This document shows, in pieces, positions 1 through 56,366 of a stretch of 56,366 bases of DNA. Location: contig JAXSOH010000001.1 in the NCBI GenBank assembly GCA_037925805.1, forward strand, positions 27,748-84,113. The letters run 5' to 3'. The DNA comes from Aquificaceae bacterium. Its GTDB lineage: Bacteria; Aquificota; Aquificia; Aquificales; Aquificaceae. Below the pieces are notes generated by a model. It was given only the letters and a program-made list of their open reading frames with translations, was not told the DNA's origin and made no database searches. How positions within the stretch are numbered: position 1 is the first letter of the stretch; the number at the start of each line of letters is the position of its first letter. The position numbers and the translations under genes are program-made.

Positions 1-258
1 AGATTACCATATAGACAGACAGAAGGATTGGCAAGAAAAATCTTTTCTTCCTTGGGCGTTGCCATCCCCAACTTCAGAACACTGCATTACAGATTAACAA
101 AAGAAGAGATAAACCTTGAAGACCTGCCACAGATAGAAAACCTACAAGACGACTTTGTAATAGTGCTTGAAAGGGCTGGGTTAAAGGTCACAAACGGTTG
201 TTCCATAGCAAAAATTATATCACCTCTGGTTAGTCAAAGGAAACTTAACAAAATTTAA
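1..258 (+). mobile_element. IS5-family (IS903-like) transposase remnant, truncated/pseudogene
   Basis: Frame is open from base 1: RLPYRQTEGLARKIF...IPNFRTLHYR...VIVLERAGLKVTN. This resembles the IS5/IS903 N-terminal motifs (LPYRQxEG, PxxxTLxxR, hhDxTGhKV), with the first catalytic D replaced by E, and similarity is lost soon after. Confidence 0.7.
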
Positions 259-308
259 ACAGTTGCGTATATTTTATATTTTTACACATCCTTGAACGGA
301 GGTTTGAG

Positions 309-2063
309 ATGTTAAGAAAGGGTGCAGATATTGTTATACAAACCCTCAAAGAAGAAGGTGTGGAAGTTGTTTTCGGTCATCCCGGTGGTGCCATAATGGA
401 GGTCTACGATGCTCTCTATAGAGATGGAGGAGTAAGGCACATCTTGGCAAGACACGAGCAGGGTGCAGGGCATATGGCGGAAGGCTATGCCAAGGCAACG
501 GGTAAAGTAGGTGTTGCCATGTCAACTTCTGGACCAGGAGCTACAAACTTAGTAACTGCAGTGGCGGATGCCTATATGGACTCTGTGCCTGTGGTCTTTA
601 TAACCGGTCAAGTTCCAACCCATCTCATAGGCAATGACGCCTTTCAGGAAGTGGATATAGTAGGCATAACAAGACCCATTACTAAACATAACTTTCTGGT
701 AAAAAGCATAGAGGAACTCCCCCTCATAATCCGTCAGGCATTTTATATTGCACGGACTGGAAGACCAGGACCAGTTCTTGTGGATATTCCAAAGGATATC
801 ACTCAAAAGCTCAGCGATGTTTCAATTCCTTCCCTTGAGGAAGTAAAGGAATCACTTCCCGGCTACAGACCTCACCTTGAGGGCAACCTTCAGCAGATAA
901 GAAGGGCGGTGAGGCTCATAATGGAAGCTAAAAGACCAGTCCTCTATGTGGGCGGTGGAGCAGTTCAGGCAGAGGCACAAAAGGAGCTTGTGGAACTTGT
1001 GGAGCTTATGAAGATACCAGTAGCCACTACAAATATGGGCAAGGGTGCCTTTCCAGAGCTTCATCCTTTGGCTCTCCACATGCTTGGAATGCATGGGACA
1101 TACTATGCCAACATGGCGGTATACAATTGCGACCTACTTATAGCGGTAGGTGCGCGCTTTGACGACAGAGTTACAGGAAAGGTAGAAGAGTTTGCCCCTC
1201 AGGCAAAAATAATCCACATAGACATAGACCCAGCGTCTATCTCAAAGAACATAGTAGTGGATGTGCCAATAGTGGGTGATGTGAAAATAGTCCTAAGGAA
1301 GCTCCTTGATGAGATAAAGAGGGAAGGTGCAAAGCTCCTATTTCCAGAGGACAGGCAGAAATGGCTTGAGCGTATAGAAGGCTGGAAGAAAAAGCATCCT
1401 CTTACCTACAGAAAATCTGAAACTTCCATAAAACCTCAGTATGTAATAGAGCAGATATACGAGGCAACAAAGGGCGATGCCATAATCTCCACAGGTGTGG
1501 GACAGCATCAGATGTGGTCTGCAATGTTTTATAAGTATTCTTTTCCAAGGCAGTTTATAAACTCTGGTGGTCTTGGGACAATGGGCTTTGGCTTTCCTGC
1601 GGGCATAGGTGCAAAGCTGGGAAGACCAGACAAGGAGGTGTTTGTAATAGATGGAGATGGTTCCTTTATGATGACCATGCAGGAGCTTATTACTGCGGTG
1701 CAATACAGAGTGCCAGTTAAGGTTGCCATAATAAACAATGGATATCTTGGTATGGTGAGACAGTGGCAAGAGCTATTTTATGAGAGGAGATACTCAGAGG
1801 TAGACCTTTCCGTTCAGCCTGATTTCGTAAAGCTGGCAGAAGCCTGTGGTGCGGTAGGCTTTAGGGCGGAAAAACCCTCAGAGGTAAGAGAAATAATAGA
1901 AGAGGCTCTCAAAATCCAAGACAGACCAGTTATAATGGACTTCCATGTGGACAGGGAAGAGAACGTGCTTCCTATGGTTCCTGCAGGAAAGTCTTACAGA
2001 GATATGATATTAGAAGATGGTAAAAAGGCGGTAGAAGCGGAGACTATGTATTTAGTGGGCTAA
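309..2063 (+). CDS. ilvB: Acetolactate synthase large (catalytic) subunit
   Basis: [22 protein letters not shown], ThDP-binding GDGSF...NN motif; followed by the small subunit. Confidence 0.97.
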
Positions 2064-2075
2064 AGGAGGTAGAAA

Positions 2076-2651
2076 ATGGCGGACACGATTGGAAGTGCAG
2101 GGTTTAACGCGGTAAAAACTCCTCTATTTAGAGAGGTAAAGAAAGGAGAAGTGCGTAAGCACATTATAACCCTTACTGTGCGTAATGAGCTTGGCGTTCT
2201 TGCTCGCATTGCAACCCTTATAGCAGGTAAGGGATACAACATAGAAGGCTTGTCGGTGGGCGAAACTCATGAAAAGGGTATTTCTCGTATGACCCTTGAG
2301 GTGATAGGCGATGACGTTGTAATAGACCAAGTGGTAAAACAGCTTAGAAAACTCATAGATACCATAAAGGTAAAAGACCTAACAGACACACCTCATGTGG
2401 AAAGAGAGCTTGCTCTTATAAAGGTTCATACCGCCACACCAAGGGCAAGAGACGAGGTGCTTAGGCTTGTGGAGATATTTAGGTGCAGGATAGTGGATGT
2501 CTCTCCAGAAACTTACACGGTTGAGATAACGGGAACAGAGGACAAGGTCAACGCCTTTATAGAGCTTGTTAAACCCTTTGGCATAAAGGAGATGGCAAGA
2601 ACGGGTAAAGTAGCCATGAAAAGGGAAAGCACACCTCAAGAGGAGGAATGA
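2076..2651 (+). CDS. ilvH: Acetolactate synthase small (regulatory) subunit
   Basis: ACT domain (NELGVLARIA, GYNIEGLSVG), ERELALIKV, EMARTG; SD AAGGAGGT upstream. Confidence 0.95.
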   Translation: MADTIGSAGFNAVKTPLFREVKKGEVRKHIITLTVRNELGVLARIATLIAGKGYNIEGLSVGETHEKGISRMTLEVIGDDVVIDQVVKQLRKLIDTIKVKDLTDTPHVERELALIKVHTATPRARDEVLRLVEIFRCRIVDVSPETYTVEITGTEDKVNAFIELVKPFGIKEMARTGKVAMKRESTPQEEE

Positions 2652-2952
2652 AGTTAAGGCTCTCAGAGGAAGAGATAAAAGTCATAAAGGAAACCGCCTT
2701 TGAAGTCTTTGATAGGGATGTGGAAATAATTCTCTTTGGCTCAAGGATTGACCCAAACAGGCACGGTGGAGACATAGACCTTTCGGTTAAAACCTCTATG
2801 ACGCCTAAAGAGTTTATTGAGAAAAAGTTTGAGTTTATATACAAACTTTGGCAGAGGATAGGACAGCAGAAGATTGACTGGTCTACTACAATCCAGAAAA
2901 GGGGGAGCTACCAATTCACAAAAAAGCCCTTTCGGAGGGTATAAAGCTATGA
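2648..2952 (+). pseudogene. Minimal nucleotidyltransferase (MNT) antitoxin, frameshifted near the C-terminus
   Basis: LFGSR...GGDIDL NTase motif. After KID (about 2879) the plausible tail VYYNPEKGELPIHKKALSEGIKL* lies in another frame, ending in a TGA (2950-2952) that overlaps the next ATG. Confidence 0.75.
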
Positions 2953-3326
2953 AGGAGGAACTTCTATACTATCTTGAAGCCTGTAGAAGGAATGTGGAGT
3001 TTTTGGGGAAACTTGAAGGGAAAATTCCTCACTTGTTTCCTTTGAAAAGCTACTACGATACGGAAGTTGAGAGCAAATTTCTCGTAGACGCCTTTATATA
3101 TAGCATAGCAAAGCTCCAAGAACTCCTTGGGAAACTACTTAGATTTTTCCTGAGAAAAGTAGGCTACAATGTGGATGCTATGTATCCTATAGACATTATA
3201 AACCTTGCAGAGAAATTAGGCATCGTTGACTCCTCAAAAGAGTGGTTTGAGTTAAGGGAGCTTAGAAATGCGGTCAATCACGATTATAGCCTACTTGAAG
3301 AGGAACTTGTAGAAACTATAAATTAG
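2949..3326 (+). CDS. HEPN-domain (nucleotidyltransferase substrate-binding family) toxin, possibly C-terminally truncated
   Basis: WFELRELRNAVNHDY carries the RxxxxH(x)Y HEPN motif; ATG at 2949 is coupled to the MNT stop. Confidence 0.8.
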   Translation: MKEELLYYLEACRRNVEFLGKLEGKIPHLFPLKSYYDTEVESKFLVDAFIYSIAKLQELLGKLLRFFLRKVGYNVDAMYPIDIINLAEKLGIVDSSKEWFELRELRNAVNHDYSLLEEELVETIN

Positions 3327-3384
3327 AATATAAAGGCTCAAAGCCAAGATTGAATTAGAATAGTTATATCTCTGGAGGTGAAAT

Positions 3385-4845
3385 ATGAGAGTATACGCAA
3401 AGGATTTTAAGGCAGAGGAAGTAAAAGAACCTATAGCTATCTTTCTCTTTGAAGATGACAGAGAGAACCTTGATTTTCTTGGGTCTCTTAAGGGGCAGGT
3501 GGAGAAATTGATTCTCGCAGAGAACTTTAAGGGTAAAGAAGAAACTCTGACAAAGGTTAGCCTGCTTGTGGGTGATGATGTAAGGGTCTTTTATGTGGTA
3601 GGGCTTGGAAAGAAGGAGAAGGCAGGTGAGGATAGCTACAGGATTGCCTCTGCCTTAGCCTCTAAGAGGGCAAACAAGGACAAGGTCAAAACCCTGTATA
3701 TATACGCTGGAAGCCTTGACTACAGGCTAAGTAAAGCGATTACTGAGGGTGCAATCCTTGGAAGTTATCGCTTTGACAAGTATAAGACAAAGAAGGAAGA
3801 GGAAAAGGACCAAAGACTTGAGGAAGTTTATATATGCGGTGCAGACTCAAAGGCGGTGGAAGTTGGGAGGGTCTTCGCACAGACACAGAACTTTACAAGA
3901 GACCTTGTAAATGAACCCGGGAACGTTATAAACCCTATAAGCCTTGCGGATATTGCACAGAAGGTCGCACAGGAACATGGGCTTGAGTGTAGGGTGTATG
4001 ATGAGAAGGAGATCCAAGAAATGGGTATGCAAGCCTTGTGGAGTGTAGGAAAGGGCTCTGCAACTCCACCAAGGTTTGTCCATATGGTCTACAGACCTCA
4101 GGGTGAGCCTAAAGAAAAAATTGCCATAGTTGGTAAGGGTCTCACCTTTGACAGCGGTGGGCTAAACATAAAGACTGGCGACTACATGAGAACTATGAAG
4201 ATGGACAAGTCTGGTGCCTGTGCGGTTATAGGAATAATGAAAGCCATCGCACAGCTAAAGCCTCAGGTGGAAGTCCACGGCATCTTTGGTGCTGCGGAGA
4301 ATATGCCAAGCGGAACCGCCTACAGACCCGATGACATAATAAGGGCTATGAACGGGAAAACCATAGAGATAGACAATACGGATGCGGAGGGAAGAGTAAC
4401 TTTGGCGGATGCCCTCTCTTACGCCTCAAACCTTGGAGTGTCAAGAATAATAGACATGGCAACTTTAACGGGTGCCTGCATGGTAGCCCTTGGAGAATAC
4501 ACTGCAGGGCTTTTTACCAATGAGGATGAGTTTGGGGATGAGATCCTTAGCCTTTCAAGACTTACAGGAGAACGCATGTGGGAACTACCGATGGATGACA
4601 AAAGGCTAAGAGAAAAGATAAAGAAGGGTGAAGGCGATGTGCTTAACTCTGGAGGTCGCTATGGAGGTGCCATAACCGCTGCCATGTTCCTTGAAGAGTT
4701 CGTAGGCGAAGGAATAAAGTGGGTGCATCTTGACATTGCAGGACCTGCACACCTAAGAGAGGAGTTTTCTTACTATTCAAAGGGTGGCACAGGCTTTGGC
4801 GTAAGGACATGCTTGGAGTATATTCTTAAACTTAGTGAAAGATGA
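3385..4845 (+). CDS. pepA: Leucyl aminopeptidase (M17)
   Basis: VGKGLTFDSGG, NTDAEGR, ATLTGA, HLDIAG motifs. Confidence 0.95.
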   Translation: MRVYAKDFKAEEVKEPIAIFLFEDDRENLDFLGSLKGQVEKLILAENFKGKEETLTKVSLLVGDDVRVFYVVGLGKKEKAGEDSYRIASALASKRANKDKVKTLYIYAGSLDYRLSKAITEGAILGSYRFDKYKTKKEEEKDQRLEEVYICGADSKAVEVGRVFAQTQNFTRDLVNEPGNVINPISLADIAQKVAQEHGLECRVYDEKEIQEMGMQALWSVGKGSATPPRFVHMVYRPQGEPKEKIAIVGKGLTFDSGGLNIKTGDYMRTMKMDKSGACAVIGIMKAIAQLKPQVEVHGIFGAAENMPSGTAYRPDDIIRAMNGKTIEIDNTDAEGRVTLADALSYASNLGVSRIIDMATLTGACMVALGEYTAGLFTNEDEFGDEILSLSRLTGERMWELPMDDKRLREKIKKGEGDVLNSGGRYGGAITAAMFLEEFVGEGIKWVHLDIAGPAHLREEFSYYSKGGTGFGVRTCLEYILKLSER

Positions 4846-6227
4846 GAGTGGTTATAGTAGGAAACGGACCAGCTTCTGCCAGTGCCATAGAAGCCTTTAG
4901 GAAGGTGGACCAGGACTCTGACATAATAGTGCTTTCTGATGAGGAATTTCCTACATACGCACCTAACTGCATGGAAAATGTTATAAGGGGAGACATATCC
5001 GAAGAAGCCCTTTTTTATAAGGGAGGCTTTGACTTTTACGAAAGGTATAAGGTAGACTTCAGACCTAAAAAGGAAGTGGTGGGAATAGACAATAAGAGAA
5101 AGGTGGTTATAGTCAGAGGCGGAGAGGAAATACCCTATGACAAGTGCCTTTTGTCTGCTGGAGCTTACGCCTTTGTGCCACCCATACCAGGGGTTGAGCT
5201 TGGTGGAGTGACCACAGCCAAAAACCTATACGATGCAAAGAAGATAAGGGATTGGGTTCTCTCTGGTAAGGTCAGGAGCGTAGTTATAGTGGGTGCGGGT
5301 CCTATAGGTATAGAGGATGCGGAGACACTAAGGCACATGGGTCTTGAAGTGCATGTGGTGGAGTTCTTTGATAGGGTTCTTCCAAGGATGTTGGACAAGT
5401 TTATGTCCGACAAGTATATGAAGCCTCTTGAGGAGGAAGGGATTCACTTTCACTTGAACCATCAAGTGGTAGCCATACATGGAGAAGACCAATGGGTAGA
5501 AGCGGTTGAGATAAGACCCAACGGCACAGACAAGAGCAAGTTCATAAGGGCGGACATGGTTATTCTCTCAACGGGTGTAAGACCCAGGACTAACCTTGTG
5601 GCGGACACGGACATAAAGCTTCATATAAACGAAGCTACCGGTAGGGTTGTGGGTGGTATACTGGTAAACGAATACCAACAAACCTCAGACCCAGATGTCT
5701 ATGCAGCGGGTGATATATGCTCTGGTTTGGATGCCTGGGGAAACCACCGATGGATAGCTCTCTTTCCACCAGCACAGCAAGGAGGAGCTATAGCAGGCTT
5801 TAATATGGCAGGGCTAAGAGTTAAAAACCCAGGGCTTGTGGACTACAATGCGGTAAAGACAAGGATAGCAACAGCTGGAAGTGGAGGAACTTTTGAAGAC
5901 TCAGAGGGTTCTTTTAGCTTTGAATGGGAAGGCAAGCTGGTAAAGGTTTTCCTCAAAGAGGGAAGCGTATGCGGTTATCAGTTTGTGGGGTTAGGGAAAA
6001 ACAGACCGCTAAACCCAAGAAATAGATTTTTGAGGTCTCAAACCATAAAAAGCTGGTCTGAAAAACTTCTTCTTGACAGGGGGCTTGGTCTTGAGGCAAG
6101 CGGTGTGCTTTTCCATCACTTTATAAGGTTCATAGACAGAAAATTTGAGGATGAAGTTCGCGATGCTATAAAGCTCGGTATGCTTAGAGCTTTGTCTAAC
6201 CCAGCCTTTGAAGTGTCCATATTTTAA
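4842..6227 (+). CDS. FAD-dependent pyridine nucleotide-disulfide oxidoreductase (NADH oxidase/NirB-N-like)
   Basis: Two Rossmann motifs (VGNGPA, VGAGPIG) and TSDPDVYAAGD. Confidence 0.85.
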   Translation: MRVVIVGNGPASASAIEAFRKVDQDSDIIVLSDEEFPTYAPNCMENVIRGDISEEALFYKGGFDFYERYKVDFRPKKEVVGIDNKRKVVIVRGGEEIPYDKCLLSAGAYAFVPPIPGVELGGVTTAKNLYDAKKIRDWVLSGKVRSVVIVGAGPIGIEDAETLRHMGLEVHVVEFFDRVLPRMLDKFMSDKYMKPLEEEGIHFHLNHQVVAIHGEDQWVEAVEIRPNGTDKSKFIRADMVILSTGVRPRTNLVADTDIKLHINEATGRVVGGILVNEYQQTSDPDVYAAGDICSGLDAWGNHRWIALFPPAQQGGAIAGFNMAGLRVKNPGLVDYNAVKTRIATAGSGGTFEDSEGSFSFEWEGKLVKVFLKEGSVCGYQFVGLGKNRPLNPRNRFLRSQTIKSWSEKLLLDRGLGLEASGVLFHHFIRFIDRKFEDEVRDAIKLGMLRALSNPAFEVSIF

Positions 6228-7675
6228 AAAGTGTAAACTTCTATCCTGTTTCTTCCTGATTCTTTTGCCTTGTAGAGGGCTTCGTCTGCCATTTTTATTA
6301 GCTCATCAATTTTTTCAACACCTGCAGGAAAACTTGCAAGCCCACCGCTTAAGGTGGCCTTTATCTCATTTCCTTCGTAAACTATGAGACTATTCTGGAA
6401 GTTTGTCCTTATCCTTTCTGCCACCACCTTGGCTTGCTGGAGGTTTGTGTTGGACATAAGAAGGACAAACTCTTCTCCTCCAAACCTTGCAGGGAGGTCA
6501 GACTGCCTTATGCTCTTTCTAAGCACATCCGCAAAACTCTTCAAAACAAGGTCTCCTGCATCGTGCCCATAGGTGTCGTTTATTTTCTTAAAGAAGTCTA
6601 TATCCATGACGAGAAGGCTGAAGGGAGTTCCGTATCTTTTGGAGTTTTCAAAAATAAGGTTTGCATGGTCAAAAAAGAACCTTCTATTTGGAAGTCCTGT
6701 AAGTGGGTCGTAGTATGCAAGCTGTTCAAGCTCAGATTTCTTTTTCTCAAGCTCTTCAAAGGCAGATTTCAAACTCACAGCCATGTTGTATATGCTATGT
6801 TTAAGTTCGTTTACCTCATCTTTACAACTGTCTTCCGAATTCTCAAGAACTTCTATTACAGAGAAATCCTTCTTTTCTATACTTGCGGTCACGTTCTTGA
6901 GTAGGATTACTCTGTTTGCAAGCCTTGAGGCTATCTGGAAAAGCACCAAAGCAAGCGACAGGGAAATGATAACTGAGTAAAATAAAAGGGTAGAAAAGGC
7001 AGTATACGCCTCTCTGTATATATGAGAAACATCCTTTACAAGTATTATCTTGCCTACTTGTAGTCTATTAAAGTTAACAAAGGGAACTTCCATAAGAAGT
7101 CTCCTATCCGTAAAGGCACCATGAAGCTTATACCCAGAAACATCAAAGGGAATAAATACGATATCACGCTTAGATAACAGGTCAATAATAATACCGTTCA
7201 TGGCTATTTTTTCTTTCATAAAGCTATCAACATCTCCATCCAATACATCAAGCAGAAAACTCCTTTCATAAAAAACTATCCAATCTACATCTATTAGACT
7301 ATTTGTTAGTTTTAAGACATTTTCAAGTCTTACGCCTACAAAATAACATCCATCTGGATATTTTCTGTTTATGCCATAATATGGTCCAAAGTTAAATACC
7401 CTATAATAGGGTCTGTCCTCACATCGAGATTCAGTAGGCAACTGTCTTCTTATGTAATAAGTTCCCAAAAGAGAGGTATCGTTTCCAATAAGTTTTAGAT
7501 TTTCCTCTTCTTTGTTTAGTATTTCCTTGTAGTTCCTGTAAATAAGCTCATAAGTTTCTTTTATCCTCTTATCTACAATTTTATAAAATGCCACATAAAG
7601 AATTACAGAAGAAAAGGTTAGGGTCAAAACAACAGATATAAAAAGGCTGTAATATATCCTCTTCTTTATTGACAT
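6224..7675 (-). CDS. Membrane-bound diguanylate cyclase (2 TM, HAMP-like linker, GGDEF domain)
   Basis: DPLTGLPNRR, DIDFFKKINDTYGH, RQSD inhibitory site, RFGGEEF; ATG at 7675 with AGGAG SD. Confidence 0.92.
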   Translation of the reverse strand: MSIKKRIYYSLFISVVLTLTFSSVILYVAFYKIVDKRIKETYELIYRNYKEILNKEEENLKLIGNDTSLLGTYYIRRQLPTESRCEDRPYYRVFNFGPYYGINRKYPDGCYFVGVRLENVLKLTNSLIDVDWIVFYERSFLLDVLDGDVDSFMKEKIAMNGIIIDLLSKRDIVFIPFDVSGYKLHGAFTDRRLLMEVPFVNFNRLQVGKIILVKDVSHIYREAYTAFSTLLFYSVIISLSLALVLFQIASRLANRVILLKNVTASIEKKDFSVIEVLENSEDSCKDEVNELKHSIYNMAVSLKSAFEELEKKKSELEQLAYYDPLTGLPNRRFFFDHANLIFENSKRYGTPFSLLVMDIDFFKKINDTYGHDAGDLVLKSFADVLRKSIRQSDLPARFGGEEFVLLMSNTNLQQAKVVAERIRTNFQNSLIVYEGNEIKATLSGGLASFPAGVEKIDELIKMADEALYKAKESGRNRIEVYTF

Positions 7676-8628
7676 AGTTTTTCTCCTATCCTTTCGCAAA
7701 GTTTTAGGGCATTCAAAGATGGAGTTTCATCCGCTATACCCTTCCAAGCTATGTCATAGGCAACTCCATGGTCTGGTGAGGTTCTCACGAAAGGTATTCC
7801 TATGGTGAGATTTACACCTTCTCTAAAAGAGAGCAGTTTAAAGGCTATAAGCCCTTGGTCGTGATACATGCAGAGGTATACATCATATTTGGGGTTCAAA
7901 AAGGCACTGTCTGGAGATAAAGGACCGTCAACTTTATAACCCTCTTCCTTTAGAGCCTCTACCGCAGGTGCAATCTCTTTCATATCCTCATCCCCAATGG
8001 CACCCATATCTCCAGCATGAGGATTTAAACCAAGAACACCAATAGTTGGCTCAAAATCAAAAAGTCTTTTAAACTCCCTGTCTATGAGCTTTACCTTTTT
8101 TATTATATCATCCTTTTTTATCCTGTCTGGCACTTCCCTTAGGGGTATATGTGTGGTAAAAGGCACAACCTTTAACTTTTCTGAATACATAAGCATAGCA
8201 TACTCTCTCACATTACAAGCCTGAGCTAAGAACTCTGTTTGCCCCTCGTAGGAAAATCCTGCCAGCTTTGCCCAAAATTTGTTTATAGGCATGGTCAAAA
8301 GCCCATGCAGTTTTCCGTAGACAGCGTCCACAACCGCCCTTCCTAAGTATGCGACTGCCACTTTTCCAGAGGTCAGAGATGGTAATGGTCTGTCCGTTTC
8401 GCTGATGTTTAAGTCCGCTATGTATACACCGGGAGCTTTTACTTCTTCCACCGTATATATGTTTGAAAATTCAAAGTCTATATTGAGCTCTCTTTTAACC
8501 GCCTCCATTATCTTCTTCTCTCCGTATATTATGTATGCTTTCTGAGGGTCAAAGTATTGGGAAAGCTTTGCTATTAGCTCGGGTCCTACTCCTGCAGGGT
8601 CACCTATGGTTATGCCTATCTTAAACAT
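7666..8628 (-). CDS. pdxA: 4-hydroxythreonine-4-phosphate dehydrogenase
   Basis: TIGDPAGVGPE, GLNPHAG, MYHDQG, RTSPDHG. Confidence 0.95.
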   Translation of the reverse strand: MFKIGITIGDPAGVGPELIAKLSQYFDPQKAYIIYGEKKIMEAVKRELNIDFEFSNIYTVEEVKAPGVYIADLNISETDRPLPSLTSGKVAVAYLGRAVVDAVYGKLHGLLTMPINKFWAKLAGFSYEGQTEFLAQACNVREYAMLMYSEKLKVVPFTTHIPLREVPDRIKKDDIIKKVKLIDREFKRLFDFEPTIGVLGLNPHAGDMGAIGDEDMKEIAPAVEALKEEGYKVDGPLSPDSAFLNPKYDVYLCMYHDQGLIAFKLLSFREGVNLTIGIPFVRTSPDHGVAYDIAWKGIADETPSLNALKLCERIGEKLCQ

Positions 8629-8654
8629 ATTAAAAATGATATAATACACAGGCG

Positions 8655-8867
8655 ATGAAGGTAAAAGTTCTTATACTCCCTAAGAAGGGACTTCTTGACC
8701 CAGAAGGCAGGGCAGTAAGGGAAATGCTCCTTGATGGTGGTTTTCAAGTGAAAGATGTAAAAGTAGGAAAGGTGGTAGAGCTTGAAGTGGAGAAGGACAC
8801 AGATATAAAAGCCCTCGTAGAAAAGTATCTTGTAAACCCATTGGTTGAGGAGTATGTAATAGAATGA
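8655..8867 (+). CDS. purS: Phosphoribosylformylglycinamidine synthase subunit PurS
   Basis: LDPEG, VGK, LVNPLVE motifs; adjacent to purQ. Confidence 0.92.
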   Translation: MKVKVLILPKKGLLDPEGRAVREMLLDGGFQVKDVKVGKVVELEVEKDTDIKALVEKYLVNPLVEEYVIE

Positions 8868-9544
8868 GGTTTGCGGTCTGCGTATTCCCCGGGTCTAACT
8901 GCGATTACGACACTTACTATGTGATAAGAGATTTACTTGGACAAGATGTGAGTTTTGTAAACCACAATACAAAAAGTCTTGGTGGTTTTGACTGTGTGGT
9001 CATACCGGGTGGTTTTTCCTTCGGAGATTACCTTAGGGCTGGTGTGCTCGCCAGTAAGACTCCTTTAGGTAATGCCATAGCGGAATATGCACAAGGAGGT
9101 GGGCTTGTGTTGGGTATATGCAACGGTTTTCAGGTCCTCACAGAGCTTCATTTATTGCCGGGTGTTCTACTCAGAAACGAAAACCTAACCTTCTTATGTA
9201 GGGATGTCTATCTCAGGGTTGAGAACAATTCCTTGCCTTTTACCAGAAGGTTTGAAAAGGATGAAGTTATAAGACTTCCCATAGCACACGGAGAAGGAAG
9301 GTATTATGTGCCGGAGGAAGACCTGAGATTAATGGAAGAAAGGGGACAGATAGTCCTAAGATATTGTGACGAATATGGTAATGTAAACCCTCAAGCAAAC
9401 CCTAACGGTTCTTTATTCAACATAGCCGGAGTTTGCAACAAAGAGGGTAATGTCTTTGGTCTTATGCCTCATCCAGAAAGAGCCTGTGAAGACATACTTG
9501 GTTACCGAGATGGTATAATACTCTGGCATTCTCTTGTTGCTTAG
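8864..9544 (+). CDS. purQ: Phosphoribosylformylglycinamidine synthase glutaminase subunit
   Basis: FPGSNCD, PGGFSFGDYLR, GICNGFQ, MPHPER. Confidence 0.97.
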   Translation: MRFAVCVFPGSNCDYDTYYVIRDLLGQDVSFVNHNTKSLGGFDCVVIPGGFSFGDYLRAGVLASKTPLGNAIAEYAQGGGLVLGICNGFQVLTELHLLPGVLLRNENLTFLCRDVYLRVENNSLPFTRRFEKDEVIRLPIAHGEGRYYVPEEDLRLMEERGQIVLRYCDEYGNVNPQANPNGSLFNIAGVCNKEGNVFGLMPHPERACEDILGYRDGIILWHSLVA

Positions 9545-9559
9545 GGCTATAATTTAAGC

Positions 9560-11128
9560 ATGAGCTTTTCTAACGAAGCCAAGGTAGGCTTTCTTGTTCT
9601 TTTATTCTCTCTTGGCTTTGCCTTCCTTGTTCTTACCTTTGGTGAGGTGCCCTTTTTCAAACCAGCGGTAAAGAACTACAAGGTATACTTTGACAATGTG
9701 GCGGGGCTTGGTGCGGGTGCAGAGGTAAGGGTCGCAGGCATAAAGAGTGGAAAGGTAAGGTCTGTATATTTAAAGGATGGTAAGGTAGAGGTGGTTTTTG
9801 AGCTTGACAAAAATATAACCCTATACAAAGACGCGCAAGCGGAGATAGGAACCCTTGGTCTTATGGGTGATAAATATCTGAACATATACCCGGGAAGTCC
9901 ACAGGCAGGTGTGCTCGAAGATGGTGAGGTCATAGTTCAAACCACTGGCTATGCGGACACAGACCTTCTCATAAAGCGAATGTCAGAGGCGTCAGAATCG
10001 GTAAGACTGTTAGCGGAGAACTTTCGGCTTATACTTGCTGAAAACAGGGAAGATATAAAAGGTGTTGTCCAAAACTTGGAGGCACTCACCCGAAACTTTA
10101 ACCTTGTAGTTCTTGAAAACAGAACCGCTCTAAGAGAAACCATACAAAATATCAACCTTTTAGCCTATAATTTGAATAAAACCCTCCCACAGACTATAGA
10201 AAGCATAGATATGCTTGCAAAAAGCCTTGAAGCCATAGCCAATGAAAATAGACAGGACATAAGGGAAACTGTGGCAAATCTCAAGCAGTTAAGTGGAGAC
10301 CTCAAAGCAACACTTCCTGAGCTTTCAAGAAACCTTAATGAGCTCTCAATGAACCTGAACGAATTGGTTGTGGAAAACAGACAGGACATAAGAACCACAA
10401 CCGCAAACCTTTCTGAAATTACTAAAACCCTAAATGAAAGCTCCGAAAGGTTAAACGACATATTGGCACAGATAGAAAGGGGTGAGGGCACCTTAGGAAA
10501 GTTAATAAAGGACGATGAACTTTACAAGAATGTATCTTCTGGCGTTAAGGTATTGGGTAAAGCTGGGGAGGTTGCAGATAGAACGAACCTCTATGTAGGC
10601 TTTAGGGGTGAGCTCTACAGGGCTGGTGATTCCAAAGCAGCTATCACATTAAAGCTACAACCCGATAATGAAAAATACTATCTTTTGGAATTAGTGGGTG
10701 ATTCAAGAGGTAGGGTATACAGAGAAGAGTATCTTCCCAACCAAACTACAATAAAGAGAGAGTTCAAACCAGAGTTTACAGTTCAGTATGCAAGAATATT
10801 TCCCTTTGCTGGTAAAGAGCTTGTCATAAGGGCTGGTCTTAAGGAATCCACGGGTGGAATAGGTGCTGACCTTGTATACTCAGAAAGGACAACCCTTACA
10901 ACAGACCTTTGGGACTTTGGAAGAAAAGACAGGCCACAGGACAAAGACCTAAAGCCAAATCTTCAGATGGGTATAAATTACAAGGTCAGAGGCCCACTAT
11001 ATGTGAGGTTTGGTGGTGATGACCTTTTAAACGCAAAGCTAAGGGGCGTTTTTGGTGGTGTGGGGCTTTTGTTTACCGACAACGACCTAAAATACCTGCT
11101 TGGCAGTTTAAAACTACCCTTGCCATGA
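9560..11128 (+). CDS. MCE/MlaD-family lipid transport protein with long helical region
   Basis: N-terminal TM, MCE domain (GLGAGAEVRVAGIKSGKV, GLMGDKYL), heptad repeats, GEGTLGKLI. Confidence 0.88.
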   Translation: MSFSNEAKVGFLVLLFSLGFAFLVLTFGEVPFFKPAVKNYKVYFDNVAGLGAGAEVRVAGIKSGKVRSVYLKDGKVEVVFELDKNITLYKDAQAEIGTLGLMGDKYLNIYPGSPQAGVLEDGEVIVQTTGYADTDLLIKRMSEASESVRLLAENFRLILAENREDIKGVVQNLEALTRNFNLVVLENRTALRETIQNINLLAYNLNKTLPQTIESIDMLAKSLEAIANENRQDIRETVANLKQLSGDLKATLPELSRNLNELSMNLNELVVENRQDIRTTTANLSEITKTLNESSERLNDILAQIERGEGTLGKLIKDDELYKNVSSGVKVLGKAGEVADRTNLYVGFRGELYRAGDSKAAITLKLQPDNEKYYLLELVGDSRGRVYREEYLPNQTTIKREFKPEFTVQYARIFPFAGKELVIRAGLKESTGGIGADLVYSERTTLTTDLWDFGRKDRPQDKDLKPNLQMGINYKVRGPLYVRFGGDDLLNAKLRGVFGGVGLLFTDNDLKYLLGSLKLPLP

Positions 11129-11160
11129 GATAAATTGAAATAAATTTATGATTAATAGCC

Positions 11161-12237
11161 ATGTATGAGGAGCATATATATAGGCTTTACAAGGTGAACA
11201 TGAACCTAAAAGAGGATGAGTCTTTGCTCTTACTTACAGACACAGAAAAGGACTATCTTGTGGGTCTAATAGACCAGTTTTTAGAAACCGCAGGGGCTAT
11301 AACTAAAAAAGTAAAACATTTAGTCTATCCTTCCTTGAGAGGGCACGGCAAAGAGCCACCTGAGGAAGTTTGGAGGCTTGCCTTTGGAGATAGGGCGGTA
11401 GATGAGTTAAAGAAAAGGGGACTTTTTGAGAACATACTCCATAAGGAAAACTATTCAGAACCTGAAGCTGTGCAAATACTCAAGGCTTACGCAGAGGATG
11501 TTCCCCAAGTAGTTGTAGCCTTTCCATACTATTCAACCACACACACCTTTTTTAGGAAGTCCCTTACGGAAGGCTTTGGCTGTAGATACGCAAGCATGCC
11601 CCTTTTTGACCCAGAGATGTTTTACGGTCCCATGAATGTGGACTGGGACTATGTGGCAAAACTTAGCCTTGATGTGGCGGATATGCTTTCTGAGGCAGAA
11701 TGGGTTCATGTAGAGACTGAAGCAACAGACATAGAGTTTTCTATCTCAGGAAGAAAAGCTATAGCGGACACAGGTCTTTTCCACCATAGCGGTCAGTATG
11801 GAAACCTGCCTGCAGGCGAAGCCTTTATTGCACCTATAGAGAATTCAGCATTTGGAAAACTAAGCATAACCTACGGTCCTGATAGGAAACTTGAAAGACC
11901 TATAACCCTTAAATTCAAAGGCGGTACAGTGGAGGAGATAGAAGGCTTTGAACCCTATAGAAATTACCTTGAGGAGGTCTTTAAAAGATACGAAAACGCC
12001 AGAATAATCGCAGAGTTTGGTGTTGGAACAAACCCGGGTGCAAGAAGACCTGACAATGTGTTAGAGGCTGAGAAGATTCTCGGCACAGTTCATATAGCCA
12101 TAGGAGATAACCATACCTTTGGTGGTGTGAACAAAGTTTCTTTCCACACCGATTATGTAGTCTTTGAACCCCAAGTAATTATAGGAGGTAAGGGATGGCA
12201 AAAGAAGCTTTTAGAGAAAGGCAGGCTAAGGACCTAA
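11161..12237 (+). CDS. Aminopeptidase, M29/thermophilic metalloprotease-like
   Basis: NLPAGEAF, IAEFGVGTN, EAEKILGTVHIAIG, H-x-D motif. Confidence 0.82.
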   Translation: MYEEHIYRLYKVNMNLKEDESLLLLTDTEKDYLVGLIDQFLETAGAITKKVKHLVYPSLRGHGKEPPEEVWRLAFGDRAVDELKKRGLFENILHKENYSEPEAVQILKAYAEDVPQVVVAFPYYSTTHTFFRKSLTEGFGCRYASMPLFDPEMFYGPMNVDWDYVAKLSLDVADMLSEAEWVHVETEATDIEFSISGRKAIADTGLFHHSGQYGNLPAGEAFIAPIENSAFGKLSITYGPDRKLERPITLKFKGGTVEEIEGFEPYRNYLEEVFKRYENARIIAEFGVGTNPGARRPDNVLEAEKILGTVHIAIGDNHTFGGVNKVSFHTDYVVFEPQVIIGGKGWQKKLLEKGRLRT

Positions 12238-12914
12238 AGTTAGAAGTGCTTAGAAAGGTTCATATTTTTGAAGACCTTTCAGAAGAAGAGCTTAAAGATG
12301 CCCTAAGCTACATGCAAGTTAGGGAATTTAGGAGAAATGAGTATCTTTTCTTTGAAGAGGAGGCAGAGCCTGGAGTTTATATACTTGTGGATGGTTTTAT
12401 AAAGCTTCTAAAGGAGACGCACGATGCAAGGATCGTCATAGTCAGGCTTGTCTATCCGGGTGATATATTTGGTTGGATAGAGTGGGGCAAAAAGGTTCCA
12501 AGAAACACTTATACAGCCAAGGCAATGCTGGAGAGCAAAACACTATACATTTCCAATAAGGACTTTATAAACCTTTCCATAAAGCATCCTGCAGTTGCAA
12601 TAAAGATGACCTGTGAGGCTACCGCCACACTTTTGCATAGCTATGAGACCCTCAAAAGCATAGCAGGTGGTAAAGTAGAGGAGAGGATAGCCAAGGTTCT
12701 ACTTGAAATAGCGGACAGGATAGGTAAAAAATACGAGGATGTTATTGTTATAGATGCACCTCTTACAAGGCTTGATATTGCTGAGATGACGGGGACAACG
12801 GTAGAAACCACAATAAGGGTTATGAGTAAATGGAAAAAGCAGGGGATAATAAACGCAGAGAGGGGCTACATAGAGATAATAAAAAGAAGAGAGTTGGAAA
12901 GACTTGCAGTATGA
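12195..12914 (+). CDS. Crp/Fnr-family transcriptional regulator
   Basis: cNMP-binding beta-roll (PGDIFG) and C-terminal HTH LTRLDIAEMTGTTVETTIR. Confidence 0.92.
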   Translation: MAKEAFRERQAKDLKLEVLRKVHIFEDLSEEELKDALSYMQVREFRRNEYLFFEEEAEPGVYILVDGFIKLLKETHDARIVIVRLVYPGDIFGWIEWGKKVPRNTYTAKAMLESKTLYISNKDFINLSIKHPAVAIKMTCEATATLLHSYETLKSIAGGKVEERIAKVLLEIADRIGKKYEDVIVIDAPLTRLDIAEMTGTTVETTIRVMSKWKKQGIINAERGYIEIIKRRELERLAV

Positions 12915-12984
12915 GCCGGGCGGGATTTGAACCCGCGACCCACGGATTAAAAGTCCGTTGCTCTGCCGACTGAGCTACCGGCTC
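12912..12984 (-). tRNA. tRNA-Lys (TTT)
   Basis: Reverse complement GAGCCGGTAGCTCAG...ACGGA-CTTTTAA-TCCGT...GGTTCAAATCC...CCGGCTCA forms a full cloverleaf; no encoded CCA. Confidence 0.95.
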
Positions 12985-13016
12985 TAAAGCTTGTAATTAT
13001 AACACCCGTTTTATGT

Positions 13017-14402
13017 TTATTCAAGTAGTTTTTCCTTACCTTTACCCCTTAAAATTCTTAGTTCGGACCTTTCAACTGCAAGGTCTCCATCGGGCACATC
13101 CTTGTTTACCACAGAGCCTCCAGCTACAAAGGAATAGCTACCAATCTTTATAGGGGCTATAAGAAGGGCGTTGCTACCTATGAAGGCACCCTTTCCAACA
13201 TGGCTCTGATGTTTTCTCTTCCCGTCAAAGTTTGCAAAGACCACACCAGCACCCACATTTACATCATCCTCAAGGGTTGCATCTCCCATGTAAGCTAAAT
13301 GTTTTGCTCTTACATTCTGCCCAATGAAGGATTTCTTGACTTCCACGAAGTTTCCTATATGGCTACCTTTCCCTATTATGCTGTTTTCTCTTACATGGGC
13401 AAAGGGTCCTATGACAGCCTTAGCTTTTATATGTGAGTCTTTTACTATGGAATAAGGCTCTATCAGTGCCCCCTCTTCTACCTCGGAGTTTTCCAAGATA
13501 CTACCCTTTCCTACAATCACACCTTTGCCAAGCCTTGTATTGCCCCTTAATACAACATCTGGATATATCTCAACGCCATCTTCTAAGACTACCTCAGGCT
13601 CTATCCATACACTTTCTGGTTGGTGTATGGTGTTGCCCTTTTCTGCCCAATCTTGAATTATCCTTAACCTTATTACGTTCTCCGCCAGAGCCAATTCCCA
13701 CCTTGTGTTAACTCCTAAAACTTCTGCTGGATCTTCAGCCATAAAGCTCCTTACGGTATAACCCCTCTGATGCATAAGGTTAAAAACCTCTGTAAGATAG
13801 ACTTCACCTGTTTTAGGGCTGGGTTGGACTTTGAAGAGTTCTTCTATGAGATGGGGGCAGTAGAAAAGGTAGACCCCTCCGTTTATCTCTTTGATGAGTT
13901 TTTCCTCAAAGCTGGCATCTTTTTCCTCTACCACCTTTACCACATTTCCCCTATCGTCCTTTACAACCCTTCCATAACCTGTGGGGTCTGGTAGCTGTGC
14001 GGAGAGCAGTATACCGCTTAGCTTTATACCCTCGTATTCTTCCACCATATGTAGATACCTTTGCATATTTTTGAGGGTTTGTGGTTTTACAAGTGGAGAA
14101 TCTCCGTTTATCACCAAAATATAGCCATCGTAATCTTTCCAAAAGTCAACCGCAGAAAGCACCGCGTCACCAGTTCCACCCTTTGGGTTTGATTGATAAA
14201 AGTAATGGTAAGCATTTCCAAAATAGTTCTTTATCTCTTCCGCCTTATGACCGACAACAAGTGCAATATCTTCAATATGCAAATCTTTCAAAGTTTTTAG
14301 AACATACCAGAGCATAGGTTTGCCAAGTATGTTATGCATAACCTTTGGCTTCTCGCTCTTAAAACGCGTTCCAAGACCTGCAGAGAGAACAAGTGCTCGC
14401 AT
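13017..14402 (-). CDS. glmU: Bifunctional UDP-GlcNAc pyrophosphorylase / GlcN-1-P acetyltransferase
   Basis: LSAGLGTRFKS..PK, GYGRV, hexapeptide repeats, GNFVEVKK. Confidence 0.96.
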   Translation of the reverse strand: MRALVLSAGLGTRFKSEKPKVMHNILGKPMLWYVLKTLKDLHIEDIALVVGHKAEEIKNYFGNAYHYFYQSNPKGGTGDAVLSAVDFWKDYDGYILVINGDSPLVKPQTLKNMQRYLHMVEEYEGIKLSGILLSAQLPDPTGYGRVVKDDRGNVVKVVEEKDASFEEKLIKEINGGVYLFYCPHLIEELFKVQPSPKTGEVYLTEVFNLMHQRGYTVRSFMAEDPAEVLGVNTRWELALAENVIRLRIIQDWAEKGNTIHQPESVWIEPEVVLEDGVEIYPDVVLRGNTRLGKGVIVGKGSILENSEVEEGALIEPYSIVKDSHIKAKAVIGPFAHVRENSIIGKGSHIGNFVEVKKSFIGQNVRAKHLAYMGDATLEDDVNVGAGVVFANFDGKRKHQSHVGKGAFIGSNALLIAPIKIGSYSFVAGGSVVNKDVPDGDLAVERSELRILRGKGKEKLLE

Positions 14403-14411
14403 GGGAATATT

Positions 14412-15203
14412 TTAACCTCTTCCTGCGTCCCTTGCGACGCCTCTCTTTGAAGTTTTTATGAATTCTACCAAGTTTCTAATCTCCCTGTGGTCTCCATATT
14501 CTCTAAGGAGTAGACCTACAGCTTCTTCCTTCAACATACCGCTTCTAAAGAGTGTTCTGTATGCCTTTTTGAGTATGGTTACCGTTTCTTTTGGAAAGCC
14601 TCTCCTCTCAAGTCCAATGGTGTTTATACCGTAAAGATGTGCATGCTGTCCTGACGCTCTTGTGTAGGGTGGTATATCAAGGGAAACTCCAGAAAGACCA
14701 CCAACCATGGCGTAAGCTCCAATCCTTGCCCATTGATGGACTGCGGAAAGCCCTCCTATAAAGGCATACTCTCCAACCTCTACATGTCCTCCAAGGGTAG
14801 CACAGTTTGCCATGATAACTCCCCTTCTCACTATGCAGTCATGGGCCACATGAGAATAAGCCATAAGCATAACATTATCCTCTACCACAGTCTTCATCTT
14901 ATCTATGGCTGTTCCCCTGTGAATGGTAACGTATTCTCTTATTATCACGTTGTTTCCCACTATTACCTCGCTCTCTTCTCCTGCATATTTTAGGTGTTGC
15001 GGTTCGTCCCCCAAAATAGCCCCGTCATGTATCTTGCAGTTTGAACCTATGGAGACCTTTCCCTTTATTGAGACCCTTGCACCTATCCTTGTTCCCTCTC
15101 CCACTACTACCTTACCCTCTATAATGCTGTAAGGGCCAACTTCCACATCATTTCCTAACTCTACCTCACCGATTATTATCGCAGTTGGATGCACTTTTGG
15201 CAT
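14412..15203 (-). CDS. lpxA: UDP-N-acetylglucosamine O-acyltransferase
   Basis: VHPTA, IREYVTIHRGT, HVAHDC, hexapeptide repeats. Confidence 0.96.
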   Translation of the reverse strand: MPKVHPTAIIIGEVELGNDVEVGPYSIIEGKVVVGEGTRIGARVSIKGKVSIGSNCKIHDGAILGDEPQHLKYAGEESEVIVGNNVIIREYVTIHRGTAIDKMKTVVEDNVMLMAYSHVAHDCIVRRGVIMANCATLGGHVEVGEYAFIGGLSAVHQWARIGAYAMVGGLSGVSLDIPPYTRASGQHAHLYGINTIGLERRGFPKETVTILKKAYRTLFRSGMLKEEAVGLLLREYGDHREIRNLVEFIKTSKRGVARDAGRG

Positions 15204-15204
15204 T

Positions 15205-15870
15205 TTAGACCCCCTTTATAAGATATTGCCTAAGCATTTCAAGAGCCCACTGGGTAGCCATAAAGCGGTTCTCGTTCCTGCCACTCTCAAAGATAAACCT
15301 TCTAAGAGCCACCTCTCTGTCTGTGGCAAGGGCTATGTAGGTAAGTCCTACGGGCTTTTGAGCTGTCCCACCTTTTGGTCCAGATATGCCAGTTATGGCA
15401 ATTGCTATGTCTGCATCTGTCTCTTCAAGAGCACCCACAGCCATCTGTCTGCAAACCTCTTCAGAGACAGCACCATATTCTTTTATCAACCTTTCTTCTA
15501 CACCAAGCAGTTTTGTTTTAAGCTCATTAGCATAGACTACAAAACCACCTACAAAGTAATTAGATGACCCAGAAACATTTGCAAGCCTTGCGGACAAAAG
15601 CCCAGCGGTGCAACTTTCCGCAGTAGCAAGCTTTAAGCCCTTTTCCCTTAAAAGCCTCCCCACAACCTCCTCTATGCTTTCTCTTCCTACTGCGTAGACA
15701 AAGTTTCCATACTTTTCCATAAAGGTCTTTAGCTCCCTCTCATCCTTAATAAAAAAGTCAACACCACCAACCCATCTTCTACTTTTATAGTATTCAATGG
15801 CATCCAAACCTATAGTCCTTACTAAAAAACCCTCAAAATCAATACTCTCATCACATAACCCCACCATCAT
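15205..15870 (-). CDS. cinA: CinA C-terminal / nicotinamide-nucleotide amidohydrolase (PncC) family protein
   Basis: TAESCTAG, GAVSEEV, ITGISGPKGG, KPVG. Confidence 0.85.
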   Translation of the reverse strand: MMVGLCDESIDFEGFLVRTIGLDAIEYYKSRRWVGGVDFFIKDERELKTFMEKYGNFVYAVGRESIEEVVGRLLREKGLKLATAESCTAGLLSARLANVSGSSNYFVGGFVVYANELKTKLLGVEERLIKEYGAVSEEVCRQMAVGALEETDADIAIAITGISGPKGGTAQKPVGLTYIALATDREVALRRFIFESGRNENRFMATQWALEMLRQYLIKGV

Positions 15871-17435
15871 GTAAAAGCCTCATACCTGTGGTAAGGATTC
15901 TTCAAAAAGGCACCAATCCTGTGCCCGGGGTCAAAGGGCTGAAACTCTTCGTATTCTGAGGGTATGAGGATAACACCCTCTGCTACGTTTTCTGTAGGAA
16001 TAAGTTCAAAGAAAATATCTCCTATCTGTATGCTATCCCTTAGACCTTTCCTTCTTGCAGTATGCGGGTTTATATAAGCCCTTTGAAACCTTTCCATCTC
16101 ATGGGTCCAGGGGTTCCAATGTCCAAGGTCTTCCACAAGTGTGCTATCTGTATACAAGAAAAGCTCGCTCCTTTGTATGTTATAGTGTTCTGGAAAGCTC
16201 CTTGAAGCTATATCTCCCATCTTAAGGTTCACTTCGCCCTTTGCCTTTAGCTCCTGATAGTATTCAGATTTCTGTAGGTTTACCTTTAGTCCAAGAGCTT
16301 CTCCAAGCACATCCGCAGGATTATAGACATCTTGCGTGTCTATTGTCTTTGGTGAGTATACAAGATAACCAAAGCCATGCCTGTAGTTTATAAAGTCCCT
16401 CTCTTGATACATACTCAAAGCAAAGAGGATATCTGAATAATGGGCTGTAATGTTTGGAAAGACTTGGAAGCTCACCACAAACTTATCCTTGAGGGCTTTT
16501 AGATGCTCTTCCCTTAAATATCTGAAAAGATTTCCTACCACTACAAGGTTCTCAAACTCCTCAAACCTCTTGAAAAACTCTTCCATAGACTTAGCAGTAA
16601 AAGGCATGAGGTCTCCAACAAGGCTGTAGTTGATACCAAACTTCTTTCTAAGCCCAGCAAGAATGGAAAGCAAAGCTTCCCTAAAAGGAGAATTCAAGAG
16701 ATGTGCTCCCACAAGGACAAGGGCACCCCTCATAAGAAACATGCTCTTTTTCACAAACTCCACCTTGCTGTCACCCCTATCGGGTTCAAGAATCGCTTGC
16801 AGAAAATCTATCATATAGTCTGGCTTTAAGAGTAGTCTATCCTTTGCCTTAGCACAAAGCGTTTCATACCTGCTGGAAAGGCAGAAAAGATATGCTCCAC
16901 CTTCTACCGCATCCACTACCCATCGCATTGACATAACCTCAGAAAAAACAGGCTCTGCATCCACAGAGAGTATGAATTTAGCCCTTTTCCAATCAGTAGG
17001 CTTAAGGGTTGAGGGCACAAAGTCCACAACTGGAGCATCCACGAAAACATCCTCTGATAGGCTTTTGGCGAGCAAATAATCCTCAAGTCCTGCCTGCCTA
17101 CCGAGCAAAAAGGCAGTTTTACCCTTTGAGAGTTTTCCCTTTAGAGTTTCAAGTGCTTGAGCATAATCAATAGAAGCAAAATCATCTCCTTTTCTCACAA
17201 AAACACCTTTTAGTCTAATAGGACTACTTGACACTTCCTGTATATAGGCTATACCCTTTGTGCAAAAACTTCCCATACCCCTTGGGTCTGCAGGATGTCC
17301 GTAAAGGTCTACTATCTTGCCTTCCTTCTGATAGAGGATATATCCGCAAGCACATCCACAGCCTGCACAGAAGCCCACTCTTTGGCTGTCAAACTCCTTT
17401 ACCGTGAGAGGTATGTTTGTAGGCTCAAGGTTCAT
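15867..17435 (-). CDS. Molybdopterin-oxidoreductase-like protein with N-terminal 4Fe-4S motif (divergent, short)
   Basis: CAGCGCAC...CTKG Fe4S4 signature; C-terminal INPHTA dinucleotide-binding-like domain; only 522 aa. Confidence 0.7.
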   Translation of the reverse strand: MNLEPTNIPLTVKEFDSQRVGFCAGCGCACGYILYQKEGKIVDLYGHPADPRGMGSFCTKGIAYIQEVSSSPIRLKGVFVRKGDDFASIDYAQALETLKGKLSKGKTAFLLGRQAGLEDYLLAKSLSEDVFVDAPVVDFVPSTLKPTDWKRAKFILSVDAEPVFSEVMSMRWVVDAVEGGAYLFCLSSRYETLCAKAKDRLLLKPDYMIDFLQAILEPDRGDSKVEFVKKSMFLMRGALVLVGAHLLNSPFREALLSILAGLRKKFGINYSLVGDLMPFTAKSMEEFFKRFEEFENLVVVGNLFRYLREEHLKALKDKFVVSFQVFPNITAHYSDILFALSMYQERDFINYRHGFGYLVYSPKTIDTQDVYNPADVLGEALGLKVNLQKSEYYQELKAKGEVNLKMGDIASRSFPEHYNIQRSELFLYTDSTLVEDLGHWNPWTHEMERFQRAYINPHTARRKGLRDSIQIGDIFFELIPTENVAEGVILIPSEYEEFQPFDPGHRIGAFLKNPYHRYEAFT

Positions 17436-17528
17436 TAAGTAAGAGATTATACGACATTTTTCGTAAACTTATCCTACAGACTTTTTGACAGTCAATTTAT
17501 GTTTGACGATTAAACATTATCAAACCAC

Positions 17529-17556
17529 TTGACATTTTCTAAAAAGGGTATATAAT
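17529..17556 (+). promoter_or_regulatory. sigma70-type promoter of the abrB-flgD-flgE operon
   Basis: TTGACA (17529-34), 16 nt, TATAAT (17551-56); 7 nt before the ATG. Confidence 0.7.
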
Positions 17557-17563
17557 CATACCT

Positions 17564-17821
17564 ATGGATGAGGTTGCCAAGATAATGGCAAGAGGATTGG
17601 TGGCACTTCCGAGCGATGTGAGGAAGCGTTTGGGCTTGAAGGAAGGAGACCTTGTAAGAATAGAGGTAAAGGACGACCAGCTCATAATAAAGAAGGAACA
17701 AAGGGTTTACGACCTCAAGGGTAGTCTTCAAGCCCAGCAGGCCCAACAAAAAACCTTCGCCCAGATATTGGCGGAGGAATTTCAGAAACATAAGGGAGGT
17801 AAGAAAGATGGCACAGCTTAG
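17564..17821 (+). CDS. AbrB/MazE/SpoVT-family DNA-binding protein
   Basis: KIMARGLVALPSDVRKRLGLKEGDLV swapped-hairpin signature. Confidence 0.85.
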   Translation: MDEVAKIMARGLVALPSDVRKRLGLKEGDLVRIEVKDDQLIIKKEQRVYDLKGSLQAQQAQQKTFAQILAEEFQKHKGGKKDGTA

Positions 17822-18455
17822 ACCCACAAACCCTTACGATATAAAACCGCCTGAGCCCAAGGTAGTGCCAAGCAACTACACTCAAGGCATGGATAATCTC
17901 TCTTCTGAAGACTTTCTGAAAATATACATGGAGACCCTAAAGTATCAAGACCCTTTCCAACCTCAAGACCTTTCAAAGATGTTGGACGATATGACAAAAC
18001 TAAACCAGGTTAGGTACATGAACGATATGAAGGGCTTTATGGAAGGTCTAAAGGGTTGGTTCAATCAGATTACGCTCCTTTCCAGCCTGAACTTGGTAGG
18101 TAAGGATTTTGTTTTTGCCACAGACAGTATAGACGCACTAAAGGGTGGGCAGTATTATCTTTTGTCTTCACAGGACATAAGGGGTGCTACCCTTAGGATA
18201 ATGGACGGAGATGATGTGATAAAAGAGCTACAAGTAGATATAAACAAAGGACTTAACCCTATTAACATCGACGACCTACCAAGGGGACAATTCAGCATAA
18301 AACTACTTAAGAATGGTATGCCAGTTGATGGTATAAACCTTGGTGTTATGGGTAAGGTAAGGTCTGTTAGTATTTCTGGAAATGAACTGCTTTTTGAGCT
18401 TGAAAATGGAGAGCTTGTCTCTCCTTCAAGACTAATGTATGCAGGAGGGATTTAG
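17808..18455 (+). CDS. flgD: Flagellar hook capping protein
   Basis: DFLKIYMETLKYQDPFQP motif; precedes flgE. Confidence 0.88.
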   Translation: MAQLRPTNPYDIKPPEPKVVPSNYTQGMDNLSSEDFLKIYMETLKYQDPFQPQDLSKMLDDMTKLNQVRYMNDMKGFMEGLKGWFNQITLLSSLNLVGKDFVFATDSIDALKGGQYYLLSSQDIRGATLRIMDGDDVIKELQVDINKGLNPINIDDLPRGQFSIKLLKNGMPVDGINLGVMGKVRSVSISGNELLFELENGELVSPSRLMYAGGI

Positions 18456-18457
18456 CC

Positions 18458-19849
18458 ATGATGAGGAGCTTTTTTAACGCAGTAACGGGCATGAACGCCT
18501 ACAGAACATGGATGGATATAACCGCAGACAATATGGCAAACGTAAACACCATAGGCTTTAAGGGAAGCAGACCACTCTTTCAGGACGTTATATCCTCGGT
18601 CACCATAGGTCTGAATACGGTAACCAACACCATTAAGTCTACCACATACGGAGCGGGTATTTTGGTTGATAGCACGCAAAAGCTTTGGACAATAGGCAAC
18701 TTCAAGCAGACAGGTGTAAACACCGACCTTGCTATACAGGGCAGAGGACTTTTTATAATAAAAGACCCCATTTCTGGAACTAACTACTACACAAGAGATG
18801 GACAGTTCAGGCTCAGCAGGGACGGCTATATGGTTAATTCTGGTGGTTTAAAACTGCAGGGCTTCAGGGTTGATGAAAGGGGAAGAACCGTAGGCACAGG
18901 TCTTGAGGACATTAATGTTATACCTCAGCTTCCACCAAAAGCTACAGGAAGTATAAAGTTCTTAGGACCAACAAATCTAAACTCCTCCTCTCCACCCCCA
19001 TCTGTGGCATTTAACCCAAACAACCCTTCCAGCTACAACTACAAATATACCATAAACATATATGACAGCCTTGGCACTCCATATCAGGCGGACATCTTTT
19101 TTAGAAACTCCACTACAGCGGTCAACACATGGCAGGTATTTCTTAGGGCTGATGTAGACCCAGGAAACGCTGGCTATGAGGTGTCAGGCGACTGGACCAT
19201 AACCTTTGACCCTGCTGGCACACTCATATACGACGATGTCAATGTTATTAGAGAGCCTTCATCTGATGGGCTTAGCTTTGTATATTATCTTAATACCTCC
19301 AATCTTACGGTAGCCTATACAGCCACTACAGGCACAACTACTCCCAGTGGAGGTGTATTTCCTAATATAGGGGATTGGAGGATTATAGTAGGTGAAGAGG
19401 TTCAAGCAATAGCAGGGGGCGTTGGCACTATAATAGACAACTCATACATAACTCAGTATGCTTCAGATTTTATAGTTACCGTGGAGCAGAATGGCTACGC
19501 CAAGGGTGACCTTGTGGATGTCTATGTTCTGTCCGAAGATGGTGCGGTGGTTGGTGTTTATTCCAACGGGAAGTCTCTTCCTCTCTATAGGGTTGGTGTG
19601 GCGGTGTTCTCCGACCCAGAGGAACTTACAAAAAAAGGTTCTAATCTTTACACTTCCATTTCCACACCAACCATAATGACCCCAGGTAGTGCGGAGAAGG
19701 TCAGGTCTGGCATGTTAGAAATGTCAAACGTGGATATAGCCTCTGAGTTTATAAATCTTATATCTGCTCAAAGGGCATATCAGGCAAATACAAGGGTAAT
19801 AACCTCTTCCAATGCAGTGCTTGATGATACAATAAATCTGGTAAGGTAA
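18458..19849 (+). CDS. flgE: Flagellar hook protein
   Basis: DNMANVNTIGFK, DLAIQGRG, YTRDGQF, LEMSNVD, QRAYQAN. Confidence 0.94.
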   Translation: MMRSFFNAVTGMNAYRTWMDITADNMANVNTIGFKGSRPLFQDVISSVTIGLNTVTNTIKSTTYGAGILVDSTQKLWTIGNFKQTGVNTDLAIQGRGLFIIKDPISGTNYYTRDGQFRLSRDGYMVNSGGLKLQGFRVDERGRTVGTGLEDINVIPQLPPKATGSIKFLGPTNLNSSSPPPSVAFNPNNPSSYNYKYTINIYDSLGTPYQADIFFRNSTTAVNTWQVFLRADVDPGNAGYEVSGDWTITFDPAGTLIYDDVNVIREPSSDGLSFVYYLNTSNLTVAYTATTGTTTPSGGVFPNIGDWRIIVGEEVQAIAGGVGTIIDNSYITQYASDFIVTVEQNGYAKGDLVDVYVLSEDGAVVGVYSNGKSLPLYRVGVAVFSDPEELTKKGSNLYTSISTPTIMTPGSAEKVRSGMLEMSNVDIASEFINLISAQRAYQANTRVITSSNAVLDDTINLVR

Positions 19850-19892
19850 CTTAGAAGATGGGCATGGGAGGGAACAAAGGGGTGGGAGGGGG

Positions 19893-21008
19893 TTAAAGAT
19901 TTTCAAAGGACTTAAAAAGCCTCTTTAGGTCATTGTCCGTATGCTTTAGGCTTGCAGTAAGTCTTAGCCTTGCCATGCCTCTGGGAACTGTGGGGTATCT
20001 TATAGCTTGAATAAGTATTCCTTGCTTAAGAAGTCTATCCCTCAAGTCTAATGCTTTGGCTTCCTCGTAAACCATTATGGGCAGAATAGGGGTGTGGTGG
20101 AAGAGAACCTCAAACCTGAATGTAGAGAGCCTGCGGTAGATCAACTCGCTTCTCTCTTTCAGCTTTCTTACCCTCCAGTTTTCTCGCTGGATTATCTCTA
20201 TAGCCTTTCTTGCGCCTGCACATACTGCTGGGGGAAGGGATGTTGAGAAGATAACGCTCCTCGCCCTGTTTACCAGATAATCACACATAGCCTTAGAACC
20301 ACATACAAATGCACCATATGAGCCTATTGCTTTTGATAGCGTTCCCATAACCACTGTATACTCCTCCCAACTCTCTCCAAACTCTTCAAGTCCACCTCTT
20401 CCCGAAGCTCCAAGCACACCCGTCGCATGTGCTTCGTCAAGGTATAGCATACAATCAAAGTCCCTTGCATACCTTTTGAGTGCCTTAATATCCGCTATAT
20501 CTCCATCCATGCTAAAAACCGTATCTGTGGCTATAAGACATCTCCTATAGTTTTTCCTATAACTCCTGAGAAGCTCCTCAAGATGCTGGTAATCTCTGTG
20601 TCTATAAACAAGCACCTTAGCCTTAGAGAGCCTACAGGCATCTATAATGCTTGCATGGTTAAGCTCATCGCTCAGCAAAAGGTCACCCACTCCCACAAGG
20701 GCAGGTATGGTGCCAAGGTTGGCAAGATAACCAGAGCCAAAAAGAACACAGCAGGGCACTGCCTTAAACTCAGACAGTTTGTCTTCAAGGTCTCTGTGAT
20801 GCTTTGTATAGCCAGATACCAGTGCAGAAGCTCCAGAACCAAGCCCGTAATCTTTGAGAACCCTCACACTCTCTTCAATTACCTCAGGATGGTCTCTCAG
20901 TGCGAGGTAGTCATTAGAGCAAAAGTCTAAAAGATCCTCTCTTAGGCTCCTTTGTCTGTATAGGCTTTCAAGCTTGAGCCTTTCAAGCTCCTCTTCTATC
21001 CATTGCAT
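19893..21008 (-). CDS. bioF: 8-amino-7-oxononanoate synthase
   Basis: FCSNDYL, NHASIID, FSMDGD, DEAH, TLSKA (PLP lysine). Confidence 0.93.
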   Translation of the reverse strand: MQWIEEELERLKLESLYRQRSLREDLLDFCSNDYLALRDHPEVIEESVRVLKDYGLGSGASALVSGYTKHHRDLEDKLSEFKAVPCCVLFGSGYLANLGTIPALVGVGDLLLSDELNHASIIDACRLSKAKVLVYRHRDYQHLEELLRSYRKNYRRCLIATDTVFSMDGDIADIKALKRYARDFDCMLYLDEAHATGVLGASGRGGLEEFGESWEEYTVVMGTLSKAIGSYGAFVCGSKAMCDYLVNRARSVIFSTSLPPAVCAGARKAIEIIQRENWRVRKLKERSELIYRRLSTFRFEVLFHHTPILPIMVYEEAKALDLRDRLLKQGILIQAIRYPTVPRGMARLRLTASLKHTDNDLKRLFKSFENL

Positions 21009-21752
21009 TTAGTTTATAAGCTTATTAAGGTCTTCCTCCGTTGGAAGCCCTGAATGCATTTTCCCATTCATGCCTATAAAGGTTGGTGTTCCACCTATGC
21101 CAAGCTTATCCATAAGTTCAAGGTTTGCCTCGACTGCCTTTTTGCCCTCTTCACACTGGTTTTGAGAAACATACCCTTCTGAGTATTCCTTAAAGCCCTT
21201 CTTGTCGCATATTACTGACACTGCTTTACCAAAGGCTTCTGGGTGTATGGGAAGGGGGAAGAATATGAGCCTTATCTGGACGTTATTTTTCTTTGCCCAC
21301 TCCTCTACTATTGGGTTGCTCCTTTTACAGAAGGGGCAGTCTGGGTCTGTTATAAAGTATATATACTTGCTTCCTTCTCCATGTTTCACATTTACATGCT
21401 TTTCTAACTCTTTAAGCTGGTCTGCGGATACCTTCATAAACTCCTGCTGTCTATCTCTGGTTATATTCTTTTTGTCTTTTACGCTTATCAGATTGCCAGC
21501 AAGCAAGTATTCACCTTTGCCGTCCATATAGAAAACTAAAGGCTGTGACCCAACCTTTATAACTACTTCACAAAGACCACTTATGTTTTGCATCTGGGAT
21601 ACAGATTCAACGCTAAAGTCTTTAGGTATAAACTCCTTCACAGAGGTTTTGACTTGCTCCTTTGTAGGACAAGTAGTTGAGCCTTGTCCACAAGCACTAA
21701 AAGAAAATACCGCAGGCATAACCGCTGAGAGAAAAACTGCTTTTTTCAACAT
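21009..21752 (-). CDS. dsbC: DsbC-family thiol:disulfide isomerase, probable lipoprotein
   Basis: TDPDCPFC, GTPT; lipobox-like FSAC; ATG at 21752 with GGAGG SD. Confidence 0.85.
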   Translation of the reverse strand: MLKKAVFLSAVMPAVFSFSACGQGSTTCPTKEQVKTSVKEFIPKDFSVESVSQMQNISGLCEVVIKVGSQPLVFYMDGKGEYLLAGNLISVKDKKNITRDRQQEFMKVSADQLKELEKHVNVKHGEGSKYIYFITDPDCPFCKRSNPIVEEWAKKNNVQIRLIFFPLPIHPEAFGKAVSVICDKKGFKEYSEGYVSQNQCEEGKKAVEANLELMDKLGIGGTPTFIGMNGKMHSGLPTEEDLNKLIN

Positions 21753-21772
21753 AATACCTCCTTTGGAGTTCA

Positions 21773-22297
21773 TTATAAAGTAAAAGTGTAGTTTCTGCAA
21801 GCATGAATTATATTCTTTGCAAGCAAGGAGGGGTCTATCGTCCCATCAAGCTCAAGGTGGGCTTTGCCATAAATTTTAGACCTGCTTTCAAAGAGTTTAA
21901 GAAGGTCTTCCTTGCTCTTTCTTAAAAGGGGTCTTGATGGGTCTTTCCCGCATCTTTCCAAAAAAGTTTCAAAAGCCACTCTTAGCCAAACAACAAGACC
22001 TGAGCTTTTCATTAGCTCCATAGCTTCGGGGTTGCTACCCAACCCACCTCCTGTGCTTATGACAAGTCCCTCATCTTTTACCAAATCCATAAGAACCTCT
22101 AACTCACGCTTTCTAAAATAGTCTTCTCCCTTGGTTTCAAATATCTCAGGTATACTCATCTTTTCTGTCTTTTCAACTTCCTTGTCTATGTCCACAAACC
22201 GCCAGCCTAACATGTCCGCAAGAAGTTTACCCACGGTGCTCTTTCCACTACACATAAAACCTACGAGAAAAACTCTCTTACAGTTCATGTCTAACAA
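21773..22297 (-). CDS. aroK: Shikimate kinase
   Basis: GFMCSGKST P-loop, GEDYFR, STGGG, RPLL. Confidence 0.95.
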   Translation of the reverse strand: MLDMNCKRVFLVGFMCSGKSTVGKLLADMLGWRFVDIDKEVEKTEKMSIPEIFETKGEDYFRKRELEVLMDLVKDEGLVISTGGGLGSNPEAMELMKSSGLVVWLRVAFETFLERCGKDPSRPLLRKSKEDLLKLFESRSKIYGKAHLELDGTIDPSLLAKNIIHACRNYTFTL

Positions 22298-23036
22298 AGA
22301 TTATGTTAAGCACAGTAAAAACCATACCAAGTATAATGGCGTAAGATAGGGTTTTGGGCTTTATTCTTTTGAGAAGGTTGAGGTGAACTATTAATGCATA
22401 GTATGTCCACAGGTATAGCACAAAGACGAGCTTTGGGTCGCTTACCCAGTGTTTTCCAAAAAAGCTCCTGCTCCAAAAGCTTCCAAAGATAAGGGTAAGC
22501 GTAAAGAAAAGAAAGCTTAGGTTCATAGAAAGCCTCTCCGCTCCTCTGAGAAGGTTAAGAGGCATAAAAAAGCCTGTTATATTTTTGTGTTTTAGCCTTG
22601 TTTCAAGAAAGAGTTTTAATATGGATGAGAAACCACCTAAGAAAGCAAATGCGTAGGATGCAAGTGCAGAGGTAATATGGAGGCTATACAGAGGACTTCT
22701 GTAGGGTGAGGGCTCTGCAGGCATAGCAAGTAGATTGGAAAGTATTCCAAATATGGCAAAGAAGGCAGAAAACTTCCAAAGATGTTCGTATCTAAAGGAG
22801 GCAAGTATTAGGATGCTTAGTATTACATTCCCCAAGAGAGAATAAAAGCCGTATATGTCCGCAAAAGGAAAACTGCGAACCTTGAGAGAAAGGGTGCTCG
22901 TGTGAAGTATATAAAATATCAAGGCGGAAGATAAAAAAAGACGGGTGAGTTCTCTAACTCTGTTTATAAAGTAAGAAGCCAAGGAGGACACAAATGCCAA
23001 AAAGTAAAATACCACGCTAAGAATAAGCAAGGACAT
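22278..23036 (-). CDS. Cytochrome c assembly protein (CcsA/CcmC superfamily)
   Basis: Multi-TM, conserved His, GSFWS..FFG.HW..DPK WWD-like domain. Confidence 0.8.
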   Translation of the reverse strand: MSLLILSVVFYFLAFVSSLASYFINRVRELTRLFLSSALIFYILHTSTLSLKVRSFPFADIYGFYSLLGNVILSILILASFRYEHLWKFSAFFAIFGILSNLLAMPAEPSPYRSPLYSLHITSALASYAFAFLGGFSSILKLFLETRLKHKNITGFFMPLNLLRGAERLSMNLSFLFFTLTLIFGSFWSRSFFGKHWVSDPKLVFVLYLWTYYALIVHLNLLKRIKPKTLSYAIILGMVFTVLNIIFVRHEL

Positions 23037-23051
23037 GTAAGATAGTTTATC

Positions 23052-23405
23052 ATGGTAGGCATAGACATAGTAAGCAATCAGAGGATAAAGTCTGCAGTGG
23101 AAAGGTTTGGGGAGAGATTCCTTAAACGCGTTTACACAGAAGAAGAGCTGAGATACTGTATGGGTCAGCAGGCCTTTTATGAATGTCTCTCTGCACGGTG
23201 GGCTTGCAAAGAAGCGGTGCTAAAAGCCTTTTATCAAGTCTATGGTGTGGTTCTCAAGTTTTCAGAGATAGAAGTCTTTGGTGATAGAGGGAAGCCTGCA
23301 AAGGTGAGAATACTTAAAAGAGGCTACGAAGATGTGAAGGTTTTGGTCTCCTTGTCTCACGAAAGAGAATTCTCTGTGGCAGTTGCTTATGTTTTAAAGG
23401 AGTAG
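23052..23405 (+). CDS. acpS: Holo-ACP synthase
   Basis: GIDIV, RWACKEA, SLSH. Confidence 0.93.
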   Translation: MVGIDIVSNQRIKSAVERFGERFLKRVYTEEELRYCMGQQAFYECLSARWACKEAVLKAFYQVYGVVLKFSEIEVFGDRGKPAKVRILKRGYEDVKVLVSLSHEREFSVAVAYVLKE

Positions 23406-24187
23406 AAGGGCCACATGTGATTGAGAGGTCCATGTCCTTTGCCAATAGGTAGGGAATTCTCTATGGCTTTTTGAATGTATTCCTTTGCCATACGGACGGA
23501 GTCTATGAGGCTGTATCCCTTTGCCAGATAGGAAGTTATAGCAGAGGAGAAGGTGCACCCAGTGCCATGGGTGTTTTTTGTCTTTATAAACCTACCCCTC
23601 AGGTATTCAAAACTCTGCCCATCGTAAAATACATCCACCGACTCCTTGCCTTCCATATGTCCTCCCTTTACCACCACCGCAGAGGGACCATAAGAAAGTA
23701 TTTTCTTACAAGCTCCTTCCATGTCTTCAAGGCTTCTTATTTCAAAACCACATAGTTCCTCTGCTTCTGGAATGTTTGGAGTCACCACAAGAGAAAGGGG
23801 AAGGATTTCTCTTATAAGCGTTTCTCTTGCAGATTGCTTTAGTAATGGGTCTCCAGACTTTGCTCTCATTACAGGGTCAACCACGAGCTTTTCAATCTTT
23901 GCGTCCTTTATAGCCTTTGCCACTGCCCTTATTATATCTTCATTGGAGAGCATACCAGTTTTGCAGGCATCCACGCCTATGTCCTCAACCACAACCTTTA
24001 TCTGTTCGTAAACCACCTCTGGGGGAAGGTCTACAACTTGGTAAACTCCCACTGTGTTCTGGACGGTTATAGAAGTTATAGCACTCATACCGTAAACACC
24101 AAGCACGGTAAAGGTTTTTAGGTCAGCCTGTATTCCAGCACCGCCACCGCTATCAGAGCCAGCTACGGTCAAAGCTTTTGGGATCAT
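23387..24187 (-). CDS. thiD: Hydroxymethylpyrimidine/phosphomethylpyrimidine kinase
   Basis: AGSDSGGGAGIQADLKT, TPNIPE, THGTGC. Confidence 0.96.
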   Translation of the reverse strand: MIPKALTVAGSDSGGGAGIQADLKTFTVLGVYGMSAITSITVQNTVGVYQVVDLPPEVVYEQIKVVVEDIGVDACKTGMLSNEDIIRAVAKAIKDAKIEKLVVDPVMRAKSGDPLLKQSARETLIREILPLSLVVTPNIPEAEELCGFEIRSLEDMEGACKKILSYGPSAVVVKGGHMEGKESVDVFYDGQSFEYLRGRFIKTKNTHGTGCTFSSAITSYLAKGYSLIDSVRMAKEYIQKAIENSLPIGKGHGPLNHMWPFYSFKT

Positions 24188-26520
24188 TAGAAATAAAATC
24201 CTAACACAAAGTGTATTCTGCTTCTTGACTCATCGCCTGGCACTTTTTTCGTTTTAAAAGCCCAGTCTAACTTTATGGGAGCAATGGGTGTCACAAACCT
24301 TATTCCCGCACCATAGCCACCCCTGAGGTTTTCCCTTTTTAGCTCATTCCAGTCGTTAAATCCAAGCCCTGTATCGTAGAAGACTCCAAGGTATAGTATG
24401 TCCTTATATAGTGGATAGTTTGCTTCTGTAGTTACGATAACTTGCTTTTTTGAACCTATGGGGTCTTTTGTGTTAGGGTCAAGAGGTCCTGCGTAGCCGT
24501 ATCTATAGCCTCTTATGGTAAAATCACCTCCTACGAAAAACCTCTCATCTAATGGCACTCTTTTACCACCGTAGGGTTCAACAATACCCACAGAACCTCT
24601 AAGAGCGAGTATAAAACCAGTATCAAGCCACACATCTTTGAAAAATTGCTGATGAGAAAGTGTAATTCTGTTGAACTTTTCGTTTCCTCCCAACACAGAC
24701 ACTGCCACTGCGTAGCCCAGCTCTGTAAGAGAACCGCTTGAAGGAAACAGGTAATTGTCCCTTGTGTCCCTGCTAAGACCAAAGGTTAGCTTTCTTGATT
24801 CTCTCGTCCCAGCCTCTCCCTTTACAAGGGGTGAGGCATCAAGGGATATATTGCTGTATTTCACCTTTTGAAAGCTAACGCCTGCACTTGCTCTCCAGAA
24901 CTCCGCAAACTCCCTTGAGAGGATAAAATCTACACCAGTCCTTTCTACTGTGTATGTGCTGTATTCTACCCTTCTGTCATAAACAGAGGTTGTGAGGTCT
25001 ATGGGTTGGTTCAGGAACCATTTCTTTGTATAAGAGAAGGCATTTTCTTTAAACCTACTTCCATAGGATAAGGATATGCCTATTATGTCACCTGTTCCAA
25101 GAAAATTGCCCTTACGCAGAGATACAAATCCAGAAAGTCCTGTTACCTGGTTATAGCCAAGTCCTACAGAAAACTGCCCTGTGAACCTTTCTCTTACCCT
25201 TGCGGTGAAGTCCCAATTATTACCAAAAGATGGAAATGGCTCTATAGAAACATCCTGATAGTATCCAAGGTTAAAAATCCTCGTCCTTGAACGCTCTATC
25301 TCCCTTTGATTTGCCAGCTCACCTTCTTGGAATCTCAATTCTCTCCTTATCACATAATCCCTTGACTCATAGTTGCCTTGGACTTCTATTCTATCTACAT
25401 AAATAGGTTCGCCTTCCTGAAGTTTCAAGGTCACGTTAACCTTCTTGTTTTCACTATCCACTCTTTCCACTTCCTCTACAAAGACTCCAAGAAATCCTAT
25501 CTCTGAGTAGCGTCTTCTTAAGTTTCCCTTTATCTTGTCTATAACTTCCCTTCTGTAGTAGCCACCTCTGTTTTTCCTAAGTAGGTCTCCCACCAGCTCA
25601 GAGTAGGCATACAGAGTGTTGCCTTCTATTCTTAGGTCAGATAGTTTGTATCTTTGTCCCTCTTGTATTTTTATGTCTATCTCATATCTGTTTCCTTCCT
25701 TCTTTATTGAATAGTTCACCTGTGCCTCAAGAAAGCCCTCGGAGCGATAGAAATCTCTTATCTTTTTTACATCTTCTTTTAGCACATCCTCACTAAAGGG
25801 TGGTTTAAACCTGAAGGCAAAAGGGTTAACTGGCTTTGTTTCCATCAGTTCAAGAAGCCTGCCTCTGCTGAAGCTCTGGTTTCCTATGAAGTTTATACTA
25901 CTTACGTACTCTGGCTCTCCCTCCACTATTTTGTAGACCACTTTTGATGCTCCCTTCTTTGGGACAAGCTCGTAGCTTACCTCAACATTTGGATATCCTT
26001 CCTTTAGGTATGCTTCTACTATTCTCTTTTTTATAAACTCTAACTCCTCACGGGTAAGCACCCTTCCGAGCCTGAGCCTTCTTTGAATTTCCAGTCTTTC
26101 TTCTATTGCAGGCGATGATGTAAATCCTCTTGTAATCTCATCTGGGTCTATTTTGCCTATTTCTGTTTCTATACCTATCTTCCTTTCAAGTTCATCAGAC
26201 TTTATTTTTTTATTGCCTGTGAACTCTATTTTGTATATAACAGGCAAGTCCTTTACTTTGTACGTAAGCACCACATCATCGCCTACCCTTTCTTCGTAGA
26301 CCTCCACCTGGTCAAAAAAGCCAGTCCTATACATGCGTCTTATGCTTTCCCTGACCATATCTGGGCTATATAGACTACCCTGCCTTAGATTTATTAGCCC
26401 AAGTATCACATCCTCTGGCACAAACTGTGCACCTTCTACCTTTACTTCCCTTATGACCCCCGCCAAAGAGAAACTAAAGAGAAAAAAGACAAACAAAAAA
26501 GCCCTAAACAATAACCACAC
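24187..26520 (-). CDS. bamA: Outer membrane protein assembly factor BamA
   Basis: Signal peptide, POTRA repeats, IRGY motif, terminal Phe; GTG start at 26520 after a purine-rich SD. Confidence 0.92.
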   Translation of the reverse strand: MWLLFRAFLFVFFLFSFSLAGVIREVKVEGAQFVPEDVILGLINLRQGSLYSPDMVRESIRRMYRTGFFDQVEVYEERVGDDVVLTYKVKDLPVIYKIEFTGNKKIKSDELERKIGIETEIGKIDPDEITRGFTSSPAIEERLEIQRRLRLGRVLTREELEFIKKRIVEAYLKEGYPNVEVSYELVPKKGASKVVYKIVEGEPEYVSSINFIGNQSFSRGRLLELMETKPVNPFAFRFKPPFSEDVLKEDVKKIRDFYRSEGFLEAQVNYSIKKEGNRYEIDIKIQEGQRYKLSDLRIEGNTLYAYSELVGDLLRKNRGGYYRREVIDKIKGNLRRRYSEIGFLGVFVEEVERVDSENKKVNVTLKLQEGEPIYVDRIEVQGNYESRDYVIRRELRFQEGELANQREIERSRTRIFNLGYYQDVSIEPFPSFGNNWDFTARVRERFTGQFSVGLGYNQVTGLSGFVSLRKGNFLGTGDIIGISLSYGSRFKENAFSYTKKWFLNQPIDLTTSVYDRRVEYSTYTVERTGVDFILSREFAEFWRASAGVSFQKVKYSNISLDASPLVKGEAGTRESRKLTFGLSRDTRDNYLFPSSGSLTELGYAVAVSVLGGNEKFNRITLSHQQFFKDVWLDTGFILALRGSVGIVEPYGGKRVPLDERFFVGGDFTIRGYRYGYAGPLDPNTKDPIGSKKQVIVTTEANYPLYKDILYLGVFYDTGLGFNDWNELKRENLRGGYGAGIRFVTPIAPIKLDWAFKTKKVPGDESRSRIHFVLGFYF

Positions 26521-27505
26521 TCCTCTTATCCTCCTCAACAAAACCGCAAACAAAGGAAGAATAAACCCTACTAAGAACTGTAGGCATATCTTCCTTCTCA
26601 ACAACCACCATAAAACCCACGCCCATGTTAAAGGTCTTAAACATTTCTTCCTCCTGTATTTTTCCTAAATCCCTTATCCAGTCAAACACTGGGTTTTTTG
26701 GAATTTTATCCTTTTCCACGACCGCCTTTAGACCCTCTGGAAGTATTCTAACAAGATTCCCCGGGATACCGCCACCTGTTATGTGAGCCATTCCTTTTAT
26801 CCTTACGCCAGAAGATTTCAGTGCACGCACTTCTTGTAGGTATATTTTAGTGGGTTCTAAAAGCACTTCCCAGACCTCTCTGCCTTCAAATTTATCGTGA
26901 TAACTTACACCACAGTCTTCTAACACCTTTCTTATAAGGCTGTATCCGTTGCTATGAAACCCGCTTGAAGGAAAACCTATTATAACATCTCCGGGTTTAA
27001 TGTTCTCTCCAGTAATGAGCTCTTCTTCCTCGCACACTCCAAGACAGAAACCCGCAAGGTCATACACACCTTCTGGATAAAAGTCTGGCATCTCTGCAGT
27101 CTCTCCGCCCACAAGGGACACTTCTGCAAGCCTACAACCCTCCACTATACCATCCATAAGCTCCTTCATAATCTTGAGGTCTATCCTGCCTGTCGCTATA
27201 TAGTCAAGAAAAGCCATAGGATTTGCACCAGTGGTCAAAAGGTCGTTTACGTTCATAGCAACAAGGTCTATACCCACCGTGTTGTGAACGTCTACCGCCT
27301 GAGCTACTTTTAGCTTTGTTCCCACACCATCGGTTGTAAGCATAAGGACAGGGTTCTTGTAGCCCTTGAGTTTTACACCGCTGGCAAAGGAGCCAAAGAG
27401 TAGAGCTTGCTGAGGCAAGGTCTTTAGCTTTTCCTTTATATATTCCACAAAGACTTCCGCCTTTTCTATGCTAACTCCAGCCTTTTCGTAAGTCCATTCA
27501 CCCAT
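26504..27505 (-). CDS. purM: Phosphoribosylformylglycinamidine cyclo-ligase
   Basis: DGVGTK, GGETAEMP, HSNGYSL, HITGGG, TFNMG. Confidence 0.97.
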   Translation of the reverse strand: MGEWTYEKAGVSIEKAEVFVEYIKEKLKTLPQQALLFGSFASGVKLKGYKNPVLMLTTDGVGTKLKVAQAVDVHNTVGIDLVAMNVNDLLTTGANPMAFLDYIATGRIDLKIMKELMDGIVEGCRLAEVSLVGGETAEMPDFYPEGVYDLAGFCLGVCEEEELITGENIKPGDVIIGFPSSGFHSNGYSLIRKVLEDCGVSYHDKFEGREVWEVLLEPTKIYLQEVRALKSSGVRIKGMAHITGGGIPGNLVRILPEGLKAVVEKDKIPKNPVFDWIRDLGKIQEEEMFKTFNMGVGFMVVVEKEDMPTVLSRVYSSFVCGFVEEDKRSVVIV

Positions 27506-28058
27506 GGAAATAAAACTCCTCTATTACAGTGTATATGGGTCCCACAGAGGTCAGAGAGCTTTTTACAAGTGCCACTCTGTCCACAAGGTCTTCTCCAAAG
27601 AGAGTGTTTTCCTGCTGACGCAGGAGGTCTTTGAGGGCTCTTTTATCAAACTCCTTTATCCTACATATGGTTACATGTGGGTGAAAGGGTTTGCCCTCGT
27701 CCTTTATGCCTACCTGTCTGTTTGCCCTTGTTATGCTCTTGGCAAGGTCTATAAGCTGTCTATGACCCTCTGATACACCTATCCAAAGAACCCTAGCTCT
27801 GTCAAGGCTTGGAAAGACTCCTAAGCCCTTATACTTTACCCTTATGGGTTTATTAGATTGTGCTATTTCCTGAAGAGTTTTCAAAAGATCTGTGAGCCTT
27901 TCTTGTTGTATGTCACCTATAAACTGAAAGGTCATATGAAAGTTTTGTGGCTCAACCCATTTTCCCCTTATAAACCTTTCACTTTGGACTTGTAGCTTTT
28001 CCACAGCCTCCTGTATCTTCTTGGTGGTAAAAAAACCCACAAATACCCTTATCATCAC
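27498..28058 (-). CDS. thpR: RNA 2',3'-cyclic phosphodiesterase (2H family)
   Basis: Two HxT motifs (HMT, PHVT), RVLWIG. Confidence 0.9.
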   Translation of the reverse strand: MMIRVFVGFFTTKKIQEAVEKLQVQSERFIRGKWVEPQNFHMTFQFIGDIQQERLTDLLKTLQEIAQSNKPIRVKYKGLGVFPSLDRARVLWIGVSEGHRQLIDLAKSITRANRQVGIKDEGKPFHPHVTICRIKEFDKRALKDLLRQQENTLFGEDLVDRVALVKSSLTSVGPIYTVIEEFYFHG

Positions 28059-28600
28059 CAGTACCTAAAAGGTCCAGTGTCAAGATGCACAAAGCCAGAC
28101 CTTGGATAGTATCCCACACCGCCAGCCCTTAGGCTAACCGCAAGGTCTCTTAACTGGCTTAGGTTCATACCCTCTAACCTTATGTCTATCGCCTTTCCAT
28201 GCGTGTGATAGCTATCTTTAGCTACACCCCTTTTTACTCTGCTAAGGTAGGCGTTGGTAGACGGAGACCTGTATCCAGATATTATCTCTATCCTTTCCCT
28301 TTCAGATAGCTTAGTTATGAGATACACAAGGTCAAGAAGTCCTACGTCTATTGGAGCAACCTCTCCGTTTCTGTAGTCTCTCAAAATCCAGTTTATTTCC
28401 CTAAGGGAACTTTCTATATACTCTCCGTCTATCCAATAAGCAACCTTGAGGCTCTCACCTGTGTTTATTGAGTAAAAGTCAAGATACCTCGCTCCCTCTG
28501 AAATGCCTTTAATCCCAAGAACTGAGGCATAAGACAGAGAACCTGTCATAAGCAGGCATCCTATGTATCCCATTGACTTTAAAAGCTCTCTTCTTGTCAT
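28055..28600 (-). CDS. YcbK/MepK (DUF882) peptidase M15 family, Tat signal
   Basis: TRRELLK, ISGYRSP, SYH...AID, FVHLDTG. Confidence 0.9.
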   Translation of the reverse strand: MTRRELLKSMGYIGCLLMTGSLSYASVLGIKGISEGARYLDFYSINTGESLKVAYWIDGEYIESSLREINWILRDYRNGEVAPIDVGLLDLVYLITKLSERERIEIISGYRSPSTNAYLSRVKRGVAKDSYHTHGKAIDIRLEGMNLSQLRDLAVSLRAGGVGYYPRSGFVHLDTGPFRYW

Positions 28601-30108
28601 TTCTTACCTCCAGAACCAAAGAATGCACGAGACAAAATTGTATCATACCCATAAAGGTCTTCTCTAAAATGGAGCATACCATCTCTTTCAAAGGCAGTAA
28701 AATAGAGTATGTATATAGGAACTGGTGGGTTAACCCTTAGAGCTTGGGTCTGTCCGCTTTTTATGAGACTTTCTATCCTACGGTCATTCCAGCCTTCTCC
28801 CAATATTGCGAAAGCCAGCTGTCTTGCCTTTTCCACCCTTATACATCCAGAGCTAAAGGCTCTCTTAGTATGTCTAAAAAGGTGTCTTTCTGGTGTGTCG
28901 TGCAAGTAAACCGCAAAGGCGTTGGGAAAGTTAAACTTTATGGTGCCAAGTGCGTTTCTTGCACCAGGTTCCTGCACCAGCCTAAAGGGAAAGTTCCTTT
29001 CGTTATATTGGCTCCAGTCCACCTGCAGTGGGTCTATCTCCCCCTCTCCACGGAATACTCTAAAGCCTTTCCTTGTAAGATACTCTGGGTTTTTCTTTAC
29101 CTTTGGAAGTATATCCTTTGTTGATATACTTACAGGCACATACCACTTTGGGTTTACTGTAATGCTTTCTATCCTGCTGTAGAGCATGGGTGTGGGTCTG
29201 AAGTCTTGTATATAATTCCTGCCTACTATCACTTTTGAATGAAGTTTTATAGAGCCACCTTCTATAAGAAAAAGCTCAAAAGAAGGCACGTTTACCACAA
29301 CAGCTCTCTTAAAGTCCTCCGGTAGCCAGCGGTGTTTTTCAAGGTTTAGGTATATTTGTCTAAGCCTATCTCTTGGACTTATGTTCAACTCCGCAAGGGT
29401 CTTTTGGTCTATAATTCCGTTTTCTGGCAGACCGTGCCTTTTTTGGAAGGTTTTTACCCCTTGGAGCAATAGGTCATCAAAACTCTCAGATGGACTATAC
29501 TCCTGCAAGTCTCCCAAGAGAAAGAGCCTAAATCTTATCTCGTCAAGACACGGACTTTTATCCCCATAGCGCAGAGGCTTTGCAGTCTTTATGGGTCTCC
29601 ATTCAAAGTCGGACAAGTTCTGATAAAACTTAGCCTGCTCCACTAAAAACCAATAGTCCTTACTTTTGGGAGCAAGCTCGTAGAAAAAATCCTTAAGCCT
29701 CTCCTCTTTTATGAGATTTGCAAGCACCTGAAGGACCCTGTCCCCTTTGGGTGGAACCGCCCAACCCTTGTATAGCTCAAAGGGTCTGGCTCTTCCATAA
29801 TAAAGATGGTAAGCAAGTTTTATGAAAGTGTCTGTGGTAGCAAGCTCTGGGTCAATACCTTCAGGAAGTTTGTAGCTTTCCGGGTCAAGCCCGTGGTAGA
29901 CAGCAGAAGAAAGTATTTCTTGGAGTTTTTGTAGGTTCTCCGTTGGCTCACCTTCACAATACCATATACAGTTGACATTAAGAAGTTTATAGAGCTGGTG
30001 GACTTTCTGAGGGTTTGACAGCTTTAAAAAGCTTTCCCTCAGCTTTTTCTCGTTGGCTGAAGTCACACCTAAGAACAAAAGAATAAGTAAAAAGAAAACG
30101 ACCGCCAT
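28597..30108 (-). CDS. L,D-transpeptidase (YcbB/LdtD-like) with peptidoglycan-binding domain
   Basis: FQKRHGL, NALGTIKF, YLHDTP...SSGCIR catalytic His/Cys. Confidence 0.9.
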   Translation of the reverse strand: MAVVFFLLILLFLGVTSANEKKLRESFLKLSNPQKVHQLYKLLNVNCIWYCEGEPTENLQKLQEILSSAVYHGLDPESYKLPEGIDPELATTDTFIKLAYHLYYGRARPFELYKGWAVPPKGDRVLQVLANLIKEERLKDFFYELAPKSKDYWFLVEQAKFYQNLSDFEWRPIKTAKPLRYGDKSPCLDEIRFRLFLLGDLQEYSPSESFDDLLLQGVKTFQKRHGLPENGIIDQKTLAELNISPRDRLRQIYLNLEKHRWLPEDFKRAVVVNVPSFELFLIEGGSIKLHSKVIVGRNYIQDFRPTPMLYSRIESITVNPKWYVPVSISTKDILPKVKKNPEYLTRKGFRVFRGEGEIDPLQVDWSQYNERNFPFRLVQEPGARNALGTIKFNFPNAFAVYLHDTPERHLFRHTKRAFSSGCIRVEKARQLAFAILGEGWNDRRIESLIKSGQTQALRVNPPVPIYILYFTAFERDGMLHFREDLYGYDTILSRAFFGSGGKK

Positions 30109-30125
30109 TGGCGGTCTATATTATA

Positions 30126-31991
30126 TCATATAGGCTTTCCCTCTATAACGTCTCCACCTTCACCCTTTTGTGTGGTCTGCTCTTGATAAAAATAGCTTCC
30201 CAACTTGCCTGCAGTCTCAAGCACTCCTTCAGTAGCCCTTCTTACTTCCTGCACATCCTGAGAGCTTGCAAAAACCCTTTTTGCCTCTTCTATAGTCCTT
30301 TCTGCCTCTGAGACCATATCTGCGGGTAATTTTTCTCTGTTTTCCTTGAGAACCTTCTCAAGGTTGTAAACATGCTGGTCAAGCTGGTTTTTGGCTTCCA
30401 CCAGCTCCTTCTTTTTCTTGTCCTCTTCTTCGTGGAGCTGAGCATCTTTTACCATCTTTTCTATCTCTTCCTGCGTGAGACCCGAGGATGCTTGAACTCT
30501 TATGGACTGCTCTTTACCTGTCCCTAAGTCCTTTGCGGTCACATGCAATATACCATCCACGTCTATGTCAAAGCACACCTCTATTTTTGGAACGCCTCTG
30601 GGTGCTGGCGGTATGCCAGTTAGGTAGAACTTACCCAAGGATTTGTTGTCCCTTGCCATAGGACGCTCACCTTGTAGCACATGGATTTCCACCTCTGTCT
30701 GGTAGTCGCTGGCGGTGGTAAAGGTTTCACACTTTCTGTAGGGTATGGGCGTATTTCTGGGTATAAGAACCGTCATAACACCACCGTAAGTTTCCACACC
30801 AAGAGACAGAGGAGTAACGTCCACAAGGAGTATTTCCTTGACCTCTCCAGAGAGCACGCCTGCCTGTATGGCAGCACCCACCGCCACAACTTCGTCTGGG
30901 TTTACACCCTTATGTGGTTCTTTCCCAAAGAAATCCTTTATCTTTTGCTGAACAAGAGGAATCCTCGTAGAACCTCCCACAAGCACCACATCGTCAATAT
31001 CCTGAGGTCTTAGCTTGGCATCCTCAAGGGCTTTTTTCACAATATCCATAGTCCTGTCTACAAGGTCTTTTATCATCTCTTCAAGTCTTGCCCTTGTGAG
31101 CCTTTTCTGCAAGTGCAAGGGTTGATTGGTAGATGGGTCTATAGTTATGAAGGGTAGGTTTATCTCTGTTTCCAACTTAAAGGAGAGCTCCTTCTTTGCC
31201 TGCTCGCTGGCTTCCTTTAGTCTTTGTAAGGCTGTCCTGTCCTTTCTTAGGTCAACACCCGTTTCTTTTTTGAACTCCTCTATGAGCCAATCCATTACCC
31301 TTTCGTCTATGTTTGCACCACCAAGGTGTGTATCTCCTGCGGTAGCCTTGACCTCTATTACTCCTTCTCCACCTTCAAGGATAGAAACATCAAAAGTTCC
31401 ACCACCAAAGTCGTAGACAAGTATCTTTACATCGCTTTTCTTATCAAGTCCGTAGGCAAGTGCTGCAGCGGTTGGCTCATTGAGGATTCTGAGCACCTCA
31501 AGACCTGCTATCTTACCCGCATCTTTTGTAGCTTGCCTTTGCCTTTCGTTAAAGTAAGCAGGGACTGTTATAACCGCCTTGGTTATCTTCTCTCCAAGGT
31601 ATGCCTCCGCAGCTTCCTTTAGCTTTTTGAGGACTTGAGCACCCACCTCTTCTGGACGGACTATCCTGCCTATGTTGGGCATCTCAAAGCTGGCGTCTCC
31701 CTTATCATCAGCAGTCACCTTGTAGGAGACGCGTTTTGCTTCATCAAGCACCTCTTCGTATTTTCTACCTATGAACCTTTTGGACTCGTATATGGTGTTT
31801 TCTGGGTCAAGTATGGCACGCCTTTTTGCAGGCTCTCCTATAAGCACCTCCTTTTCCTTTGTCCAAGAAACCACAGAGGGCGTAAGTCTTGAACCCTCCT
31901 GATTGGCAATAACCACAGGTTCATCACCCACCATCACCGCCACCACAGAGTTTGTTGTCCCAAGGTCTATTCCTATGATCTTCTCCGCCAT
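30126..31991 (-). CDS. dnaK: Chaperone DnaK (Hsp70)
   Basis: [32 protein letters not shown]; true start MAEK at 31991 with GGAGG SD. Confidence 0.98.
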
Positions 31992-32021
31992 AAAACACCT
32001 CCTTTGTAGAGTGTGGTATCT

Positions 32022-32050
32022 AATATAAAACTTTAGCAGGGTTTTGTCAA
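32022..32050 (-). promoter_or_regulatory. sigma70-type promoter of dnaK
   Basis: Minus strand: TTGACA (32050-45), 17 nt, TATATT (32027-22). Confidence 0.65.
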
Positions 32051-32134
32051 GTTTTTTATGTGAGGTTTTTAGAAGTTGTCTGGAGATGGGCTTTATGGTA
32101 AAATTCAAGAAAAATACTCCTTTGAGAAACAAAG

Positions 32135-32569
32135 ATGTTTGACATTAAGCCAATTAGGGATCTTATGGAAGAGATAGCCAAGGAGATTTACAGCCATTTA
32201 GGGGCTGGATTTGATGAAAGCATATACCAGAGTGCTATGGCTTATGAACTAAGAGAAAGGGGCTTTCGCTTTCAAAGAGAGGTAAACATTGAGATATTCT
32301 ACAAGGGTATCCCTTTAGGGCTTGATAGACCAGATTTCATAATAAGACCCTGTCAGGTGAATGGCCTTCTAATCGAAAAACCCGTCATAATAGAGCTAAA
32401 AACCGTTGAAAAACTAAATGAAAGCCACAGAGCTCAGTTGAGGGCTTATTTAGTTTCCATAAAACATTCCTCTGATAGGGAACTTAGAAGCTGCCAGTCG
32501 GGTTTGCTTATAAACTTTCCAAAGAAGAATGGACAACCAGAGATTGAGCCTCTTATCTTACATACCTAA
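32135..32569 (+). CDS. GxxExxY family protein (PD-(D/E)xK-like)
   Basis: [33 protein letters not shown]. Confidence 0.88.
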
Positions 32570-33725
32570 GTATACTCATATCCTTCTGCTCTGCTATTAT
32601 CCTCATAAGGGCTTCGTAGGCAATCCTGTAGCGAGTATAGTCCATTATACTTTGAGACAGCTCCGCATCCTCAAGTTCGGATTTCTGTTTATTCAGGTTG
32701 TCACTGAAATTTTCCTGCACAGGTTGGAGGTTCTTGACTTGAGAAAGGGAGGCACCTACCTGAGACCTTCTGTATGAAATCCTCTCAAAAGCTCTCTGGA
32801 GTATAGCAAGGTCTGTATCATCGGGATGAATACCGTTGGAAAGTTTCTGTCCTATGTCTCTAACAACCTGAAGCACATTAGGAGAGTTAAAGTCTACTTG
32901 ACCTAAATCAAAGTCTCCGCCTGTAGTATCTGATACTGATATTTCTTTGCTTACCTCCGTTGGTATCAATACCAATGAATACGTACCGCTTGAGGTCTGA
33001 GCTATCCTAGCGTTCACAAGATTGGAATAGTTGGAGTTTATAAAGTTAGTAAGGTCGTTAAGAGTTTGAGTGGTAGAATAACTCACATTTATGTTACTTG
33101 CTCCTATACTTATTGCCAAAGTTCCTGCAGTATTGAAGTTTGTTCCCGGACTTGCAAAACTGGCAATGGATACAGCAACGTTTACGCCAAAAACCTGATC
33201 ACCTCTGAGAAAGGTATCAACTCTGTAATTATCGGAAAGCCACACGCTAAAGTTTTCTGCTGAGGCTTCGTACCGAAGTGTGTTTTCGTCAAAGGGTTTT
33301 TGGGTCAAGCTTGCTCCGCCAAAGATGTAGTTTTCTCCAAGCCTTTCGTTGGCTCTGTCAATCAATGTTTTTAGACCTGCATTGAAGAAGTTTCCTATAG
33401 ACACGAGCTGGTCTGGTTGTATTATCTGGTTTTTTGCCTGTATTGCCCGTGCATAAAGTTGGTTGAGAGTATCCGTGATTTTTTCCAAATTGAAATCCGC
33501 ATAGCTCAGAGCAGTGTCCGCAAAAAGCCTATTTTTTGAATATTGAGAAAGCTGAGAAATATCCTTTTTAAGCTCAAGCACATTGTATGTGCTGGACGGA
33601 TTATCGGAGATATTCCTATACTTCCTGCCCGTGGATATCTCCAAAGATTTCTCTGCGAGCTGTCTCCTTATTCTTGCATCTTGTTCCTGAAAGAGAGAAA
33701 AAAGAAAATTATCTGGCACTTTCAT
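32553..33725 (-). CDS. flgL: Flagellar hook-associated protein 3
   Basis: ISTGRK...SDNP, YIFGG, flagellin-like termini; follows flgK. Confidence 0.85.
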   Translation of the reverse strand: MKVPDNFLFSLFQEQDARIRRQLAEKSLEISTGRKYRNISDNPSSTYNVLELKKDISQLSQYSKNRLFADTALSYADFNLEKITDTLNQLYARAIQAKNQIIQPDQLVSIGNFFNAGLKTLIDRANERLGENYIFGGASLTQKPFDENTLRYEASAENFSVWLSDNYRVDTFLRGDQVFGVNVAVSIASFASPGTNFNTAGTLAISIGASNINVSYSTTQTLNDLTNFINSNYSNLVNARIAQTSSGTYSLVLIPTEVSKEISVSDTTGGDFDLGQVDFNSPNVLQVVRDIGQKLSNGIHPDDTDLAILQRAFERISYRRSQVGASLSQVKNLQPVQENFSDNLNKQKSELEDAELSQSIMDYTRYRIAYEALMRIIAEQKDMSILRYVR

Positions 33726-33736
33726 GGCTTTTCACC

Positions 33737-35308
33737 TCACAACATATTTAATGTAGCCTGTAGCATCTCATCCATGGCATTTATAGTTCTTGCTAAGGCT
33801 TCGTAGCTTCTTTGTACCTTCATAAGCTCAATAAATTCATTATCCACAGAAACACCTTGCATTTCCTGAATCCTTGTGTTCAGAGAGTTAAGAAGGGCAC
33901 TCTCTATATCATATTTAGTTCTTAGGTCTCTCTGTCTTGAGGCTACACTGTCCACAATCTGATTGTATAATGTCTTTGAACCTTCCCACCAACTTCTTGA
34001 AAAATCCATAAACTCATCCACCCTTTCGTAGTCAAGGTTTTGTATGTAGTTATTTATGTTTGAATTTAGAGCCATGTCGCTAATAGCCGTCCCAGTAAAG
34101 AGAGGCTCAGACCTGTGTATGAGGTTATTACTGTCTTCTATGGTGTAAGATGGGTCGTTGGCAGTTATACGCATAGTGTAAGTGCCATCGGGGTTCTGGA
34201 TAAGACTTGCAGAAAAGCTACCGCTAAGCGTTGGGTCTGTGTTTATAGTGTTTATGATATCGTTTAGGCTATCTGTGGATGAATAGTTAAGAACTACAGG
34301 ACCACCAGGGAAGTTAAAGGTTATACTTCCAGAAAAGCCAAGGCCTACGTTTGGGTCGCTAAGGTTTCTTAGCCAAAACCAGTTGTTTGTTGCCTGACTA
34401 TTGAGAGGCAGTTTTACCTCGCTTATGAGCCTTCTGGAAAGCCCCTCAAGCTGGTTTACATAACCCGAAAGGTCTTGCTGAAAGTCCAAAAGCCCTCTAA
34501 CTTTACCACCGGTTATAAGACCGCTTATATCAATTTCTGAGCCATCCTTTGACTTCCACAAAATTCTTCTGTTGCCTGCATCGTATTTAAGCTCCCAGTT
34601 GTAGCGGTCCTCTACAAGCACAAAGCCTTGGCTGGTTTCTACCCTAACCCTGCCTATATCATCCTCCTGAACCTGTATGTTTATTAGCTCTGACAGTTCC
34701 CTGAGGTAGCTGTCCCTTTCGTCAAGTAGGTTTCTGTAGTCCTTACCCCTTGAGTAGGTCTGAGCGTAGCCAGTGAGTATATCTTGGTTTATCTGAGCGA
34801 TCTTCTTTGACAGGGTGTTTATCTTGTTTATGTATTGCCTCATGTCGTAGTCTGTGCCAGCAAGGATACGGTCTAAATCTCTTTTTCTGTCTTTCATATA
34901 GGATATTAAACCCTGAGCGGAATTTATAAACTCACTTCTTGCACCTTGATTTGTTGGCTCTTTCATAAGGTTCTGATAGGATTCAAAGAAACGGTTCACA
35001 TACTCGCTTCCACCAAGCCCTTGAGTAAATTCCTGAAAAAGACTTTCTACCTGAGAATTGCCTTTTATCGTAGTATCAAGAGAAGAAACAAGAGAAAGTT
35101 TTTGATTTCTCAGAGACATGTAGTAGAAATTCTGATTTCTTATTACATCTTCAAGTCTTACACCTACGGGAGCAAAACTCTTTACAAGAGGGTCCTCTTG
35201 GGCATAGTCAGGGTTGTTGGCATTAATTATATTTCTGTTCCTTATGTCCGCAGACTTTCTAAAAAGCTCAAGCCCCTGAGCAACTATACCAAAGGTAGCA
35301 CCAAACAT
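33737..35308 (-). CDS. flgK: Flagellar hook-associated protein 1
   Basis: NIINANNPDY, LLDERD, GVSVDNE..LM..QRSYEA. Confidence 0.9.
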   Translation of the reverse strand: MFGATFGIVAQGLELFRKSADIRNRNIINANNPDYAQEDPLVKSFAPVGVRLEDVIRNQNFYYMSLRNQKLSLVSSLDTTIKGNSQVESLFQEFTQGLGGSEYVNRFFESYQNLMKEPTNQGARSEFINSAQGLISYMKDRKRDLDRILAGTDYDMRQYINKINTLSKKIAQINQDILTGYAQTYSRGKDYRNLLDERDSYLRELSELINIQVQEDDIGRVRVETSQGFVLVEDRYNWELKYDAGNRRILWKSKDGSEIDISGLITGGKVRGLLDFQQDLSGYVNQLEGLSRRLISEVKLPLNSQATNNWFWLRNLSDPNVGLGFSGSITFNFPGGPVVLNYSSTDSLNDIINTINTDPTLSGSFSASLIQNPDGTYTMRITANDPSYTIEDSNNLIHRSEPLFTGTAISDMALNSNINNYIQNLDYERVDEFMDFSRSWWEGSKTLYNQIVDSVASRQRDLRTKYDIESALLNSLNTRIQEMQGVSVDNEFIELMKVQRSYEALARTINAMDEMLQATLNML

Positions 35309-35359
35309 ACCATCCTCCCATTTAATAGTATCGTAAAATATAAGCTAAAGTTTAGCAAC

Positions 35360-36151
35360 CTAATGCCGTGGCACATAGACTTCTTCCCTTATCTTTATAA
35401 GGTCGTGCCTTCTTCCTGTATCTTCAAGAAGAGTTTCCTCAGAGGTCATCTCCTCTCTTAACTTTTCTGCAAGCTCAAGGGCACTTTTGGGGACTTCATT
35501 GCAAACCTCAAGGTCAAAGTCCTTAGAGAACTCTTCAAGGAGCACCCATGCGACCTCTTGTGAGCTAAAGCTTCTGTCTAACTCCCTCTCTAACCACGAT
35601 AGGTTTTCCCAAAGGCTTTGCCTGACCTTTTCCCTTATGTGTTTGTTTGGAAGATTAAAAAGCTCCGCCATAAGGTCTGGGTCAAACCTTAGGAGGATAT
35701 TTCCCACGAAGACAAAAAACTTCCCTATATCTCCAGCACCCTGACCGCTTATCTTTCTTTGAGATGACTTGACCACAAGGTCGTTTATGGGTTTGTATTC
35801 CACCTCAAGCCCAAGCCTTGCGTAAGCCCTTATAATGGGTTGTGAGAGTTTTCTGTAAGCATCTTCAACCTTGAAGGGAACCATTCCCTTGGGAAGTATA
35901 AGCTGATAGAAAACCTGACCTGGCGATAGCAGAACCGCACCGCCACCCGTTTGCCTTCTTATAAGACCTATGCCTAAATCCTTGCATTTTTTAAGGTCAA
36001 TAAGCTCATAAGCTCTGTCAAAGTAGCCAAAGCTTATATATGTATCCTCTGGTTCACAAATTATCAGCCCCTCATATCCTTGCTCTGCCATAGCATGGAA
36101 AAGGGTGGTTGAGAGCATGCGCGGAAGTTTGCCAAGAGGATAAGCCTTCAT
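35360..36151 (-). CDS. Lipoate-protein ligase A family, catalytic domain only
   Basis: RRQTGGGAV, ND, RKISG motifs. Confidence 0.85.
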   Translation of the reverse strand: MKAYPLGKLPRMLSTTLFHAMAEQGYEGLIICEPEDTYISFGYFDRAYELIDLKKCKDLGIGLIRRQTGGGAVLLSPGQVFYQLILPKGMVPFKVEDAYRKLSQPIIRAYARLGLEVEYKPINDLVVKSSQRKISGQGAGDIGKFFVFVGNILLRFDPDLMAELFNLPNKHIREKVRQSLWENLSWLERELDRSFSSQEVAWVLLEEFSKDFDLEVCNEVPKSALELAEKLREEMTSEETLLEDTGRRHDLIKIREEVYVPRH

Positions 36152-36168
36152 GGTATAATTTTAACGCT

Positions 36169-36570
36169 ATGATAAAGGTAGAAATAGTCACACCACAGGG
36201 GCTTCATTTTTCAAAAGAGGTGAATTCTGTAAACATACCCACTGAAGAGGGCGAGATAGGCGTTCTTGAAAAGCACATATATCTTATGACCATGCTAAAG
36301 CCAGGGCTTGTATACTTTGATGGCAAGCAAGAGAACGGTATCGCAGTAACCTATGGCTTTGTGGACGTAACACCTGAAAAGGTCATAATCCTTACAGAAG
36401 AAGCCTACAACATAGGAGATATTGACCCTGGCAAGGAGAAGGAGCTCTTTGACCAAGCAATGAAAAGGTTAGCGACCGCACAAACTATGGAAGAGATACA
36501 AGAACTGGAAAAAGCCAAAGAAAGGGCAAGAACTCTGCTCGAACTTTTTGAACGGCTTGGAAGAACCTAA
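36169..36570 (+). CDS. atpC: F1 ATP synthase epsilon subunit
   Basis: EIVTP, GEIGVLEKH, GFVDV, C-terminal helical hairpin; true start at 36169. Confidence 0.92.
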   Translation: MIKVEIVTPQGLHFSKEVNSVNIPTEEGEIGVLEKHIYLMTMLKPGLVYFDGKQENGIAVTYGFVDVTPEKVIILTEEAYNIGDIDPGKEKELFDQAMKRLATAQTMEEIQELEKAKERARTLLELFERLGRT

Positions 36571-37261
36571 GGAGTTTGATTTTTTCAGAGGAAAGGTAAG
36601 GCTCAAACAGCCAAAAGCACACAGGCTGTCTATAGTAGAGATCCTATTTGTGGCAAACCTCAAAGGCATAAGAAAAAGCTCAAAGGTTCTTGATCTTGGT
36701 GCAGGCTTTGGCACTCTTTCCATACTTATCTCTCTAAAGCACTCCTGCCAAGTCTGGGCTATGGAAAGAGACCCCTTGATGCTTCATCTTCTCAGAGAGA
36801 ATATAAAGCTCAACAAACTTGAGGGGAAAATCCATGTTATCGACCTTGACCTCAAAACTGCACAGAATTACCTAAAGGCTCAGAGTTTTGATGTGGTGGT
36901 CGTTAATCCGCCTTTTTATAAAGGCTATAATCCAGCAAATGCTTATCATCATGAAACAGATACAAGTCTTGAAGATTTTGTAAAAACAGGTAGTTTTTTA
37001 CTTAGAGATGGAGGGCATTTCAACCTTTTGATAGCTTCATATCGTCTTGTGGAAGCCATAATATATATGAAAGATTACAGAATAGAAGTAGAATCCTTAA
37101 GGTTTTTTCACTCAAAGCTACAGAAAAACGCAAAAATAGTATGTATACATGGGCTGAAAAATTTAAAACCCTTACCATTTATTGAAAAACCTCTTGTAAT
37201 TAACGAAGAGAGCGGTGAATACACGCAGGAAGTCAAAAGCCTTCTTGAGAGTTTCCTATGA
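36548..37261 (+). CDS. SAM-dependent methyltransferase (tRNA m6A37 YfiC/TrmN6-like)
   Basis: VLDLGAGFG, NPPF motifs. Confidence 0.8.
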   Translation: MNGLEEPKEFDFFRGKVRLKQPKAHRLSIVEILFVANLKGIRKSSKVLDLGAGFGTLSILISLKHSCQVWAMERDPLMLHLLRENIKLNKLEGKIHVIDLDLKTAQNYLKAQSFDVVVVNPPFYKGYNPANAYHHETDTSLEDFVKTGSFLLRDGGHFNLLIASYRLVEAIIYMKDYRIEVESLRFFHSKLQKNAKIVCIHGLKNLKPLPFIEKPLVINEESGEYTQEVKSLLESFL

Positions 37262-37290
37262 TATAATTGATAGAATTTAGGAGGCGGTGT

Positions 37291-37842
37291 ATGAGGCTAC
37301 CTGAAAAACTTGTGGAGAGGATAGCGGACAGAATAATAAAGGAGCTTTTTGAGAACGAAAGGATAATAGAACCAGAGGACCCCTACACCTTTAGGAAAAA
37401 GGTAATAGCCATATTCAAAGAGGCAGAAGAACAAGAGAGAGTGCTTGATGAAAAGACAAAAGAGATACTCAAGGAAAAGTTAGAGCTTCTTGAAGAGACA
37501 AGCCTTGACTACAGAACCGCCTATAAAACTGTCAGGAGCAAGCTTGCAGAGGAGATGAACATACACACCTCAAGAAGGGAGAGGATGAACCAGATAGCCC
37601 ATAGAATAAGAGACATGATAATGGAAGATCCTCAGGTGGAGATATACGAAGAACCAAACGTAATAAGAAACAGGATAAGGGAAATACTTATGGAGGCGGT
37701 TAGAGAAGAGGAAGAGATAGACAAAGAGGTAAGAGAGAGGATAAGGTCTTATTCAAAGAGGATAGTGGAAGGCACCCCCGAGTGGAACCACCTATACAAG
37801 AGAATATACGAGGATGCTCTAAAGAGGAGAGGTCTACTCTAA
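37291..37842 (+). CDS. DUF507-family protein
   Basis: Acidic helical protein ending GTPEW..LY...YE..L.RRG; SD AGGAGG before ATG at 37291. Confidence 0.7.
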   Translation: MRLPEKLVERIADRIIKELFENERIIEPEDPYTFRKKVIAIFKEAEEQERVLDEKTKEILKEKLELLEETSLDYRTAYKTVRSKLAEEMNIHTSRRERMNQIAHRIRDMIMEDPQVEIYEEPNVIRNRIREILMEAVREEEEIDKEVRERIRSYSKRIVEGTPEWNHLYKRIYEDALKRRGLL

Positions 37843-38441
37843 GGTAGGTAGGCTATTGGGTTTTGTCTTATGCCATATTTCAGAACCTCGTAGTGCAGAT
37901 GTGGACCAAAAGCCCTACCAGTAGTGCCTATGTTTCCTATTATCTGACCCTTTACAACCCTGTCTGAATAAGAAACCTTTATGTCTGATAGGTGTGAGTA
38001 TAGGGTTGCAAAACCATAACCATGGTAGATGATAACTGTTTTGCCATAGCCTCTTATCCATCCTGCGTATATTACCCTGCCGTCAGAGGAGGAAACCACA
38101 GGTGTTCCATAGGGTGCAGATATGTCTATGCCAGTGTGAAATTCTCTTCTTCTTCCCATGGTTCTCCAACCGTAGTCTGAGGTTATAACACCCACCACTG
38201 GCCATATGTCTGGCTTGACTGTTTCTATAGTTTTAACATTGAGAAGCTCTTTCATGGCTTCTTCCACGGATATCTCTATCGCTAAGACCTTACTGACCGT
38301 GTCTACGTCAAAAATTTCCTCATTTGGCTCATTGTTCTGGTATGAGACCTCTGAAGGCCCACCCATGCCTAAGGGAGACGCATCCATTATGGGCTTGCAG
38401 AGAGCTCCCACCAGAGCAAAGGCAAGGACAAACTTCTTCAT
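37839..38441 (-). CDS. M23-family metalloendopeptidase
   Basis: HTGID, YSHL, GPHLHYEV. Confidence 0.92.
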   Translation of the reverse strand: MKKFVLAFALVGALCKPIMDASPLGMGGPSEVSYQNNEPNEEIFDVDTVSKVLAIEISVEEAMKELLNVKTIETVKPDIWPVVGVITSDYGWRTMGRRREFHTGIDISAPYGTPVVSSSDGRVIYAGWIRGYGKTVIIYHGYGFATLYSHLSDIKVSYSDRVVKGQIIGNIGTTGRAFGPHLHYEVLKYGIRQNPIAYLP

Positions 38442-38525
38442 GGCACTACCTCCCTAAAGGAGTTTCCAAAACTCTACCATAGAGTTGCAAAGATTGTCAA
38501 GAGGTTTTATAATATTTTTTCTGTA

Positions 38526-38597
38526 GGGTGCGTAGCTCAATGGCAGAGCGGGCGGCTCATAACCGCCCGGTTGGGGGTTCGAGTCCTCCCGCACCCA
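38526..38597 (+). tRNA. tRNA with CAT anticodon (probably Ile2/lysidine; elongator Met not excluded)
   Basis: GGGTGCG acceptor stem, GGCGG-CTCATAA-CCGCC anticodon arm, GGTTCGAGTCC. Paired 1-72, so not an initiator; the C29:G41 pair favours Ile2. Confidence 0.9.
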
Positions 38598-39074
38598 TTA
38601 GTTTATAAATTTTCCAAGCACATCACCAAAGAAAACAAATATACCTATCCTAATAGCTCTTGCAATGAGACTTGCCAAAATAAAGCTCCAAATTGGCATA
38701 TGAAAGAGCCCTGCGATCCAACATACAAGCTTATAGGGTTCTCCTATTAGCACTGCCCAAAAGCCGTATCTATTAAAGAGAGCTTCTCCCTTAAGGTAAA
38801 GTCTCTGACCAAAGACCTTTCTTACAAAGGCTTCTCCCAGAACTCTTGCAAGGTAGTAAGCTACAAGAGCACCCAGTATATTTCCCACAAAAGCTACAAG
38901 CCCTGCTGTGTATGGACTTAGCTTAAAGAGAGGAGCACTCACTATAAAGGGATAGGGTGGCACTGGTTGTATGACGGATTCTGTAAAGGAAAGGATAAAA
39001 AGTGCTGTATAACCATGTTCTTGCACAAACACCTCCGCCCATTGCTTTAACCCAGGGAATAACTGCTCTAACAC
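38598..39074 (-). CDS. DedA/YqaA (VTT domain) membrane protein
   Basis: SFTESVIQPVPP, PYKL, hydrophobic segments. Confidence 0.82.
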   Translation of the reverse strand: MLEQLFPGLKQWAEVFVQEHGYTALFILSFTESVIQPVPPYPFIVSAPLFKLSPYTAGLVAFVGNILGALVAYYLARVLGEAFVRKVFGQRLYLKGEALFNRYGFWAVLIGEPYKLVCWIAGLFHMPIWSFILASLIARAIRIGIFVFFGDVLGKFIN

Positions 39075-39829
39075 TAAAGTGCTACCTCCATAAAGTCTTT
39101 GGCAGAGATCACTGGTATTCCATATTTTTGAGAGAGCTCTTCCGCAACCTTTTCTGGGTCATGCTGTAAAAGAAATTCATATCCGAAGTGGGTTAGTATA
39201 ACCTTCTTAGGTTTTAAGCCAATAATTAACTTCTCCGCATCTTCAACTGTGAGGTGGTCTATGGGTTTTGTTTTCCTATATAAGGTTGTGTTTACTATCA
39301 TCAAATCTACATTAGGAGGATACATTCTTAACATTTTATCCTCATAGAGAGCACAGGAAACATACAGGATTCTATCGTTAAAGAGCAAGGCATAGGTCTC
39401 TGCACCATGATGAGTATGTTTCATTACAGCTTTTACACTCACTGACTTGTAGGATAGCACTTCACCCTCTTTTAGAAAACCTTCTAAGGCAAGCCTTTCT
39501 CTTATAAAGGGCAGAACCACTCTTTGATGCCCTTCAAAGGCAGAGCGTGGAGCAAACAGGGACACATGCCTTATCTTTCCTCCGTCGGTAGCAGACTCTA
39601 TCACAGAATTAACGTCTGAGGAATGGTCAAGGTGTATATGAGACAAGACCACCAGGTCTATACTTTTTGGGTCTATACCAAGTTGGTGAAGATATACAAA
39701 AGCACCAGGGCCTGGGTCTACGTGCACCAGTGAGCCAGATAAAAAAAGGAGAAAGCCTCCAGACCTTCTCAAAAATCTAAAAACGCTTGCTCTACCGCCT
39801 GCGGTTCCCAGAAAAAGTATCTTATCCAA
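39074..39829 (-). CDS. Metallo-beta-lactamase fold hydrolase
   Basis: FLGTAGG, DPGPG, SHIHLDH, LTHF. Confidence 0.88.
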   Translation of the reverse strand: MDKILFLGTAGGRASVFRFLRRSGGFLLFLSGSLVHVDPGPGAFVYLHQLGIDPKSIDLVVLSHIHLDHSSDVNSVIESATDGGKIRHVSLFAPRSAFEGHQRVVLPFIRERLALEGFLKEGEVLSYKSVSVKAVMKHTHHGAETYALLFNDRILYVSCALYEDKMLRMYPPNVDLMIVNTTLYRKTKPIDHLTVEDAEKLIIGLKPKKVILTHFGYEFLLQHDPEKVAEELSQKYGIPVISAKDFMEVAL

Positions 39830-39830
39830 C

Positions 39831-40019
39831 TCAGTATAGAATTATAGAGCCACTGGGGCAGTCCTCTGCTGTTTGCAGAAGCTCTTCGTAAATCCTTTCA
39901 ATAGGAGCTCTTATCATAACAAGGGGGATGCCATCCCCCCTGTCTACGAAAACTTCTGGTAGCCTATCGTAGCAAAGCTCACAGGCAGTGCATGTATCTA
40001 TGTCAATCCTTATGCTTAT
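39831..40019 (-). CDS. 4Fe-4S ferredoxin, second of a tandem pair (start codon uncertain, possibly ATA)
   Basis: CTACELC...CPSG; paralogous to the upstream ferredoxin; no ATG/GTG/TTG at the homologous start. Confidence 0.8.
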   Translation of the reverse strand: MSIRIDIDTCTACELCYDRLPEVFVDRGDGIPLVMIRAPIERIYEELLQTAEDCPSGSIILY

Positions 40020-40234
40020 GCTTCCTCTGTTATGATGGACCCACTGGGGCATTCGTCAGCAACCTCTTTGACCTCACTTTCAAGCTCTGCTGGAACTGTC
40101 ATCCATCCGTCAGCTCCAGGGCTTACTACCTCTGCTATTCCATCGCCTCTGTTTTTGTAAACCTCTGGCACTCTGTCATAGCAGAGCTCGCATGAGGTAC
40201 AGGTATCTGGGTCAACTTTGGTCTTCAGAGCCAT
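40016..40234 (-). CDS. 4Fe-4S ferredoxin, first of a tandem pair
   Basis: CTSCELC...CPSG; SD AAGGAGGT. Confidence 0.93.
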   Translation of the reverse strand: MALKTKVDPDTCTSCELCYDRVPEVYKNRGDGIAEVVSPGADGWMTVPAELESEVKEVADECPSGSIITEEA

Positions 40235-40303
40235 ATTAACACCTCCTTAAAAGTTTGGGTTTATAAAATATATCACAGGTTTAGTTTATCAACATATATT
40301 TAA

Positions 40304-41185
40304 TCATATCTTTTCGATAGCCTCCGCTACAGTTTTCCCTATAAAGGCAGGGTTCTCTATCACCGTCACGCCTGCATCTCTAAGTGCTTGCATTTTTGCT
40401 TGAGCTGTGCCTTTGCCTCCACTTATTATAGCACCTGCATGTCCCATACGCCTTCCCGGTGGTGCGGTTATACCCGCAATATAGGCAAAGACTGGCTTTT
40501 TCACGTGCTCTTTTATATACTCTGCCGCCTCCTCTTCCGCGGTTCCCCCTATTTCTCCTATCATAAGTATAGCCTCTGTTTCTGGGTCTTGGTTAAACAT
40601 GGCTATAACTTCTTTGTGAGAAAGTCCATGAACTGGGTCTCCACCTATTCCCACCGCGGTGGACTGTCCAAGTCCAAACTGTGTGAGCTGATAGGATGCC
40701 TCGTAGGTAAGCGTCCCACTTCTTGAAACTATGCCTATAGAACCTTTCTTGAAGATATGCCCTGGCATTATACCCACCTTTGCCTCGCCTGGGGTTATCA
40801 CTCCCGGACAGTTTGGACCTATGAGCTTGGCGTTGGGGTAGTTTTTCTTCATGTAGTCCTTTACCATCATCATATCTCTTACCGGTATACCCTCCGTGAT
40901 ACATACCACGAGCTCTATGCCTGCATCAAGAGCTTCCACTATGGCATCTCCTGCAAAGGCTGGTGGGACAAAGATGAGAGAGCAGTTAGCGGATGTTTCT
41001 CTGACAGCCTCTTCCACGGTGTTGAAAACGGGTATACCTTCTACAGACTGACCCCCTTTGCCGGGCGTAACGCCTGCCACCACTTGAGTGCCATAGGCTT
41101 TGCATTGGGTAGCATGGAAAGAGCCTTCTTTTCCTGTTATACCTTGGACTACTACTTTTGTGTTTTTGTCTACAAGGATTGACAT
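40304..41185 (-). CDS. sucD: Succinyl-CoA synthetase alpha subunit
   Basis: [29 protein letters not shown] (phospho-His). Confidence 0.95.
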
Positions 41186-41187
41186 GA

Positions 41188-42108
41188 CTAAACCTCCTCA
41201 AAAAAGTTTTCATCTATGGCTTTTATCTCATAGGTGTATTTAACATATACGCCTACGTTGTGTTCTATCATCAAATTTACTAATCTCTTGCCATCTATAA
41301 GCACTATCTTCATACCACTTGCCCTTATTCTTTCTACTGCTATCTCAGCGTCTCTTGAAAAGTTTGATGTGGTTATTATAACACCTGACGAAGCACCTTT
41401 TCCCGTAAGAGTACCTATAAAAGTATTAATAACTTCTACCCCAACTGTGCTTTTCCATCTTTTAGCTTGGATGTATATCTCATCAAAGCCAAACTTATCT
41501 GCCTTAATTACACCATCTATGCCTTCATCTTTTGTTTTTTGAGTAGTTTCAGGCTCTCCATATCCCATTTTCTTAAGTAATTCCAGAACCAGCACCTCAA
41601 ATTTATATGGGTCTATATTTTTGAGTCTCTCAATAAGTTCATTTTCCAGCTCCGTCTTCATATCCTTTTGTAGTTTCTCTAAAATCTCCTCTTTTGGTAA
41701 GTATACTGTTTCACTTTCAAATCTATTTATTTCCTGCGAGGTTTCTTTTAAGTCAGGTTTCTTATTCTCAATCCATTCCTTATATTCAGGGTATCTCTCA
41801 AGATATTTAAGGTCTATGGGCATATCCCTGAGGGCCTTCTTACCTTCTTCGCTTATTATATAAACGCCTCTATCTTTCCTCTGTAGAAGACCTGCAACAT
41901 GCAGATGGGTTACAGCCCAGGCTATTCTGTTATCTAATGTTCTTTGACCACTTCTTAGTCTTTCTAATGCTTCATCTTCTGAAACTACTCCATTTTCAAG
42001 CAAATTTTTTCTTAGCTCTAAAATCAAATCTCTTAACCTATACTCTCTACCGTCACGAAATATATTCATCACATCGTTCAAAAGTTTCCTAACAGACGGA
42101 ATAGGCAT
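41188..42108 (-). CDS. mrr: Mrr-family (type IV) restriction endonuclease
   Basis: Mrr_N winged helix ([14 protein letters not shown]) plus catalytic DEGIDG...YIQAKRW, ITTSNFS, LIDG. Confidence 0.92.
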
Positions 42109-42919
42109 AGCTTATCTCCATTTTATTTAATCTCCCTACAGTCCATTTGATATATTCTCCCTTCTTTTCTATCATAGTCCACCTTCGACCAAGCACGCTT
42201 GCGGTATAGCCAGTAGTCCCAACTCCAGCCATAGGGTCTAAAATAAGGTCTCCCTCCCTTGTAGAGACAAGAATTATTCTTTTAAGAAGTTCAACGGGTT
42301 TTTGTGTGGGATGAACTTTTTTGCCCTTTCCGTCCTTTAGTCTTTCCTCCCCTGTGCATATGGGTATTCTCCACACATTCTCGTAAACCTTTCCAATGCC
42401 AAAGGCTTTTGCATATTCTTTGTTAAAGGTGTATTTTTTGACGCTTTTGTCCTTTACAGCCCATATAAGTGTTTCTGTGGCGTTTGTAAACCTCACTCCA
42501 AGCCAATTAGGCATAGGGTTAGTTTTTAGCCATATAACATCGTTTAATATCCAAAAGCCCATATCTTGCATTATCTTGCCCCAGCGGTGGATGTTATGGT
42601 ATGTTCCTATAACCCACAGAGTTGCGGTTTCTTTCATCACTCTTTTTACCCTTTGTAAAACCTCTTCCACAAAGCTATCATAGGCTTGGAAGTTTTCAAA
42701 GTTGTCCCACTCCTCACACACTCCGTTAACCTCTGTGCGAACGTTCCATCTCCTTAACTGCTTTTTTGGAAGCTGAAGAAAGTAAGGTGGGTCTATAAAA
42801 ACCATATCAAAAATACCATCTGGTAGCTTATCCATTACAGTTCTGCAGTCTCCGTGTATGAGAGTGTTTTCTGGGTTAGAGCCAGTAAAGTCTTCTTCCC
42901 TTACCACACTAAAGTCCAT
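42089..42919 (-). CDS. Beta-class N6-adenine DNA methyltransferase, CcrM/M.HinfI-like
   Basis: DPPY near the N-terminus, [33 protein letters not shown], motif [10 protein letters not shown]. Confidence 0.9.
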
Positions 42920-44066
42920 TTCTTGCCAACTCCACTGCCTTCTTTGCACCGTCCCACATATCCACTGCGTTTATAAAGTTTAGTCCAGATTCAGCCAGAA
43001 GTCTTCTTCCCTCCTCTACGTTTGTCCCCTCCATACGGACCACAACGGGGACTTTTATTTCTACCATCTTTGCAGCCTCTATGAGACCATTGGCAAGCCT
43101 GTCACATCTAAGGATACCACCAAAGATGTTTATAAAGACCGCCTTTACATTTTGGTCTGCCATGAGTATCCTAAAGGCGTTGGCTATTTGCTCCACATTG
43201 GCACCACCACCCACATCAAGGAAGTTGGCAGGCTCTCCTCCTGCGAGCTTTATTATATCCATGGTAGTCATAGCAAGCCCTGCACCGTTTACCATACACC
43301 CTATGTTTCCATCCAGCTTTATGTAGTTAAGGCTATACCTCTTTGCTTCCACCTCAAGGGGGTCAAGCTGAGTGAGGTCTTCAAGCTCTTCAAGGTCCTT
43401 GTGCCTTATTAGGGCATTGTCGTCAAGCTCCACCTTTGCGTCAAGAAGCACAAGGTTTCCTTCTTTTGTAAGGACAAGTGGGTTTATCTCCACAAGGCTT
43501 GCATCAAGGTCTATATATGCCTTGTAGAGAGCCAAAGCTATCTTTACAAACTCGTTTACAGGAAGTCCAAGCTTAAAGGCTATCCTTCTTGCCTGAGAAG
43601 GCATAAGACCTAAAGCTGGGTCTATATGGAGCATGTATATGGCTTCTGGTTTTTCTTTGGCAACCTCCTCTATTTCCATTCCACCCTCCGCAGAAGCCAT
43701 CAAAACGGGTTTAGAAACCGCCCTATCAAGGGTTATAGAGAGGTAGTATTCCCTTTCTATGTTGGTGGCCTTTTCTATCCATACCCTGCTTACAGGTTTT
43801 CCATCAGGGCACTGGAAGGTCTTAAGCACTTTCCCAAGCATACTCTCCACCGCTTGCTGGAGCTCTTCTGCCTTTTTGACCAGCTTTACACCGCCAGCCT
43901 TTCCACGCCCACCGCAGTGCACCTGAGCCTTTACCACAAGAGGAAAGTCCTCGAGCTCTTCACACGCCTGCAAGGCTTCTTGAAGGCTAAAGGCTACTCT
44001 TCCCTCTGGCACAGGAAGACCGTATCTTTTCAAAAGCTCCTTTGCCTGATGCTCGTGCAGTTTCAT
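42909..44066 (-). CDS. sucC: Succinyl-CoA synthetase beta subunit
   Basis: [40 protein letters not shown]. Confidence 0.95.
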
Positions 44067-44212
44067 GCCTGCCTCCGTAAAGGTTTATGGATAAAAGATT
44101 ATAACAGAGGTCATAGTATTTTGAAGCAGACTACAAGTTATATCTATCTTGGGGAATATAAACATAGAGAATTGAGAATCCCCAAAAGTCTTCATGATAC
44201 AAGTAATATTAT

Positions 44213-45286
44213 CTAAGCTCTTAGATAGCCTGTATTTTTTATAAGCACCCAGCCAAAGGTGAGGTTTTTGGAGCTTATCCTCCTCGTCTTTGGCTTTTCT
44301 TTTCTGCTTTGTGAAACAGAGGCATCATAAACCCTTTCAAAAAGCTCAGGGTCTTCCTTTTTGAAAACCGCCATAATGGTGGTGCTAAGATAGCCTTGGT
44401 GCTTTCCTATGCGTAGCAAAATACCCTCCTCCATCCTTCTTTTTATTTCCTGCAGATGTGTCTTTACCTCTGGCATATTCTTGAAAAATTCCATCTCCAA
44501 GTCCAAAACAAGGCTATAAAAGCTATTAGAAAGCTCCTTGAGCCTGTCCCAGCTGAGGTCCGAATGCTTGTAATTTAACTTTTCAACGCGTATCATTCTA
44601 TCAATCAAAGACCTCTCAATGAGGAGTTTACCCTCCAGCCTTGTCCCCACCTTTATAGCTTCGCAAGCGTAAAGCGATTTATCTGAACCTATCATCTTTG
44701 GCACTTCTACGCATAGGTCTCTTAGCTCAAAAAACAGGTCAGGGAAGGCTATAGCCTTAAAAAGGTCATACTTGGCATCCACATTTCCCACAGGATTGAA
44801 AAAGCTTTCTTCAAAGCCCTTACCCTTTGAGCCAAACTCTTCAAGCTCCCTCTTATTGTTAACCTTCTGTCTTAGCATATGCCTTATCCTATCTCTCAAT
44901 TCCTTATCCGCCAGTAAAAGACCACCCATATAGGCAGTCCTTAGAGCACCCTTTAACTCACTGCCGGGTATATAAGGCATGCCAAGAGACTTTATAAACA
45001 GCTCCACCTCATTAGTCTTTAGAGAACCAACTATCTCAATTCTATAGAGAGGATTTCCCACATCAATCCCTAACTCCCTTAGCCTAGAGAGGCTAAAGTC
45101 TCTGTTTTGCATTAAGATTCTAAGGTTTTGAAGGAAGGCGGGATTTTTCTCTAAAAGGTGAGCTATCAAGTGTTGATAGGGATAAACCTCAAGGAAGTTA
45201 TCTTTTATCGTATACTCCCACTTGGTAATCCTTTCTCCACTTCCTATATGCACTGGGCTTAGAACTTCCAAGCTAAGGTTTAACAT
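44213..45286 (-). CDS. csm5: Type III-A RAMP protein Csm5
   Basis: LSPVHIGSG, PYIPGSELKGALRTA, LRIG..G, PKTR, FGWV; start at 45286. Confidence 0.9.
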   Translation of the reverse strand: MLNLSLEVLSPVHIGSGERITKWEYTIKDNFLEVYPYQHLIAHLLEKNPAFLQNLRILMQNRDFSLSRLRELGIDVGNPLYRIEIVGSLKTNEVELFIKSLGMPYIPGSELKGALRTAYMGGLLLADKELRDRIRHMLRQKVNNKRELEEFGSKGKGFEESFFNPVGNVDAKYDLFKAIAFPDLFFELRDLCVEVPKMIGSDKSLYACEAIKVGTRLEGKLLIERSLIDRMIRVEKLNYKHSDLSWDRLKELSNSFYSLVLDLEMEFFKNMPEVKTHLQEIKRRMEEGILLRIGKHQGYLSTTIMAVFKKEDPELFERVYDASVSQSRKEKPKTRRISSKNLTFGWVLIKNTGYLRA

Positions 45287-46218
45287 GGCTTTCCACCTCT
45301 CAAGTATAGAGGAAAGGCATATCCATAGTGGTATAGGTTGTGAGAAATCTGTTTCAATTTTCCGTAGTAGCCTGAGCTGTCTCTTACCTTCATAACTGCA
45401 CCAGCCTTTATAAGGGGCATGGGCTTTTTCCACAAGAGGTTTCCATGTCTTCCAAAGTAGTTTTCCACCGCAGGTCTTCTCACTTCCACGTCGTAGTAGC
45501 TTTCTTGCAGGTCAACATTTTGTGAGTAGAAAAAGTCCGAGAGGCTATAGAAATATTCCCCTGCCTTTTCCGTACACTGTGAAAGCCACTCTGGAGTTTT
45601 TAAAAGGCTTACACTAAAAAGCCCCATACCAGTAGACTTGTTGCCACCCAAGGGCAAGAGGTTATATATGGCAGGCAGAAGCTTCTCTGGTTTTTCCTCA
45701 AATTCCCAACGGTTTATCTTTACCAAAAGACAAAACTCCCCAGTGGCAAATATGCTTTCAAAGAAAAGTTCTCCTCCCGTGGTGGTGCTTGTGAGCCTAT
45801 TTATGCTGGCATGAGGGACCAAAGCCTTTGCAAAAAAACTCTTCTCTTCTTGGAGAAGTTTCTCGTAGTCTATGGCATTTCCCATAAGAAAGTCCCTAAG
45901 GACCTCCTCAGACACAAAACTCAGAGACTTTAACTTTTTATACTTTCTGTATGCAGAAAATTCCCTATTATCTAAGCTCCTTAGGTCTATCTTTAAGCCA
46001 AGGGACGCAGGCTTTGGAAAGTATAGCCTTCCTCCTTCTCTGAAAAGGAGAGAGGAAAATATAACAGGTGGAGAGCTATTGTAGTCTTCTAAGAACCTCC
46101 TTAGCCTATCTTCTCCATACAAAAGCCTCAGACCCCAGCAAAAAGCTCCAAAGAAAGTATGACTGCTTGGTAAGGACTTAAGAAAGCCAAAAGGTTTAAA
46201 AAGAAGCGTTAAGAGCAT
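45280..46218 (-). CDS. csm4: Type III-A RAMP protein Csm4
   Basis: PSSHTFFGA, INRLT, LGGNKSTGMG, HYGYAFP; operon position. Confidence 0.88.
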   Translation of the reverse strand: MLLTLLFKPFGFLKSLPSSHTFFGAFCWGLRLLYGEDRLRRFLEDYNSSPPVIFSSLLFREGGRLYFPKPASLGLKIDLRSLDNREFSAYRKYKKLKSLSFVSEEVLRDFLMGNAIDYEKLLQEEKSFFAKALVPHASINRLTSTTTGGELFFESIFATGEFCLLVKINRWEFEEKPEKLLPAIYNLLPLGGNKSTGMGLFSVSLLKTPEWLSQCTEKAGEYFYSLSDFFYSQNVDLQESYYDVEVRRPAVENYFGRHGNLLWKKPMPLIKAGAVMKVRDSSGYYGKLKQISHNLYHYGYAFPLYLRGGKPC

Positions 46219-47027
46219 AGCTTAAGAAGATCTTCAGCACTTATTTCCTCAAGTTTTTTGCCTTCTATCCTCTTAGGCTCAGCCTTGCCAAGGTAAGCGG
46301 ATTCGGACTTGAACTCCACATTTAGTTTTTCAAACTTCACCCTTCCAGAACCCCTTGAACCATAACCACCAAGATAGTTATCCTCCAACATCCCCATGCC
46401 CCGTAAAAGCAAAGAGAGAAGTTTCTTGTCCTCTTCTTTGTATAAGTTAAAGACTATCCTACCCACAAAGACCGCACCCGCAGGCACTCTTTCCACCTTT
46501 CTGGGATTAGCCCTTGAGTTTATCCTGTTTATCTGGTTTTCTGTCTTTATCTCCGTATATATACTCTCACCCAGCTCCTTTTGTATCCTGTCAAGGGTAT
46601 TCTCCGTTGGGTATGCATCACAGAAGATGAGCCTTGGTGGTCCTGGTTGCTCTTGGAGAGGAAGACTTTCAAGGGTTTTGGCATTTCCAGTGCCAAAGAG
46701 TATGCATATACTACATTTTCCACAGTCGCAGGGAGAACCTGCAAGTTTTATATCTGTCCCTGCCTTCTTTATCATCTTCTCCACACTTCCAGTAGACCAC
46801 TCAAGGAGACTTCTTATCTTGCCCTTGAGAGAAGAGCCCGGTATGTAGGGAACACCCTTTGGGAGCTCTCTGCCAGAGGGATAAAAGGCTGGTATGCTTA
46901 TGTAGGTTTTTATCACAGGATTGTCAAGACCGCCTATGTCAAAGTTTTCCTTTGAACCCCCTATGCGAATACCAGTAAGAGCCTTCAGCTCATACTCAAA
47001 GACAAAAGAACCCAGAAACCTAAACAT
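46209..47027 (-). CDS. csm3: Type III-A backbone RNase Csm3
   Basis: TGIRIGG, IGGLDNPVIK (catalytic Asp), YIPGSSLKGKIRSLLE, ERVPAG, LGGYGSRGSG. Confidence 0.95.
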   Translation of the reverse strand: MFRFLGSFVFEYELKALTGIRIGGSKENFDIGGLDNPVIKTYISIPAFYPSGRELPKGVPYIPGSSLKGKIRSLLEWSTGSVEKMIKKAGTDIKLAGSPCDCGKCSICILFGTGNAKTLESLPLQEQPGPPRLIFCDAYPTENTLDRIQKELGESIYTEIKTENQINRINSRANPRKVERVPAGAVFVGRIVFNLYKEEDKKLLSLLLRGMGMLEDNYLGGYGSRGSGRVKFEKLNVEFKSESAYLGKAEPKRIEGKKLEEISAEDLLKLCS

Positions 47028-47039
47028 GGCTTAACCTCC

Positions 47040-47474
47040 CTATGATTCCTTTTTGGAATAGGCTACCATTGCCATAAAGAAGTCCGAAGCCTTGCGTAGG
47101 CTTTCTTCGGTAAAGTTCTTCTCAATGCTGTCAAGAACACTACGCACGAGGTTTCCAAAATCCTTCTTTATTACTCCCCTATTCTCCTGATACTGGGTTA
47201 TGGCATATAGTCTGTAGAGGTAATACTTTAGCTCTTCTTTTTTCTTGCCTTCCTGTAGTCTGTCGTAGATGTTTCTTATCTCTGAATAGAACCTCCTAAG
47301 CTGAACCCCTTTGAGCCCTAAGTTTTCCACTATCCTACTGGCATAGCCCTCTGGATGAAATATGTCTCTGTCATCCAATTTGGAAAGGTCTCCACCCAGG
47401 CCCTTTAATTTGTTTAGGAATTCAGACACATAACTATTAGACCCTTGACCTCCTCTATGCATGCTCTGGCTCAT
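47040..47474 (-). CDS. csm2: Type III-A small subunit Csm2
   Basis: QLRRFY, Y..NR, FF.AMVAY; lies between cas10 and csm3. Confidence 0.9.
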   Translation of the reverse strand: MSQSMHRGGQGSNSYVSEFLNKLKGLGGDLSKLDDRDIFHPEGYASRIVENLGLKGVQLRRFYSEIRNIYDRLQEGKKKEELKYYLYRLYAITQYQENRGVIKKDFGNLVRSVLDSIEKNFTEESLRKASDFFMAMVAYSKKES

Positions 47475-47503
47475 GTATGAACCTCCATATAATTTTTATA
47501 ACC

Positions 47504-49774
47504 CTACTCCCTATCATTTTCTGACACACCCCTTGTTTTCATTATCACATATTTTGCCATAAAAAGTGCATTCCTCTTAACGGTATAGTCCTTATCTGTC
47601 TCTATAAGGGTTTTCACAAACTTTTCACGCTCTCCCCCTTTCACGTTTCTGTGAATCTGGTAATAGAAAAGTGGATAAAACTTCCACCATTTCTCCTTAC
47701 GGTTTTCTCTGAAGTATTTCATCAACATGTATATGCGATAAAAGGTTGACCTGCCTATGTATCCCTCTTTGATAAACTGCTCCAGTTTCTTTGAATTGTT
47801 AATGCCATCCTTTAGCTCCTCTTGGGTAAGGATTTCGTTAAGTATAGAAAAGTGAGGAAGATCCTCGGATTTCTCGCCTTCGGAAATTATTCTTGTTTTT
47901 TCCCTTTTTACACTTTTTTCCTCTACCTCCGCAAACTCTCCTGCAAAACGCACTGGCACTTCTGGTCTATCTATATGAAAGCCCACGGAGAAGTTCATAA
48001 TAGGGTTACAGGCGGTATATTCGTCAAAATCCTCCTTTAGCTCCAAAATCTTTTCCACAAGCTGGTCCCAAGGTCCTATCAAGAAAAAGTCATCTCCACC
48101 CGCATACAGGGTATATATGTCAGAGCCCTTGAGGAACTCGTTGAGATATCCAGAAAAGAAAAGGTCAAGACTTCTGCTCAAAGTGGCAAGCCTTGAGAGA
48201 GAATACTCCTTTATAGACTGGAATATAAGACCCAAAAAGTCCACATCACCCCTTGCAAAGGCTATCTTTTTGTCCCCTTTTGCCTTCTCAGAAAGGTTTT
48301 CAAAATCCAAGGTAGAGCCTTCTTCATTCTTTGGAACATAGTTGGCAAAAAAGAGAAAGCCATCCGCTCCCTTCTCAAGAAAGTCTGTATGGTTTATGAG
48401 ATAGACCTCCTCAAGGTCTTCCTCTGGCTCTTCTAACAGATAAACACCCCCTATGCCCTCAAGGTAAAAACCCCACCTATTTAACCACATATGCGTATCA
48501 AAGGCTATATACTTAGCCTTAGTGAGAGCGTTGCCAAGCTCAAGAAAGACTTCACACCATTTACAGACTTCCTTTCCTTCTTCTACCATTCCCCACATGC
48601 AAGAGGGACACATACCATCCCCCTTCCCATAAGCAAGCTCTTCAAAAACTTCCATAGTTAGGCTAAACTTTCTCTTCTTTTGCAGGCTTATCCTTTCGTG
48701 TAGCCTTTTCATGGTTTCCCTAAAACCCTCACCACTAAGACCCTCCTCCCTCGTATCAACCCAAGAAAGCACAAAGCCCAGCTTACCACCAAACTCCCTT
48801 ATAAAAGCCTCTTCTACCCTCTTGGCAAAACTCCTTAGCTTGTCTTCTATGCCCTCCTCGTAGCCAAAAAGTGCCAAAAACTTCCCTCCACCTGCGTATA
48901 TAAGATTACATAGAGGATATTCCAATTCTTTTAGCAATGCCCTTGCCACAAGATGAGGAAGCACCGAAAGGAAAAAGCTCCTACCCCTTAACCTCTTTGC
49001 CACACCCTTTATATTGGTAAGAGAAAAGAGAAACTCTTGAATTCCACTTATATCACCATCCACTAACAAAAACCTTTCCTTATTTGTGGAAAGTGCACAG
49101 GCTATGGCAGAGACCATCCTTGAGTGGTCAAAAAGGGATATGTCTGGATAGTGTCTTGTGCCTCTTTCCCTGTCATAGGTAGACGCAGGGACGCACCAAC
49201 AGTATTTGTAAAAGAGATGATAAACCTTTAGAAAAGCCTTGTGAAGGTCGGAAAAGTCTACCTTCTTTAACTCGGACTCAAATGCTTTGAGAATGTCCGC
49301 ATATTTATCTACAGGAGTGCCTTCCTTTGGAAATAGCACATCTTTAGTTAGCTCAAGCTTATTGAGTTCTATGTAGTATTCTTTGTCTAACTGTGAGTTA
49401 AAAAAGTTAACCTCAAGACCCAAAAAGATAGGTTTTAGCCTTTTTATGGCTTTATCGGAGATGTCTTCTTGTTCTTGACTTCTTTCTTTGCTTGAGTTTA
49501 TGTCCGCAACTTGGTATAGCTTTTGCTCTTGGTTCTTGGGCTTGTGATGAAAGGCAGAGTCAAGCACCTTTTGGTAATCGTCTGGGCTTAACTTGTTTTT
49601 TAATGCCCTCTCTATAAACTTATAAGACAGCTCCGCATGAGCGTAGCCAAAACCTTCCTTACCTTCTGCCTTTTCCCCCGCTCTGTCTAACAGCTTACCA
49701 ACATCATGAAAAAGACCCCCAAGTGCCAACAAAACCCTATACCTGTATTTATCCATAGCTCCCCTCACTAACAT
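47504..49774 (-). CDS. cas10: Cas10/Csm1 with HD nuclease and GGDD cyclase palm (start may be MDKY at 49756)
   Basis: LFHDVGK, DISLFDH, GDISGIQ, LRGRSF, CxxC..CxxC Zn finger, YAGGDDF. Confidence 0.96.
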   Translation of the reverse strand: MLVRGAMDKYRYRVLLALGGLFHDVGKLLDRAGEKAEGKEGFGYAHAELSYKFIERALKNKLSPDDYQKVLDSAFHHKPKNQEQKLYQVADINSSKERSQEQEDISDKAIKRLKPIFLGLEVNFFNSQLDKEYYIELNKLELTKDVLFPKEGTPVDKYADILKAFESELKKVDFSDLHKAFLKVYHLFYKYCWCVPASTYDRERGTRHYPDISLFDHSRMVSAIACALSTNKERFLLVDGDISGIQEFLFSLTNIKGVAKRLRGRSFFLSVLPHLVARALLKELEYPLCNLIYAGGGKFLALFGYEEGIEDKLRSFAKRVEEAFIREFGGKLGFVLSWVDTREEGLSGEGFRETMKRLHERISLQKKRKFSLTMEVFEELAYGKGDGMCPSCMWGMVEEGKEVCKWCEVFLELGNALTKAKYIAFDTHMWLNRWGFYLEGIGGVYLLEEPEEDLEEVYLINHTDFLEKGADGFLFFANYVPKNEEGSTLDFENLSEKAKGDKKIAFARGDVDFLGLIFQSIKEYSLSRLATLSRSLDLFFSGYLNEFLKGSDIYTLYAGGDDFFLIGPWDQLVEKILELKEDFDEYTACNPIMNFSVGFHIDRPEVPVRFAGEFAEVEEKSVKREKTRIISEGEKSEDLPHFSILNEILTQEELKDGINNSKKLEQFIKEGYIGRSTFYRIYMLMKYFRENRKEKWWKFYPLFYYQIHRNVKGGEREKFVKTLIETDKDYTVKRNALFMAKYVIMKTRGVSENDRE

Positions 49775-49848
49775 TGTAATATAAAACTTCCCTTTTTTGG
49801 GTTTTCTGACATCTGGTAAAATACCCCTCGTGCATTATAATTAAACCC

Positions 49849-50271
49849 ATGAGGTCTTTGGCTTTTATCCTTCTATTGAGTTTCTTGCTTTCTTATCCTT
49901 TAGCTAAAGAAATTCCCTTCACTCTTGAAGATAGGGATAGGATTATAAGGCTTGAGGAAAACCAGAGAGAGGGTTTTAAAGCTCTAATACAAAGGATAGA
50001 TGATACAAACAAAAGGATAGATGATATAAACAAAAGGATAGATGACACGAACAAGAGGATAGATGACATGATAAGTATTATGCTCTGGGGTTTTGGTGTT
50101 TTGTTTGCTGGTATGATGAGCCTTATAGGTTTTGTGATATGGGATAGGAGAAGTGCACTTGCTCCAGCTATTAGGAAGACAAAGGAGCTTGAAGAAAGAG
50201 AGGAAAAGATTGAAAAGGCTCTCAAGAAACTCGCAGAAAAAAACCCAGAAGTAAAAGAAGCCCTAAAATAA
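49849..50271 (+). CDS. Hypothetical exported/membrane coiled-coil protein with RIDD(T/I)NK heptad repeats
   Basis: Signal peptide, heptad repeats, one internal TM, charged helical tail; TATAAT 7 nt before the ATG. Confidence 0.75.
   Translation: MRSLAFILLLSFLLSYPLAKEIPFTLEDRDRIIRLEENQREGFKALIQRIDDTNKRIDDINKRIDDTNKRIDDMISIMLWGFGVLFAGMMSLIGFVIWDRRSALAPAIRKTKELEEREEKIEKALKKLAEKNPEVKEALK
49993..50067 (+). repeat. 21-bp coding tandem repeat, about 3.5 copies
   Basis: AGGATAGATGA(T/C)A(C/T)(A/G)AACAA(A/G) units at 49993, 50014 and 50035, plus a partial unit at 50056. Confidence 0.9.
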
Positions 50272-50375
50272 GCTGGTATCCTTTAGAGCTATCTAAGTTA
50301 TAGAAACCTGGTCTATGCCTCGTTTAAAGCTCTTTATAACTTGCAACCCGGACTATTCTATCCAATTGAAACTAA

Positions 50376-50932
50376 GTCTCCATCCCTCACGGTGGGCTTA
50401 AAACAAGGACACTTTGTTGGCAAGGTTTTGGTGCCAACTATGTCTCCATCCCTCACGGTGGGCTTAAAACTGATATTACTACTTCCCATTATTCCTGTGT
50501 TCTTATTGTCTCCATCCCTCACGGTGGGCTTAAAACAATTGGCAAAAGCATACGAAGATGGCGAGCTTACGGGTCTCCATCCCTCACAGTGGGCTTAAAA
50601 CAGCATTCTCACAAACTGCTCGTATTGCTCATTTGCTGTCTCCATCCCTCACAGTGGGCTTAAAACTAAGTTCATAGTAAGTGGGGACCCAGCTTTGGTT
50701 CTGTCTCCATCCCTCACAGTGGGCTTAAAACACGAGGTAAGGACTAACTAAAGGCAAGGGGCTCGGGGTCTCCATCCCTCACAGTGGGCTTAAAACAATG
50801 CATGGAATGTGTGTGGGGTGTGGGTGATAGATAAGTCTCCATCCCTCACAGTGGGCTTAAAACTCCACGTATACGGGGGGCTGATCGAAGCAAGATTCAA
50901 AATGTCTCCATCCCTCACAGTGGGCTTAAAAC
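50376..50932 (-). CRISPR. CRISPR array: 9 repeats of 29 bp and 8 spacers of 36-40 bp; crRNA-sense repeat GTTTTAAGCCCAC(T/C)GTGAGGGATGGAGAC
   Basis: Plus-strand GTCTCCATCCCTCAC(G/A)GTGGGCTTAAAAC at 50376, 50442, 50508, 50573, 50638, 50703, 50768, 50835 and 50904. Minus orientation is supported by the ATGGAGAC 3' handle and by the promoter on the right. Confidence 0.98.
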
Positions 50933-50952
50933 CCCAAAGCCACATATAAAGA

Positions 50953-50981
50953 AAAATAAGATACAGCAAGCCTTTTGTCAA
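50953..50981 (-). promoter_or_regulatory. CRISPR leader promoter (within the leader, about 50933-51300)
   Basis: Minus strand: TTGACA (50981-76), 17 nt, TATTTT (50958-53), pointing into the array. Confidence 0.7.
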
Positions 50982-51093
50982 GGGGATACCACTCTCAAAT
51001 GAGGGTAATTTTTCTCCAATCTCTGATAATGCACAATTTAGTATGCAATTGCCAAATTTAAAGCGTTGAAAGACAAGACTCTAAAGCACTTGC

Positions 51094-51133
51094 CATCAAA
51101 GCATCAAAACATCAAAACATAAAGACACCAAAA
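51094..51133. repeat. Imperfect 8-bp tandem repeat x5 in the CRISPR leader / cas6 intergenic region
   Basis: CATCAAAG CATCAAAA CATCAAAA CATAAAGA CACCAAAA. Confidence 0.7.
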
Positions 51134-51304
51134 TATAACCCGTGAAGGGCGGGGAAACCACCATATCTTTCTTAGTCAATACTACCCCCTTGCTTTCAAA
51201 GAGCAAAAACCCTATTCAACTGCCAAGATGTCAAGGGAGGCAAAGCTCCCTAACCTACCTTTTGAAGATTATAACAAACTTTGGTGTAAAATGCTAATGC
51301 AACC

Positions 51305-52030
51305 ATGCCTATTAAACTGGCTCTTAGCTTTAAGGCTGAGGCAAACTTGGAGGTTTCTAATGACCTTATGCATGCCTTTGTCTTTTCCTTGTTTCCACAA
51401 GAGGTAGCAGAAAAGGTTCACAAGAGAGAGGAAAAGCCTTTTAGCCTTAGAGGTTGGAACTTTACAGAGAGGGGTTTATTGCTTAGGATTTCTCTTTTGG
51501 AAGACCAGCTTTTTCCAGCGTTGGTTAGTCATTTTTACCTTTCTAAAAATGGCTTTAGGCTAAAGGATGTGGAGCTACAGCCTGTTGTGCCAAGTGGTCT
51601 AAGAGAAGAGGAGTCCATATCTTACCAAGAACTCTTGGAGCTTGAAGCCTGCGAGCACTACTCGGTGGACTTTATAAAACCTACCACCTTTAGAAGAGGT
51701 CGTTGGGACTATCCCCTTCCAGACCCACCCGCATTGTTTAGCAGTCTCTACAAAAAATGGAAGAGCCATCACCCTTTTCCTTTGGAAGAGGACAAGCTCC
51801 TACATCAGGTCTATTCCAAAGTTTACATCTTAGCACACAAAATAAGGGTTGAGACGGTGGAGCTTTCCTTTGGAAAACTTAGAGGTTTTGTGGGAAATGT
51901 GGTCTTTGGTGTCAATGACAAGGAGCTCTCAAGGTTAGTTCATGCCTTGCTTAAGTTTGGCGAGTTTTCTGGAGTTGGAAGAAAAAGTGCCATGGGTATG
52001 GGAGTTATGGTCTTGCGTAAAGAAACCTAA
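51305..52030 (+). CDS. cas6: CRISPR precursor processing endoribonuclease Cas6
   Basis: H...KPFS, PTTF, PLPDP, GFVG, C-terminal G-rich loop GVGRKSAMGMG. Confidence 0.93.
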   Translation: MPIKLALSFKAEANLEVSNDLMHAFVFSLFPQEVAEKVHKREEKPFSLRGWNFTERGLLLRISLLEDQLFPALVSHFYLSKNGFRLKDVELQPVVPSGLREEESISYQELLELEACEHYSVDFIKPTTFRRGRWDYPLPDPPALFSSLYKKWKSHHPFPLEEDKLLHQVYSKVYILAHKIRVETVELSFGKLRGFVGNVVFGVNDKELSRLVHALLKFGEFSGVGRKSAMGMGVMVLRKET

Positions 52031-52440
52031 GAGTCCCAGCTGGAAGAACCCCAGCTATTCCAGGAAGAGCTACCACTGTCCCAGTCATTGGAGGAATTCC
52101 ACCAATTGTCGTTGCTTGAGTCCCAATGGTTGTTAAAGACATGATACATAGGGCATGATGGGTCCCACATGGCACGGGAAATATCGCAGTCATCGTGGCT
52201 GTCCCACCTTCTTGTGGTGTCGTTGTCAAGGAATGAGTGGCTGTCCCGAAGTTTTCTGTCTTCATCCTCAAGAGGGCTATGAGAGTCTAAGGAGCTCGTG
52301 TTTGCTGGGCTGGTGTTTTCCCACTGCTCTGAAGGGTTAGAAGTCCCAGGGTGCACGTTAGAAGAGAAGGCTTCGTCGTTGGCATCTTTTATCTTCCAGA
52401 GGAGAAAGAGGACTGCCAGCAGTAAAAGTATCCATTCCAT
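52027..52440 (-). CDS. Hypothetical protein: N-terminal membrane anchor plus low-complexity S/D/N/W-rich tail
   Basis: Strong SD AGGAGGTGA; MEWILLLLAVLFLLWK anchor; repeated W-[DN]-S; stop overlaps the cas6 stop. Confidence 0.75.
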   Translation of the reverse strand: MEWILLLLAVLFLLWKIKDANDEAFSSNVHPGTSNPSEQWENTSPANTSSLDSHSPLEDEDRKLRDSHSFLDNDTTRRWDSHDDCDISRAMWDPSCPMYHVFNNHWDSSNDNWWNSSNDWDSGSSSWNSWGSSSWDS

Positions 52441-52456
52441 AGCTCACCTCCTATCT

Positions 52457-52543
52457 CTAAGAGTTTGGAAAGGCTTCATCGTTGGATTTTTTAATTCTCC
52501 ATATAAGAAAGGCAAGCACCAAAGCCAAAACTAACCACTCCAT
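52457..52543 (-). CDS. 28-aa membrane peptide MEWLVLALVLAFLIWRIKKSNDEAFPNS, paralog of the N-terminus of the downstream gene
   Basis: Translated by hand; ATG lies 2 nt after the calpL stop with SD GGAGG; aligns without gaps to MEWILLLLAVLFLLWKIKDANDEAFSSN. Confidence 0.7.
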   Translation of the reverse strand: MEWLVLALVLAFLIWRIKKSNDEAFPNS

Positions 52544-52545
52544 AG

Positions 52546-54012
52546 CTACCCTCCCATAGTTATAATGTATCCTCCCTCTCGCAAACTTCTTAGAAACTCA
52601 AGGTCAAGCACCCGCTCGTAGGTTCTGTCTTTGCTACTGTAGTTGTATATGTATCCCTTGTCGTAGTGTCCAAAGGCTACACCAAAAAGATATGCCAAAG
52701 CGACAGGGCAGGAAAAGAAAAAGTGAATTGCCTTATAGGCTTTCTTACCCTTTACCTCTTGCACCGCAGAGGAGACTTCTTGAGCTATCCTCTTGAAAGT
52801 GCTCGGCTCAAGGTTTCCCCTATAGGACTCTGTGGTAAGGAGCAAAAGGTCCGCAAGAATGCCCTTGCTCTCTAAGAAATGCTCCACGTCCGCAGTGGGA
52901 TTGTGGTGGGAGAAAAAGAGGACTACCGCAAGGTCTTCTCCACCTTCTTTTAGTTCACTTTTCACAAATTGGTAGTCCCTTGTGTGCTCCTTTATCTCCC
53001 TTGTGTTTTGTAGGTCAATGGGAAAGTATTTTCTCTCACTGCTATGGTAATGGTAGAAAACAGAGGGTCTTGTGTGTCCGTAGAGAATTCCCAAGGCAAA
53101 GGAAAGGCTCGCAGGTCCGTTTACCGCAATATGAGCTTTTAGCCTACCTATTAGGGTATAGTCAAGGATGCTTATGAGCCCAAAAAACCTTTTTGCAGTT
53201 TCCTGCCATCCGATACCGCTTAGCTGACTTGTTTGTATGACAAGTTTTGCTGGGTCTATGCGATGGATATTTTTTAAGTTTAGTAGGTTTTCCTCCTTAT
53301 GGAAAAACTCCTCAAGCCTTAGGTGGTCAATGGAAACCGCCACAGGAACTTCCACAATATTTGCACTTAGCCAATTCAAAAGGTCATCCACCTTAGGAAG
53401 ATGAAAGGGCATAGCCAAGTGCATATTGAACCTTTCACACACCTCAGACTTTTTATCCAAAGAGTCCACCTTCACTATGCTACCATCCTTTCTAACTCCA
53501 CCGCTCCAACAGAGGTTTGGTGGTAGCCTTTTCTTTTCCGCATCCATACACAAAGCCAAGGTCAAAGAAAGTTGAAAGCTATTTCCCACAAACTCACTGT
53601 CAAAGATAACACTAACAGACCCAGACACAAAGCCTTTGGAACGCAGATATTCCACCACTGGAGTGATATACCTTTTCTTTTCTGGTAGGTTGCAAAAGAC
53701 CTCTGGTGTATCCTTTATTGCCAGACCCCTTATTAGCTTGCCATCCCTTTCAGAGACCGCAGGAAACTCAAACTCCACATAGGGATTTTCCAAAAGTGCC
53801 TTTGCGACCGCCTTTTTTATACCCAAAGCCTTGGCAAGTTTTTCCTCATCAAAATACCTTTCAGAAAGGCGTAGATACTTTACCAAAGCAAAATGCACCC
53901 CAGGGCTTAGATAATCCCACTGCCTTATAAGGTCTACAAGGACTTCTTCCAAGTCTCCCCTGTAGAGAAACTCTATAAGGTCTTTTTCCTTGAAAAGGCT
54001 AAAGTTCCACAA
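52546..54012 (-). CDS. calpL: CalpL-like cyclic-oligoadenylate-activated Lon protease-SAVED fusion
   Basis: Lon-type dyad: GNS145F...K188, 43 residues apart, with the SGGV.KDG.I.KV segment. C-terminal SAVED motifs (IHFFFSCPVALAYLFG, YIYNY). TTG start with GGAGG SD; type III context. Confidence 0.88.
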   Translation of the reverse strand: MWNFSLFKEKDLIEFLYRGDLEEVLVDLIRQWDYLSPGVHFALVKYLRLSERYFDEEKLAKALGIKKAVAKALLENPYVEFEFPAVSERDGKLIRGLAIKDTPEVFCNLPEKKRYITPVVEYLRSKGFVSGSVSVIFDSEFVGNSFQLSLTLALCMDAEKKRLPPNLCWSGGVRKDGSIVKVDSLDKKSEVCERFNMHLAMPFHLPKVDDLLNWLSANIVEVPVAVSIDHLRLEEFFHKEENLLNLKNIHRIDPAKLVIQTSQLSGIGWQETAKRFFGLISILDYTLIGRLKAHIAVNGPASLSFALGILYGHTRPSVFYHYHSSERKYFPIDLQNTREIKEHTRDYQFVKSELKEGGEDLAVVLFFSHHNPTADVEHFLESKGILADLLLLTTESYRGNLEPSTFKRIAQEVSSAVQEVKGKKAYKAIHFFFSCPVALAYLFGVAFGHYDKGYIYNYSSKDRTYERVLDLEFLRSLREGGYIITMGG

Positions 54013-54772
54013 CCTTTAATTCCTCCGGAATGTTTATTCCAAAGAAGTTTCCAAGAATCTCCAACCTTGGAGACTCCACCTCACCCTCAAAGACCACCAC
54101 AGAACCCAAAAGCACCCTAACAACCTTACCCACAAACTCTATAGGCAAGTATAGCCTTAGCAAACCCTCCTCCAAAACCACAAAGAAATTCCCTACTTTG
54201 AAGTATCTATTATCCGCTGCGAGAGCATAAGTGCGTATCTCTTCAAGAGCCTTTTCTGTATCTGGTGAAAGCCTTATAACTTGCGCCTCTTCTCTTTCTG
54301 CAAGCTCCGCCTGAGCCAACAATGAATACATAGTCCACTTTGCCCAACGCTTAGAATTGAGTTTGATGAACCTTCTCGTGGCAAACTTTAGCTCCTTTTC
54401 CTTTGACAGGTATTCTTCTATTTTGCTTAGCTCCTCTTCAGGCAGTTTACCTATGACCTGACTGTAGTTTTCTATAAGCTCCCTTCTTAAATAATCCCAT
54501 ACTGGAACCACACCCAGTTTAAGCCCACGAGACCTTAGCTCGTAAATAGGCGTGGAGTTAGGTAAAACCTGCAAATAGGAAGTGAGAGGAACTGTTTTGT
54601 ATAGACCCTCTTGGACTTCTTGCAAAATAACAAACCTCTCTACAGGCACAGACCACAACTCCCTTATCTGCCCCACTTTCGGCTCCTTTTTATGAGGAAC
54701 TTCCAGAAGCTCATTGCTCCCTTCCTTCAAGTTCTTCTCGTATATCTCCAAAAGCTCCAATTCCAAACTCAT
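53999..54772 (-). CDS. calpT: CalpT-like anti-sigma factor / protease substrate
   Basis: Lies between the sigma factor and Lon-SAVED genes; MazF-fold-like N-terminus (PKVGQI...VPLTSY) and small beta-rich C-terminal domain. Confidence 0.8.
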   Translation of the reverse strand: MSLELELLEIYEKNLKEGSNELLEVPHKKEPKVGQIRELWSVPVERFVILQEVQEGLYKTVPLTSYLQVLPNSTPIYELRSRGLKLGVVPVWDYLRRELIENYSQVIGKLPEEELSKIEEYLSKEKELKFATRRFIKLNSKRWAKWTMYSLLAQAELAEREEAQVIRLSPDTEKALEEIRTYALAADNRYFKVGNFFVVLEEGLLRLYLPIEFVGKVVRVLLGSVVVFEGEVESPRLEILGNFFGINIPEELKVVEL

Positions 54773-55434
54773 GGCACGTCTCCTCTTTCATTACATATAT
54801 AACCCCTTTTTTGACAAACCTCTGACAAAAACCTTTCCACCATCGCCCTTATCTCCTCTGGAGAGGCATCACCTAAGATATCCTTCAGTTTACCCTTCCG
54901 TAGCCTTTCCCACCTCTTATATAGGTTATCCTTAGAAATATCCCTCAGTTCTATCTCCGAGTTATATAGATACTTATAAAAGTAATAGCATAGCACTACC
55001 ATATCTCCGTCTTTGAGATTTTTCATAAGTGTCTCAAAAAGCGTGCTACCCTCCACCTCCGCAAAGTGATGTCTCGTATCCCTGAGGTTATCTTCATAAA
55101 CTACAGGCTTTGCATCCTCCTCTTCAAAAACCTGTTCTTGAAGGCTGTAAACCTCTATCTTTTCACCGTTTATAATGTCTACTAAGAAGTTTCTTATGAG
55201 GGTTTTCAAGTAATGCAGGTTTATATACTCTAACCTCTGCAGATAGTCTTTGTTGTTTATTAGCCTAAGCCTCAGCTCAGATAGGACTTCCTCCTCGTAG
55301 TCATCTCCGAATTTTCTCCTTAGCAAGGCGTCCATATACTGGCTCAATAAGGACCTTATTAGTTTTTTCATATAGTTCTCTTCTTTTGCACCGCCATATA
55401 AAAAGCCAGAGATAAGTTGTTTGTAGTCCTTCAT
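54769..55434 (-). CDS. calpS: CalpS-like ECF sigma factor
   Basis: Region 2-like YLKTLIRNFLVD and region 4-like ISKDNLYKRWERLR; ATGA-coupled to calpT. Confidence 0.78.
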   Translation of the reverse strand: MKDYKQLISGFLYGGAKEENYMKKLIRSLLSQYMDALLRRKFGDDYEEEVLSELRLRLINNKDYLQRLEYINLHYLKTLIRNFLVDIINGEKIEVYSLQEQVFEEEDAKPVVYEDNLRDTRHHFAEVEGSTLFETLMKNLKDGDMVVLCYYFYKYLYNSEIELRDISKDNLYKRWERLRKGKLKDILGDASPEEIRAMVERFLSEVCQKRGYICNERGDVP

Positions 55435-55883
55435 CTAAAATACTCCCTTCTTAAGCTATCAAGAAACTCAAGGTCTCTACACGTGCCACAAAATTCGTAT
55501 TTAAACTCTCTAAACCTATCCTTATGCACCATATAGGCAAGCACCTCTTGTCTGTTTCTGTCTCTTAAGATAAAGCACTCTACATCAAGGCTTTGACATG
55601 CTTTATTTTTACCCCTATAGCAAAGACTGAGGTCTACCCTGCGTTTTGAGTAGGTTTTTGTAGTTAGAAAGACAATAAGGTAAAAGTCCCTTTCAAGCCT
55701 TCCTATAAAAGGTCTTCTCCTTCTCGCCTTGTATACTCCAAGGTCTAACCTAAGAAGGTCTTCAAGCCTTGATAGTGTCTCATCGGTAAAAACTCCCAAG
55801 AACCTCTCCCCAGAAGCCACAATTTTCTCTTCGTCGCCTAACTTTTTCTCAAAGAGTTTCTCAAAACCCTTGAGCTTTTCCAT
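55431..55883 (-). CDS. Hypothetical Cys-containing protein with a PemK/MazF-like motif
   Basis: RRRRPFIG...LIVFLTTK resembles the PemK/MazF K-x-R-P...V-P-h-T-T motif; ATGA-coupled to calpS; TATAAT upstream. Confidence 0.55.
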   Translation of the reverse strand: MEKLKGFEKLFEKKLGDEEKIVASGERFLGVFTDETLSRLEDLLRLDLGVYKARRRRPFIGRLERDFYLIVFLTTKTYSKRRVDLSLCYRGKNKACQSLDVECFILRDRNRQEVLAYMVHKDRFREFKYEFCGTCRDLEFLDSLRREYFR

Positions 55884-55902
55884 TTGGTAATAAGATTATA
55901 GC

Positions 55903-56310
55903 TTAGTCCTCTTTGACTGCTACCATATCAAAGATAACTAACTGCTTTTTGTTGTTTACGTGGCACATGCGAATATCATTGTCAAAGGTCAAAGAAGAGG
56001 CTACCACGCTAAAGGTTTTAGTCCCAGCGGTTATGTCTATTAAGATTTCCTTTTCCTTGTAGCCCTGTGCCTTGAGACTTTCTATTGCTTTGTTGAAAGT
56101 TCTTTGTAGGTTCAACATATCCTCATAGTCCACTGCCTCACTAAATTCAAAAATGTGGTGTTCTATCCCTGCATTTGCCCGCATATATTCAACGAACTTC
56201 TCAGAATGTTCTGCACCTTCTGGAGAAGGAATTACTACAACTTTCTTTAACTCAGCACCTTGTTCCAAGCACTTTTTTATCAAAAATTCCTGCGGGAGTG
56301 TTTCATCCAT
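55903..56310 (-). CDS. CARF-domain protein (start uncertain; frame stays open to the window edge)
   Basis: VVVIPS, VDYED, ILIDITAGTK CARF motif II, followed by a helix and the CHV strand. Confidence 0.78.
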   Translation of the reverse strand: MDETLPQEFLIKKCLEQGAELKKVVVIPSPEGAEHSEKFVEYMRANAGIEHHIFEFSEAVDYEDMLNLQRTFNKAIESLKAQGYKEKEILIDITAGTKTFSVVASSLTFDNDIRMCHVNNKKQLVIFDMVAVKED

Positions 56311-56340
56311 TGTGTAAAAATAAAGTAAGGAGGTGTTAAC

Positions 56341-56366
56341 ATGAAACAGCCAAGCAAGGAGAAAAT
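56341..56366 (+). CDS. Possible start of a divergent gene running off the window (MKQPSKEK...)
   Basis: Near-perfect SD TAAGGAGGT 6 nt before the ATG; only 8 codons visible. Confidence 0.4.

What the first reader, a model, noticed from the sequence alone, without database searches (positions are those of the whole stretch)
52027..55883. Extended six-gene Calp-type operon beside a type III-A CRISPR system
Seen: six minus-strand ORFs in the order orf150 - sigma - anti-sigma - Lon-SAVED - 28-aa peptide - 137-aa protein. They are tightly coupled, with ATGA overlaps at 55431-34 and 54769-72, a 14-nt overlap at 53999-54012, and gaps of 2 and 16 nt, and there is one TATAAT at 55895-55900. Cas10 has an intact GGDD. 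Established: CalpL/T/S from Sulfurihydrogenibium is a cA4-activated protease cascade that targets an anti-sigma factor bound to an ECF sigma. Inference: the three extra genes are further components or outputs of that cascade. I do not know of them being described, and the regulon of CalpS is unresolved as far as I know.
Basis: partly seen in the sequence, partly recalled or inferred. Interest (0 to 1): 0.9.

Follow-up and report, generated by a model that had tools for sequence, protein, structure and literature searches.

The report
Fourth Calp gene and CalpS promoter
The known three-gene CRISPR protease switch (CalpL–CalpT–CalpS) almost always carries a fourth gene, predicted to be a MazF-type RNA-cutting toxin, and a repeated DNA motif found here is likely the missing promoter through which the CalpS sigma factor switches on CRISPR and membrane-defence genes.

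Summary
All six ORFs and their spacings are real, but they are not one conserved six-gene unit. CalpL/T/S are genuine homologues. orf150 is a conserved fourth gene. It lies directly upstream of 73 of 81 calpS matches in 178 genomes of the phylum, with one clear exception. Its family was catalogued in 2018 as C3a162, 'unknown'; I found no paper linking it to Calp. It models as a MazF/PemK fold and keeps the MazF catalytic Arg (110/110) and Thr/Ser (109/110), plus four Cys.

A motif, TGTCAGA-N17-GTT, with ECF-promoter geometry lies inside the calpS 3' end before calpT (23 of 28 loci; Ser codon TCA in 24 of 25). It also precedes cas10 and csm2 here, and cas7, cas1/2, cmr, Cam1-like, dynamin and lipoprotein genes elsewhere. 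calpS-positive genomes hold 264 sites in 71 genomes; negative ones 116 in 107. It is the likely CalpS promoter, although it persists in some genomes where calpS was not found.

The 137-aa gene is genus-restricted and a probable regulon output; the 28-aa gene is a truncated copy. Toxicity, binding and promoter use are untested.

The parts
55431..55883 (-). orf150 (C3a162 family): conserved fourth Calp gene; predicted MazF/PemK fold with R57, T74 and four Cys (C88, C96, C132, C135)
55895..55900 (-). TATAAT 11 nt before the orf150 ATG; likely -10 of a near-leaderless housekeeping promoter for orf150-calpS (TATAAT-like hexamer within 30 nt of the start in 16 of 28 orf150 homologues, 1 of 28 calpT)
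54769..55434 (-). calpS, ECF-like sigma factor
54797..54827 (-). Candidate CalpS promoter inside the calpS 3' end: TGTCAGA-N17-GTTATAT, ending about 26 nt before the calpT ATG
53999..54772 (-). calpT, anti-sigma factor with conserved A185-A186 (predicted cleavage and degron motif)
52546..54012 (-). calpL, Lon-SAVED protease (S145/K188 dyad; H321, R338, H370)
52457..52543 (-). 28-aa MEW peptide: truncated duplicate of the N-terminal hydrophobic segment of the 137-aa gene; probable remnant
   Evidence: (D6)
52027..52440 (-). 137-aa MEW protein: N-terminal hydrophobic segment, CD(I/L)SRA.WDPSCP.Y motif, Ser/Asp/Trp-rich tail; genus-restricted probable regulon output
55903..56292 (-). C-terminal CARF part of an interrupted Cam1-like TM-CARF gene
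56293..56366 (+). End of a multi-copy IS-like element (54 matches in the genome) that interrupts the Cam1-like gene at the contig end
49781..49811 (-). Candidate CalpS promoter upstream of cas10 (TGTCAGA-N17-GTTTTAT)
47496..47526 (-). Candidate CalpS promoter at the cas10 3' end, upstream of csm2 (TGTCAGA-N17-GTTATAA)
47504..49774 (-). cas10/csm1 with HD and GGDD (predicted source of cyclic oligoadenylate)
44213..47474 (-). csm2-csm3-csm4-csm5 (named from recalled sequence features and order; not scanned against a family library)
50376..50933 (.). CRISPR array, 9 repeats at 65-69 nt spacing
51305..52030 (+). cas6, convergent with the 137-aa gene (4-nt overlap)

Best explanation
This is a four-gene Calp module (orf150-calpS-calpT-calpL) in which orf150 is predicted to be a MazF-type RNase and CalpS likely reads the promoter TGTCAGA-N17-GTT to switch on a CRISPR and membrane-defence regulon. 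Shown here: the gene order, its conservation, the conserved residues and the positions of the motif. Taken from papers on homologues: cA4 from Csm activates CalpL, which cleaves CalpT at an Ala-rich motif; the exposed degron leads to CalpT destruction and frees CalpS. Inferred: orf150-calpS are made constitutively from a near-leaderless -10 promoter. Freed CalpS then transcribes cas10, csm2, the cmr/cas7/cas1-2 operons, Cam1-like, dynamin-like and lipoprotein genes. From the site inside its own gene it also transcribes calpT-calpL, which gives negative feedback, and here the MEW genes ride on that transcript. Most speculative: orf150 is a latent RNase held inactive by the MazF-like domain of CalpT and released by the same cleavage, giving a fast toxic arm beside the transcriptional one.
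For: orf150 linkage. It is directly upstream of calpS in 15 of 15 fetched loci. Phylum-wide, 68 of 81 calpS matches have it within 500 bp and a local HMM found 5 more. 64 genomes have both genes, of 67 with orf150 and 71 with calpS, n=178. There is a 428-aa orf150-CalpS fusion (hhalign 98.9%). In a published table the C3a162 member SYO3AOP1_0653 lies three locus tags before CalpL, SYO3AOP1_0656. Fold. AF2 pLDDT is 87. The top 14 VIA rows are all MazF/PemK/Kid/CcdB/ToxN-type (best Z 6.1, rmsd 2.9, 93 aligned). The Atlas gives a PemK cluster at 0.93 with 187/256 shared features for a homologue. R57 is kept in 110/110 and T/S74 in 109/110; these align with the PemK RP..TT positions that equal B. 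subtilis MazF R25/T48, catalytic per PMC7354611. CalpT keeps Arg at the apparent equivalent position in only 5 of 28, and no cA4-dependent RNase was seen for CalpT. Promoter. In calpS-positive loci chosen by gene anchor, 56 of 110 TGTCAGA have GTT exactly 17 nt later, against 0-7 at spacers 14-16 and 18-20. Inside calpS, Ser204 is TCA in 24 of 25 against 17% at other Ser; codon 203 ends in TG in 24 of 28; codon 211 is NGT in 24 of 28 while coding R/G/C/S. The motif precedes calpT in 23 of 28 loci and orf150 in 0 of 28. 3 of the 4 strict sites in this 1.49-Mb genome are in this CRISPR locus. Phylum counts are 264 sites in 71 calpS-positive genomes and 116 in 107 negative ones, with reversed-pattern controls 20 and 32. 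The geometry equals the ECF41 promoter TGTCACA-n16-CGTC/TGTT (PMC3426412) and resembles the CASP-sigma sites TCACATT-N13-CGAC (PMC10028731 Table S2). In the genus, the complete or near-complete calpS-negative genomes G014, G016 and G019 have 0 strict sites, and this genome's only other ECF gene has an in-frame stop.
Against: No activity, binding or transcription start was measured. The sequence link to MazF is weak (hhalign probability 16%, E 0.0016), Foldseek had no hit at E<=0.001, and Z 6 is middling. The fusion is a single sequence on one contig and was not re-found. The motif also occurs in calpS-negative genomes: 10 of 26 TGTCAGA in 13 type III loci from 9 such genomes have GTT at 17; calpS was not found in G040, G042, G053, G056 and G058 even at E<=1; 19 calpS-negative genomes have 3 or more strict sites, and 7 calpS-positive drafts have none. 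5 of 28 loci lack the site inside calpS, among them L044, whose CalpL has the published SsCalpL numbering. The genomes are related, so the p-values overstate. Smalakyte et al. saw growth arrest with only CalpL/T/S in E. coli (abstract), so a fourth gene is not needed for that effect. One calpS locus (G077) lacks orf150, and one intact orf150 (G088) stands without calpS.
Confidence: 0.55

Rival explanations
1. The promoter reading is right, but orf150 is a non-toxic regulatory or structural subunit of the CalpS/CalpT complex, as Csx31 is in the Csx30-Csx31-RpoE complex: a Zn-stabilised MazF-fold protein that binds RNA or protein and tunes sigma release.
For: It is translationally coupled to calpS and has a constitutive-type -10. 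It is fused to CalpS, not CalpT, in P0106. An orphan intact copy exists in G088 with no CalpT beside it to neutralise it. Csx31 forms a ternary complex and suppresses toxicity (10.1101/2022.08.17.504292, passages).
Against: The Arg and Thr/Ser at the MazF catalytic positions are invariant at about 21% median pairwise identity, which argues for catalysis. Truncated orphan copies in G091 and G084 fit the decay of a toxin once its partner is lost.
Confidence: 0.25
2. The motif is read by some other factor (a host sigma or an activator of CRISPR and envelope genes), and calpT-calpL are merely members of that regulon.
For: Sites persist before cas10, csm2, cas6 and cmr1 in genomes where calpS was not found. 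Several targets are envelope genes: CsgG, BamE-like, FadL-like, PLDc_N. Five calpS-negative genomes of family f3 each have five sigma70-family genes, four of them including a 210-216-aa ECF-sized one.
Against: Complete calpS-negative genomes of the same genus have no strict sites. None of 18 host sigma loci carries the motif, so there is no autoregulatory site. The site is held by synonymous constraint inside calpS itself. In the two complete or near-complete calpS-negative genomes of genus g20 (G057, G059) most sites lie in coding or antisense positions and look like chance. Relic promoters on transferred or retained cas operons would explain the rest.
Confidence: 0.15
3. One reading: all six genes form one dedicated, co-transcribed Calp operon, and both MEW genes are core components.
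For: The spacing is tight. The same arrangement occurs in 4 other genomes. MEW137 occurs in 10 of the genus's genomes with full-length calpL.
Against: Those 4 genomes are 96-97% identical in CalpL. In 8 other complete loci of the 15 no MEW gene follows calpL. MEW137 was found in 1 of 21 genera. The 28-aa ORF is frameshifted in G015. A strain contig has most of MEW137 replaced while calp is intact. There is an internal promoter-like site before calpT.
Confidence: 0.05

Closest known systems
CalpL-CalpT-CalpS (Sulfurihydrogenibium YO3AOP1; Ca. Cloacimonas acidaminovorans)
   Same: Lon-SAVED with the Ser/Lys dyad and ring-nuclease residues, anti-sigma with an Ala-Ala motif, ECF-like sigma, adjacent genes, type III locus with GGDD Cas10, Cam1-like neighbour.
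   Different: The papers I could read call it tripartite and give no CalpS promoter or targets. Here a fourth MazF-fold gene is conserved upstream of calpS and a candidate promoter and regulon are defined.
C3a162 (Shah et al. 2018, PMC6546367)
   Same: Same family: 30 of 110 members match the model, and the ORF upstream of calpS in L044 matches at E 4e-58. The listed member SYO3AOP1_0653 is three tags from CalpL.
   Different: It was listed with 3 members as 'unknown structure-function', with no fold, no catalytic residues and no link to the Lon cassette in the rows read. The window's own protein does not hit the model at E<=0.01.
Type III-E Craspase: Csx29 / Csx30 / CASP-sigma / Csx31
   Same: A protease cuts an anti-sigma; the ECF sigma has sites in its own CRISPR locus (cas1, a membrane protein); a fourth conserved small gene of unknown role is present.
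   Different: A different protease (CHAT, RNA-activated, no second messenger) and a different motif (TCACATT-N13-CGAC). Homology of orf150 to Csx31 was not tested.
MazF/PemK/ToxN endoribonucleases
   Same: Predicted SH3-like barrel; conserved Arg-Pro and Thr/Ser at the catalytic positions.
   Different: No Pfam PemK hit; four conserved Cys (possible Zn site or disulphides); no adjacent MazE-type antitoxin; activity untested.
ECF41 promoter (PMC3426412)
   Same: -35 TGTCA(C/G)A, 16-nt spacer, -10 (C/G/T)GT(C/T).
   Different: G in place of C in the -35 and an AT-rich run after GTT; CalpS is not an ECF41 protein (no C-terminal extension).

Membership tests
CalpL | Lon protease domain with Ser-Lys dyad | tested here: met
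   S145/K188 align with S152/K193 and are invariant in 9 of 9 sequences; 7qda E 2.9e-31
CalpL | C-terminal SAVED domain with ring-nuclease residues | tested here: met
   PF18145 E 4e-25; H321/R338/H370 = H345/R361/H392
CalpL | cA4-dependent cleavage of CalpT | not testable with these tools
   needs biochemistry
CalpT | Homology to CRISPR-T, adjacent to calpL, Ala-rich cleavage motif | tested here: met
   PADLOC CRISPR-T E 2e-13; A185 in 24/28 and A186 in 25/28
CalpS / ECF sigma | sigma2 and sigma4 domains joined by a short linker, adjacent to calpT | tested here: met
   Two helical domains. VIA: CnrH Z 6.4, rmsd 3.3, 80 aligned on residues 2-90, and sigma4 domains on 120-194. The top five Foldseek rows are sigma factors but at E>=0.2. 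No Pfam hit. The scores are middling, so context carries part of the call.
Tripartite Calp cassette | Only three dedicated genes | tested here: not met
   A fourth gene lies directly upstream of 73 of 81 calpS matches
C3a162 | Match to the family profile | tested here: met
   30 of 110 family members match, best E 3.5e-27; L044 member E 4e-58. The window protein does not hit directly and is linked through alignments A1/A5.
MazF/PemK toxins | SH3-like MazF fold | tested here: met
   Top 14 VIA rows are all of this superfamily, best Z 6.1, rmsd 2.9, 93 aligned; Atlas PemK cluster 0.93; Foldseek not significant
MazF/PemK toxins | Catalytic Arg and Thr | tested here: met
   R57 110/110 and T/S74 109/110; the register rests on a weak profile alignment
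MazF/PemK toxins | Sequence-profile membership (PF02452) | tested here: not met
   0 of 18 members hit at E<=1
MazF/PemK toxins | Homodimeric endoribonuclease neutralised by a cognate antitoxin | not testable with these tools
   needs RNase and neutralisation assays
ECF-type promoter | Bipartite -35/-10 at fixed spacing upstream of genes | tested here: met
   56 of 110 at spacer 17 against 0-7 at other spacers; the sites end 14-37 nt before the calpT start
ECF-type promoter | Found only where the cognate sigma is present | tested here: inconclusive
   About 3.5-fold enriched with calpS but present in cas operons of calpS-negative genomes
ECF-type promoter | Transcription start that depends on the sigma factor | not testable with these tools
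   The two raw-read RNA runs gave no reads on the locus
Cam1 (upstream gene) | N-terminal TM segment plus CARF domain | tested here: inconclusive
   Met in intact relatives (PADLOC TM+CARF E 7e-24); in this genome only the CARF part is assembled, cut by an IS end
Csx31 | Homology to Csx31 | not tested
   No Csx31 sequence was fetched; no family member hit a PADLOC model named Csx31 at E<=0.01

The most novel reading that the evidence does not exclude
Calp is a four-part switch in which one proteolytic cut has two outputs. It frees an ECF sigma that reads TGTCAGA-N17-GTT and induces type III, type I and adaptation genes, Cam1, bacterial dynamins and envelope lipoproteins across the genome. It also frees a Cys4 MazF-fold RNase whose antitoxin is the catalytically decayed MazF domain of the anti-sigma CalpT. 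A promoter hidden in the calpS codons then resupplies CalpT and CalpL to reset both arms.
Probability: 0.3. Interest if true: 0.92.

Novelty: new variant of a known kind. Interest (0 to 1): 0.8.

Why it matters
Three mechanistic papers read here describe Calp as tripartite and leave the CalpS targets unnamed. A concrete promoter consensus and target list make that question testable with one reporter or in-vitro transcription experiment. They suggest that a type III signal transcriptionally boosts type I, type III, adaptation and membrane-repair genes together. A conserved MazF-fold partner with intact catalytic positions would explain why CalpT carries a MazF-like domain for which no activator-dependent RNase was found. 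It would also mean that reconstitutions done so far lacked one arm of the system.

Tried and rejected
Complex prediction of orf150 with CalpT and CalpS: score 0.00, verdict 'no answer'; no evidence either way. Pfam, NCBIfam and PDB sequence searches for the orf150 family gave nothing meaningful. The profile comparison of orf150 with CalpT was not significant (probability 0.3%), so the CalpT-to-MazF register is only apparent. No phage homologue of orf150 was found in 50,697 records. A genome-contig scan with CalpL gave one locus. A metagenome scan with the fusion protein gave one unfused locus with the same gene order. RNA: two raw-read runs (about 3% of each read) had 0 reads on the locus. One RNA contig set covered 27 of 30 bins with the highest summed depth over the 137-aa gene (76.8) and almost none over orf150, but contigs show neither level, strand nor co-transcription, so I do not count it. 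The sigma70 scan found no promoter. I rejected the idea that the motif in calpS is only protein conservation, because of the codon constraint. I rejected the idea that it is a shifted sigma70 promoter, because the TGTCAG to TATAAT-like distance is 19-22 nt against the 16-18 of the scan's sigma70 definition. Literature: searches found no paper that names a fourth Calp gene, uses C3a162 functionally or gives a CalpS promoter. The Nature 2023 Calp paper was not held, and the bioRxiv supplements (WebFLAGs figure) and figures could not be seen; they may show the gene. No species tree was built, so the co-occurrence counts are not phylogenetically independent.
Full report
Observation. The six ORFs, overlaps and gaps are as described. 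Cas10 has HD and GGDD. The window ends at the contig end. A seventh ORF, a CARF C-terminus, stops 19 nt before orf150. In close relatives it is a 248-aa TM-CARF gene of Cam1 type. Here it is cut at 56293 by the end of an element with 54 matches in the genome, and its N-terminal half is not in the assembly. A 97%-identical relative is titled 'Aquificaceae bacterium', which gives the taxonomic frame.

The known core. The 488-aa protein matches solved CalpL (E 2.9e-31) and keeps the Lon dyad and three SAVED residues important for cA4 handling. The 257-aa protein matches CRISPR-T (E 2e-13) and has the Ala-Ala motif. The 221-aa protein models as two helical domains whose best structural rows are mostly sigma2 and sigma4 domains, at middling scores.

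orf150 is a fourth gene. Homologues occur in 16 of 61 relatives, and all 15 fetched loci have them directly upstream of calpS. Loci from the other families of the order, fetched by calpL, also have a 150-230-aa ORF there, and these align with invariant R-P and four Cys. In 178 genomes of the phylum, 67 have the family, 71 have calpS and 64 have both. Of 81 calpS matches, 68 have an orf150 match within 500 bp upstream, and a local profile found 5 more. Of the remaining 8, four lie at contig starts, three were not inspected and one (G077) is a true exception. Of 80 orf150 matches, 73 have calpS downstream. Of the other 7, two are at contig ends, two (a tandem pair in G108) were not inspected, two are truncated orphans, and one is an intact orphan beside a CRISPR array (G088). 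Pairwise identities of orf150 track those of CalpS (rho 0.54) about as well as CalpT does (0.56); relatedness alone can produce this. A profile search of 1.84 billion representatives gave 128 hits, among them proteins named from Thermosipho and Thermodesulfobacterium and a 428-aa orf150-CalpS fusion (single sequence, one contig).

What orf150 is. 30 of 110 family members hit PADLOC's C3a162. Shah et al. 2018 (PMC6546367; passages and supplement rows read) list C3a162 as 'unknown structure-function' with three members, one of them SYO3AOP1_0653, three tags before CalpL at SYO3AOP1_0656. So the family was catalogued but not interpreted. The AF2 model (pLDDT 87) matches MazF/PemK/Kid/CcdB/ToxN in the top 14 VIA rows (best Z 6.1). 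Foldseek lists mostly the same families but none at E<=0.001. The Atlas places a homologue next to a PemK cluster (0.93). In alignment A5 (the window protein plus 109 of the 128 hits; 19 fragments, long forms and near-copies left out), R57 is kept in 110, T/S74 in 109 and each of four Cys in 109-110. A weak profile alignment (probability 16%) puts R57 and T74 on the PemK positions that equal B. subtilis MazF R25 and T48, the catalytic pair (PMC7354611, passages). CalpT's MazF-like half keeps the Thr/Ser but has Arg in only 5 of 28 at the apparent position, and the first Calp preprint found no activator-dependent RNase for it (10.1101/2021.12.06.471393, part 1 and passages). An active RNase paired with a decayed MazF domain is therefore my inference; it is not shown.

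A candidate CalpS promoter. Comparing upstream regions showed TGTCAG before Cam1-like and MEW genes. The same motif lies in the last codons of calpS. There it is constrained as DNA: Ser204 is TCA in 24 of 25 (17% TCA at other Ser), codon 203 ends in TG in 24 of 28 (Leu or Met), and codon 211 is NGT in 24 of 28 while coding four different residues. The full motif precedes calpT in 23 of 28 loci and orf150 in 0 of 28; orf150 has a TATAAT-like hexamer close to its start in 16 of 28. In 42 calpS-positive loci chosen by gene anchor, 56 of 110 TGTCAGA have GTT exactly 17 nt on, against 0-7 at other spacers. In this genome 3 of 4 strict sites are before calpT, cas10 and csm2. Looser sites precede cmr1, cmr4, two dynamin-like (LeoA-like) genes and two unannotated genes; a few other loose sites look like chance. 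In relatives the sites precede cas10, csm2, cas7, cas2, cas1, cas6, cmr1/4/5, Cam1-like, CsgG-family and other lipoprotein genes, a PolB-type exonuclease and gamma-glutamylcyclotransferases (cas names partly from recalled sequence features). The geometry equals the ECF41 promoter (PMC3426412, passages) and resembles the CASP-sigma sites, which likewise lie in their own CRISPR locus (PMC10028731, passages and Tables S2-S3). Strict sites number 264 in 71 calpS-positive genomes and 116 in 107 negative genomes, with reversed-pattern controls 20 and 32. The gap persists in genomes at least 95% complete after removing one site per positive genome (3.5 against 1.3).

Against this reading: in 13 type III loci of 9 calpS-negative genomes, 10 of 26 TGTCAGA still have GTT at 17; calpS was not found in five such genomes; and five of 28 loci lack the intragenic site. 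A host sigma is a weaker candidate. Complete calpS-negative members of the genus have no sites, this genome's other ECF gene has an in-frame stop, and none of 18 sigma loci carries the motif.

The MEW genes. The 137-aa protein was found in 11 of 61 genomes, all of one genus, and 6 database proteins. It follows calpL only in five near-identical genomes; elsewhere it sits by cas2, a Cam1-like gene or housekeeping genes. Five of the six stand-alone copies have the motif upstream, one with an 18-nt spacer and one with TGTCAGT. The sixth lacks it, in G018, where calpL is only a fragment. Three small proteins of similar build (hydrophobic N-terminus, acidic tail) follow the motif in distant genomes, two of them calpS-negative. 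In this lineage the gene lies downstream of the calpT site. It therefore behaves like a mobile regulon member, a membrane-anchored acidic protein of unknown action, and not like a cassette component. The 28-aa ORF repeats its first 28 residues and ribosome-binding region and is frameshifted in G015.

Model. Steps known from homologues (10.1101/2024.05.08.593097, abstract, passages and discussion section; PMC11417357, passages): cA4 activates CalpL, CalpT is cut and degraded, and CalpS binds RNA polymerase. Inferred: CalpS reads TGTCAGA-N17-GTT (about 0.75); orf150 is a functional part of the module (about 0.9), an active RNase (about 0.6), and gated by CalpT cleavage (about 0.35).

Novelty. 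The core is known and the family label exists. The link of C3a162 to Calp, its fold and the promoter were not found in searches or in the papers read (also 10.1101/2025.07.01.662501, PMC11229360 and 10.1101/2022.08.17.504292, passages only). The Nature 2023 paper was not available, and preprint supplements could not be seen. The scan's own notes held nothing by sequence and two analogous private-promoter findings on unrelated DNA. Verdict: a new variant of a known kind; interest 0.8.

Noticed in passing
window 56293-56366: End of an IS-like element with 54 matches in the genome, followed in other copies by an RBS and an ORF start; it interrupts the Cam1-like gene and breaks the contig.
   Followed up: partly
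L022:5451-5466, L023, L032, L033: The palindrome TGTCAGAAATCTGACA serves as two back-to-back candidate promoters, one for the Cam1-like gene and one for a divergent Gly-rich lipoprotein gene.
   Followed up: partly
L161:762-2435, L163:845-1411 (own genome C11, C25): Two dynamin-like (PADLOC LeoA-like) genes are each preceded by a near-consensus motif; candidate CalpS targets outside the CRISPR locus.
   Followed up: partly
own genome C36:11720 and 15584: A second, type III-B locus has motif-like sites before cmr1 and cmr4.
   Followed up: partly
L132:3403-4340: Tandem duplication of the orf150 gene upstream of calpS; five genomes of genus g11 show two adjacent matches.
   Followed up: no
L020:9647-10314: calpS is split in two (146 + 75 aa) in complete genome G015, while the motif sites are retained.
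   Followed up: no
L127:2509-2943: An intact orf150 homologue beside a CRISPR array with no calpS/T/L next to it; the genome (G088) has five motif sites.
   Followed up: partly
window 49849-50271 (+): A 140-aa coiled-coil protein with 21-nt repeats, between cas10 and the array; it belongs to a family with about nine other matches in this genome.
   Followed up: no
window 41188-42949 (-): A DNA-methyltransferase-like gene followed by an Mrr-like nuclease gene, inserted between sucC and sucD (recalled motifs, not scanned).
   Followed up: no
L101, L108, L177: CsgG-family lipoprotein genes are preceded by the motif in three genomes where calpS was not found.
   Followed up: partly
P0124: [quoted passage not shown]
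   Followed up: no

Follow-up and report, generated by a model that had tools for sequence, protein, structure and literature searches.

What does the short gap between calpL and the next gene of an Aquificaceae CRISPR locus encode, and what switches the surrounding operon on? The window, by which we mean the whole stretch of 56,366 nucleotides analysed, holds cas10/csm1 and csm2-5 of a type III Cas10 complex near the calp genes. For homologues, the accessible part of the preprint describes a cascade in which CalpL is switched on by cA4, CalpT undergoes cleavage and degradation, and CalpS associates with RNA polymerase (bioRxiv 10.1101/2024.05.08.593097). The features needed below all lie on the minus strand and are given in the order of transcription.

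55431..55883, minus: conserved gene of ~150 aa with no family match, upstream of calpS in most Calp loci viewed
54769..55434, minus: calpS, ECF-like sigma factor, putatively assigned from gene order and predicted fold
54798..54827, minus: exact TGTCAG-N18-GTTATA motif, 25 nt 5' of the calpT start, in the 3' end of calpS
53999..54772, minus: calpT, anti-sigma factor by homology (PADLOC CRISPR-T, E 2e-13)
52546..54012, minus: calpL, Lon-SAVED protease (SAVED; PDB 7QDA CalpL, E 3e-31)
52550..52554, minus: Shine-Dalgarno (SD) core of the 28-codon ORF, within the last calpL codons
52457..52543, minus: 28-codon ORF, predicted helix-only truncated paralog of the 137-aa membrane-protein family (ORF call, alignment, AF2 helix)
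52444..52452, minus: SD of the 137-aa gene, 5 nt past the stop of the short ORF
52027..52440, minus: 137-aa single-pass membrane protein, N-terminal helix, no family match
49782..49811, minus: the motif with one mismatch, just before cas10/csm1
47497..47526, minus: exact motif, 22 nt 5' of csm2, in the 3' end of cas10

The 488-aa calpL product contains the SAVED region and matches 7QDA over residues 32-466. Directly upstream, calpT encodes a protein with 20% identity to a 271-aa homologue. The product of calpS is predicted to fold into two helical domains. Its top fold matches include sigma-E, SigW, AlgU and CnrH but are weak (E 0.3-1.4, Z 5-6); the position of calpS upstream of calpT is conserved across loci. 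CalpL, CalpT and Cas10 are each recognisable here, and the modelled fold weakly confirms the sigma factor. The locus resembles the CalpL-CalpT-CalpS cascade in its calpS-calpT-calpL order, its SAVED-Lon protein homologous to 7QDA and its adjoining type III-A locus. It differs in that the calpT-calpL operon bears two extra membrane genes. Past the 137-aa gene lie Cas6, an array-like repeat region and the type III-A operon. Between cas10 and the repeat region, a 140-aa ORF on the plus strand (49849-50271) begins with a signal-like sequence, contains coiled-coil repeats as well as a second hydrophobic stretch, and gave only weak library matches. The ~150-aa gene upstream of calpS matched nothing in Pfam, NCBIfam, PADLOC or PHROGs; it also occurs in Caldimicrobium, is doubled in G092, G094 and G095, and may be a fourth Calp component. 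At one further locus (L156 1738-3660, genome G094), calpT and calpL share a single 640-aa frame, which is a fusion or an assembly error.

A reading made from the letters alone had placed an unannotated membrane peptide directly after calpL. This is borne out on the minus strand: the ORF runs from 52543 to 52457, comprises 28 codons and a TAG, and begins 2 nt past the stop codon of calpL. Between its end and the ATG of the 137-aa gene lie 16 nt. A plus-strand frame over the same positions is not the ORF meant. As that reading had also said, both genes have an SD, GGAGG standing 6 nt 5' of each ATG. The four bases said to precede both start codons are shared here and in G011 and L038, but the last base differs in G008, G015 and G024. 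Since its SD sits in the last calpL codons, the ORF is likely translated by coupling to calpL. No promoter of its own was found, the best match to TGTCAG-N18-GTTATA having four mismatches, and no hairpin hiding its SD was stronger than in shuffles. The exact 28-aa sequence is absent from a collection of 15 billion proteins. A search for annotated short forms of 30-41 aa, a range that lies above 28 aa, gave none. RNA run X18 gave a single contig spanning 52367-52535; we set it aside as expression evidence because contig depth cannot rank genes and DNA is possibly present.

The ORF aligns with the 137-aa gene without gaps over codons 1-25, with 15/25 amino acids and 50/75 nucleotides identical, so the claimed colinearity with the N-terminus of the next gene stands. 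The BLOSUM score is 92, and the next best among the 19,019 Met-started 25-mers of the genome is 26. Hence, the homology is far beyond chance. To call the ORF a duplicate of the next gene is too strong. It is as close to an unlinked family member in G018 (15/25 amino acids, 49/75 nt), which also provides the best upstream match (19/30 nt), while the neighbouring 137-aa protein is nearer to its counterparts in G003 (19/25) and G010 (18/25) than to the ORF. We rejected a recent tandem duplication on these grounds. The suggestion of a truncated duplicate was thus right in kind, the ORF being a cut-down paralog, but the paralog is old and is not a copy of its neighbour. Selection on the peptide had further been read from the conservative differences in the transmembrane helix. 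That argument fails, because full-length family members diverge from one another in the same way and such differences are uninformative on the short form.

The ORF matches the one confident helix of the AF2 family model (residues 2-28, pLDDT 93-94) and includes the near-invariant family residues W15, N21, D22 and A24. It shares its final 8 nt with the 137-aa gene; among the long ORFs of the genome, 0/1045 have this ending. The 8-nt match occurs in 3/7 copies; the other four share 6 nt, an ending found at 12/1045 ORF ends. Because both genes end in identical bases before TAG, the ORF most simply, and probably, arose by an internal deletion that stayed in frame and left the native stop in place. 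From the alignments, we conclude that the ORF is an old paralog of the adjacent membrane-protein gene, reduced to its predicted N-terminal membrane helix.

By DNA search, the locus is present in 5/25 genomes of the genus, to which two metagenome contigs can be added. Five full copies are intact (G000, G008, G011, G024 and L038), and the partial copy L039 is intact over the part held. The G015 copy has a +1 frameshift. Among ~30 genes compared, G015 has three more with frameshifts, namely calpS, one of 504 aa and one that is IS-like; these may reflect error or decay. Its calp locus, L133, shows the calpS change as a +2 frameshift near codon 142, with calpT and calpL intact. The calp loci carrying the ORF are 92-97% identical in nucleotides; therefore, persistence of the ORF alone says little. 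The short ORF is confined to one young locus clade, and the other 15 family loci viewed have no short partner. A full-length gene at homologous loci had been named as the sign of a recent truncation. None was seen in the seven loci or in the seven covered runs of eight (X24 lacks cover), and the read contigs, though they lose rare variants, show no joints or insertions at the ORF. Nor did a full-length protein with the N-terminus of the ORF occur among 26 of the 28 profile matches or among 13 exhaustive matches. Small deletions in X11 fall in homopolymers throughout the stretch and were set aside as likely noise.

Variants point, weakly to moderately, to constraint on the ORF. The assemblies hold silent and missense changes in a ratio of 4/1 in the ORF, 49/34 in calpL and 34/45 in the 137-aa gene. 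Reads (eight runs, seven with cover) add one missense change, W15L, which alters a near-invariant position and makes up roughly one third of the depth in one read set. Missense changes in the ORF therefore number 1-2, against 6-10 expected at the calpL silent rate (P 0.0005-0.05). With two missense changes, P is 0.003-0.05, or 0.003-0.07 depending on the test; if the G015 frameshift counts as a third change, it is 0.01-0.12. The silent rate of the ORF (0.17-0.24) is not below that of calpL (0.11-0.16).

We tentatively favour the reading that the peptide is a helix-only companion tuning the full-length 137-aa protein; a dominant-negative or partner role, as proposed from the letters, is possible. 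Almost equally likely is that the ORF is a neutral relic or translation relay, namely the remnant of a deleted paralog, translated by virtue of its position between calpL and the next SD and yielding an inert peptide. Its confinement to one young clade fits this, as does the fact that no other family locus needs a short partner. The G015 frameshift and the W15L read set fit too, and the ORF ends on the family stop, as expected after a deletion. With the read variants included, the test for silent excess is borderline (P 0.02-0.07). Conversely, a relic does not predict so few missense changes at a silent rate no lower than that of calpL, or a break that falls just at the end of the conserved helix. 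The relic reading leaves the promoter reading developed below unaffected.

The full-length partner belongs to a small family with an N-terminal hydrophobic helix, a conserved C-D-x-S-R-A-x-W-D-P-S-C-P-x-Y-H segment and a disordered Ser/Trp/Asp tail. In the AlphaFold model of the 137-aa protein, residues 2-28 form the one confident helix, and the remainder shows little order. No match was found in Pfam, NCBIfam, PADLOC or PHROGs, and an Atlas run on a homologue returned just an Aquificota hypothetical cluster (0.90). By the positive-inside rule, basic residues after a helix mark an inside-facing tail; such residues past the helix here suggest that the tail faces inwards. The phylum set comprised 139 genomes, 138 chosen at a completeness of at least 85% and the source genome. 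Family members occur in 15/139, each of which also has a calpL match, as do 62 genomes of the set in all (Fisher 2e-6, for kin genomes that are not independent); in G018 the calpL match is a SAVED fragment only. Many family genes are unlinked to calp, and on a Caldimicrobium contig one lies two genes from the calp cluster. Three side observations concern this family. In L030 and L041, a TM-CARF gene with two helices has its start within the family gene, under an exact motif. A divergent subfamily (P0028-P0042, L145, L147) replaces the conserved segment with D-P-S-Y-C-x-L-P-G-N-I-Y-Y-H and sits within CRISPR loci in G092 and G096. L039 74-496 is a 140-aa allele with a juxtamembrane segment nearer to the short ORF and to G003 than those of other alleles are, possibly through recombination.

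The motif was first derived from regions upstream of the unlinked family genes, as TGTCAG, 18 nt and GTTATA. The source genome has four exact sites where 0.18 are expected (Poisson 4e-5); with any other spacer from 5 to 40 nt, the count is between 0 and 2. One of the four stands before calpT, one before csm2, one before an operon with cas2-cas1-cas2 at its end and one before a LeoA-like dynamin pair, in each case 5' of an SD and start. At the last of these (L136, G000:C11:20507 onward), the motif heads a LeoA/LeoBC-like dynamin gene pair and a 194-aa membrane gene. The site at 54798..54827 is a candidate promoter for calpT, calpL, the 28-codon ORF and the 137-aa gene. Full-length family genes were viewed at 16 loci. 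The motif stands directly before eight (four exact, one with spacer 19, three with one or two mismatches), four, including the 137-aa gene, are later genes of a motif-headed operon, and four have no motif.

Across the genus, the exact motif occurs in 11/12 Calp-positive genomes (34 sites) and in 0/13 others. At family level, a site is present in 23/26 genomes with a close calpL versus 13/43 others, or in 19/26 versus 13/43 if sites before calpT are left out; the cut-off for a close calpL, E 1e-60, was chosen after the data were seen, and the genomes are related. The three without an exact site are G013, G034 and G080. Outside the family the exact motif is weak (f3 15/39, f2 0/8 and f5 1/22 genomes). 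Sites with spacer 19, which turn up here and there in many genomes, were left out of these counts.

We fetched 54 distinct exact sites, a chosen subset, and labelled the genes that follow from annotation and motif matching. Calp and Cas functions dominate, 30 sites preceding calpT-like or cas genes or operons. The sites lie before calpT-like genes (9), Cas11b-like subunits (7), csm2 (4), cas7 (3), cas10 (2), RAMP matches that we take to be Cmr1-like (2), cmr4 (1) and leaders of cas1-cas2 operons (2). Others precede a family gene or its operon (5), CsgG-like genes (4), gamma-glutamyl cyclotransferase (3), Gly-rich lipoproteins (2, one heading a cas operon) and a dynamin (1); 9 precede other genes or none. 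One site lies in the 496-aa CalpL subfamily, which matches the length of the solved protein. Some placements were observed in passing. In L158, L121, L117 and L162, the motif lies in the 3' end of cas8b, before an internal Cas11b-like small subunit and cas3; this suggests that small subunits are induced on their own, in parallel to csm2 within cas10. In G092 and G094 (L155 4695 and L156 3647), an exact motif overlaps the 3' end of calpL and precedes a Cmr operon. Far from calp, a second, orphan calpT-like gene (L120, G015:C1:752200-755000) has its own exact motif and might serve as an additional anti-sigma brake.

Although the site 5' of calpT overlaps codons of calpS, these do not account for it. 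Beneath the motif, the Leu/Met-Ser-Glu/Asp tripeptide of calpS is coded with TGTCAG in 14/14 genes, versus 27/538 such tripeptides genome-wide. The downstream half is retained in G026 despite a Gly-to-Ser change, and in G050 and G121 the motif lies in mid-calpS, off that tripeptide.

We consider it likely that TGTCAG-N18-GTTATA is a promoter read by CalpS and that its sites outline a candidate regulon, quite apart from any claim about the microprotein. It is improbable, in our view, that the motif is real but combines a housekeeping-sigma promoter with the site of another regulator, travelling with CRISPR cassettes before an operon that cA4 does not induce. GTTATA does resemble the -10 box consensus of sigma-70, and this half alone is common (1813 sites). 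Of eight tested genomes with the motif and no close calpL, six lack calpS (G061, G081, G031, G068, G093 and G099); G061, which is 99% complete in two contigs, has a motif 5' of cas7. A relaxed pattern gave three matches in a Caldimicrobium genome versus two in the control. A site is found 5' of calpT in most Calp loci viewed, but G048 and G137 have calpS and no clear one. Against a housekeeping promoter stands the tie to Calp within the genus, 11/12 versus 0/13. The site before the anti-sigma gene is kept across calpS genes of just 23-66% identity, and no sigma-70 consensus promoter was found at 51900-56366, versus 5.8 in shuffles. As for genomes lacking calpS, orphan sites could outlast the loss of calp.

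The CalpS promoter reading has a close precedent. The accessible text on Csx30/CASP-sigma of type III-E describes a protease-released ECF sigma factor with a motif before cas1 and a membrane-protein gene, and its authors suggest that CRISPR-T and its sigma factor form a parallel case (PMC10028731). We regard this as the closest functional precedent. There, the sensor is Cas7-11-Csx29 and ChIP-seq yielded the motif. The motif described here is a prediction from sequence, and it stands in addition before interference backbones, before the genes of the anti-sigma factor and protease, and at other places in the genome. Work on Calp itself, in the parts accessible, stops at CalpS altering transcription, names no promoter or targets and argues for a reversible response (bioRxiv 10.1101/2024.05.08.593097, PMC11417357, PMC12751052, PMC11229360, bioRxiv 10.1101/2021.12.06.471393). 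Within the literature accessible to us, no CalpS promoter or regulon was found. To the Calp literature as we have it, the present analysis adds a predicted promoter and target set.

Put together, the proposed mechanism would run as follows. By analogy with homologues, cA4 would activate CalpL, which would cut CalpT and release CalpS to read TGTCAG-N18-GTTATA. CalpS would then raise calpT-calpL, that is, its own inhibitor and the ring nuclease, as feedback. It would also raise the Cas interference and adaptation operons, the dynamins and the 137-aa membrane-protein family. A transcript begun at 54798 would extend over calpT and calpL into the short ORF and the 137-aa gene. In this lineage the helix-only peptide, made alongside the full-length protein, would most likely pack against its helix and dilute or tune it. 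As a complete account, this combination of an old helix-only paralog, calpL-coupled translation and a CalpS-type promoter before calpT is our best explanation, though plausible rather than probable. The broadest form seems doubtful: that the motif is the CalpS promoter throughout Aquificota, defining the output of cA4-CalpL signalling, and that the 28-aa microprotein was co-opted in one lineage to tune the membrane family.

Membrane toxins of type I toxin-antitoxin systems and holins are also short, hydrophobic, single-helix products. The peptide is like them in this (mean hydropathy 3.1 over 12 residues) and lies in an operon predicted to be induced by infection, but it is very unlikely to depolarise the cell in the CRISPR response, whether as a toxin or as one half of a holin/antiholin-like pair that includes the 137-aa protein. 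It has no match in Pfam, NCBIfam, PADLOC or PHROGs, and it stems from a family of longer host membrane proteins whose solo full-length genes have the same helix. It stands apart from any endolysin or phage context, and the Calp work accessible to us argues for reversibility. Searches bearing on this idea, which the sequence-only reading had raised, lent it no support. Rfam gave no match over 51900-52900, and hence no antitoxin-like RNA family; the mRNA fold at the ORF is not unusual (z-scores -0.04 to -1.07), leaving room for an antisense RNA; and a viral scan with a 19-nt probe found no copy. Holin/antiholin pairs arise from a dual start in one gene and sit in a phage lysis cassette with an endolysin; these are separate genes in a host CRISPR locus, with no PHROGs match and no lysis cassette.

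On its own, the 28-aa ORF is of modest significance, being a lineage-limited truncated paralog and possibly a regulatory microprotein. The motif has wider consequences. With 30 bp and dozens of natural sites, it makes the question of CalpS targets directly testable. If the promoter reading is true, the output of the cascade would comprise calpT-calpL feedback, and positive feedback would act on cas1-cas2 and on the interference subunits of types III and I. The type III alarm would thus amplify other CRISPR types and spacer acquisition, and it would shut itself off by way of more CalpT and CalpL. Its membrane arm would consist of LeoA-like dynamins, TM-CARF and CsgG-like proteins and the new single-pass family, so that the candidate regulon gives a context to an unannotated family of membrane proteins.

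What the first reader, a model, noticed from the sequence alone, without database searches (positions are those of the whole stretch)
54215..54229. Cryptic ssrA-like degron (YALAA) at the predicted CalpT cleavage site
Seen: residues 182-186 of the 257-aa CalpT-like protein read YALAA, in a linker before the small C-terminal domain. Established: the E. coli ssrA tag ends in YALAA; ClpX recognises a free C-terminal LAA; RseA is destroyed after cleavage exposes VAA; CalpL cuts CalpT into a large N-terminal and a small C-terminal piece. Inference: cutting after A186 (186 + 71 aa) would expose a ClpXP degron on the sigma-bound fragment, which would explain how the sigma factor is finally released.
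Basis: partly seen in the sequence, partly recalled or inferred. Interest (0 to 1): 0.85.

Follow-up and report, generated by a model that had tools for sequence, protein, structure and literature searches.

The report
Known CRISPR protease cut-site degron
Five residues (YALAA) in the anti-sigma protein CalpT of a CRISPR defence operon line up with the published CalpL cut site, so a cut there likely exposes a destruction tag that frees the sigma factor (an already published mechanism), while CalpT copies in mobile-element-like DNA lack this site and may act as decoys.

Summary
Observation confirmed: YALAA is residues 182-186 of CalpT (54215-54229, minus strand), in a predicted coil between a MazF-like and a CalpT10-like domain, in an intact calpS-calpT-calpL operon beside type III-A CRISPR genes. 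A186 aligns with the mapped CalpL P1 alanine; that column is Ala in 47 of 47 calpL-adjacent homologs (39 end AA). The host has clpPX with intact ssrA-reading loops, and its tmRNA tag ends LALAA.

ClpXP itself was not tested in that text. Exact YALAA is not the family rule (8 of 47).

The newer result is the control group. All 10 CalpT homologs found without calpL/calpS lack the site. They arose about five times, are under purifying selection, and mostly sit in prophage- or ICE-like DNA. One is predicted to bind this CalpS (0.89, best control 0.00): candidate uncleavable anti-CRISPR decoys. A MazF-fold gene precedes calpS in 44 of 47 operons. Earlier scan notes report analogous LAA sites in non-CRISPR membrane-Lon cassettes on other DNA, none on this CalpT.

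The parts
54215..54229 (-). YALAA, CalpT residues 182-186: predicted P5-P1 of the CalpL site and cryptic C-degron; predicted scissile bond A186|D187 between bases 54215 and 54214
   Evidence: papers
53999..54772 (-). calpT, 257 aa anti-sigma: MazF-like N-domain (about 1-160), helix 170-177, coil 178-189, CalpT10-like beta domain 190-257
   Evidence: family profile hits PDB 8b0u_D CalpT10 at E 3.4e-8; Foldseek rank 1 is 8b0u_C (E 1.6e-3, TM 0.74 on target), then MazF chains; model
52546..54012 (-). calpL, 488 aa Lon-SAVED protease; predicted catalytic dyad S145/K188; SAVED domain 292-470
   Evidence: PDB CalpL 7qda/8b0r E about 2e-31 over residues 32-466; Pfam SAVED E 4e-25; dyad read from the alignment
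54769..55434 (-). calpS, 221 aa, predicted ECF-like sigma factor
   Evidence: conserved directly upstream of calpT across Aquificota loci; direct sigma signal weak: 1 of 38 homologs hits Sigma70_r2 (E 2.7e-5), profile hits a sigma-H structure only at E 0.79
55431..55883 (-). conserved 150-aa fourth gene overlapping the calpS start; predicted MazF/PemK-like fold, invariant R57-P58 and Cys residues
   Evidence: present upstream of calpS in 44 of 47 scorable loci; alignment; model pLDDT 88.6; top fold hits MazF/PemK, Z 5.9, rmsd 3.0, 95 aligned
47504..49774 (-). cas10 (Csm1) with HD and GGDD cyclase motifs, the predicted cA4 source; csm-like genes follow at 44213-47474
   Evidence: Pfam Cas10-Cmr2_palm2, Csm1_B and HD; GGDD at 559; ORF list
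50376..50933 (.). CRISPR array, 9 repeats
51305..52030 (+). cas6
   Evidence: Pfam CRISPR_Cas6 E 3.5e-20

Best explanation
YALAA sits in the coil between the two domains of CalpT and aligns with the mapped CalpL cut site, so cA4-activated CalpL likely cuts A186|D187, and the exposed ssrA-like tail likely sends the sigma-bound N-terminal piece to ClpXP, freeing CalpS. Step by step: (1) Cas10 makes cA4 (inferred from the GGDD motif and SAVED family). (2) CalpL filaments cut CalpT after A186 (site inferred by alignment to two mapped homologs). (3) CalpT(1-186) stays on CalpS (published for homologs; the predicted interface here uses residues 1-116 of a 70% identical homolog, far from the tail). 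(4) The free 9-residue tail ending YALAA-COOH is read by the ClpX pore loops, and the fragment is unfolded and degraded (inferred; YALAA is sufficient for E. coli ClpXP). (5) CalpS binds RNA polymerase (published for a homolog). The motif is one sequence doing two jobs: protease site and degron.
For: A homolog whose linker reads the same as the published SsCalpT site (L077, LRHVA|STSQK) aligns with YALAA|D, putting P1 at A186 (paper section). The first residue of the crystallised CalpT10 product falls right after LAA in homolog P0070. CCaCalpT is cut LAA|A by HPLC-MS, and A204D blocks degron function. In 47 non-redundant calpL-adjacent CalpTs: P1 Ala 47, AA 39, LAA 28, P5 in L/F/Y/W 33 (background 22%), P4 in L/A/R 28 (background 21%), and 15 match the whole E. 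coli screen consensus [LFYW][LAR]LAA (consensus from PMC10862746). P1' is unconstrained (10 residue types), as expected if selection acts on the new C-terminus. The site is absent from all 10 homologs found without calpL/calpS. The host has adjacent clpP and clpX, and ClpX keeps GYVG, ITRDVS and RKH, the residues that read ssrA in PMC7652416. The host tmRNA tag ends ELALAA. Complex prediction of a CalpT N-domain homolog with this CalpS scored 0.89 against a best control of 0.00 (mark reached by 116 of 157 solved and 2 of 215 mismatched pairs; run agreement at least 70%, partner pLDDT at least 84).
Against: No cut or degradation was measured on this protein. The spacer from P1 to the first beta strand is 2 residues shorter than in CalpT10, so an ungapped count would put the cut at L184|A185; only motif anchoring picks A186, and an aligner tends to stack alanines. 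P5-P2 conservation could reflect CalpL specificity rather than ClpX. 8 of 47 end in VA or SA (HVA, AVA, LVA, SVA, LSA), including the one with the SsCalpT-type linker, so AA is not required family-wide. The published degron work was done in E. coli without a clpX knockout in the text I saw. The host also has Lon, FtsH, a ClpA/C-like ATPase and a 454-aa ClpX-related ATPase (HslU by my recall). No SspB was found, in a genome 83% complete. The homologs are related, so the counts are not independent.
Confidence: 0.8

Rival explanations
1. Same cut and same degron, but the main degrader in the host is another ATP-dependent protease (ClpA/C-ClpP, Lon or FtsH), or several act redundantly.
For: ssrA-tagged proteins are also degraded by ClpAP, Lon and FtsH (PMC10862746 passage). 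The host encodes Lon and FtsH above family cut-off and an 812-aa ClpA/C-like ATPase below the ClpA cut-off. The CalpT paper names only 'cellular proteases'.
Against: A minimal YALAA tag is a ClpXP substrate in vitro (KM about 8 uM), and rescue by it is lost in a clpA clpX double mutant. The host ClpX keeps the ssrA-reading loops. The P5/P3 preferences of the family match ClpX determinants.
Confidence: 0.1
2. LAA is conserved only as the CalpL recognition sequence; the ssrA likeness is a by-product of Lon-type small-P1 specificity, and CalpS is released by other means in this lineage.
For: CalpL needs Ala or Gly at P1. Only P1 is invariant, and 8 of 47 end VA/SA. Loss of the motif in orphans is explained equally by loss of the protease.
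Against: For a homolog, cleavage alone did not release CalpS, and A204D on the already-cut fragment blocked release. LVA ends are also ClpX degrons. An exposed YALAA would be degraded whatever selected it.
Confidence: 0.06
3. CalpL cuts one to three residues earlier (after A185 or A183), leaving a weaker or different tail.
For: The spacer to the beta domain is 9 residues here against 11 in CalpT10. Three alanines lie within four residues.
Against: The A186 column is Ala in 47 of 47, the A185 column in 39 and the A183 column in under half. Both mapped homologs are cut after the residue that aligns with A186. Spacer length varies from 9 to 11 or more across the family.
Confidence: 0.04

Closest known systems
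CalpL-CalpT-CalpS of Candidatus Cloacimonas acidaminovorans (10.1101/2024.05.08.593097; abstract, passages, sections 5 and 14 read)
   Same: Type III-A context, SAVED-Lon protease, two-domain CalpT, cut after LAA in an unstructured linker, LAA-ended C-degron of about 9 residues, explicit comparison with ssrA and RseA, A-to-D test.
   Different: Tail here is EIRTYALAA rather than PEDTLQLAA and P1' is Asp rather than Ala; CalpL similarity is limited to the SAVED part in my search (9eyi, E 1e-17); I did not align CCaCalpT itself.
CalpL-CalpT-CalpS of Sulfurihydrogenibium sp. YO3AOP1 (10.1101/2021.12.06.471393 section 5 and passages; 10.1101/2024.05.08.593092 passages; PDB 7qda, 8b0r, 8b0u)
   Same: Same phylum and gene order; CalpL homologous over 32-466; CalpT C-domain matches CalpT10; mapped P1 Ala aligns with A186; ClpXP release is stated as the assumed last step.
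   Different: Its new C-terminus is RHVA, not LAA, so this CalpT is closer to a canonical ssrA degron; spacer to the C-domain is 2 residues shorter here.
ssrA (tmRNA) tag and RseA-sigmaE (PMC7652416 and PMC10862746 passages; RseA as cited)
   Same: C-terminal hydrophobic-x-L-A-A read by ClpX pore-1, pore-2 and RKH loops; proteolysis-exposed degron on an anti-sigma.
   Different: Trigger is a soluble cA4-gated protease rather than DegS/RseP (recalled); anti-sigma fold is MazF-like; no SspB found in this genome.
AcrIII-2, a viral SAVED domain taken from CalpL (10.1101/2025.07.01.662501, passages)
   Same: Precedent that Aquificota viruses capture a Calp component as a counter-defence; relevant to the orphan CalpT copies.
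   Different: It destroys cA4; the orphan CalpTs would act downstream by holding the sigma factor. The passages I saw do not mention viral CalpT.

Membership tests
CalpT (CalpL-CalpT-CalpS) | Encoded between calpS and a SAVED-Lon calpL in a type III CRISPR locus | tested here: met
CalpT (CalpL-CalpT-CalpS) | MazF-like N-domain plus small beta C-domain (CalpT10/DUF2080-like) | tested here: met
   profile to 8b0u_D E 3.4e-8; Foldseek top hits 8b0u_C then MazF chains, individual E-values above 0.001
CalpT (CalpL-CalpT-CalpS) | Conserved P1 alanine in the inter-domain linker | tested here: met
   A186 aligns with mapped P1; 47 of 47
CalpT (CalpL-CalpT-CalpS) | Partner CalpL has an intact Ser-Lys dyad and SAVED domain; Cas10 has a cyclase motif | tested here: met
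   S145/K188, SAVED 292-470, GGDD at 559
CalpT (CalpL-CalpT-CalpS) | N-terminal piece binds CalpS | tested here: inconclusive
   predicted only, and with a 70% identical 162-aa homolog rather than the window protein: 0.89 against best control 0.00
CalpT (CalpL-CalpT-CalpS) | CalpS is an ECF-like sigma factor | tested here: inconclusive
   homology and position fit; direct sigma hits weak
CalpT (CalpL-CalpT-CalpS) | Cleaved by CalpL only with cA4 | not testable with these tools
   needs biochemistry
ClpXP C-motif-1 (ssrA-like) degron | Sequence hydrophobic-x-L-A-A | tested here: met
   YALAA equals the minimal E. coli tag and fits the screen consensus; 4 of 5 identical to the host tag end LALAA
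ClpXP C-motif-1 (ssrA-like) degron | Unstructured tail of at least 5 residues beyond the folded domain | tested here: met
   predicted coil 178-186; GFP-yalaa is degraded and GFP-laa is not
ClpXP C-motif-1 (ssrA-like) degron | Free alpha-carboxylate at the last Ala (needs the cut at A186) | not testable with these tools
   inferred from alignment only
ClpXP C-motif-1 (ssrA-like) degron | Host has ClpXP with ssrA-reading loops | tested here: met
ClpXP C-motif-1 (ssrA-like) degron | Degraded by ClpXP and stabilised by A-to-D | not testable with these tools
   A-to-D shown for the CCa homolog in E. coli, not for this protein; ClpXP not singled out there

The most novel reading that the evidence does not exclude
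The LAA site is the switch that mobile elements delete. Prophages and ICE/plasmid-like elements of Aquificota have captured calpT at least five times, kept the CalpS-binding domain under purifying selection and removed the cut site and degron (by a stop at about 160-190 aa or by losing the motif). The result is an uncleavable, non-degradable anti-sigma that traps CalpS: a new class of anti-CRISPR, the natural counterpart of the published A204D mutant. In addition, the Aquificota operon has a fourth, MazF-fold member that may be controlled by the same cascade.
Probability: 0.5. Interest if true: 0.72.

Novelty: new member of a known kind. Interest (0 to 1): 0.36.

Why it matters
The finding as written is a clean new example of a published mechanism, so by itself it changes little. 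It adds a family-wide view (cut-site column invariant, tail resembling the ClpX consensus and the host's own tmRNA tag) and a CalpT whose tail is exactly the standard ClpXP substrate, convenient for the direct ClpXP test that the text I read lacks. The larger value is the negative control. CalpT copies outside the operon lack precisely this site and sit in mobile-element-like DNA. If they hold CalpS, they are anti-CRISPR proteins acting on the last step of the cascade, and evidence that CalpS release matters to invaders in nature, where the CalpS regulon is still unknown (recalled).

Tried and rejected
Single-sequence searches of CalpT found nothing useful in the PDB or Pfam (only a spurious KdpA hit below cut-off); a close-homolog profile gave CalpT10 only at E 0.41, and the wider profile was needed. 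ARAGORN missed the host tmRNA; Rfam found it and I read the tag by translation; my pattern failed on 3 of 19 tmRNA loci. No CalpT relative was found in the viral contig scan (two exact patterns from close homologs only) or in annotated phages, so the mobile-element context rests on integrated or binned DNA. Capture of the motif from tmRNA DNA was considered: synonymous codons vary freely among xALAA homologs, so nothing supports it. The fourth gene has no Pfam family, the Atlas could not take it, and its fold Z-scores are under 8, so nuclease activity is not shown. The Nature 2023 CalpL paper is not held and bioRxiv supplements are closed; their alignments or a later journal version may already hold a ClpXP test or family logo. 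Literature searches for viral or orphan CalpT and for a fourth gene listed nothing on either; the library misses most subscription papers. Scan notes near this place and by sequence were empty.

Full report
1. Observation. The 15 bases 54215-54229, minus strand, encode YALAA, residues 182-186 of the 257-aa ORF at 53999-54772. It is the only Ala-Ala in the protein. A cut after A186 gives 186 and 71 residues, 21.8 and 8.1 kDa, close to the 23.0 + 8.7 kDa reported for SsCalpT. The AlphaFold2 model (36-sequence alignment, mean pLDDT 91.4) places 178-189 in coil between helix 170-177 and the beta domain that starts at 190; 181-190 is the least confident block, 64.

2. Setting. On the minus strand the order is a 150-aa ORF, calpS, calpT, calpL, all overlapping; then cas6 on the plus strand, a 9-repeat CRISPR array, cas10 and csm-like genes. 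CalpL matches the solved SsCalpL over residues 32-466 (E about 2e-31), has a SAVED domain and keeps the Ser-Lys dyad positions S145/K188. Cas10 has GGDD. A profile of 36 CalpT homologs hits the crystallised cleavage product CalpT10 at E 3.4e-8. The fold search ranks CalpT10 first, then MazF chains, each with E above 0.001. CalpS is assigned by position and homology; its direct sigma signal is weak (1 of 38 homologs hits Sigma70_r2; sigma-H at E 0.79). Named close relatives are Aquificaceae.

3. Where the cut falls. Two homologs are mapped. SsCalpT is cut VLRHVA|ST, with P1 Ala required (10.1101/2021.12.06.471393, section 5 and passages). CCaCalpT is cut LAA|A by HPLC-MS (10.1101/2024.05.08.593097, section 5). 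A phylum search (56 of 178 genomes with a match) returned a homolog, L077, whose linker reads LRHVA|STSQK, as published; in the joint alignment it lines up with YALAA|D. Separately, the first residue of CalpT10 falls just after LAA in homolog P0070. Against this, the distance from P1 to the first strand is 9 residues here and 11 in CalpT10, so an ungapped count would give L184|A185; the spacer varies across the family. A186|D187 is therefore inferred, not shown.

4. Conservation. Alignment-light test: AA occurs in the 20 residues before the C-domain in 24 of 36 family members (LAA 18, A-S/T 6, none 6), against 2 AA in 8826 residues elsewhere; genomic context of those 36 is mostly unknown. Context-aware test: among 47 calpL-adjacent CalpTs under 90% identity, P1 is Ala in 47, ends are AA 39, VA 6, SA 2, LAA 28; P5 is L/F/Y/W in 33 (background 22%) and P4 is L/A/R in 28 (background 21%); exact YALAA 8, LALAA 3; P1' takes ten residue types. 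Rows dropped before that count: nine duplicate loci, one contig-edge fragment lacking the region, four calpS-adjacent genes cut by contig ends before the site, and the broken operon L068. The sequences are related, so these are not independent trials.

5. Is it a degron, and for which protease. YALAA alone rescues a toxin fusion in wild-type but not clpA clpX E. coli, is degraded by ClpXP with KM about 8 uM, and YALAD is not; the screen consensus is [L/F/Y/W]-[L/A/R]-L-A-A, and LVA ends also work (PMC10862746, passages). Fifteen of 47 CalpT tails fit that consensus in full. GFP-yalaa is degraded and GFP-laa is too short; ClpX reads the tag with Y153/V154, T199/V202 and R228/H230 (PMC7652416, passages). 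The host has adjacent clpP and clpX, and its ClpX keeps GYVG, ITRDVS and RKH. Its tmRNA tag ends ELALAA, as in all 12 tags read from the genus, host included. SspB was not found (genome 83% complete). Lon, FtsH and a ClpA/C-like ATPase are also present, so ClpXP is the likeliest degrader but not the only candidate.

6. Already published. The CCa paper states that cleavage exposes an LAA-ending C-degron, that cleavage alone does not free CalpS, that A204D on the fragment restores growth, and that the tail destabilises GFP; it draws the ssrA and RseA parallels itself (abstract, passages, sections 5 and 14). It says 'cellular proteases'; all four ClpX mentions in the main text are analogies. [quoted passage not shown] I could not see the Nature 2023 paper, the journal version of the CCa paper, or bioRxiv supplements.

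7. The control group. Ten homologs have neither calpL nor calpS in the DNA held (L029, L033-L036, L067, L069, L072, L076, L093), and none has the site. Seven end at a stop codon before it (six whole genes of 162-190 aa and one 5'-cut fragment, L036); three keep the C-domain but have lost the motif (L033, L034, L067). Limits: L033 has about 110 bases downstream and L034 runs off its contig, though in both the upstream gene is not calpS; L072 lies on a 3.7-kb contig. On an N-domain tree of 8 orphans and 33 operon copies, the label needs 5 changes, all forced by well-supported branches, with orphans nested among operon copies (the tool warns of long branches meeting near the root). dN/dS is 0.05-0.23 in the five orphan-orphan pairs, so these are not decaying fragments. 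Context: L069 lies in a prophage (CI-like repressor, RecT, helicase, terminase, portal, major head); L076 is near an integrase, ParM-like actin and methyltransferases; L093 near ParM-like actin, a lytic transglycosylase and helicases; L067 near ParM-like actin and transposase-like ORFs; L029 near a phiEco32-like amidoligase, with similar upstream genes in L033-L035; L036 and L072 have no diagnostic annotation. Three of the five genomes with an orphan from the phylum search also carry a calp operon (G068, G083, G085; two look damaged), and two (G054, G120) have only the orphan. The 162-aa orphan of L029 was predicted to bind this window's CalpS at 0.89, best control 0.00; that mark was reached by 116 of 157 solved and 2 of 215 mismatched pairs, roughly applicable because my own alignments were used; run agreement at least 70%, partner pLDDT at least 84. 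The interface uses orphan residues 1-116 and CalpS 29-111. My PDB searches found no CalpT-CalpS complex, so memory of a solved pair is unlikely, but a close cousin of a true partner can pass. Inference: these are uncleavable decoy anti-sigmas, equivalent to the A204D mutant. Rivals: they regulate an element's own sigma factor (a sigma-70-type gene lies about 7 kb from the L067 orphan) or use the MazF-like fold for something else. No relatives were found in viral contigs or annotated phages. Searches listed no paper on such copies; AcrIII-2 is a precedent for viral capture of a Calp part (10.1101/2025.07.01.662501, passages). PMC11229360 (passages) and 10.1101/2024.07.17.603943 (passages) added nothing on this.

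8. Fourth gene. The 150-aa ORF overlapping the calpS start is present in 44 of 47 scorable operons, is tandem-duplicated in some, has invariant R57, P58, C88 and C135, and models at pLDDT 88.6. Its best fold matches are MazF/PemK and type III TA toxins (top Z 5.9, rmsd 3.0, 95 aligned). Z under 8 is modest and activity is untested.

9. Verdict. Real feature; correct and most likely functional; a new member of a known kind. Confidence 0.8 for cut at A186 plus ClpXP-led release. Interest 0.36: about 0.2 for the finding as written, raised by the degron-less mobile copies, whose decoy reading I put at 0.5 probability and 0.72 interest if true. Earlier scan notes describe LAA sites in anti-sigmas of non-CRISPR membrane-Lon cassettes in other genomes; I did not test them and they did not change the reading.

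Noticed in passing
L029:5085-5570, L033:912-1664, L034:1565-2245, L035:646-1137, L036:1-141, L067:3965-4723, L069:3989-4483, L072:2329-2832, L076:2995-3489, L093:2914-3483: Ten CalpT homologs outside calp operons, all lacking the cut site/degron; about five independent origins, dN/dS 0.05-0.23, mostly prophage/ICE-like surroundings; one predicted to bind CalpS. Candidate decoy anti-sigma anti-CRISPRs.
   Followed up: yes
window 55431-55883 (-): Conserved fourth gene of the Aquificota calp operon (44 of 47), MazF/PemK-like predicted fold, invariant RP motif and cysteines; no Pfam family.
   Followed up: partly
window 56294-56366 and 55903-56293 (-): The window and contig end in the terminus of a repeated element (more than 50 matches in the genome; about 250 bp with terminal inverted repeats at one inspected copy; IS256-like by my recall), which appears to interrupt a CARF-domain ORF upstream of the operon.
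   Followed up: partly
L038:837-1501; L065/L103; L068: Damaged calp operons in relatives: calpS split into two frames (L038), calpT fused in frame to calpL with loss of the junction (L065), and calpS plus a truncated calpT without calpL (L068). Two of these genomes also carry an orphan CalpT.
   Followed up: no
L032:1129-1899 versus window 53999-54772: A relative's CalpT is identical to the window protein from about residue 133 on but much more divergent before it (83% overall), while neighbours are 91-99% identical: possible recombination swapping the CalpS-binding domain.
   Followed up: no
window 52027-52440 (+): 137-aa ORF between cas6 and calpL with an N-terminal hydrophobic segment and a Ser/Trp/Asp-rich low-complexity tail; also present in L032.
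   Followed up: no
window 49849-50271 (+): Small ORF between cas10 and the array with a signal-like N-terminus, 21-nt tandem repeats (RIDD heptads) and a hydrophobic segment.
   Followed up: no
G000 genome-wide; L083, L084, L087: One relative (G035) carries three calp operons with divergent CalpT linkers that all keep xALAA|A.
   Followed up: no

What the first reader, a model, noticed from the sequence alone, without database searches (positions are those of the whole stretch)
55431..55883. Second MazF/PemK-like gene heading the Calp operon
Seen: RRRRPFIG...LIVFLTTK and five Cys (including CGTC); its stop overlaps the calpS ATG. Established: PemK/MazF RNases use an Arg in the R-P motif and a Thr in the hTT motif; the CalpT N-terminus has a MazF-like fold. 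Inference: orf150 keeps the R-P and TT residues, whereas the CalpT-like protein lacks R-P. It may therefore be an active RNase held in check by heterodimerising with CalpT and released by proteolysis, which would add a toxin arm to the sigma arm.
Basis: partly seen in the sequence, partly recalled or inferred. Interest (0 to 1): 0.75.

Follow-up and report, generated by a model that had tools for sequence, protein, structure and literature searches.

The report
Overlooked MazF-like fourth Calp gene
A small gene sits directly in front of the sigma-factor gene in nearly every Aquificota copy examined of a CRISPR alarm cascade described as having three parts; its protein is predicted to fold like the RNA-cutting toxin MazF and keeps the two likely catalytic residues, so the cascade likely has an untested RNA-cutting fourth arm.

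Summary
orf150 (55883-55431, minus strand) overlaps calpS by ATGA and heads orf150-calpS-calpT-calpL beside a type III CRISPR locus. Homologues lie directly upstream of calpS in 64 of 66 calpS loci fetched from Aquificota (22 of 24 in the loci chosen by calpS alone) and in 8 of 8 Desulfobacterota loci. Two AlphaFold models rank MazF/PemK/ToxN structures first (Z 6-7, modest). Arg57 and Thr/Ser74, which align with the MazF catalytic pair, are kept in 103 of 103 rows; four cysteines are nearly invariant. Diverged members match C3a162, an 'unknown' type III accessory family whose listed members include SYO3AOP1_0653, three locus tags before the published CalpL gene. The Calp papers I could read call the system tripartite; I found no text giving this gene a fold or role. 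RNase activity, toxicity and CalpT binding are untested. An intact orphan copy in a genome without calpS/T/L argues against a simple CalpT-neutralised broad toxin. Verdict: new variant of a known system, a likely fourth component.

The parts
55431..55883 (-). orf150: C3a162-related protein, predicted PemK/MazF-superfamily fold, R57-P58 and T74, conserved C88/C96/C132/C135; first gene of the calp cassette
55895..55900 (-). TATAAT hexamer 11 nt before the orf150 ATG, no Shine-Dalgarno visible; likely -10 box of a near-leaderless sigma-70-type promoter (no -35 match)
   Evidence: sequence; family 20 of 76 vs 0 of 74/73/68 for calpS/T/L and 153 of 1297 genome ORFs; the two-hexamer scan found no promoter
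54769..55434 (-). calpS-like ECF-type sigma factor, 221 aa, ATG overlapping the orf150 stop
   Evidence: position between orf150 and calpT; PADLOC HTH E 2.5e-43; weak SigB/F/G hit E 0.006; no direct CalpS model was available
53999..54772 (-). calpT anti-sigma, 257 aa, MazF-like N-domain without conserved Arg-Pro, Ala-rich putative cut site ALAA 183-186
   Evidence: PADLOC CRISPR-T E 2e-13; family profile hits PDB CalpT10 (8b0u) E 9.4e-6; alignment
52546..54012 (-). calpL Lon-SAVED protease, 488 aa as listed, S145 and K188 invariant
   Evidence: Pfam SAVED E 4e-25; PADLOC CRISPR-Lon E 2e-96; PDB 7qda E 2.9e-31
47504..49774 (-). cas10-like gene with HD and GGDD motifs; likely source of the cyclic oligoadenylate signal
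   Evidence: motifs; CRISPR-like array at about 50376-50913; label rests on motifs and context, not on a family scan

Best explanation
orf150 is the first, translationally coupled gene of the calpS-calpT-calpL cassette and encodes a protein predicted to have a MazF/PemK fold that is likely a latent, narrow-specificity RNase, which would be switched on by the cA4-CalpL cascade, most likely through the MazF-like domain of CalpT. Shown: gene order, overlap, conservation across Aquificota and Thermodesulfobacteria-type genomes, invariant Arg57 and Thr/Ser74. Predicted: the fold and the match of these residues to the MazF catalytic pair; a Cys4 zinc site or two disulfides. Published for other Calp loci: cA4 activates CalpL, which cuts CalpT; CalpT's N-fragment is then degraded and CalpS released. 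Inferred: the protein is made constitutively in step with CalpS, sits on the CalpT-CalpS complex (basic protein, acidic CalpT, both MazF-like, as in a MazF pseudo-dimer), and cuts a limited set of RNAs once CalpT is cut or removed, adding an RNA-decay arm to the transcriptional arm. Whether CalpT inhibits it or its cut form completes it is open.
For: Directly upstream of calpS in 64 of 66 calpS loci, 22 of 24 in loci chosen by calpS alone, 8 of 8 distinct Desulfobacterota loci (chosen by the orf150 profile); stop and calpS start overlap or lie within 3 nt in all 37 loci listed. Top 12 rows of the first wide structure search are all MazF/PemK/CptN/CcdB (Z 6.0, rmsd 3.0, 93 aligned for the best); a second member of about 18% identity gives Z 7.0, rmsd 3.2, 94 aligned, 8 of the top 8 rows from that superfamily, Foldseek prob 0.96 but E 0.045. 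Profile alignment to 30 PemK proteins places R57-P58 on the PemK R-P and L-T-T on I-T-S (P 0.001, prob 21%). Arg and Thr are the MazF catalytic pair (PMC11394972, passages). R57 103 of 103, T/S74 103 of 103 while mean pairwise identity is 24%. Median pI 9.35 vs 4.96 for CalpT. CalpT was predicted to mimic a MazE/F complex and its fragment showed no unspecific RNase activity (10.1101/2021.12.06.471393, sections 5 and 7). No antitoxin-like small gene lies between the upstream gene and orf150 in the window (19 nt gap).
Against: No sequence library assigns the protein to PemK; Z 6-7 is within the range of common arrangements by the tool's own note, and the same fold includes the non-RNase CcdB. 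T/S at this column is also kept in CalpT (33 of 33), so it may be structural; L161 reads F-L-I-S at that place. The long C-terminal helix that MazF uses in its dimer is short or absent in both models. Intact orphan in G088 without calpS/T/L/cas10 hits, dN 0.14 vs dS 1.95 to its nearest relative. The cassette occurs without the gene in G077 (99% complete) and with it frameshifted in L121, so it is dispensable. One paper argues that the Calp pathway is a reversible adjustment, not abortive infection (PMC11417357, passage).
Confidence: 0.45

Rival explanations
1. Non-catalytic adaptor or chaperone of the CalpT-CalpS complex, the functional counterpart of Csx31 in type III-E loci: it stabilises the complex or helps release CalpS, and Arg57 binds an acidic partner or nucleic acid.
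For: Strict coupling to calpS; orphan tolerated; basic protein beside an acidic anti-sigma, as reported for Csx31 and Csx30, which form a ternary complex with RpoE (10.1101/2022.08.17.504292, passages); CalpS stays bound to cut CalpT in vitro (10.1101/2024.05.08.593097, passages).
Against: The only fully fixed non-Cys positions are the two that align with the MazF catalytic pair, whereas the pseudo-MazF CalpT has lost the Arg. The three-protein cascade was reconstituted without it. No sequence comparison with Csx31 was made.
Confidence: 0.25
2. The enzyme acts on the signal itself: a ring nuclease or a nuclease for linear oligoadenylates that sets the threshold or off-switch of CalpL.
For: MazF chemistry yields 2',3'-cyclic-phosphate ends of the kind ring nucleases make; MazF is used to make A2>P and A4>P standards (PMC11417357, passage). 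Explains low toxicity, likely constitutive expression and the orphan.
Against: CalpL is itself a ring nuclease (abstract and passages); the gene tracks calpS, not cas10 or other CARF effectors; the orphan genome has no cas10 hit.
Confidence: 0.15
3. A constitutively active but very narrow RNase (one tRNA, rRNA site or the operon's own mRNA) that tunes the cassette and is not gated by CalpT cleavage.
For: Catalytic residues kept; orphan tolerated; TATAAT directly before the start.
Against: Does not explain why it stays fused to the calpS start across two phyla.
Confidence: 0.1
4. An ordinary type II or type III toxin-antitoxin toxin that hitchhikes beside the calp genes.
For: Fold shared with MazF and CptN/ToxN; orphan and tandem copies exist.
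Against: No member passes PemK or ToxN models; upstream neighbours vary from locus to locus and in the window only 19 nt separate it from the previous gene, leaving no room for an antitoxin gene or RNA repeat array; 69 of 71 calpS genomes carry it.
Confidence: 0.05

Closest known systems
CalpL-CalpT-CalpS (type III CRISPR Lon-SAVED protease, anti-sigma, ECF-like sigma; 10.1101/2021.12.06.471393, 10.1101/2024.05.08.593097, PMC11417357)
   Same: The three downstream genes are orthologues, same order, beside cas10 and an array.
   Different: Described as tripartite in the passages read; here a fourth coupled gene is nearly constant in Aquificota.
C3a162 (cluster 162 of Shah et al., PMC6546367; PADLOC PDLC01080)
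   Same: 20 of 75 family rows match the model, best E 2.3e-60 over its whole length. The paper lists SYO3AOP1_0653 and Calni_1607 in this cluster, with CalpT/CalpL clusters at _0655/_0656 and _1605/_1604.
   Different: Listed as 'unknown structure-function', 3 members, with no link to the Lon cluster in the passages read; the window's own protein does not hit the model and joins it only through intermediate homologues.
PemK/MazF endoribonuclease toxins (PF02452)
   Same: Predicted SH3-like barrel; R-P and hydrophobic-hydrophobic-T/S motifs in register; C132-G-x-C135 sits where PemK has I/L-G-x-L/I before the last helix (read from alignments).
   Different: Below all family cut-offs; extra helix between strands 1 and 2; Arg-to-Thr spacing 17 instead of about 23; four conserved Cys; short C-terminal helix; no mazE.
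Type III TA toxins CptN/ToxN/AbiQ
   Same: Tied with MazF in the structure searches (CptN Z 5.5 and 5.9, about 100 aligned).
   Different: No room for an upstream RNA antitoxin array in the window; no PF13958 hit; a profile comparison could not be made (one search found no ToxN sequences).
Csx31 of type III-E (Csx29-Csx30-Csx31-RpoE)
   Same: Small basic fourth protein in a CRISPR protease/anti-sigma/sigma cassette.
   Different: No homology tested or shown; different protease and trigger.

Membership tests
PemK/MazF (PF02452) | Passes the Pfam PemK_toxin model | tested here: not met
   0 families for P0001; no PemK among families listed for 35 and 75 members (the latter shows the first 25 of 51 families)
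PemK/MazF (PF02452) | SH3-like CcdB/PemK barrel | tested here: met
   Predicted models only; best rows Z 6.0/rmsd 3.0/93 aligned and Z 7.0/rmsd 3.2/94 aligned, superfamily fills the top of both lists; Foldseek E above 0.001
PemK/MazF (PF02452) | Catalytic Arg and Thr in register | tested here: met
   Profile alignment P 0.001, prob 21%; R57 and T/S74 in 103 of 103 rows; residue-level structural superposition not available
PemK/MazF (PF02452) | Homodimer using the last long helix | not tested
   Helix short or absent in both monomer models; no dimer model run
PemK/MazF (PF02452) | Cognate antitoxin gene directly upstream | tested here: not met
   Upstream genes differ among loci; 19-nt gap to a CARF gene in the window
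PemK/MazF (PF02452) | Sequence-specific RNase activity and toxicity | not testable with these tools
   needs bench assay
Type III TA toxins (ToxN/CptN/AbiQ) | Sequence/profile similarity to ToxN | tested here: inconclusive
   No Pfam hit for members; no ToxN sequences obtained for a profile comparison
Type III TA toxins (ToxN/CptN/AbiQ) | Tandem RNA antitoxin repeats directly upstream | tested here: not met
   19-nt intergenic gap in the window; 130-nt upstream regions of 71 members read by eye show no shared array
C3a162 | Match to the PADLOC/Shah model | tested here: inconclusive
   P0001 no hit at E<=1; 20 of 75 rows of the same profile-linked family hit, best E 2.3e-60
C3a162 | Type III-adjacent position three genes from the Lon-SAVED gene | tested here: met
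   Same spacing of locus tags in the paper's supplement as gene order here
CalpL-CalpT-CalpS system | Lon-SAVED protease with Ser-Lys dyad | tested here: met
CalpL-CalpT-CalpS system | CalpT with MazF-like N-domain and Ala-rich cut site | tested here: met
   cleavage itself not tested
CalpL-CalpT-CalpS system | ECF-like sigma CalpS | tested here: inconclusive
   HTH model and weak sigma hit only; assigned by position
CalpL-CalpT-CalpS system | cA4-producing Cas10 in the genome | tested here: met
   cas10-like gene with GGDD 2.8 kb away; product not tested

The most novel reading that the evidence does not exclude
The Calp cascade is a four-part system in which CalpT is a dual lock: anti-sigma for CalpS and dead MazF half plus built-in MazE for a zinc-binding MazF-fold RNase. 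One cA4-triggered cut unleashes both a sigma factor and an RNase: a protease-gated toxin-antitoxin heterodimer wired to CRISPR signalling, and the missing MazF activity first sought in CalpT23.
Probability: 0.3. Interest if true: 0.85.

Novelty: new variant of a known kind. Interest (0 to 1): 0.67.

Why it matters
The Calp cascade is a reference case of protease signalling in CRISPR immunity, and it has been reconstituted and modelled with three proteins. A fourth, translationally coupled gene listed at the model organism's locus, with a predicted RNase fold and fixed catalytic-type residues, means the published output (release of a sigma factor with unknown targets) may be incomplete. It gives a fold and a testable function to a type III accessory family left as unknown, offers a reason why CalpT carries a MazF-like domain, and can be tested directly with the existing thermostable reagents.

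Tried and rejected
Complex prediction of CalpT(1-187) + CalpS + orf150 with paired alignments: no answer (score 0.00 in two runs, mark 0.32, controls not folded); it says nothing for or against binding. No homodimer job could be run. Pfam, NCBIfam and PDB sequence searches gave no meaningful family. Profile comparison of orf150 with CalpT was not significant (P 0.23 and 0.4). Foldseek found no match at E<=0.001 in PDB or viral libraries. No homologue in phage or plasmid collections with P0001. No longer, fused form among 411-2000 aa proteins (weak evidence; 362-410 aa not covered). The protein atlas gave no result. ToxN search rang in 0 of 351 genomes and 0 controls, so the ToxN-likeness of the strand-helix-strand start is untested. 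Autoregulation by CalpS: looked for a shared ECF-type motif by eye in 71 upstream regions and saw only TATAAT-like boxes; no formal motif search. Distance correlations of orf150 with CalpS/T/L (0.53-0.57) equal those among S/T/L (0.56-0.63; 51 loci) and reflect shared ancestry, so were not used as co-evolution evidence. The idea that many cassettes lack type III CRISPR came from a single-protein cas10 search; the Cmr2 family model then found cas10 in 7 of 10 genomes re-tested. Calp loci of Cloacimonadota and Thermotogota could not be reached. Earlier scan findings: none by sequence or specific words; eight generic Calp-like reports do not concern this gene.

Full report
Observation. The ORF is real: 55883..55431, minus strand, 150 aa, with RRRRPFIG at 54-61, LIVFLTTK at 69-76 and Cys at 88, 96, 103, 132, 135; its stop overlaps the next start as ATGA. 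Downstream, each gene overlapping the next, lie a 221-aa sigma-like gene, a 257-aa CalpT (PADLOC CRISPR-T E 2e-13; family profile hits the solved CalpT10) and CalpL (SAVED E 4e-25; PDB 7qda E 2.9e-31; Ser145 and Lys188 invariant in 21 rows). A cas10-like gene with HD and GGDD and a repeat array lie within 3 kb of calpL. The genome holds one copy of each calp gene. The window ends at the contig end.

Distribution. P0001 has no Pfam or NCBIfam family. A 35-row profile found homologues in 49 of 178 Aquificota genomes. Of 40 neighbourhoods fetched around such hits, 37 had calpS directly downstream; the others were an orphan (L058), an 80-aa remnant (L061) and a contig end (L082). The reverse test is the stronger one. 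calpS was found in 71 of 178 genomes; 46 of them were among the 49 (my count from the two tables). Of the other 25 I fetched 24, and in 22 the ORF directly upstream of calpS was a diverged homologue with R-P and Cys motifs; the 25th (G084) has a fragment on another contig. G077 and G097 have none. So 69 of 71 calpS genomes carry the gene, and 64 of 66 fetched calpS loci have it directly upstream. These genomes are kin and not independent. Outside the phylum, 6 of 401 sampled Desulfobacterota genomes had a hit; in all 8 distinct loci examined the gene precedes calpS (loci chosen by this gene). What lies further upstream varies, so the gene belongs to the cassette and heads it: TATAAT stands 4-16 nt before a start in 20 of 76 family genes, 0 of 74 calpS, 0 of 73 calpT, 0 of 68 calpL and 153 of 1297 genome ORFs. 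In the window it lies 11 nt before the ATG; no -35 box was found. I infer constitutive, near-leaderless expression coupled to calpS.

Fold and residues. AlphaFold2 gave a confident model (pLDDT 90.5, pTM 0.84). In the wide structure search the first 12 rows were all MazF, PemK/Kid, CptN or CcdB (best Z 6.0, rmsd 3.0, 93 aligned); Foldseek had no match at E<=0.001 but MazF/ToxN filled ranks 2-9. A second member of about 18% identity (pLDDT 87.3) gave Z 7.0, rmsd 3.2, 94 aligned, and Foldseek prob 0.96 at E 0.045 to MazF. These Z values are modest, but the ranking repeats. A profile alignment against 30 PemK proteins from the same phylum put R57-P58 on the PemK R-P and L73-T74-T75 on I-T-S (P 0.0036 with 76 rows; P 0.001, prob 21% with 103 rows; the CalpS control gave P 0.077). 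Arg and Thr at these places are the MazF catalytic pair (PMC11394972, passages). In 103 rows (near-duplicates and a few partial sequences included; rows under 100 aa left out) R57 is in 103, T/S74 in 103, P58 in 102, C88 in 103, C96 in 94, C132 in 99, C135 in 98. One later locus, L161, reads F-L-I-S there. CalpT keeps the T/S (33 of 33) but not the Arg (9 of 33), so the Arg is the telling residue. The four Cys may bind zinc or form disulfides; geometry was not checked. The models differ from MazF by a helix between strands 1 and 2 and by a short or missing last helix, so a normal MazF homodimer is not assured.

What is known. PADLOC model C3a162 ('unknown function') matched 20 of 75 family rows, best E 2.3e-60, though not P0001 itself. 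Its source (PMC6546367; passages and supplement rows) lists cluster 162 with three genes: SYO3AOP1_0653, Calni_1607 and HCD_08230, 'unknown structure-function'. The same supplement puts SYO3AOP1_0655/_0656 and Calni_1605/_1604 in the clusters that correspond to CalpT and the Lon protease, which gives the same order as here. So the organism in which CalpL/T/S was characterised is listed with this family three tags before calpL. CLOAM and Ferpe genes appear in those two clusters but not in cluster 162, so the gene may be missing or too diverged there. Full-text searches for 'C3a162' and 'SYO3AOP1_0653' returned only that paper as relevant; searches on CalpL/CalpT/CalpS, MazF and PemK gave papers that, in the parts read, call the system tripartite: 10.1101/2021.12.06.471393 (abstract, sections 5 and 7), 10.1101/2024.05.08.593097 (passages, section 5), PMC11417357, 10.1101/2025.07.01.662501 and PMC11229360 (passages). 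The final Nature paper was not held and preprint supplements and figures could not be seen; a gene-neighbourhood figure there may show the gene.

Mechanism. Published: cA4 activates CalpL, CalpT is cut at an Ala, its N-fragment is degraded and CalpS is freed. The first preprint proposed that the MazF-like CalpT23 was the toxin, noted helices mimicking MazE, and found no unspecific RNase activity. The present gene supplies a MazF-fold protein that keeps the Arg, is basic (median pI 9.35 against 4.96 for CalpT) and is made in step with CalpS. My best reading is a latent, narrow RNase gated through the CalpT MazF domain (0.45). Every step after gene order and conservation is inferred.

Evidence against. 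G088 (99% complete, 20 contigs) has an intact copy beside a CRISPR array, 75% identical to its nearest relative with dN 0.14 and dS 1.95, but no calpS, calpL, calpT or cas10 hit. A broad toxin that needs CalpT as antitoxin should not persist so, unless silent or recently orphaned; a partner-dependent or narrow enzyme, an adaptor, or a signal nuclease could. G077 has calpS-T-L without it and L121 has it frameshifted, so it is dispensable, and the three-protein cascade works in vitro. Rivals: Csx31-like adaptor (0.25), oligoadenylate nuclease (0.15), ungated narrow RNase (0.10), hitchhiking TA toxin (0.05).

Verdict. A conserved, overlooked fourth gene of the Calp operon in Aquificota and Thermodesulfobacteria-type genomes (about 0.95), MazF-superfamily fold (about 0.85), catalytically active on RNA or oligoadenylate (about 0.65). 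It works like a PemK/MazF enzyme by prediction but fails the family's sequence and antitoxin criteria, so it is not filed as a member. New variant of a known kind; interest 0.67.

Noticed in passing
window 55903-56366 (-): CARF gene upstream of orf150. Relatives are 248-aa two-TM CARF proteins (PADLOC CARF_2M E 3e-24); the window copy matches only residues 120-248 and the N-half is not found elsewhere in the assembly. Probably a contig-end break.
   Followed up: partly
L057:8403-9340 (G101; also G102, G104, G105, G108): Tandem duplication of the orf150 gene in one genus; both L057 copies intact with R-P and T, about 52% identical class; each preceded by TATAAT. A natural candidate for a paralogue heterodimer.
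   Followed up: partly
L058:8509-8943 (G088): Intact orphan homologue between a 35-repeat CRISPR array and a housekeeping gene, in a genome with no calp or cas10 hit.
   Followed up: yes
L150:6247-8638 (G164): calpT-calpL pair directly before a cas10-like gene with neither calpS nor orf150 upstream; the genome has a full four-gene cassette elsewhere (L067).
   Followed up: partly
L133:7163-10461 (G077): calpS-calpT-calpL without the fourth gene, preceded by a homoserine-kinase-like gene (label from sequence recall).
   Followed up: partly
L045:8647-9314 (G015); L121:1112-1605; L061 and L163 (G091): Decay states: calpS in two pieces with orf150 intact; orf150 in two pieces with S/T/L intact; scattered orf150 and calpT remnants in a complete genome.
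   Followed up: no
L118, L123, L125, L126: 227-234-aa family members with an N-terminal coiled-coil-like extension and an insertion before the CxxC.
   Followed up: no
window 52027-52440 (-): 137-aa ORF after calpL: hydrophobic N-terminus and Ser/Asp/Trp-rich low-complexity tail, no Pfam or NCBIfam hit.
   Followed up: no
upstream of the gene in L053, L054, L056, L058, L081: A shared TATTC(A/T)..TTG(C/T)CAAG-like stretch, resembling the reverse of the boxA element of CRISPR leaders (recalled, not tested).
   Followed up: no
G028 (L052): Full four-gene cassette in a 99%-complete, 70-contig genome where neither cas10 query found a match.
   Followed up: no
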